Source of the DNA: a virus
Lineage: Duplodnaviria; Heunggongvirae; Uroviricota; Caudoviricetes
Strand: one strand, 5' to 3'
DNA: 5,539 nucleotides
IMG/VR virus record: IMGVR_UViG_2681813263_000007
The translations under genes were made by a program, and so were the position numbers. Positions 1-5,539 of this stretch are shown here, in pieces. Within the stretch, counting starts at the first letter, position 1. Every line of letters starts with the position of its first letter. A model generated the notes under the pieces. That model did no database searches and had not been told where the DNA came from. It was given only the letters and a program-made list of their open reading frames with translations.

Positions 1-2
1 TG

Positions 3-83
3 GTAGTGTCCGCTATTGCCAGTACACCTCACTCTGACGGAGAGTTTGTGGCAGTGGCTGCGGTGACCGTCAGCGCACCATAA
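3..83 (+). CDS. 3' end of an upstream gene, probably the major tail protein (gpV-like); 5' end lies outside the window
   Basis: Only frame 3 is open from the window start; it reads VVSAIASTPHSDGEFVAVAAVTVSAP and stops at TAA 81-83. The other two + frames hit stops within the first 40 nt. Assignment to a major tail protein is by position immediately upstream of G, not by recognised sequence. Confidence 0.45.
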   Translation, partial: VVSAIASTPHSDGEFVAVAAVTVSAP

Positions 84-102
84 CAGGACGATACTCATCA
101 TT

Positions 103-125
103 GCCCCGGTTATCCGGGGCTTTTT
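103..125 (+). terminator. Intrinsic-terminator-like hairpin between the upstream gene and G
   Basis: Perfect 7-bp GC-rich stem GCCCCGG (103-109) / CCGGGGC (114-120) with a 4-nt loop TTAT, followed directly by TTTTT (121-125). It sits in the 58-nt gap between the upstream stop and the G start. Confidence 0.55.
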
Positions 126-141
126 GCATCCGGAGAACATG

Positions 142-528
142 ATGTTTCTGAAACAGGATACGTTTAATTATGAAAAACAGTCCGTGGTGCTCAGTGAGCT
201 GTCCGGGCTGCAGAGAATTGAATATCTGACGTTTGTTCAGCAGCGAACGGCAAAGTTTGATGCACAGGAGGGAGAACTGCCGGAGGCTGAACGACAGATT
301 GCTTTTCTGCGTATGGGAATGGATATCAATGCCTGGCTGGTTTCCCGCTCACTGTGGAATGCTGAGCAGTCTCAGGATGTTGAGACGCTTTGCGCATCCA
401 TTATGACAACATGGTCGTATGATGCGCTGGGCGCGGGGGCGGAGAGGGTTCTGTCGCTGAGCGGTATGGGGACCATTGAGAATGCCGGGGATGATGATCA
501 TGAGGCGCTGACGCCGGAAAAGTCCTGA
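142..528 (+). CDS. G: Tail assembly chaperone, lambda gpG-like
   Basis: The protein beginning MFLKQDTFNYEKQSVVLSELSGLQRIEYL resembles lambda gpG as I recall it (MFLKTESFEH...TLSELSALQRIEHL). GGAG at 132-135 lies 6 nt before ATG 142. ATG 139 and TTG 124 are in-frame alternatives with poorer spacing. Stop is TGA 526-528. Confidence 0.88.
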   Translation: MFLKQDTFNYEKQSVVLSELSGLQRIEYLTFVQQRTAKFDAQEGELPEAERQIAFLRMGMDINAWLVSRSLWNAEQSQDVETLCASIMTTWSYDALGAGAERVLSLSGMGTIENAGDDDHEALTPEKS

Positions 529-866
529 CGCGGGAAATGCAGTTTGTCATGCGGCTTGCCCGGGAGTTCCGGCGGGCAGACTGGCGGCGGATGCTGTCGG
601 ATATGTCGGCCACTGAGCTTGGTGAGTGGGGCGATTATTTCCGGATGCAGAGCTTCAGTGATGTGTGGATGGATGCGCAGTTTGCCTCGCTGAAGGCATT
701 GATCGTGAGAATGGTGTCCGGCAGCAGCGATGCTGCGGTGGCTGATTTCAGCCTTTTACCGGAAGAGAACGGGATACCGGAGCGAACGGACGAAGAACTG
801 ATGCATCTTGGGGAAGGTATTTCCGGAGGTGTGCGTTATGGACCAGATAGCCAACCTGGTCATTGA
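142..866 (+). CDS. GT: Tail assembly chaperone G-T fusion, made by a -1 programmed ribosomal frameshift near 516-522
   Basis: The -1 frame is open from 504 (just after TGA 501-503) to TGA 864-866 and overlaps the end of G. It encodes ...REFRRADWRRMLSDMSATELGEWGDYF...GGVRYGPD, which resembles lambda gpT. The T frame has no convincing independent ribosome binding site, and in lambda T is made only as the G-T fusion. Confidence 0.75.
516..522 (+). other. Candidate -1 slippery heptamer G GAA AAG for the G-T frameshift
   Basis: Zero-frame codons are GAA (517-519) and AAG (520-522); the -1 frame codons are GGA (516-518) and AAA (519-521). The site is 2 codons before the G stop, the same relative position as lambda's G GGA AAG. 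P-site re-pairing of tRNA-Glu on GGA would need a G:U pair at the middle position. Confidence 0.55.
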
Positions 867-2716
867 TTTGGGGATTGATGCGGCAGAGTTTAAAAATGAA
901 ATTCCCCGTATCAAAAACCTTCTGAATGGTGCAGCCAGCGATGCAGAACGGTCTTCTGCCCGTATGCAGCGTTTTATGGAGCGTCAGACTCAGGCGGCCC
1001 GGCAGACAATGCAGGCGGCTTCTTCGGCTGCAACAGCAGCATCAGCCCATGCGCAGACGGNNNNNNNNNNNNNNNNNNNNNNNNNNNNNNNNNNNNNNNN
1101 NNNNNNNNNNNNNNNNNNNNNNNNNNNNNNNNNNNNNNNNCCGTCTGCGCGTGGATGCCCTGAATCAGAAAATGCTCGAGGAACAGGCGCAGGCCAGGGC
1201 ACTGGCGGAGGCGCAGGATAAAGCGGCTGCCGCCTTTTATCGCCNNNNNNNNNNNNNNNNNNNNNNNNNNNNNNNNNNNNNNNNNNNNNNNNNNNNNNNN
1301 NNNNNNNNNNNNNNNNNNNNNNNNNNNNNNNNNNNNNNNNNNNNNNNNNNTGGTCAGCAGGATTATCTGGCGCTGATTTCGGAGATCACGGCGAAAACCC
1401 GTGCCCTGACGCAGGCAGAGGAACAGGCCACCCGGCAGAAAGCGGCGTTTATCCGCCAGCTTAAAGAGCAGGCAACCCGCCAGAATCTGTCGTCTTCTGA
1501 GTTGCTTCGCGCCAGGGCGGCTCAGCTGGGGGTAAGCAGTGCTGCAGAAGTGTATATCCGCAAAATGGAGCGGGCAGGAAAAGCCACACATTCGCTGGGG
1601 CTGAAAAGTGCGGCAGCCCGGCGGGAGCTGGGGGTGTTAATCAGTCAGATGGCGCGCGGCAATTTTGGTGCGCTGAGGGGATCCGGGATAACGCTGGCTA
1701 ACCGTGCCGGATGGACAGGCGCACTGATGTCGCCGAAAGGCATGATGACTGGCGGCGTTATTGGCGGACTTGTCGCGGCGGTCCTGGGTCTGGGTAAAGC
1801 CTGGCATGACGGCCGGAAGGAGGGCGAGGAATTTAACCGTCAGCTGGCGCTGACGGGACATTATGCCGGTGTCACTGTCGGGCAGTTGTGGAAACTCAGC
1901 CGGGCCATATCCGGGAATGGTATCACGCAACATGCGGCAGCCGGTGCGCTGGCACAGGTGGTGGGCAGTGGGGCATTTCATGGAAACGATATTGGTATGG
2001 TGGCGAAAGCTGCCGCACAGATGGAGCGATCGGTTGGCCAGTCGGTCAGCGATACCATAAATCAGTTTAAGCGGCTGAAGGATGATCCTGTAAATGCCGC
2101 GAAGGCGCTGGACAATGCGCTGCATTTTTTGACTGCCACTCAGCTTGAGCAGATACGCGTCCTTGGGGAGCAGGGGCGGTCCAGTGATGCGGCCCGGATC
2201 GCCATGTCTGCGCTGGCAGAGGAAACCGGTAAACGCACATCTGATATTGATAATAATCTCAATGCGCTGGGTAGTACGCTGCAAACCTTGTCTGACTGGT
2301 GGAAGCAGTTCTGGGATGCGGCCATGAATATTGGTCGTGAAGACTCGCTGGATGCGCAGATTGATGCGTTACAGGAAAAAATTCAGCGCGCGAAAAAATA
2401 TCCGTGGACAAACGCCTCCACACAGGTGGAGTACGATCAGCAGCGTCTTAACGATCTTCAGGAGAAAAAACGCCGGAAGGATTTGCAGGATGCAAAAGCG
2501 CAGGCAGAACGGAATTACCAGGAGCAACAGAAACGCCGGAATGCTGAAAATGCCGCGCTGAACCGGATGAATGAAACGGAAGCTGCACGACATCAGCGTG
2601 AAAATGAACGTTACGAAAAAGCCATTAAGAAAAATACACGGGCAACCCGTAATGATGAGGCCACCCGGTTATTGCTGCTGCCAGACAGTCAGCAGGCATT
2701 GCCACTGAAAGGATGA
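838..2716 (+). CDS. H: Tail tape measure protein (lambda gpH-like), N-terminal and central portion; contains two N-runs and ends at a frame break
   Basis: GGAGG at 825-829 lies 8 nt before ATG 838. The N-terminus MDQIANLVIDLGIDAAEFKNE resembles lambda gpH (MAEPVGDLVVDLSLDAARFDE). The start overlaps the end of T by 29 nt. Coding runs in frame 1 up to the first N-run and in frame 2 after it (RLRVDALNQKMLEEQAQARALAEAQ..., then a long alpha-helical K/R/E/Q-rich region). The central segment ...LSDWWKQFWDAAMNIGREDSLDAQIDALQEK aligns with lambda ...FKSMWDAVLDIGRPDTAQEMLIKAEAAYKK. Frame 2 ends at TGA 2714-2716. Confidence 0.85.
1061..1140. other. Run of 80 N (unresolved or masked sequence) inside the tape measure gene
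   Basis: Directly visible. The coding frame differs on the two sides (frame 1 before, frame 2 after), so the true length is not 80. Confidence 0.95.
1245..1350. other. Run of 106 N (unresolved or masked sequence) inside the tape measure gene
   Basis: Directly visible. Frame 2 is the coding frame on both sides, whereas 106 is 1 mod 3, so the true length is probably not 106. Confidence 0.95.
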
Positions 2717-3813
2717 CTGAAGCGCATAAACAGCTTCTGGCCCTGCAGCAGCGCATCAGCGACCTGGACGGGAAAAAGCTGACGGCAGATGAAAAGAGTG
2801 TGCTGACCCGTAAGAATGAGCTGATTCAGGCGCTGACGCTGCTGGATGTGAAACAGCAGGAGCTGCAGAAACAGACAGCGCTTAACGACCTGAGAAAAAA
2901 AACGGTTCAGCTGACCAGCCAGCTGGCAGACAAAGAACGTGCACTGCGTGAGCAGCACAATCTGGATATTGCCACTGCAGGTATGGGGGATAAGCAGCGG
3001 CAGCGCTACCAGGCACAGTTGCGCATCCGGCAGGAATACCGGCAACAGTTGCAACAGCTTGAGAATGACAGTCGCCAGAAAGGCACTTACGGGACGGAGG
3101 ACTACCGGAGGGCTGAGGAGGTGCTGAAGGGGAGCCTGAAGCGACAACTGAATGAAAACAAACGCTACTGGCAGGAACTGGAAGTGGCGCAGGGCGACTG
3201 GAAAAACGGTGCCATGCGGGCGTTTCAGCATTTTACGGCGGATGCGGATAATGCGGCGGGAACGGCAGAACAGATGTTTACAGTGGCATTCAGCAGTGCC
3301 GGTAATGCACTGGCGACATTCTGTACCACCGGTAAGCTGAATTTTAAATCCTTCACCTCTTCCCTGTTGTCAGATATGGCCAGAATTATGGCACAGATGG
3401 CCATGATGCAGGCGGTAAAGGGCGTCGGTTCTTTATTCGGCTTCACGACTAATGCTGATGGCGGTGTTTACCAGTCTGCTGATTTGAGTCGCTACAGTGG
3501 CACGGTGGTTAACCGTCCGACGTTTTTTGCTTTTGCAAAAGGCGCGGGTGTGATGGGGGAAGCGGGACCTGAAGCCATTCTGCCACTGCGTCGCGGTGCT
3601 GATGGTAAGCTGGGGGGTGTGGCGGATACTGGTGGTTCAGGCATGGTGATGTTTGCCCCGCAGTACAACATTGAGATCAATAACGATGGCACGAACGGGC
3701 AGATAGGTCCGGCTGCCCTGAAGGTGGTTTATGACCTCGGGAAAAAAGCGGCCGCGGACTTTATGCAACAGCAGGCCCGTGATGGTGGCCGGTTAAGTGG
3801 AGCATACCGGTAA
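2713..3813 (+). CDS. H: Tail tape measure protein (gpH-like), C-terminal portion, in frame 1; probably the same gene as 838-2716 separated by a frame break
   Basis: ATG 2713-2715 overlaps the upstream TGA (ATGA). Frame 1 is already open from 2659. The product TEAHKQLLALQQRISDL... aligns with internal lambda gpH (DSAHAALLTLQAELRTL), and the C-terminus NNDGTNGQIGPAALKVVYDLGKKAAADFMQQQARDGGRLSGAYR matches the lambda gpH C-terminus (NNDGTNGQIGPAALKAVYDMARKGARDEIQTQMRDGG...). Stop TAA 3811-3813 overlaps the M start. Confidence 0.85.
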   Translation: MTEAHKQLLALQQRISDLDGKKLTADEKSVLTRKNELIQALTLLDVKQQELQKQTALNDLRKKTVQLTSQLADKERALREQHNLDIATAGMGDKQRQRYQAQLRIRQEYRQQLQQLENDSRQKGTYGTEDYRRAEEVLKGSLKRQLNENKRYWQELEVAQGDWKNGAMRAFQHFTADADNAAGTAEQMFTVAFSSAGNALATFCTTGKLNFKSFTSSLLSDMARIMAQMAMMQAVKGVGSLFGFTTNADGGVYQSADLSRYSGTVVNRPTFFAFAKGAGVMGEAGPEAILPLRRGADGKLGGVADTGGSGMVMFAPQYNIEINNDGTNGQIGPAALKVVYDLGKKAAADFMQQQARDGGRLSGAYR

Positions 3814-4142
3814 TGGAGACGTTTCACTGGAAAGTGCGCCCGGATATGAATGTGGTATCAGAGCCGAAAGTGGTGACAGTGAAGCTGGGCGATGGTTATG
3901 AACAGCGTCGTGCGGCGGGACTGAATAACCAGTTGTCGACTTACAGCGTGACGATACGTGTTCGTAAAGGTGAACACCCATTTTTAAAAGCCTTTCTGGA
4001 ACGGCACGGTGGCGTCCGCGCATTTCAGTGGACGCCACCTTATGACTGGAAGCCGATCAGGGTGGTTTGTCGTAAATGGTCGGCAAGCGTGGGGGCGTTG
4101 TGGGTAACCATAACGGCAGATTTTGAACAGGTCGTGGCATAG
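3813..4142 (+). CDS. M: Minor tail protein M (lambda gpM-like), 109 aa
   Basis: METFHWKVRPDMNVVSEPKVVTVKLGDGYEQR...HGGVRAFQWTPPYDWKPIRVVCRKWS...ADFEQVVA resembles lambda gpM along its length and has the same size. TAATG start/stop overlap with H; GGAG at 3799-3802 upstream. Confidence 0.92.
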   Translation: METFHWKVRPDMNVVSEPKVVTVKLGDGYEQRRAAGLNNQLSTYSVTIRVRKGEHPFLKAFLERHGGVRAFQWTPPYDWKPIRVVCRKWSASVGALWVTITADFEQVVA

Positions 4143-4151
4143 GAGGCTCTG

Positions 4152-4850
4152 ATGCAGGATATTCCACAGGAAACACATCATGAGACGACACGCCTCACTC
4201 AGTCAGCCCAGGTGGTGCTCTGGGAAATCGATCTGACAGAGGTCGGTGGAGAACGTTATTTTTTCTGTAATGAGCAGAACGAAAAAGGTGAGCCGGTTAC
4301 CTGGCAGGGGCGGCAGTATCAGGCATACCCCATTCAGGGGACGGGATTTGAACTGAACGGCAAGGGCAGTGCTGCCCGTCCGACACTGACGGTTTCTAAC
4401 CTGCACGGAATGGTCACCGGGATGGCGGAAGACCTGCAGAGTCTGGTCGGCGGAACGGTGGTCAGGCGTAAGGTTTACGCCCGTTTTCTGGATGCGGTGA
4501 ACTTCGTCAACGGAAACAGCGACGCCGATCCGGAACAGGAGGTGATCAGCCGCTGGCGCATCGAGCAGTGCAGCGAACTGAGCGCGGTCAGTGCCTCTTT
4601 TGTGCTGGCCACACCAACGGAGACGGATGGCGCGGTTTTCCCGGGGCGTATCATGCTGGCGAATACCTGTATGTGGACTTACCGTTCTGATGAGTGTGGT
4701 TACACGGGCAGGGCAGTGGCTGACGAGTTCGACAAACCAACGACGGATATCCGGAAGGACAAATGCAGCAAGTGTATGCGCGGGTGTGAGTTGCGCAACA
4801 ATACCGGTAATTTCGGCGGTTTCCTTTCCATCAATAAACTTTCTCAGTAA
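4152..4850 (+). CDS. L: Minor tail protein L (lambda gpL-like), 232 aa, with a C-terminal cysteine cluster
   Basis: Closely resembles lambda gpL as I recall it (MQDI.QET...VVLWEIDLTEVGGERYFFCNEQNEKGEPVTWQGRQYQ...NFGGFLSINKLSQ). AGGAGG at 4141-4146 lies 5 nt before ATG 4152. Stop TAA 4848-4850. Confidence 0.93.
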   Translation: MQDIPQETHHETTRLTQSAQVVLWEIDLTEVGGERYFFCNEQNEKGEPVTWQGRQYQAYPIQGTGFELNGKGSAARPTLTVSNLHGMVTGMAEDLQSLVGGTVVRRKVYARFLDAVNFVNGNSDADPEQEVISRWRIEQCSELSAVSASFVLATPTETDGAVFPGRIMLANTCMWTYRSDECGYTGRAVADEFDKPTTDIRKDKCSKCMRGCELRNNTGNFGGFLSINKLSQ

Positions 4851-4854
4851 ATCC

Positions 4855-5539
4855 ATGACACAGACAGAATCAGCGATTCTGGCGCACGCCCGGCGATGTG
4901 CTCCAGCGGAGTCGTGCGGCTTCGTGGTAAGAACGCCGGAGGGGGAAAGATATTTCCCCAGCGAGAATATCTCCGGTGAGCCGGAGGAACGGTTCCGGAT
5001 GGCTCCGGAGGACTGGCTGCGGGCACAAATGCAGGGTGAGATTGTGGCGCTGGTCCACAGTCATCCCGGTGGTCTGCCCTGGCTGAGTGAGGCTGACCGG
5101 CGGCTGCAGGTGCAGAGTGATTTGCCGTGGTGGCTGGTCTGCCGGGGGGCGATTCACAAGTTCCGCTGTGTGCCACATCTTACCGGGCGGCGCTTTGAGC
5201 ACGGGGTGACGGACTGTTACACGCTGTTCCGGGATGCTTATCATCTGGCAGGGATTGAGATGCCGGATTTTCATCGCGGGGATGACTGGTGGCGTAACGG
5301 TCAGAATCTCTATCTTGACAATATGGAGGTGACGGGTTTTTACCGTGTCGCACTGACAGAGGCACAGCCGGGCGATGTGCTGCTGTGCTGTTTTGGTTCA
5401 TCGGTGCCGAATCATGCCGCCATTTACTGCGGTGACGGCGGGCTGCTGCACCATATTCCTGAACAACTGAGCAAACGAGAGAGGTACACCGACAAATGGC
5501 AGCGACGCACACACTCCCTCTGGCGTCACCGGGCATGGC
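4855..5539 (+). CDS. K: Tail assembly protein K (lambda gpK-like), with a JAMM/MPN motif and an NlpC/P60-like region; 3' end lies outside the window
   Basis: MTQTESAILAHARRCAPAESCGFVV...EIVALVHSHPGGLPWLSEADRR...GVTDCYTLFRDAY...HAAIYCGDGGLLHHIPEQLSKRERY is near-identical to my recollection of lambda gpK. ATG 4855 lies 4 nt after the L stop. No stop codon is reached before the window ends. Confidence 0.93.
   Translation, partial: MTQTESAILAHARRCAPAESCGFVVRTPEGERYFPSENISGEPEERFRMAPEDWLRAQMQGEIVALVHSHPGGLPWLSEADRRLQVQSDLPWWLVCRGAIHKFRCVPHLTGRRFEHGVTDCYTLFRDAYHLAGIEMPDFHRGDDWWRNGQNLYLDNMEVTGFYRVALTEAQPGDVLLCCFGSSVPNHAAIYCGDGGLLHHIPEQLSKRERYTDKWQRRTHSLWRHRAW

What the first reader, a model, noticed from the sequence alone, without database searches (positions are those of the whole stretch)
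504..528. G-T -1 frameshift site with a non-canonical heptamer G GAA AAG
The T frame opens at 504 and overlaps the last 8 codons of G, so the shift must occur within 504-525. The only slippery-looking sequence there is GGAAAAG (516-522), two codons before the G stop. It differs from lambda's G GGA AAG in that P-site re-pairing needs a G:U pair at the middle position, while A-site tRNA-Lys slips from AAG to AAA. If it is functional, the fusion junction reads ...TPEK-SPTREMQFVMRL.... I see no obvious downstream stimulatory stem-loop by eye.
Basis: partly seen in the sequence, partly recalled or inferred. Interest (0 to 1): 0.45.

Follow-up and report, generated by a model that had tools for sequence, protein, structure and literature searches.

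The report
Known phage tail G-T frameshift site
This is the well-known programmed -1 ribosomal frameshift that joins the two tail-assembly chaperone genes (G and T) of a lambda-like prophage. Its "odd" slippery sequence G GAA AAG is the commonest version in this phage family and is already annotated as such in phage N15, so it is real but ordinary.

Summary
G (142-528) ends at TGA 526-528. The -1 (T) frame opens at 504 and runs to 866. The only in-phase slippery motif in the 22-nt overlap is G GAA AAG (516-522). One detail is wrong: the fusion junction is ...ALTPEK|VLTREMQFVMRL, not TPEK-SPTREM.

- G matches Pfam Phage_TAC_2 and T matches Phage_tail_T. Gene order is V-G-T-H-M-L-K, as in lambda.
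- I grouped 164 related loci into 41 clusters at 90% GT protein identity. The homologous heptamer is GGAAAAG in 30 clusters and lambda's GGGAAAG in only 3.
- Heptamer position 3 is the only variable position. Position 1 is G in 39/41 clusters although the codon it ends encodes seven different amino acids.
- Phage N15's GenBank record already labels its GGAAAAG as the "slippery sequence for -1 translational frameshift". Viable phages (mEp460, Ayreon, Tritos, Gifsy-1/2, Fels-1) carry the same heptamer.
- ATG 537 is not conserved (2/41 clusters).
- No conserved downstream RNA structure exists.
- An SD-like GAGG lies 10 nt upstream (502-505). SD-like cores are enriched at that spacing in 16/41 clusters, which suggests a dnaX-like stimulator; this is unproven.

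Verdict: real, functional in type, already known. In this copy the tape-measure gene is split by a 43-nt deletion, so the prophage may be defective.

The parts
1..83 (+). 3' end of the major tail (tube) protein gene, the lambda V homologue
   Evidence: The window aligns to the 'phage tail tube protein' CDS of the 99.8%-identical locus L001.
103..120 (+). Terminator-like GC hairpin followed by a T run, between V and G
   Evidence: The same site is annotated as a rho-independent terminator in phages mEp460 and Ayreon.
142..528 (+). Gene G, tail assembly chaperone (128 aa). An alternative ATG lies at 139; the stop is TGA 526-528.
   Evidence: Pfam PF06894 Phage_TAC_2, E = 2.7e-40. Annotated gpG in L001.
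501..503 (+). TGA in the -1 (T) frame. The T frame is open from 504, which sets the 5' limit of the shift window.
502..505 (+). SD-like GAGG, 10 nt upstream of the heptamer. Candidate upstream stimulator (inferred, not shown).
   Evidence: Duplex with the 16S 3' end is -5.6 kcal/mol. SD-like cores end 9-13 nt before the heptamer in 16/41 clusters, against a mean of 2.55 in control windows. GAGG is invariant in the 90 loci of the window's own clade.
516..522 (+). Slippery heptamer G GAA AAG, the site of the -1 shift (P site Glu, A site Lys)
   Evidence: N15's misc_feature 'slippery sequence for -1 translational frameshift' is the same heptamer at the homologous position.
522..866 (+). T segment read in the -1 frame after the shift (114 aa, VLTREMQ...SQPGH; stop at 864-866). 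The G-T fusion is 241 aa counted from ATG 142.
   Evidence: Pfam PF06223 Phage_tail_T, E = 4.4e-15. phrog_32165 spans both the G and T parts.
537..539 (+). ATG that RefSeq-style annotation uses as an independent T start; probably not a real start
   Evidence: ATG occurs at this column in only 2 of 41 clusters, and most have CTG. The only SD-like run, GGGA 532-535, is 1 nt from the ATG.
838..2716 (+). 5' part of tape-measure gene H. It overlaps the end of T, runs through two N-masked stretches, and is truncated here by a 43-nt deletion.

Best explanation
The site is the programmed -1 ribosomal frameshift of a lambda-like tail assembly chaperone pair.

How it most likely works:
- Most ribosomes translating G read ...CCG GAA AAG UCC UGA and terminate, giving G (128 aa).
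- A small fraction slip back one base on G GAA AAG (516-522).
- A-site tRNA-Lys (anticodon UUU, the only Lys tRNA in E. coli) moves from AAG to the cognate AAA.
- P-site tRNA-Glu moves from GAA to GGA. It keeps the first-position G:C and third-position A:U pairs and has a G:U pair in the middle.
- By analogy with lambda, the fusion links the tape-measure protein to the major tail protein during tail assembly.
- The SD-like GAGG 10 nt upstream may raise the efficiency of this weak heptamer.

Shown here: frames, homology, position, and family-wide conservation of the heptamer.
Inferred: that the shift occurs, its efficiency, the tandem (two-tRNA) nature of the slip, and the SD effect.
For: - Frames and heptamer.
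- G is PF06894 and T is PF06223, with gene order V-G-T-H-M-L-K.
- The heptamer is kept in mEp460, Ayreon, Tritos, Gifsy-1, Gifsy-2 and Fels-1 despite 68-71% DNA identity in the Salmonella phages.
- N15's record annotates GGAAAAG as the -1 slippery sequence at the aligned position.
- Tally over 41 clusters: GGAAAAG 30, GGGAAAG 3, GGTAAAG 3, GGCAAAA 2, AGAAAAG 2, GGGAAAA 1.
- Column entropy: heptamer positions 2 and 4-6 are invariant. Position 1 has 0.28 bit and position 7 has 0.38 bit. Neighbouring G-frame third positions have 1.56-1.99 bits.
- The preceding codon is GCG, CCG, CTG, AAG, TTG, ATG, ACG or GTG. It ends in G in 39/41 clusters, against 29% G at upstream third positions.
- The T-frame protein is conserved from just after the heptamer (invariant E5, F8, LARE...) in relatives with no ATG there.
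- All 90 loci of the window's clade keep GCCGGAAAAG.
- Literature: lambda shifts about 4% on GGGAAAG (PMC3296357). A_AA.G is the best tetramer in E. coli (PMC4066793). A single tRNA-Lys reads AAA and AAG (PMC6924986).
Against: - No experiment on this sequence exists.
- In a reconstituted E. coli system, G GAA AAG gave mainly 0-frame product with wild-type EF-G and was used as the 'less slippery' control (PMC6924986).
- A_AA.G tetramers without a stimulator were barely above background in vivo (PMC4066793).
- No conserved downstream stimulator was found.
- The upstream SD-like element is absent from the N15-like clade.
- In this genome copy the tape-measure gene is split, so this prophage may no longer build tails.
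- The fused GT protein is not on record in the 15-billion-protein collection.
Confidence: 0.85

Rival explanations
1. The shift is a single-tRNA slip. Only tRNA-Lys slips on the tetramer A AAG, either in the A site or in the P site while the next codon waits. tRNA-Glu re-pairing plays no real part, so the 'heptamer' is really a tetramer. The product is the same.
For: - Heptamer position 3 varies freely (A 32, G 4, T 3, C 2). G GUA AAG and G GCA AAA would give G:A or G:G mismatches in the middle of the P-site codon.
- Morganella prophages have A GAA AAG, which also loses the first-position pair.
- The two clusters with a weakened P-site position 1 (A GAA AAG) and all three with an ...AAA A-site codon have the G stop directly after the motif. 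This fits a P-site slip during slow termination.
- A_AA.G is the most shift-prone tetramer in E. coli (PMC4066793).
Against: - Position 1 is G in 39/41 clusters at a third-codon position after seven different amino acids. A pure tetramer model does not explain this.
- In the window the stop is one codon away, not adjacent.
- Tetramers without a stimulator are barely above background.
Confidence: 0.25
2. T is made on its own from ATG 537, by initiation or by termination-reinitiation after the G stop 9 nt upstream. No frameshift is needed.
For: - RefSeq and several phage records annotate T as a separate CDS starting at this ATG.
- The ATG lies 8 nt after the UGA, and a short GGGA run precedes it.
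Against: - ATG is present at this column in only 2 of 41 clusters. Most have CTG, and lambda's first in-frame ATG falls inside the invariant LARE motif.
- T-frame residues upstream of the ATG are conserved (E5 is invariant).
- GGGA is only 1 nt from the ATG.
- The heptamer would have no reason to be conserved at synonymous sites.
- In lambda the functional product is the fusion (PMC5009743).
Confidence: 0.05
3. The heptamer is a decayed lambda-type site (GGGAAAG -> GGAAAAG, G518A) in a dying prophage, and it no longer works.
For: - It differs from the lambda heptamer by one base.
- In vitro it is poorly slippery.
- The neighbouring tape-measure gene is broken in this copy.
Against: - The same heptamer is found in 30/41 family clusters across many genera.
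- It is in all 90 loci of the window's clade.
- It is in viable phages: N15, mEp460, Ayreon, Tritos, Gifsy-1/2.
- The locus is present in 1847 of 5426 complete E. coli genomes.
Confidence: 0.02
4. RNA polymerase slips on the A run (transcriptional slippage), producing a shifted mRNA.
For: There is a run of four A's in the right place.
Against: - Four A's is far shorter than known slippage tracts. Poly-A/T runs of at least 7 nt were the screening criterion in PMC3711429.
- The conserved G's flanking the run, and the fixed phase, point to tRNA re-pairing.
Confidence: 0.01

Closest known systems
Phage lambda gpG/gpGT programmed -1 frameshift (Levin, Hendrix & Casjens 1993; Xu, Hendrix & Duda 2004, 2013, 2014; cited through PMC5009743)
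   Same: - Homologous G and T proteins.
- Same gene order between the major tail gene and the tape-measure gene.
- The slip site is at the aligned position near the end of G.
- The A-site Lys slip AAG->AAA is the same.
- No conserved downstream structure in this family.
   Different: - Heptamer position 3 is A, not G. The P-site codon is GAA (Glu), and re-pairing to GGA needs a central G:U pair.
- The G stop is 1 codon after the heptamer here, against 5 codons in lambda.
- The T part is 114 aa here, against 144 aa in lambda.
Phage N15 genes 14/15 (GenBank NC_001901, misc_feature 10027..10033 'slippery sequence for -1 translational frameshift')
   Same: Identical heptamer G GAA AAG in the same phase at the homologous position, in homologous G and T genes.
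   Different: - The N15 T part is 40% identical to the window's.
- N15 has Ala (GCG), not Pro (CCG), before the heptamer.
- Its stop is 5 codons downstream.
- It has no SD-like sequence upstream.
E. coli dnaX -1 frameshift (A AAA AAG with an upstream SD-like sequence and a downstream hairpin)
   Same: - A-site tRNA-Lys slips AAG->AAA.
- An SD-like sequence lies 10 nt upstream of the slippery sequence. The optimum reported for dnaX is 10-14 nt (bioRxiv 10.1101/2020.04.16.045807; PMC6924986).
   Different: - No downstream hairpin.
- The SD-like core is only 4 nt (GAGG).
- The P-site codon is not slippery.
- The product is a longer fusion protein, not a truncated one.
Bacillus subtilis cdd -1 frameshift at CGA AAG (Mejlhede, Atkins & Neuhard 1999; title seen, mechanistic details from my own memory)
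   Same: A non-canonical site: only the AAG Lys codon is truly slippery, it lies near the end of the ORF, and (from memory) it is helped by an upstream SD-like sequence.
   Different: It is a cellular gene in a Gram-positive host, with no relation in sequence or function. I did not read that paper here.
A_AA.G tetramer frameshift motifs of IS1/IS3-family elements (Sharma et al. 2014, PMC4066793)
   Same: The same minimal motif and the same shifty tRNA-Lys(UUU).
   Different: IS elements usually pair the motif with a strong downstream hairpin or pseudoknot. None is conserved here.

Membership tests
Lambda-type tail assembly chaperone G / G-T programmed -1 frameshift | Two overlapping ORFs between the major tail protein gene and the tape-measure gene, the second in the -1 frame | tested here: met
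   V end at 1-83, G at 142-528, the -1 ORF open from 504 to 866, and H from 838.
Lambda-type tail assembly chaperone G / G-T programmed -1 frameshift | The first ORF is homologous to lambda gpG | tested here: met
   PF06894 Phage_TAC_2, E = 2.7e-40 over residues 1-119. phrog_42, E = 5e-52.
Lambda-type tail assembly chaperone G / G-T programmed -1 frameshift | The second ORF is homologous to lambda gpT and has no conserved start codon of its own | tested here: met
   PF06223 Phage_tail_T, E = 4.4e-15. It is 37% identical to lambda T. ATG occurs at the 537 column in only 2/41 clusters.
Lambda-type tail assembly chaperone G / G-T programmed -1 frameshift | A conserved slippery sequence, in the G phase, inside the overlap | tested here: met
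   G GAA AAG at 516-522. The family pattern is G G N A A A G, with only position 3 variable.
Lambda-type tail assembly chaperone G / G-T programmed -1 frameshift | A canonical X XXY YYZ heptamer (lambda: G GGA AAG) | tested here: not met
   Positions 1-3 are G, G, A. The same departure is found in 30/41 clusters and in N15's annotated site, so it does not exclude membership in the protein family or its mechanism.
Lambda-type tail assembly chaperone G / G-T programmed -1 frameshift | A G-T fusion protein is made at a few percent of G and is required for tail assembly | not testable with these tools
   This needs a reporter assay, a western blot or mass spectrometry, plus phage genetics. The exact fused sequence is not in the protein collection.
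SD-stimulated -1 frameshift sites (dnaX type) | [quoted passage not shown] | tested here: met
   GAGG at 502-505 lies 10 nt from the heptamer and 11 nt from the GAA codon. Cores are enriched at spacing 9-13 in 16/41 clusters, against a control mean of 2.55 and maximum of 10. The element is absent from the N15-like clade.
SD-stimulated -1 frameshift sites (dnaX type) | The SD-like sequence actually stimulates the shift | not testable with these tools
   There is only a codon-choice hint. GAG is used in 10 of 12 cases when the next base is G, against 8 of 18 otherwise (Fisher p = 0.058, not corrected for phylogeny).
SD-stimulated -1 frameshift sites (dnaX type) | A downstream stem-loop stimulator | tested here: not met
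   MFE z = -1.0. RNAalifold gives -1.4 kcal/mol with 0 compensatory pairs. No Rfam family matches.

The most novel reading that the evidence does not exclude
Across enterobacterial lambda-like phages the working signal may not be the textbook X XXY YYZ heptamer. It may instead be G GNA AAG. In that signal the P-site tRNA needs only its first-base G:C36 pair and the wobble pair after the slip. Lambda's canonical G GGA AAG would then be the exception.

The weaker P-site variants would be compensated in one of two ways: by an SD-like sequence about 10 nt upstream (GAGG here; GGGGAGGA with G GUA AAG in Pantoea prophages), or by a stop codon directly after the motif.

With G GAA AAG both slipping tRNAs (Glu and Lys) carry mnm5s2U34. 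The G:GT ratio of this very common E. coli prophage tail module would therefore depend doubly on the host's tRNA thiolation pathway.
Probability: 0.3. Interest if true: 0.35.

Novelty: already known. Interest (0 to 1): 0.15.

Why it matters
There is little biological novelty. The G-T frameshift is a textbook case, and the G GAA AAG variant is already annotated in phage N15.

The practical value lies in annotation. RefSeq and most phage records for this tail module list G and T as separate genes with T starting at ATG 537, and the module is present in about a third of complete E. coli genomes. The real product is most likely a 241-aa fusion with junction TPEK|VLTREM.

There is also a modest mechanistic point. 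Natural selection keeps, in most of this family, a heptamer that in-vitro work uses as a "non-slippery" control. A low-efficiency site therefore appears to be enough for tail assembly, or an unrecognised helper such as the SD-like sequence at -10 raises its efficiency.

Tried and rejected
- Downstream stimulator: folding 523-620 and RNAalifold on 41 cluster representatives found nothing conserved.
- Rfam scan of 1-1060 at E <= 1: only two chance-level hits, both far below their gathering scores.
- Literature search for 'GGAAAAG' plus 'frameshift' and for 'G GAA AAG': no phage paper. The only relevant hit was Peng et al. 2019, which uses the sequence as a poorly slippery control.
- Exact look-up of four versions of the fused GT protein in the 15-billion-protein collection: none found, so the fusion is not annotated for this clade.
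- The SD-like stimulator as a universal feature: rejected. It is missing in the N15-like clade and in lambda. I keep it only as a clade-specific possibility.
- Frame changes of the tape-measure ORF across the two N runs: rejected as artefacts of masking. The N runs are 80 and 106 nt, against 52 and 91 nt in the near-identical L001.
- The count of the bare heptamer as evidence: rejected, because 2 observed against 0.79 expected is not significant.
- I could not read Xu et al. 2004 or the N15 genome paper, so I do not know whether they discuss this heptamer in print.

Full report
**What is in the window.** The window is the tail module of a lambda-like prophage.
- Bases 1-83 are the end of the major tail (tube) gene.
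- A terminator-like hairpin follows at 103-120.
- G runs from 142 to 528.
- An overlapping -1 ORF reaches the stop at 864-866.
- The tape-measure gene starts at 838, followed by homologues of lambda M (3813-4142), L (4152-4850) and K (from 4856).
- A near-identical locus (99.8-99.9%) in E. coli CFSAN029787 (L001) is annotated in the same order.
- G matches Pfam PF06894 (lambda tail assembly chaperone G, E = 2.7e-40). The -1 ORF matches PF06223 (minor tail protein T, E = 4.4e-15). PHROG family 32165 spans both parts, so it is built from G-T fusion proteins.

**Checking the observation.**
- The G frame ends ...GCG CTG ACG CCG GAA AAG TCC TGA, with the stop at 526-528.
- The -1 frame has TGA at 501-503 and is open from 504. 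A shift must therefore happen within 504-525.
- GGAAAAG lies at 516-522 in the phase G GAA AAG. It is the only in-phase motif of the NNNAAAR or XXXYYYZ type in the overlap.
- The junction peptide is not. After the slip the next -1 codons are GTC CTG ACG CGG GAA ATG, so the fusion reads ...HEALTPEK|VLTREMQFVMRL. It does not read TPEK-SPTREM.
- The bare heptamer is not significant. It occurs twice in the window against 0.79 expected, and the second copy at 1577 is out of phase. The evidence has to come from comparison with relatives.

**Comparative evidence.**
- The 801-nt G-T region is present in 1847 of 5426 complete E. coli genomes, mostly at 95-99% identity. It is also in 17 phage records, including the isolated phages mEp460, cdtI, Ayreon and Tritos.
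- The Salmonella phages Gifsy-1, Gifsy-2 and Fels-1 are only 68-71% identical in DNA. They still keep CCGGAAAAG[T/C]CCTGA exactly.
- Phage N15's GenBank record carries a misc_feature at 10027..10033, "slippery sequence for -1 translational frameshift". Its sequence is GGAAAAG, in the phase GCG GAA AAG. In the alignment it occupies the same columns as the window's heptamer and lambda's G GGA AAG.

**Family survey.**
- Using an alignment of T proteins, I fetched 79 loci from species-representative genomes and 80 from IMG/VR.
- Together with the earlier loci, 164 had a recognisable G/T overlap. They fell into 45 clusters at 90% GT identity, or 41 after removing truncated duplicates.
- The heptamer per cluster is GGAAAAG 30, GGGAAAG 3 (lambda, an E. 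albertii prophage and an Edwardsiella prophage), GGTAAAG 3 (Pantoea), GGCAAAA 2, AGAAAAG 2 (Morganella) and GGGAAAA 1.
- The "non-canonical" heptamer is therefore the norm in this family, and lambda's is the minority form.
- The anchored alignment needs no gaps (A2). G-frame third-codon positions upstream have 1.56-1.99 bits of entropy.
- Heptamer positions 2, 4, 5 and 6 are invariant. Position 1 has 0.28 bit (G in 39/41) and position 7 has 0.38 bit. Position 3 is the only variable one (A 32, G 4, T 3, C 2).
- The codon ending in position 1 encodes Ala, Pro, Leu, Lys, Met, Thr or Val. It still ends in G in 39/41 clusters, against 29% G at the upstream third positions. The nominal binomial P is 6e-19, not corrected for shared ancestry.
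- Within the window's own clade of 90 loci, sequence just upstream is polymorphic. Positions -17 to +30 around the heptamer are fixed, apart from one C/T site and one TCC->TCA change.

**Mechanism.**
- The pattern G G N A A A G fits tRNA re-pairing. E. coli has one tRNA-Lys, which reads both AAA and AAG (PMC6924986), and A_AA.G is the most shift-prone tetramer in E. coli (PMC4066793). The A-site slip AAG->AAA is the invariant core.
- The P-site codon is always GNA, so its tRNA always has C36. A G at heptamer position 1 preserves that first-position pair after the slip.
This is my inference from the conservation pattern; it is not shown directly.
- A pure single-tRNA slip remains possible. Three observations support it: position 3 tolerates U and C, Morganella has A at position 1, and the A GAA AAG and ...AAA variants all have the G stop immediately after the motif.

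**Efficiency and possible helpers.**
- In a purified system G GAA AAG gave mainly 0-frame product and served as the "less slippery" control (PMC6924986).
- A_AA.G tetramers without a stimulator were barely above background in vivo (PMC4066793).
- Lambda shifts about 4% of the time (PMC3296357).
- I found no downstream stimulator. The fold of 523-620 has z = -1.0, and the family consensus structure is -1.4 kcal/mol with no covariation. No Rfam family matches.
- Upstream there is an SD-like GAGG at 502-505, 10 nt before the heptamer.
- SD-like four-base cores end 9-13 nt before the heptamer in 16/41 clusters, with a peak of 11 clusters at 10 nt. Same-width control windows further upstream have a mean of 2.55 and a maximum of 10.
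- The strongest case (GGGGAGGA, -11.5 kcal/mol) accompanies the weakest P-site variant, G GUA AAG.
- For dnaX the optimal SD spacing is 10-14 nt, and the effect is lost at 7 or 16 nt (bioRxiv 10.1101/2020.04.16.045807).
- Against a general role: the N15-like clade and lambda lack the element. The region encodes an acidic tail rich in GAG/GGN codons. The codon-choice test is only borderline (Fisher p = 0.058).
- I treat the SD-like sequence as a plausible, untested helper in this clade.

**Rivals.**
- Independent translation of T from ATG 537 is what most database records imply. However, that ATG exists in only 2 of 41 clusters. T-frame residues before it are conserved. Lambda's first in-frame ATG falls inside the invariant LARE motif.
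- A decayed lambda site is excluded by the heptamer's dominance across genera and its presence in viable phages.
- Transcriptional slippage on four A's is very unlikely.

**State of this copy.**
- Relative to L001 the window's tape-measure gene lacks 66 nt in frame and 43 nt out of frame, near position 2671.
- This leaves two ORFs, 838-2716 and 2713-3813, which meet at an ATGA overlap.
- None of 5426 complete E. coli genomes has this junction as one contiguous match.
- The prophage here may be defective, or the assembly may be wrong. The G-T cassette itself is intact and identical to that of functional relatives.

**Verdict.** It is nevertheless a member of a long-known system, with a heptamer variant that is already annotated in N15 and is the commonest form in the family. 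Interest is low. The only mildly new points are the family-wide G GNA AAG rule and the positional SD-like enrichment.

Noticed in passing
window 838-3813 (break near 2671-2716): The tape-measure gene H is split. Compared with the intact gene in L001, the window lacks 66 nt (in frame, near 2603) and 43 nt (out of frame, between ATTGCTGC repeats). This gives ORFs 838-2716 and 2713-3813 joined by an ATGA stop/start overlap. No complete E. coli genome has this junction as one contiguous match. It could be a defective prophage, an assembly error, or a two-piece tape measure.
   Followed up: partly
window 1061-1140 and 1245-1350: The two N runs (80 and 106 nt) replace 52 and 91 nt in the near-identical L001. 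The masks do not keep the true length, and apparent frame changes of H across them are artefacts.
   Followed up: yes
window 103-120: A 7-bp all-GC hairpin followed by TTTTT lies between the major tail gene and G. It is annotated as a rho-independent terminator in mEp460 and Ayreon. It may lower transcription of G-T-H relative to the major tail protein.
   Followed up: no
alignment A2 columns 11-12 (window 502-503): A 'GA' dinucleotide 13-14 nt upstream of the heptamer is present in 37-38 of 41 clusters, inside an otherwise very variable G tail. It could reflect a conserved Glu/Asp residue (motif E-x-[VL]-[TS]-[PA]-E-K) or the core of the SD-like element. I could not separate the two explanations.
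   Followed up: partly
loci L018, L020, L022, L023, L029, L044, L076, L077: In eight clusters the G stop codon follows the heptamer directly. These include both clusters with A at position 1 (AGAAAAG) and all three with an ...AAA A-site codon (GGCAAAA x2, GGGAAAA). Elsewhere the stop is exactly 1 or 5 codons downstream. This suggests that a stop codon can act as a compensating stimulator.
   Followed up: no
loci L061-L067, L069-L073, L081, L083-L086: Genome assemblies of unrelated organisms contain short, low-coverage contigs identical to phage lambda G-T. The organisms include Neobacillus, Oceanobacillus, Kitasatospora, Shewanella, Pseudomonas, Paenibacillus, Enterococcus, Pseudoxanthomonas and Psychrobacter. 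These are almost certainly lambda DNA contamination of the sequencing libraries.
   Followed up: no
window 537-866 and the matching database records: RefSeq (PGAP) and most phage records annotate T as a free-standing 109-aa protein starting at ATG 537. Ayreon starts it even further downstream. None of the seven close relatives I inspected has a joined G-T CDS, and the fused protein is not on record in the large protein collection.
   Followed up: partly

Follow-up and report, generated by a model that had tools for sequence, protein, structure and literature searches.

The tape measure gene of the prophage tail module analysed here is very probably an ordinary prophage pseudogene, which arose by a 43-nt microhomology deletion within a lineage of Shigella sonnei, the tail module decaying further afterwards. 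Such an event is ordinary in the decay of prophages. That the break is an indel relative to an intact ancestor, giving a tape measure pseudogene in a decaying prophage, was one option of the original prediction, and it is supported by an intact 1013-aa comparator and by the lesions found in the module.

The window, that is, the whole stretch of 5,539 nt that was analysed, was identified in full by exact-protein look-up as S. sonnei contig CXDG01000205.1 (draft assembly GCA_001252135.1; locus L012). It holds a lambda-like prophage tail module in the order V'-G-T-H-M-L-K, and the tape measure gene lies between the G/T chaperone genes and M-L-K. The features to which we refer below are as follows.

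1-31, reverse strand: terminal 31 nt of IS600; the contig begins within the IS, and the sequence is 100% identical to the IS end in locus L014
32-83, forward strand: final 52 nt of V, the tail tube gene, split off from the remainder by IS600
142-528, forward strand: G, tail assembly chaperone, 128 aa (Pfam Phage_TAC_2 in L012; gpG annotation in E. coli CFSAN029787, locus L001)
537-866, forward strand: T, tail assembly protein frame, 109 aa (Pfam Phage_tail_T; annotated T in L001)
838-2716, forward strand: ORF1, the 5' portion of the tape measure gene (611 aa in relatives without gaps; its start, MDQIANLV, is the PGAP start in L001)
1061-1140, no strand: scaffold gap, 80 N long in place of 52 nt of real sequence (from relatives with flanks identical to the window)
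1245-1350, no strand: scaffold gap, 106 N long in place of 91 nt of real sequence (from relatives with identical flanks)
2594-2598, forward strand: junction, at 2593/2594, of an in-frame 66-nt (22-codon) deletion with CAGCG microhomology (from the alignment)
2671-2678, forward strand: ATTGCTGC, the surviving copy of an 8-nt direct repeat at the junction of the 43-nt deletion (from the alignment)
2678-2713, forward strand: 12 out-of-frame codons after the deletion, LPDSQQALPLKG (from frame reading and comparison with the intact protein)
2713-2716, forward strand: ATGA, combining the ORF1 stop TGA and the ORF2 ATG (bases invariant in the intact L001)
2713-3813, forward strand: ORF2, the 3' portion of the tape measure gene, 366 aa, equal to residues 648-1013 of the intact protein
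3813-4142, forward strand: M, minor tail protein, intact in the window (Pfam Phage_min_tail)
4152-4850, forward strand: L, minor tail protein, intact (Pfam Phage_tail_L)
4855-5539, forward strand: K, tail protein (C40 peptidase / JAB), without a stop up to the contig end; collinear with K of L001

A programmed -1 shift operates at the G/T genes of phages of this type. In the window, the stop codon of G is at 526-528 in frame 1. Frame 3, which encodes T, is already open 5' of the T start codon (ATG 537), through CCG GAA AAG TCC TGA, and the single canonical heptamer at G/T, GGGAAAT at 532, is located 3' of the G stop. A lambda-like -1 G-T frameshift here would need a non-canonical site, such as GGAAAAG.

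Reading of the frames around the break confirmed three points that had been predicted: frame 2 runs into TGA 2714-2716, from 2659 onward frame 1 is open, and the two meet in an ATGA overlap. Frame 2 near the break reads ...NDEATRLLLLPDSQQALPLKG (in a longer stretch, ...RATRNDEATRLLLLPDSQQALPLKG) and ends at this TGA, and frame 1 carries the stops TAA TGA TGA at 2650-2658 and has ATG 2713 as its first ATG, GTG or TTG codon, with both frames jointly open over 58 nt. ORF1 consists of native codons up to 599, then the 12 out-of-frame codons, then the TGA. The continuous ruler frame is broken in the window at 2678-2716, and the same gene is one 3042-nt CDS in close relatives.

The numbering of the frames is affected by the two N runs inside ORF1, which are scaffold gaps of arbitrary length, since the corresponding real sequence in relatives with identical flanks is 52 and 91 bases long. 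The true frame of the tape measure gene from ATG 838 is frame 1, and ORF1 shows up in frame 2 downstream because the gap at 1061-1140 is 28 nt too long. The second gap exceeds the real sequence by 15 nt, and the total excess of the two is 43. A compensating frameshift hidden in the N runs (28 + 15 = 43) was considered and rejected as a coincidence, because the two stretches measure 52 and 91 nt in the relatives, whose ORF1 is a single frame from ATG 838 onward.

For the comparison with an intact gene we used the closest complete genome, E. coli CFSAN029787, in which a single 3042-nt CDS between T and M encodes a 1013-aa tape measure protein (WP_046881168.1). Nucleotide identity to this allele is 99.6-99.9% on both sides of the break, with one mismatch in 1253 nt for window positions 1351-2603 (99.9%) and four mismatches for ORF2 (99.6%). 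The alignment of the break region contains just two gaps, of 66 nt and 43 nt, each with flanking direct repeats. Two copies of ATTGCTGC are spaced by exactly 43 nt in the intact gene and one of them is retained in the window, so that a near-identical intact allele and a repeat-ended gap with one copy kept, the pattern of a deletion pseudogene, are both found. The frame is shifted because 43 is 3n+1. The lesion had been predicted to be a 1-nt deletion or a 2-nt insertion, and this size was wrong: the alignment gives a 43-nt deletion with its junction at 2671-2678. The 66-nt deletion leaves the frame unchanged and occurred between CAGCGnGAAAnT repeats (window 2593-2599), the flanks in the intact allele being CAGCGgGAAAtT and CAGCGtGAAAaT. 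Relative to WP_046881168.1, the window thus lacks 66 nt in frame and 43 nt out of frame, and carries three derived amino-acid changes in its 3' part. Since locus L014 has the 43-nt deletion and retains the 66-nt segment, the frameshift is the older of the two and the 66-nt deletion came later in a sublineage.

Two other origins of the break were ruled out. Tandem Repeats Finder reported no array at the break site in either the window or the intact relative, where just dispersed 8-11-mers are present, and a tandem-repeat origin was rejected on this basis in favor of the short dispersed repeats. A recombination junction between divergent tape measure alleles was rejected because of the 99.6-99.9% identity to CFSAN029787 on either side. 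Further downstream the two prophages do diverge: the G and T neighbours in CFSAN029787 are identical to those in the window, and 94 of the 98 mismatches between window and CFSAN029787 fall after 3982, in divergent mosaic patches of M, L and K (window 3982-5300). This distribution indicates a putative recombination boundary near the M gene between the window and the CFSAN029787 prophage.

These data are consistent with a simple course of events. An ancestral 1013-aa gpH homologue lost 43 bp between two 8-bp ATTGCTGC repeats, replication slippage or another microhomology-mediated event being the likely route. Translation from ATG 838 now runs through the 12 out-of-frame codons to the formerly out-of-frame TGA at 2714-2716, and the remainder of the gene persists as an ORF that can first be started at an ancestral internal Met codon, which overlaps that TGA. 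The mutation has been inherited within a lineage of S. sonnei. Lacking a continuous length ruler, this prophage copy would presumably be unable to build its own tail, and the 66-bp in-frame deletion, the insertions of IS600 in V and M (in different isolates) and the amino-acid changes in ORF2 represent later damage.

A break in a short-read draft might also be produced by sequencing, assembly or scaffolding when near-identical tail modules are collapsed, and several properties of these contigs point in that direction: the same gene holds two N gaps of wrong length, related scaffolds are chimeric with duplicated M-L-K blocks at single-N joins, and locus L007 joins intact-type and deleted-type pieces. 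Nevertheless, the junction lies in continuous sequence, 1.3 kb from the nearest N gap, and flanking repeats of 8 nt are too short to mislead an assembler. An identical 33-nt junction was found in four IMG/VR contigs, all from isolate genomes, and at 10 of 10 places obtained by the exact-protein look-up (24 contigs read). Besides the window's own assembly, at least nine S. sonnei assemblies and read sets, from different assemblers, share it; among those bearing it are scaffolded Sanger assemblies as well as gap-free contigs from independent assemblers and read sets, namely NCBI AAURZM-prefix (L009) and Logan ERR1009120 and ERR5975928 (L015 and L016). In L014 the 43-nt deletion is present on a different haplotype, the one with the 66-nt segment. 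The 43-nt junction is real and heritable; we consider an artefact extremely improbable, and the sequencing or assembly error that had been listed among the predicted options is refuted by the identity of the junction across independent assemblers and read sets.

The split form of the gene is the rarer of the two. The intact form is present in 9 of the 10 closest complete E. coli genomes, and a single 90% cluster contains seven different alleles of 1013 aa, which come from S. flexneri, S. boydii, S. dysenteriae and E. coli; one of these alleles is present on 117 contigs. Each split half is found on 17 contigs, all from S. sonnei, both being deposited as 'tail length tape measure protein [Shigella sonnei]'. 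The window's junction occurs in 0 of 5426 complete E. coli genomes, and the junction 33-mer had no match in a genome contig set with one genome per species. Because the split allele occurs only in S. sonnei and the intact allele is widespread, the intact gene is the ancestral form, and the split goes back to a single mutation passed on in a clonal host. It had been proposed that close relatives carrying the same two-ORF arrangement and producing infective phage would argue against pseudogenization. Of these two points only the first was observed, in that the arrangement is common to close relatives; the copies are near-identical and from S. sonnei rather than from diverged relatives, and look like one inherited mutation. 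The cluster of ORF2 also includes the C-terminal fragments P0003 (451 aa, 16 contigs) and P0004 (230 aa, from a complete S. flexneri 2a genome). Truncated pieces of this kind are found repeatedly in S. flexneri, which suggests that the tape measure gene was disrupted independently on other occasions in Shigella.

At the protein level, ORF1 matches Pfam TMP_2 (PF06791) with 158.9 bits (gathering cut-off 30.2) and ORF2 matches Tape_meas_lam_C (PF09718) with 87.7 bits (gathering cut-off 23). A third domain, TMP_4, corresponds to residues 613-690 of the intact protein and is detected in ORF2 at 40.4 bits with only profile positions 29-72 kept. Residues 622-647, 26 in number, are missing from both split products, and since this loss lies inside TMP_4 the break is within a conserved domain and not between domains.

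The module shares with lambda the gene order G-T-H-M-L-K and the Pfam domains TMP_2, TMP_4 and Tape_meas_lam_C, whereas lambda gpH has 853 aa and the ancestral protein here had 1013 aa, now divided into ORFs of 611 and 366 aa. The intact relative and lambda gpH are 25% identical by BLASTP (E = 5e-46), with a conserved C-terminus (NNDGTNGQIGPAALK), and the break lies opposite gpH residues of about 465-495, in the coiled-coil middle of the protein. The continuation after the break had been paired with a lambda segment through TEAHKQLL, which did not hold up; BLASTP pairs DSAHAALL with DEATRLLL upstream of the break, in a low-complexity coiled coil where the detail of the pairing is ambiguous and has no bearing on the overall reading. 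Lambda gpH is said, from the work of Katsura in 1987, to act as one continuous ruler, and it is on this property that a probable loss of tail function in the split gene is based.

The 58 nt that are open in both frames 1 and 2 would permit programmed ribosomal frameshifting or transcriptional slippage in 2659-2716, by which the full-length protein would be restored, and a programmed -1 shift is in use at the neighbouring G/T genes of phages of this type. However, no XXXYYYZ slippery heptamer was found in 2630-2720 and no homopolymer of four or more bases in 2640-2720, in agreement with the prediction that 2659-2716 contains neither a homopolymer nor a slippery motif. The overlap was produced by a deletion too recent for a dedicated signal to have evolved, and the restored product would still be short of 14 codons inside TMP_4. 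Recoding at this site has next to no probability in our view.

Damage is also found elsewhere in the tail module. Homology to gene V of CFSAN029787 begins at window position 32, which corresponds to position 676 of L001, where the V CDS ends at 727; IS600 is thus inserted 52 nt before the V stop, and V is interrupted in the window's genome. The IS in L014 matches annotated copies of IS600 from S. sonnei plasmids at 100% identity. Loci L003 and L005 begin at the same place as the window, and L015 and L007 retain an intact V. In L014, another IS600 (L014 3137-4390) cuts off gene M after 76 codons. ORF2 differs from the C-terminal 366 residues of the intact 1013-aa allele at three positions, and these lineage-specific changes, A679T, N820H and V949G, together with one synonymous change, occur in 0 of 8 intact alleles. 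The 3:1 ratio of amino-acid to synonymous changes is what neutral drift would give, four changes being too few for a formal test, and at about 99.8% identity and four substitutions the gene is too close to the intact alleles for a meaningful dN/dS. In the gap-free L009 and L015 the remaining tail genes U, V, G, T, M, L, K, I, J, lom and stf are intact ORFs. The lesion is thus a recent one in a prophage that is not grossly degraded. The lesions in V, M and H together with the domain break indicate that tail function is probably not being preserved in this module.

With these observations the stop/start overlap itself can be considered, for which an alternative reading is a two-part tape measure, ORF2 being translated by termination-reinitiation at ATGA and both polypeptides, or ORF2 alone, supporting tails, perhaps of altered length. 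The ATGA overlap exists, the arrangement is inherited in many isolates, the adjacent tail genes are intact in L009 and L015, and an E. coli O121 lineage reached the same overlap through an independent 3n+1 deletion. However, the bases of ATGA predate the split. In the intact gene they are part of GAA AGG ATG ACT, encoding E R M T in the segment ...E-R-M-T-E-A..., with the TGA out of frame, and they are invariant in intact alleles, so that they are neither specific to the split form nor conserved for it. Because the same bases already code inside the intact gene, the overlap is fortuitous and not an evolved coupling, and no selection can be read from it. AAAGGA, the one purine-rich run present, directly adjoins ATG 2713, and a normal Shine-Dalgarno interaction is unlikely there because no spacer is present.

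The convergence in O121 is likewise less informative than it appears. In strain 201805972 (locus L002), PWR57_RS13040 belongs to the same gene family and has the same terminal TGA and ATGA overlap as the window, under the PGAP label 'frameshifted', after a 3n+1 deletion in the same 60-nt stretch; it differs in that its deletion is an independent one of 46 nt between 11-nt ACAGTCAGCAG repeats, and in lacking the 66-nt deletion. The two genes share their stop TGA because any 3n+1 deletion entering the frame after TGA 2600-2602, an interval of about 110 nt, ends there, and the convergence is therefore forced by frame. Against a two-part gene stand also the break within TMP_4, with 26 ancestral residues gone from both products, the rarity of the split allele, confined to S. 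sonnei while the intact allele is widespread, and the IS600 insertions in V and M plus the extra deletion, which amount to no protection of tail function. A continuous ruler, as lambda gpH is reported to be in Katsura's 1987 study, does not fit with a gene in two parts either, and a literature search for functional split tape measure genes found no relevant case. Taken together, a functional two-part gene is very unlikely, and coupling of a split gene through ATG 2713, as had been suggested, is unsupported given the pre-existing ATGA, the break inside a Pfam domain, the rare S. sonnei-only allele and the further lesions. Some ORF2 protein may be made by termination-reinitiation at ATGA.

Related S. 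sonnei scaffolds (L008 1-7400; L010/L003 4800-8300) contain M-L-K-I blocks duplicated in tandem, along with a second tape measure gene, with single-N joins. In L007 (9700-9780), an intact-type stretch that is continuous through both deletion sites is joined over an N gap to a deleted-type stretch. These genomes probably contain several near-identical tail modules, combined with scaffolding chimeras, and a second, intact copy in the same genome may provide the tape measure in trans. Lambdoid prophages of enteric pathogens commonly have frame-shift mutations, deletions and IS insertions, and co-resident prophages sometimes complement such defects (Asadulghani et al. 2009, PMC2669165). The Sp prophages of E. 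coli O157 Sakai (PMC2669165) are comparable, with several similar lambdoid prophages, lesions in morphogenesis genes and possible complementation; the present case differs in its host, S. sonnei.

The interleaved repeats around the break (ATTGCTGC twice, 43 nt apart, and ACAGTCAGCAG twice, 46 nt apart) could also mean that this 60-nt stretch is a recurrent deletion hotspot which switches off tails, the ATGA-coupled halves perhaps being retained for a function, and we regard this as very unlikely. If it were true, the hotspot would repeatedly disable tail production of this prophage family in S. sonnei and E. coli O121, and the retained halves might give a particle with a short tail, interfere with lambdoid phages during superinfection, or take part in complementation with an intact copy resident in the same host.

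With the gene regarded as a deletion pseudogene, the finding has little significance beyond annotation, where it illustrates that a chance ATGA, together with scaffold gaps whose length is arbitrary, can look like a designed gene architecture. The deposited pair of ORFs deserves annotation as one frameshifted pseudogene, and this prophage copy is to be scored as tail-defective when the mobility of S. sonnei prophages is judged. The 43-nt junction may serve as a lineage marker within S. sonnei, either by itself or combined with the 66-nt deletion and the insertions of IS600.

Follow-up and report, generated by a model that had tools for sequence, protein, structure and literature searches.

The tape measure protein of phage lambda, gpH, accounts for about 1.5 Å of tail length per residue. 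Strand switching between the short arms of an inverted repeat, whether by quasipalindrome template switching or by formation of a chimera, joins one arm to the reverse complement of the spacer. In draft genomes, read pairs can link contigs whose sequences do not meet, and scaffolding then leaves N gaps of unknown size (PMC5320598). Inverted repeats are in addition sites of Illumina sequence-specific errors, at which coverage is lost and short gaps arise that read pairs bridge (Nakamura et al. 2011, PMC3141275). Here we analyze a stretch of 5539 nt (the window) in which two runs of N interrupt a lambda-like tape measure gene of an E. coli prophage. These runs are very probably scaffolding gaps of estimated size in a short-read draft E. 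coli assembly, and what they hide is almost certainly ordinary tape measure codons.

The window is byte-identical to the NCBI WGS contig CXDG01000205.1 (GCA_001252135.1; record L019), with both N-runs at the same coordinates. We reached this contig through a look-up of the 366-aa C-terminal open reading frame (ORF) of the tape measure gene, which returned 24 contigs; the equivalent look-up with the X-containing 596-aa ORF found no entry on record, and a literature search found no paper naming the accession. Since the identity includes the Ns, they are part of the deposited draft E. coli assembly and not a later addition. The two N-runs are the only non-ACGT characters in the window. Pfam matches, all above the curated cut-offs, and the annotation of relatives identify the window as a lambdoid tail module with the gene order G-T-H-M-L-K and the following features.

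1-31, no strand assigned: terminal 31 nt of IS600 (IS3 family), a multi-copy repeat inside which the contig starts; the upstream 1138 nt of record L015 are 100% identical to the IS in L021
32-83, plus strand: last 52 nt of the major tail (tube) gene V, the upstream part of which is cut off by the IS600 insertion; window position 32 is position 4233 of L001, within the tail tube CDS at 3544-4284
142-528, plus strand: tail assembly chaperone gene G (gene call; PF06894, E 2.7e-40)
537-866, plus strand: reading frame of tail assembly protein T (PF06223; annotation of relatives)
838, plus strand: ATG start of the tape measure gene (lambda-like, gpH family; Pfam TMP_2, TMP_4 and Tape_meas_lam_C)
838-2716, plus strand: N-terminal ORF of the split tape measure gene, 1879 nt nominal and 1836 nt true (611 aa plus stop), with TMP_2 at aa 228-426
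1047-1060, plus strand: left arm of an inverted repeat, CCATGCGCAGACGG; its final base adjoins N-run 1
1061-1140, no strand assigned: N-run 1, 80 N; in relatives 52 nt, TGGAAAAGAACGCACGGGCTCATGAACGCATGGCCCGTGAGGTGGAACAAAC, tape measure aa 75-92
1141-1154, plus strand: right arm of the inverted repeat, CCGTCTGCGCGTGG; its first base directly follows N-run 1
1141-1244, plus strand: 104-nt resolved tape measure island between the gaps, 100% identical in most relatives compared and 99.0% identical (one mismatch) in L014
1245-1350, no strand assigned: N-run 2, 106 N; in relatives 91 nt, AGATTGACAGTGTGAAACAGGCCGGTGCGGGGCTTCAGGAATTACAGCGTATTCAGCAGCAGATCCGACAGGCCAGAAACAGTGGCGGGGT, tape measure aa 127-157
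2594-2603, plus strand: in-frame loss of 66 nt (22 aa) by comparison with intact relatives; the junction lies between direct repeats that are short and imperfect, CAGCG(G/T)GAAA
2676-2682, plus strand: junction, within the TMP_4 domain, at which 43 nt present in intact relatives are deleted and the frame shifts
2713-3813, plus strand: C-terminal ORF of the split tape measure gene, 366 aa, with TMP_4 (partial) and Tape_meas_lam_C; its ATG overlaps the TGA of the N-terminal ORF (ATGA, 2713-2716)
3813-4142, plus strand: minor tail protein gene M (PF05939)
4152-4850, plus strand: minor tail protein gene L (PF05100)
4855-5539, plus strand: first 228 codons of tail tip protein gene K (JAB and NlpC/P60; PF14464, PF00877), cut by the contig end

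By analogy with lambda, the T frame would be expressed as a G-T fusion through -1 frameshifting. The insertion sequence at the contig start is annotated as 'IS3-like element IS600 family transposase' and occurs at up to 43 places per genome. The tape measure gene has the G/T chaperone genes on one side and M-L-K on the other, the place expected of the gpH family, and its domains score 158.9 (TMP_2), 40.4 (TMP_4) and 87.7 bits (Tape_meas_lam_C) over both ORFs. The length of the N-terminal ORF was taken from the gene calls in the N-free sister contigs L016, L017, L022 and L023.

A previous reading made from the letters of the window (the sequence-only reading) had placed two N-runs, of 80 and 106 nt, inside the tape measure coding sequence, and had noted that the frame changes from 1 to 2 across the first and that the nominal lengths are not the true ones. 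All three points hold. Both runs fall 224-513 nt into the gene (its first ~17%), upstream of TMP_2; the window is read in frame 1 before run 1 and in frame 2 after it, and run 2 has frame 2 on either side. The same reading had also concluded, from 106 being indivisible by three, that the nominal length of run 2 is wrong, which is a non sequitur, since only a change of frame across a run is diagnostic. By frame alone, a true length of 106 nt would be compatible with run 2, and it is from relatives that an error of 15 nt is known; being a multiple of three, this error is invisible from the reading frame.

The content of the gaps can be read in 13 close relatives whose flanks are 99.7-100% identical to the window, comprising the complete genomes CFSAN029787 and O121 201805972, seven IMG/VR contigs, other NCBI drafts and two Logan assemblies of raw runs. 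For run 1, the fill is one and the same stretch of 52 nt throughout the 13. Run 2 corresponds to an identical 91-nt stretch in 12 of them; L007, with 90 nt, departs from it by a 1-nt homopolymer difference. The nominal runs are accordingly 28 and 15 nt too long, a total excess of 43 nt (~14 codons, or ~1.5% of the gene). More distant relatives at ~90% identity (the phages mEp460 and vB_EcoS-569R4, and E. coli VG48B2) likewise have 52 and 91 nt, and the filled 441-nt region gives one colinear alignment with no indel in about 1,827 of 5,426 complete E. coli genomes. Once the gaps are filled, one frame stays open between the ATG at 838 and the TGA at 2714-2716, and its 611-aa product equals the one called for the N-free sister contigs. 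Translated, the fills give VEKNARAHERMAREVEQT and QIDSVKQAGAGLQELQRIQQQIRQARNSGGV, ordinary alpha-helical, coiled-coil tape measure sequence. This was one of the contents that the sequence-only reading had thought possible, and the comparison with homologous N-terminal regions that it had recommended yields uniform fills with no insertion, mobile element or extra ORF in the relatives.

The gap sequence of the strain itself is predicted from relatives only, and the strain could in principle be truly different here, with an insertion, a substituted block, a mobile element or an extra ORF in the gaps, or with a true 80 and 106 nt. We consider this very improbable. No relative at any distance has an indel in this region, and the frame that 52 nt restores across gap 1 would be lost with a true length of 80 nt. 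A spacing of 80 nt between the flanks was found in no record of IMG/VR or the JGI metagenomes with a pattern that does match the window's own Ns. Each of the four gaps that can be measured in these drafts has too many Ns, the excess being 15 to 116 nt, and estimates of ~80-106 nt would, from the behavior of scaffolders (PMC5320598), leave no space for an IS or an ORF. The DNA of the strain in the two gaps, predicted and not read, is almost certainly the same 52 and 91 nt as in its relatives.

The sequence-only reading had also raised the possibility of deliberate masking, that is, hard masking by a database or pipeline that hides real sequence, and one of the contig collections that we searched does have stretches masked as N-runs. 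The window is absent from that collection, however, when the 104-nt island is used as the query, and the Ns are present in the independently fetched NCBI WGS record. Hard masking would moreover keep the length, yet 80 N stand for 52 nt and 106 N for 91 nt, and the sequence in question is openly visible, as ordinary coding sequence, in more than 1,800 public genomes. We put the probability of masking at practically nil.

Collapse of tandem or dispersed repeats inside the tape measure gene was a further suggestion of that reading. Tape measure genes often have internal repeats, and short direct repeats mediated deletions elsewhere in this same gene. At the gaps themselves, though, no part of the fills or of their flanks longer than 10 nt recurs in the contig, the direct repeats in 1000-1450 (8-19 nt) are at chance level, and all complete genomes show the same single-copy lengths. 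Fills that are single-copy and ordinary leave collapsed repeats, an insertion and an extra ORF alike unsupported, and we regard repeat collapse as an exceedingly improbable cause of the gaps.

What we find at both runs agrees with scaffold gaps: the Ns are in the deposited record, the flanks are colinear in relatives, and the nominal length is an estimate. We infer that the Ns come from a scaffolder and that the gaps have a read-level cause. Read pairs would have linked the three resolved pieces, 1-1060, 1141-1244 and 1351-5539, and the scaffolder would have put a guessed number of Ns into the two stretches between them. Several observations show that short reads assemble poorly at this locus, among them the multi-copy IS600 in which the contig begins. 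The same gene carries N-runs in the sister draft L020 (CXDF01000214.1), where 328 N stand for ~278 nt and 62 N separate flanks that actually overlap. Four other records (L014, L015, L016 and L021) contain joins of 1-44 N to paralogous tail modules. In the L004/L016 draft, which has the same start base as the window, the equivalent contig stops at the window end, and a single N at that position joins it to a paralogous M-L-K module of 89% identity; in L014, an undeleted and a deleted copy of the gene are joined across 14 Ns. The region matches at up to 6 places per genome, and the complete genome CFSAN029787 holds three copies of it at 99% identity or more. Several near-identical prophage tail modules in one genome would aggravate the ambiguity at gap 1.

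Gap 1 replaces exactly the 52-nt spacer between two 14-nt arms (1047-1060 and 1141-1154), which are reverse-complementary, perfectly so over 10 nt and at 13 of 14 positions overall. Besides this pair, the filled 5.46-kb contig has just one inverted repeat of 10 nt or more within 150 nt; the chance of 10 nt on either side of a gap being reverse complements is ~1e-6 per gap. As DNA, the 80-nt hairpin element folds with -32.4 kcal/mol (z -4.8). We rejected a role for the hairpin as a conserved functional structure, given that the stem changes in the ~90% relatives are not compensatory, and we took the match between its size (80 = 14 + 52 + 14) and the length of N-run 1 as coincidence. In the sister draft L020, the sequence equals the window up to base 1060, with the correct upstream context for more than 1 kb before the join; it then continues with 36 nt of the reverse-complemented spacer and ends in its own N-run. 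This inverted walk stops at 36 of the 52 bases and never reaches arm 2, and none of the graph models that we tried predicts 36 exactly. The inverted spacer keeps an open reading frame.

Together, the bracketing of gap 1 and the walk in L020 suggest that a hairpin-linked read or assembly ambiguity triggered this gap. Reads or assembly paths would support both orientations of the 52-nt spacer, Illumina sequence-specific errors would occur at the inverted repeat, or both. With both orientations present in the reads, contigs would end exactly at 1060 and 1141, which is where they do end. A hairpin artefact at 1047-1154 would appear as a minority of reads joining CCCATGCGCAGACGG to GTTTGTTCC, and reads with a reversed spacer may be strand-switch chimeras, Illumina sequence-specific errors or the product of a real inversion. 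The hairpin alone is insufficient for a gap, since L015 and L016, which have similar accession prefixes, and the two Logan assemblies cross it without trouble.

If the 52-bp spacer were really inverted, for instance by a quasipalindrome template switch, and if this strain and the CXDF strain carried the inversion in one of their prophage copies or in part of the culture, a graph with two orientations would likewise predict contig ends exactly at the inner ends of both arms. L020 does join arm 1 to the reverse-complemented spacer in the right upstream context, the inverted spacer stays open in frame, and such a change would be neutral in a prophage that is probably already defective. Strand-switch chimeric reads at inverted repeats would give the same graph, however. 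The junction of arm 1 and inverted spacer, searched as an orientation-specific pattern, is absent from IMG/VR; a query with the inverted spacer finds nothing above 84.6% identity in complete E. coli genomes; and the inverted peptide matches no protein among 5.8 billion clusters. Both spacer orientations as complete alleles with correct flanks were not found, and the inverted one is seen only in the one-sided walk of L020. A fixed inverted allele is unlikely, and to a real inversion as the cause of gap 1 we give a small chance. Were it true, it would be a natural template-switch inversion in a decaying tape measure gene, and the reason why two drafts fail at the same point.

Neither an inverted nor a direct repeat is found at the edges of gap 2, its fold is not significant (z -0.37), and its density of GGC/GCC reaches only the 72nd percentile, which is not significant either. 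An 8-nt inverted repeat near this gap was regarded as coincidence. Compared with the common class of paralogues at 93% identity, gap 2 is the most conserved stretch: its 91 nt contain 3 SNPs and the 104-nt island contains 17, which hints at a paralogue effect. Graph tangles between paralogous prophage tape measure genes might even account for both gaps alone, with the hairpin uninvolved. The multiple copies per genome, the position of contig ends and single-N joins of sister drafts at paralogue boundaries, and the conservation of gap 2 all point in that direction. The known paralogue SNP positions, though, do not predict the observed gap edges (only 1 of 4 is explained, at an assumed k = 31), and tangles explain neither why the inverted repeat brackets gap 1 to the base nor why L020 walks into the inverted spacer. 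Tangles alone are in our view an unlikely explanation, if one to be taken seriously. The reading that we prefer retains the hairpin at gap 1, within a locus where scaffolding of a short-read draft filled two gaps with Ns.

Against its intact relatives (1013 aa in CFSAN029787 and 1021 aa in mEp460), the tape measure gene has lost 66 nt in frame and 43 nt with a frameshift. The 43-nt deletion produces ORFs of 611 and 366 aa, in place of a single uninterrupted ORF, in every N-free contig of this lineage. Its junction is also present in L004, L005, L006, L010 and at least 24 contigs, including Logan and other NCBI assemblies, and its recurrence across different assemblers shows that the deletion is real. 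No complete genome carries the allele with both deletions; the O121 genome has a separate 46-nt deletion at the same direct repeats, annotated there as 'frameshifted'. In nominal coordinates, the start at 838 and the C-terminal ORF at 2713 are both in frame 1, whereas in true coordinates the two ORFs are in different frames (838-2673 and 2670-3770 in L016). The excess of Ns equals the deletion, 43 nt each, and the frameshift is therefore hidden in nominal coordinates, in which the gene can wrongly pass for intact, as if mis-sized N-runs accounted for every change of frame. The equality of the two numbers is a coincidence.

The insertion of IS600 in V and the split of the tape measure gene probably leave this prophage tail-defective. 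The sequence-only reading had called any inference of tail length provisional on account of the Ns. Caution is indeed in order, but the N error itself hardly matters: ~14 codons correspond to ~2 nm of tail at ~1.5 Å per residue, negligible beside the split by the 43-nt deletion, which, together with the 66-nt deletion, is the real problem. Estimates of tail length should use the 611-aa and 366-aa ORFs against the 1013-1021 aa of the intact gene, bearing in mind that this prophage is probably defective.

In summary, the N-runs are an assembly artefact, the sequence that they hide is predictable and ordinary, and the interpretation first given to them is partly supported. Nothing biological is hidden in the N-runs. 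The main importance of this result is one of data hygiene. The deposited Ns make gene callers shorten the tape measure gene, leaving a 383-aa call downstream that is found in no other record. A gap that falls on a hairpin spacer, and a sister draft that walks into that spacer inverted, also give a small warning about assembly errors linked to inverted repeats.

Among described systems, the Illumina errors at inverted repeats (PMC3141275) share with gap 1 an inverted repeat of more than 8 bp at the gap, a short gap bridged by read pairs, and a defect that affects some data sets but not others. Those errors are dephasing, and an arm joined to the reverse-complemented spacer, as in L020, is not in that paper. 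Such a junction would be the expected product of quasipalindrome or strand-switch chimeras, by analogy with which arm 1 of L020 can be read, and no complete inverted allele was found in IMG/VR, the complete genomes or the protein clusters. The tape measure gene resembles the lambda gpH type of mEp460 and cdtI in the order G, T, H, M, L, K, in its Pfam domains and in a DNA identity of ~90%; it differs from the intact relatives of 1013-1021 aa in being split into 611 and 366 aa by the 43-nt deletion and in lacking a further 22 aa. The closest likeness is to short-read scaffold gaps, in which, as here, the Ns belong to the contig as deposited, relatives carry the flanks in one contiguous piece, the nominal size is wrong, sister drafts have other mis-sized N-runs in the same gene, and gene callers truncate the gene. 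We see no essential difference from these gaps; the one unusual point is that the ends of gap 1 are, to the base, those of an inverted-repeat spacer.

The tape measure gene, which starts at 838, is split by two deletions, each lying between short direct repeats. With the insertion sequence end at the contig start, the features concerned are the following (window coordinates):

1-31: last 31 nt of IS600, an IS3-family element, at the contig start
2594-2603: 66-nt in-frame deletion in the tape measure gene
2676-2716: 43-nt frameshifting deletion in the tape measure gene (junction 2676-2682) and the ORF overlap (2713-2716)

Together, the deletions leave ORFs of 611 and 366 aa that overlap in ATGA. 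This double-deletion allele occurs in at least 24 draft contigs and in none of the complete E. coli genomes. In E. coli O121 201805972, the same direct repeats of the gene are the site of a distinct deletion, of 46 nt. The two N-runs within window 1061-1350 exceed the corresponding stretches in relatives by 28 and 15 nt, 43 nt in total, and the real frameshifting deletion at 2676-2682 is of just this length; therefore, in nominal coordinates (Ns counted), the start and the end of the tape measure gene both fall in frame 1. The match is a coincidence, and it masks the frameshift.

The first N-run stands in place of the spacer of a hairpin whose left arm ends at 1060. In the sister draft L020 (CXDF01000214.1), positions 1061-1096 carry the reverse complement of this spacer, GTTTGTTCCACCTCACGGGCCATGCGTTCATGAGCC, directly after window base 1060 and followed by 328 Ns. 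The stretch reflects either an assembly error tied to the inverted repeat or a real inversion that has left a trace.

The tail-gene region is present three times in E. coli CFSAN029787 (L001, L049 and NZ_CP011416.1 4055-4495; at least 99% identity). Both copies inspected, out of the three, have complete head-tail modules and intact tape measure genes (1013 aa), and differ from each other by only 5 SNPs in the first ~2.9 kb. In gene K, 8 SNPs fall within 55 nt (4902-4956) of the window when compared with sister contigs L015-L018, which are near-identical elsewhere, and the related contig L006 ends at exactly 4901, abutting the cluster. The cluster looks like a patch from a paralogue, introduced by gene conversion or chimeric assembly.

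IS600 interrupts the major tail gene V 52 nt before its end (remnant at 32-83). Sister contig L015 runs on into IS600, and the related contig L021 carries the same element in gene M.

Whereas lambda has the canonical slippery heptamer GGGAAAG at the G/T overlap, the window (511-540) lacks it and reads CCGGAAAAGTCC instead, so that GAAAAG or A-AAG would be the candidate site left for any putative −1 shift into the frame of T.

Follow-up and report, generated by a model that had tools for sequence, protein, structure and literature searches.

The downstream end of a 5539-bp stretch of viral DNA (hereafter the window, meaning the whole stretch that was analyzed) carries a gene resembling gene K of phage lambda, and it raises two questions: whether the product of this gene carries two intact peptidase sites, and whether the survival of these sites next to a broken tape measure gene says anything about the present use of this copy. 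An original prediction, made from the letters alone, had proposed a gpK-like protein with an intact JAMM/MPN metalloprotease motif and an NlpC/P60-like region, and had taken the intact sites as an argument for selection. Below, we describe profile searches, alignments, structure prediction, and genome comparisons that bear on these points. The reading that we favor as a whole, with a probability of roughly 80%, is that the gene is a gpK/TAPK gene of a defective prophage, that its product has two peptidase domains and would be a tail-tip assembly factor, and that this copy persists as a passive remnant.

A lambda-type tail module in a defective Shigella sonnei prophage

An exact sequence look-up revealed that the window is identical to an entire contig, CXDG01000205.1 of assembly GCA_001252135.1 (5539 bp), whose proteins are named Shigella sonnei by the source database. 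It covers the distal half of a tail module of the lambda type, which belongs to a defective S. sonnei prophage, and strong Pfam and NCBIfam matches were obtained for the end of V and for the tail genes G, T, H, M, L, and K (Table 1). K sits between L and I, in the order M-L-K-I, and in sibling assemblies I, J, and lom come next. Gene I begins within the 3′ end of K, still inside the window and in an overlap that is also seen in lambda, and the first 14 residues of its translation are identical to those of lambda gpI and of the I protein in sibling assemblies.

The damage to this module begins at its upstream end, where an IS3-family element replaces V except for its last 52 nt. Bases 1-31 were 100% identical to sequence that directly flanks the ORFs of IS3-family transposases in S. 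sonnei genomes, and in one sibling assembly (L022) the 3′ end of the transposase was found directly upstream of the window start. The tape measure gene H, which the original prediction had described as broken, indeed proved to be so: alignment with the copies of S. flexneri, E. coli, and mEp460 (L013/L001/mEp460) revealed a 66-nt in-frame deletion and a 43-nt frameshifting deletion, both flanked by short direct repeats (CAGCGnGAAA; ATTGCTGC), and these deletions create the TGA at 2714-2716. In a sibling assembly that is free of N (L024), H is accordingly split into ORFs of 611 and 366 aa. Because V is cut by the IS element and H is frameshifted, no tail is possible from this module alone.

A further candidate lesion in H, an apparent change of frame across the first of two runs of N, was rejected. 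These runs, at 1061-1140 (80 N) and 1245-1350 (106 N), are scaffold gaps at which relatives have 52 and 91 nt; the gaps are mis-sized, the first with 80 instead of 52 nt, and the apparent frame change is therefore an artifact, in line with the observation that L024 reads through this region.

The K frame itself runs from the ATG at 4855-4857 for 228 codons, free of stops up to the final base of the window. Its last 19 codons are missing because the contig ends there, 57 nt short of the expected stop codon, with the final bases ...CACCGGGCATGGC. In one sibling scaffold (L023), a single N follows at exactly the same base and joins it to unrelated prophage sequence. The contig thus breaks off where the assembly met a repeat that is common to several lambdoid prophages. 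The very same truncated-H ORF is found, together with a 247-aa K ORF, in three sibling assemblies of S. sonnei (L022, L024, and L025), and this K continues after codon 228 with RASAFTGIYNDLVAASTFV and a stop; I and then J follow downstream of K in all of them, and L024 holds a complete J (1159 aa) as well as lom. From these siblings, we infer that the window strain probably carries a full-length K of 247 aa, too. A truncation of the gene shortly beyond the window, which would have refuted the original prediction, is not seen in the siblings, whose gene is complete, whereas for the window strain itself the sequence stops at codon 228.

Table 1. Features of the window, with the evidence for each. 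Residue numbers are those of K.
Feature	Position (nt)	Strand	Evidence or remark
IS3-family insertion sequence, terminal 31 nt	1..31		100% identity; ends ...ACCTCA, abuts V remnant
Gene V (major tail gene), last 52 nt	32-83		
Gene G	142-528		Intact
Gene T	537-866		Intact
Gene H (tape measure), broken	838..3813	+	N-part to TGA 2714-2716, C-part ORF 2713-3813; Pfam TMP_2, Tape_meas_lam_C
Gene M (distal tail protein)	3813..4142	+	Intact; Pfam Phage_min_tail 1.8e-39
Gene L (tail hub protein)	4152..4850	+	Intact; Pfam Phage_tail_L 8.3e-97, TIGR01600 1.5e-98
Gene K (tail tip assembly protein K / 'C40 family peptidase')	4855..5539	+	Codons 1-228 of expected 247
Predicted JAB/MPN+ (JAMM) metalloprotease domain, residues 3-98	4861..5148	+	Pfam PF14464, 2kks, Foldseek
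E19, upstream JAMM glutamate, in CAPAESCGF	4909..4911	+	Aligned with conserved E of 2kks/2kcq 'P.E.CG'
JAMM core HSHPGGLPWLSEAD	5056..5097	+	H68, H70, D81 predicted Zn ligands; S78 conserved Ser
Predicted NlpC/P60 (peptidase C40, papain-like) domain, residues 111-224	5185..5526	+	Pfam PF00877, Foldseek
C121, predicted nucleophile, motif D-C-Y/S, within GVTDCYTLFRDAY	5215..5217	+	Aligned with MepS 'DCSG'
H187, predicted general-base His, PNHAAIY	5413..5415	+	Aligned with RipC 'sHAgIY', MepS 'rHvgiy'
H199, predicted third triad residue, first His of LLHH	5449..5451	+	Aligned with RipC 'mvHs', MepS 'fvHa'
Gene I start (MAATHTLPLASPGM...), ubiquitin-like tip plug protein	5496..5539	+	Frame differs from K

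K is a member of the lambda gpK/TAPK family

The window K aligned with K of resequenced lambda (PV340536) without a gap over 228/228 residues, at 92% identity, and the PHROG family phrog_30 ('minor tail protein') matched it at 1.4e-148. Its closest relatives in E. coli and phages are genes of 744 nt that lie between L and I and are annotated as 'tail tip assembly protein K' or as 'C40 family peptidase', the name that RefSeq uses. Judged by its sequence, the gene is an ordinary member of the lambda gpK/TAPK family within a degraded prophage: it has the Prok-JAB plus NlpC/P60 architecture of lambda gpK, lies in the gene series M-L-K-I-J, and runs into the start of gene I as lambda K does, and it shows no difference of substance apart from its place in a defective S. 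sonnei prophage, on a contig that is 19 codons short.

The two domains of this family are already known. As early as 2003/2004, lambda K had been noted to carry a JAMM motif (Ambroggio 2004, PMC300881), and the JAB plus NlpC/P60 architecture of 'TAPK', along with its adjacency to the ubiquitin-like 'TAPI', was published in 2006 (Iyer 2006, PMC1779556), in a study that also predicted processing of TAPI by TAPK at the glycine that ends the ubiquitin-like domain. The two-domain finding for the window gene is thus a correct rediscovery of published features.

Database records of lambda K differ in length. The classic record (J02459/NC_001416) annotates K as 199 aa, with 48 upstream codons, including that of the JAMM glutamate, placed in another frame, and PV340536 annotates it as 744 nt. 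The shorter form without the JAMM glutamate arises only because one nucleotide is missing relative to the mEp460, resequenced lambda, DE3, and lambda-hybrid records, and this one-nucleotide discrepancy affects users of the classic record.

The N-terminal domain carries a complete JAMM motif

The Pfam family Prok-JAB (PF14464) matched K residues 3-98 with 52.7 bits (4.7e-14; cut-off 25), covering model positions 3-103 of 114. The consensus H-x-H-x7-S-x2-D, which the original prediction had located at 5056-5097, was confirmed at exactly this place as HSHPGGLPWLSEAD (residues 68-81). This was the single match in the window, where a regular-expression search of all six frames found no second one, and the chance of such a pattern in a composition-matched shuffled protein is ~0.0017 (~0.17%). 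A further residue of the site, E19, is present as well, although it had gone unmentioned in the original prediction. In characterized JAMM enzymes, the upstream glutamate activates the catalytic water.

The structure 2kks from the PDB aligned to the domain at 1.9e-5, and E19, H68-S69-H70, S78, and D81 of K aligned with the same motif residues in 2kks and 2kcq, which makes the JAMM motif complete; a passage in Ambroggio et al. (PMC300881) gives the full motif as E-xn-H-S/T-H-x7-S-x2-D. With two families that have curated equivalog cut-offs the scores were low: K reached 31.8 bits against a cut-off of 130 for the NCBIfam desampylase equivalog (NF041370), and 20.7 bits against a cut-off of 81.9 for the 'phage cell wall peptidase' TIGR02219, both below membership. 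K is related in fold to these two families and a member of neither.

The C-terminal domain carries a predicted Cys-His-His triad

The second domain was recovered by the Pfam family NLPC_P60 (PF00877), which matched K residues 111-224 with 45.3 bits (9.6e-12; cut-off 23) over model positions 1-105 of 105. Both profiles thus scored above their cut-offs, which is the outcome that the original prediction had anticipated for such a search. Its description of an NlpC/P60-like region holds for the domain, for the Cys-containing segment GVTDCYTLFRDAY with C121, and for the presence of LLHHIP, whose His pair (H199/H200) lies at nt 5449-5454. The role of this pair needs correction: the predicted catalytic His is H187, which the original prediction had not listed, and LLHH supplies only the third residue of the triad, H199.

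We assign the triad as C121-H187-H199 on account of alignments with RipC and MepS. In the match to RipC (8idc), which is weak, the K segment 'NHAAIYCGDGGLLHH' lies on RipC 'SHAGIYIGDGLMVHS'. A profile alignment with what we take to be the MepS sequence put D120-C121 on 'DCSG', H187 on 'RHVGIY', and H199 on 'FVHAS', and is used here as corroboration only.

Conservation and predicted fold of the two domains

When 1.84 billion cluster representatives were searched exhaustively, 2763 relatives of K emerged, of which the best 150 were listed. For the conservation analysis, we aligned 114 of these best 150 (220-285 residues long, mostly 35-60% identical) with the window copy. In this set of 114 listed relatives plus the window copy, the JAMM residues were kept in 108 (E19), 111 (H68), 109 (H70), 105 (S78, with a further 8 carrying Thr), and 111 (D81) sequences, and the NlpC/P60 residues in 109 (C121), 110 (H187), and 110 (H199), while the other Cys positions of K varied freely. 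All eight catalytic residues are, in other words, each retained in ~90-97% of the 114 listed relatives. They were likewise invariant or nearly so in two alignments, A1 and the diverse alignment A2.

For the fold, we used an AlphaFold2 model of a proxy, the 247-aa S. sonnei protein P0005, which is 99% identical to the window K (mean pLDDT 85, pTM 0.80). In a Foldseek search against the PDB, the N-terminal half of this model matched PfJAMM1 (5ld9/5lda, both alone and with the ubiquitin-like SAMP2), Rpn11, and CSN5, with a TM-target of 0.64 and an rmsd of 2.9 Å for 5ld9. The C-terminal half matched MepS (8xup), the T. thermophilus protein 4xcm, 9ubf, 7v6s, and C. difficile autolysins, at TM-target values of 0.5-0.6. 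Against BFVD, the matches comprised two-domain phage proteins as well as phage proteins with a single JAB or NlpC/P60 domain. A sequence and family-profile search of the PDB found no solved gpK structure, and returned only the distant JAB domains 2kks and 2kcq and the weak RipC match.

The model therefore predicts an MPN fold for the N-domain and a papain-like alpha+beta fold for the C-domain, and the structure prediction that had been suggested as a check on the proposal came out in its favor at the level of the fold, with modeled likeness to JAMM1/Rpn11/CSN5 on one side and to MepS-type NlpC/P60 folds on the other. We conclude that K is predicted to join a JAMM/MPN+ zinc metallopeptidase domain (E19, H68, H70, S78, and D81) to a C-terminal NlpC/P60 domain (C121, H187, and H199), each with its set of catalytic residues complete. 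Profile, conservation, and fold evidence all bear out a gpK-like protein with an intact JAMM/MPN+ site and a papain-like domain of the NlpC/P60 type.

Relation to characterized peptidases and to F-type pyocins

With the archaeal and eukaryotic JAMM/MPN+ isopeptidases (the PfJAMM1/HvJAMM1 desampylase, Rpn11, CSN5, and AMSH), K has in common the fold and the E...HxH-x7-S-x2-D zinc site, and its top structural match is PfJAMM1, alone and bound to the ubiquitin-like SAMP2. Like these enzymes, K is encoded beside a ubiquitin-like beta-grasp protein with a C-terminal Gly-Gly. It differs from them in being only ~22% identical and in lacking E1/E2 partners, and its presumed substrate is a linear fusion inside gpI, whereas that of the JAMM isopeptidases is an isopeptide conjugate. 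The C-terminal half resembles the NlpC/P60 D,L-endopeptidases (E. coli MepS/Spr, M. tuberculosis RipC, and T. thermophilus 4xcm) in its papain-like fold and in the order and spacing of Cys, His, and His. Unlike those enzymes, to which it is ~18% identical, K is fused to a JAB domain and has neither a signal peptide nor a lipobox, and the substrate of its NlpC/P60 domain is probably a protein rather than peptidoglycan.

A third counterpart is found in the F-type pyocins, where PA0639/pyoF8 corresponds to gpK and PA0640 to gpI. PA0639/pyoF8 matches K in its position within a lambda-like tail cluster. It belongs to a Pseudomonas tailocin, not to a phage, and the likeness to K considered here is one of position and role.

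A candidate role for gpK in tail-tip maturation

In a working phage, gpK would stay in the cytoplasm and promote assembly without becoming a structural component: it would act on the J-I-L tip precursor and be absent from the virion. Its JAB domain may recognize the ubiquitin-like beta-grasp N-domain of the neighboring gpI and would cut gpI at or near the conserved C-terminal Gly-Gly of this N-domain. Such a cut would free the C-terminal plug part of gpI, the sole part that is visible in mature tips, and the NlpC/P60 domain could be a second peptidase, with either this linker or a different tail precursor as its target. We put the odds of this gpI-cutting mechanism, in which the presumed activity of the JAB and NlpC/P60 domains is that of a maturation peptidase and gpI is the presumed substrate, at about even.

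Published work on lambda and on F-pyocins is what this proposal draws on. Lambda gpK is required for tail assembly (PMC12617516), and mass spectrometry of virions failed to find it (PMC10721106). Of gpI, only residues 135-223 were resolved, where they form a trimeric plug beneath the C-terminal end of gpH (PMC10721106); the N-terminal part that is not resolved in virions could merely be flexible. In the F-pyocin, the gpK homolog PA0639 is absent from particles and its deletion leads to tubes without tips, and the N-domain of the gpI homolog is removed proteolytically (bioRxiv 10.64898/2026.02.24.707460). The same study reports that this N-domain is also removed by host proteases when the gpI homolog is expressed alone in E. 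coli, which counts against the proposed action of K. So does the fact that, in the Foldseek search, the closest solved NlpC/P60 structures are peptidoglycan endopeptidases and not protein-processing enzymes.

Gene neighborhoods bear on the link between K and gpI as well. Where K is only 31-35% identical, phage contigs still have M-L-K in this order with an I-like gene next. In the I-like proteins of these contigs, the last residues of a beta-grasp-like N-domain read ...IVGAGG or ...VEGAGG, and a hydrophobic stretch comes directly after them, along with a conserved C-terminal segment; the lambda gpI counterpart of this ending is ...VAGAKSGG. Our adjacency survey covered five loci, obtained from the queries P0200 and P0153, and for the single query P0222 no related loci were found; since it is small, the survey leans on the earlier work (PMC1779556). 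We also came across natural fusions of K and I in single proteins (P0106 and P0115).

Other roles can be envisaged for the two domains. The NlpC/P60 domain of K might be a peptidoglycan endopeptidase, i.e., a tail-associated lysin that acts at DNA injection, with K present in the virion at a low amount. This would fit the best structure matches of the C-domain, which are D,L-endopeptidases and autolysins (MepS 8xup, 4xcm, 9ubf, and RipC), and the BFVD matches, which include a 'Tail lysin' and NlpC/P60 domains inside long tail proteins. It sits poorly, however, with the failure to detect gpK in lambda virions by mass spectrometry and to resolve it in three cryo-EM studies, and with the F-pyocin proteins PA0639 and pyoF8, which are absent from or not resolved in mature particles. 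Moreover, the N-terminus of K (MTQTESAILAHARR) has no signal peptide or hydrophobic segment, so that K would stay in the cytoplasm, away from the wall, and the family-wide fusion to JAB together with the adjacency to a ubiquitin-like protein points to a protein substrate. We regard the lysin role as quite unlikely. A role in trimming another tail precursor, in particular the tape measure protein (gpH to gpH*), rather than gpI, is unlikely as well, even though a ~14-kDa peptide is cut from gpH once the tail has assembled (PMC12617516). The two peptidase domains of K would suit such a trimming activity, as would the need for K when H joins the tip and the placement of the C-terminal end of H on the gpI plug inside the tip. 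To our knowledge, no protease has been assigned to the ~14-kDa cut of gpH. The cleavage of gpH is, however, a late event, which takes place after tube polymerization and the action of gpU, whereas K acts early, on the tip; and it is gpI, not gpH, that is the ubiquitin-like partner which best explains the JAB domain.

K could also lack catalysis altogether and serve as a chaperone or scaffold for the J-I-L tip complex, with 'active sites' that are structural relics. Many MPN domains, those of the MPN-minus type, are pure scaffolds. The authors of the F-pyocin study, furthermore, call the gpK homolog a 'maturation factor' and do not invoke catalysis (bioRxiv 10.64898/2026.02.24.707460). What speaks against a pure scaffold is the retention of the eight catalytic residues among the listed relatives described above, next to Cys and other positions that are free to vary. 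Inactive MPN-minus and pseudo-peptidase domains typically lose their catalytic residues. We therefore rate a non-catalytic K as highly unlikely, and retain the cutting of gpI as the leading candidate for what the two domains do.

The intact copy as a probable passive remnant of a decaying prophage

Does the intact state of the window K argue for selection on this copy, as had been proposed? The contig contains two to three disruptive events per 5.5 kb (the IS end in V and the 43-nt and 66-nt deletions in H). At this rate, ~0.25-0.4 lesions are expected in the 684 nt of K, and an estimate from these counts gives a ~70-78% chance of an intact K without any selection. Selection on the window K is thus not shown, because an intact K is the likely outcome of chance, and G, T, M, and L are intact, too.

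Substitutions lead to the same point. The dN/dS of K relative to its relatives is 0.09-0.18. Eight of the 8-12 differences from the sibling S. sonnei copies, however, fall within a 55-nt patch at 4902-4956 that reads like the lambda/mEp460 allele. This patch looks like gene conversion, or like a mixed consensus of paralogous copies, and not like divergence in place, and we rejected dN/dS as evidence of selection on the window K since the differences cluster in this one recombinant-looking stretch. The low dN/dS of K reflects its history in functional phage ancestors.

Host selection could in principle have kept the gene, for example through domestication or through trans-complementation of another lambdoid prophage. 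The intact K ORF with both catalytic sites and the low dN/dS would agree with this idea, as would the presence, in S. sonnei genomes, of several lambdoid tail modules between which parts could be exchanged. Set against these points are the neutral expectation for a 684-nt ORF, the equally intact state of G, T, M, and L, and the clustering of the differences from siblings in a 55-nt patch, which is typical of recombination or consensus mixing. We consider retention by the host very improbable. It would likewise be a long shot that the intact K, along with I and J downstream, is still of use in S. sonnei, be it as a tip-assembly peptidase acting in trans for another lambdoid prophage or tailocin-like module, or as a JAB enzyme that strips ubiquitin-like modifications from tail proteins. 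The window K is most likely a passive, still-intact remnant, presumably without a current function.

Implications for the gpK family

For annotation, these results have little consequence, as the gene is already recognized ('C40 family peptidase', Prok-JAB plus NLPC_P60) and the copy resides in a dead prophage. The remaining interest lies in what the gpK family cleaves. Structural work from 2023 to 2026 has repeatedly found gpK to be missing from particles. The removal of the N-domain in the F-pyocin and the finding of only the C-terminal part of gpI in lambda structures together make the 2006 prediction, that the JAB domain cuts gpI, directly testable now, and lambda, not the Shigella remnant, is the right system for testing cleavage by gpK. 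The family is a candidate for a 'proteolytic checkpoint' in the maturation of the tail tip, which would be built from a ubiquitin-like domain and a JAB peptidase.

Annotation of gene K and the ends of the contig

The length of gene K, which encodes the tail tip assembly protein, depends on the lambda record consulted: K is annotated as 199 aa in the classic reference (NC_001416) and as 247 aa in a resequenced lambda (PV340536, 935-1678 of our copy). We found that NC_001416 lacks one nucleotide after GAGGC, in the region at 4633-4777 of our extract (lambda 14132-14276); the compared stretch counts 301 nt in NC_001416 versus 302 nt in records with the extra nucleotide. Because this nucleotide is absent, 48 N-terminal K codons, including that for the JAMM glutamate, are out of frame in NC_001416. 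It is found in mEp460, resequenced lambda, DE3, HK629/630, and lambda-hybrid records, and the gap in NC_001416 probably reflects either an early sequencing mistake or a variant stock used for sequencing.

The contig stops at window position 5539, 57 nt short of the expected K stop. In a scaffold from a sibling S. sonnei assembly (L023), a single-N join at position 5497 falls at the identical base, beyond which lies the 3′ region of tape measure gene H from another lambdoid prophage. This coincidence argues that the window end is a repeat boundary of the assembly and not a biological truncation of K. The last bases already hold the start of gene I, and relatives with full-length genes show a K/I overlap of ~100 nt, so that one DNA stretch encodes both the K C-terminal helix and the leader of the I ubiquitin-like domain. 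The contig start likewise falls within a repeat, that of an insertion sequence, whose end directly abuts the final 52 nt of major tail gene V (together window 1-83) and thereby truncates V.

Features of the contig and K copies of sibling contigs
Feature	Position	Description
IS3-family insertion sequence, outer end	window 1-31	ends ...CCAGTACACCTCA
H deletion 1		66 nt, in frame; flanked by CAGCGnGAAA repeats
H deletion 2		43 nt, frameshifting; flanked by ATTGCTGC repeats
Stop of H N-part	window 2714-2716	TGA; shares bases with ATG 2713 of 366-aa C-terminal ORF (ATGA arrangement)
Gene I start	window 5496-5539	MAATHTLPLASPGM; within K, different frame
K copies, sibling contig L021	8752-9222; 9240-9983
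K copies, sibling contig L022	581-1324; 8143-8886

Alterations in H and multiplicity of K

Compared with S. flexneri, E. coli, and mEp460 relatives, H carries two deletions (window 2593-2716), an allele shared by at least 17 S. sonnei contigs. A further frame change in H is false: the N-runs at 1061-1140 and 1245-1350 are scaffold gaps from the original assembly, sized 80 and 106 versus 52 and 91 nt of real sequence in relatives, and the wrong size of the former shifts the frame.

K differs from sibling S. sonnei copies at 8-12 positions, of which eight lie within 55 nt of its 5′ region (window 4902-4956), where the sequence agrees with the lambda/mEp460 allele (E31 and F34 in place of D31 and L34). 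Judged by this clustering, the patch appears to be either a gene conversion or a consensus from reads of paralogous prophage copies.

A distant viral contig (L018) carries two K-like genes in tandem: one with JAB and NlpC/P60 domains (3902-4705), followed by a second (4702-5553) that retains an intact JAMM motif (HTHTKGQNSFSTKD) and in which an NlpC/P60 match was not detectable; the I-like gene downstream has an N-domain terminating in EGAGG. Sibling S. sonnei contigs hold at least two K copies, ~89-96% identical and belonging to different lambdoid prophages, and such similar copies account for the fragmented S. sonnei assemblies. These extra K copies may also be recombination donors.
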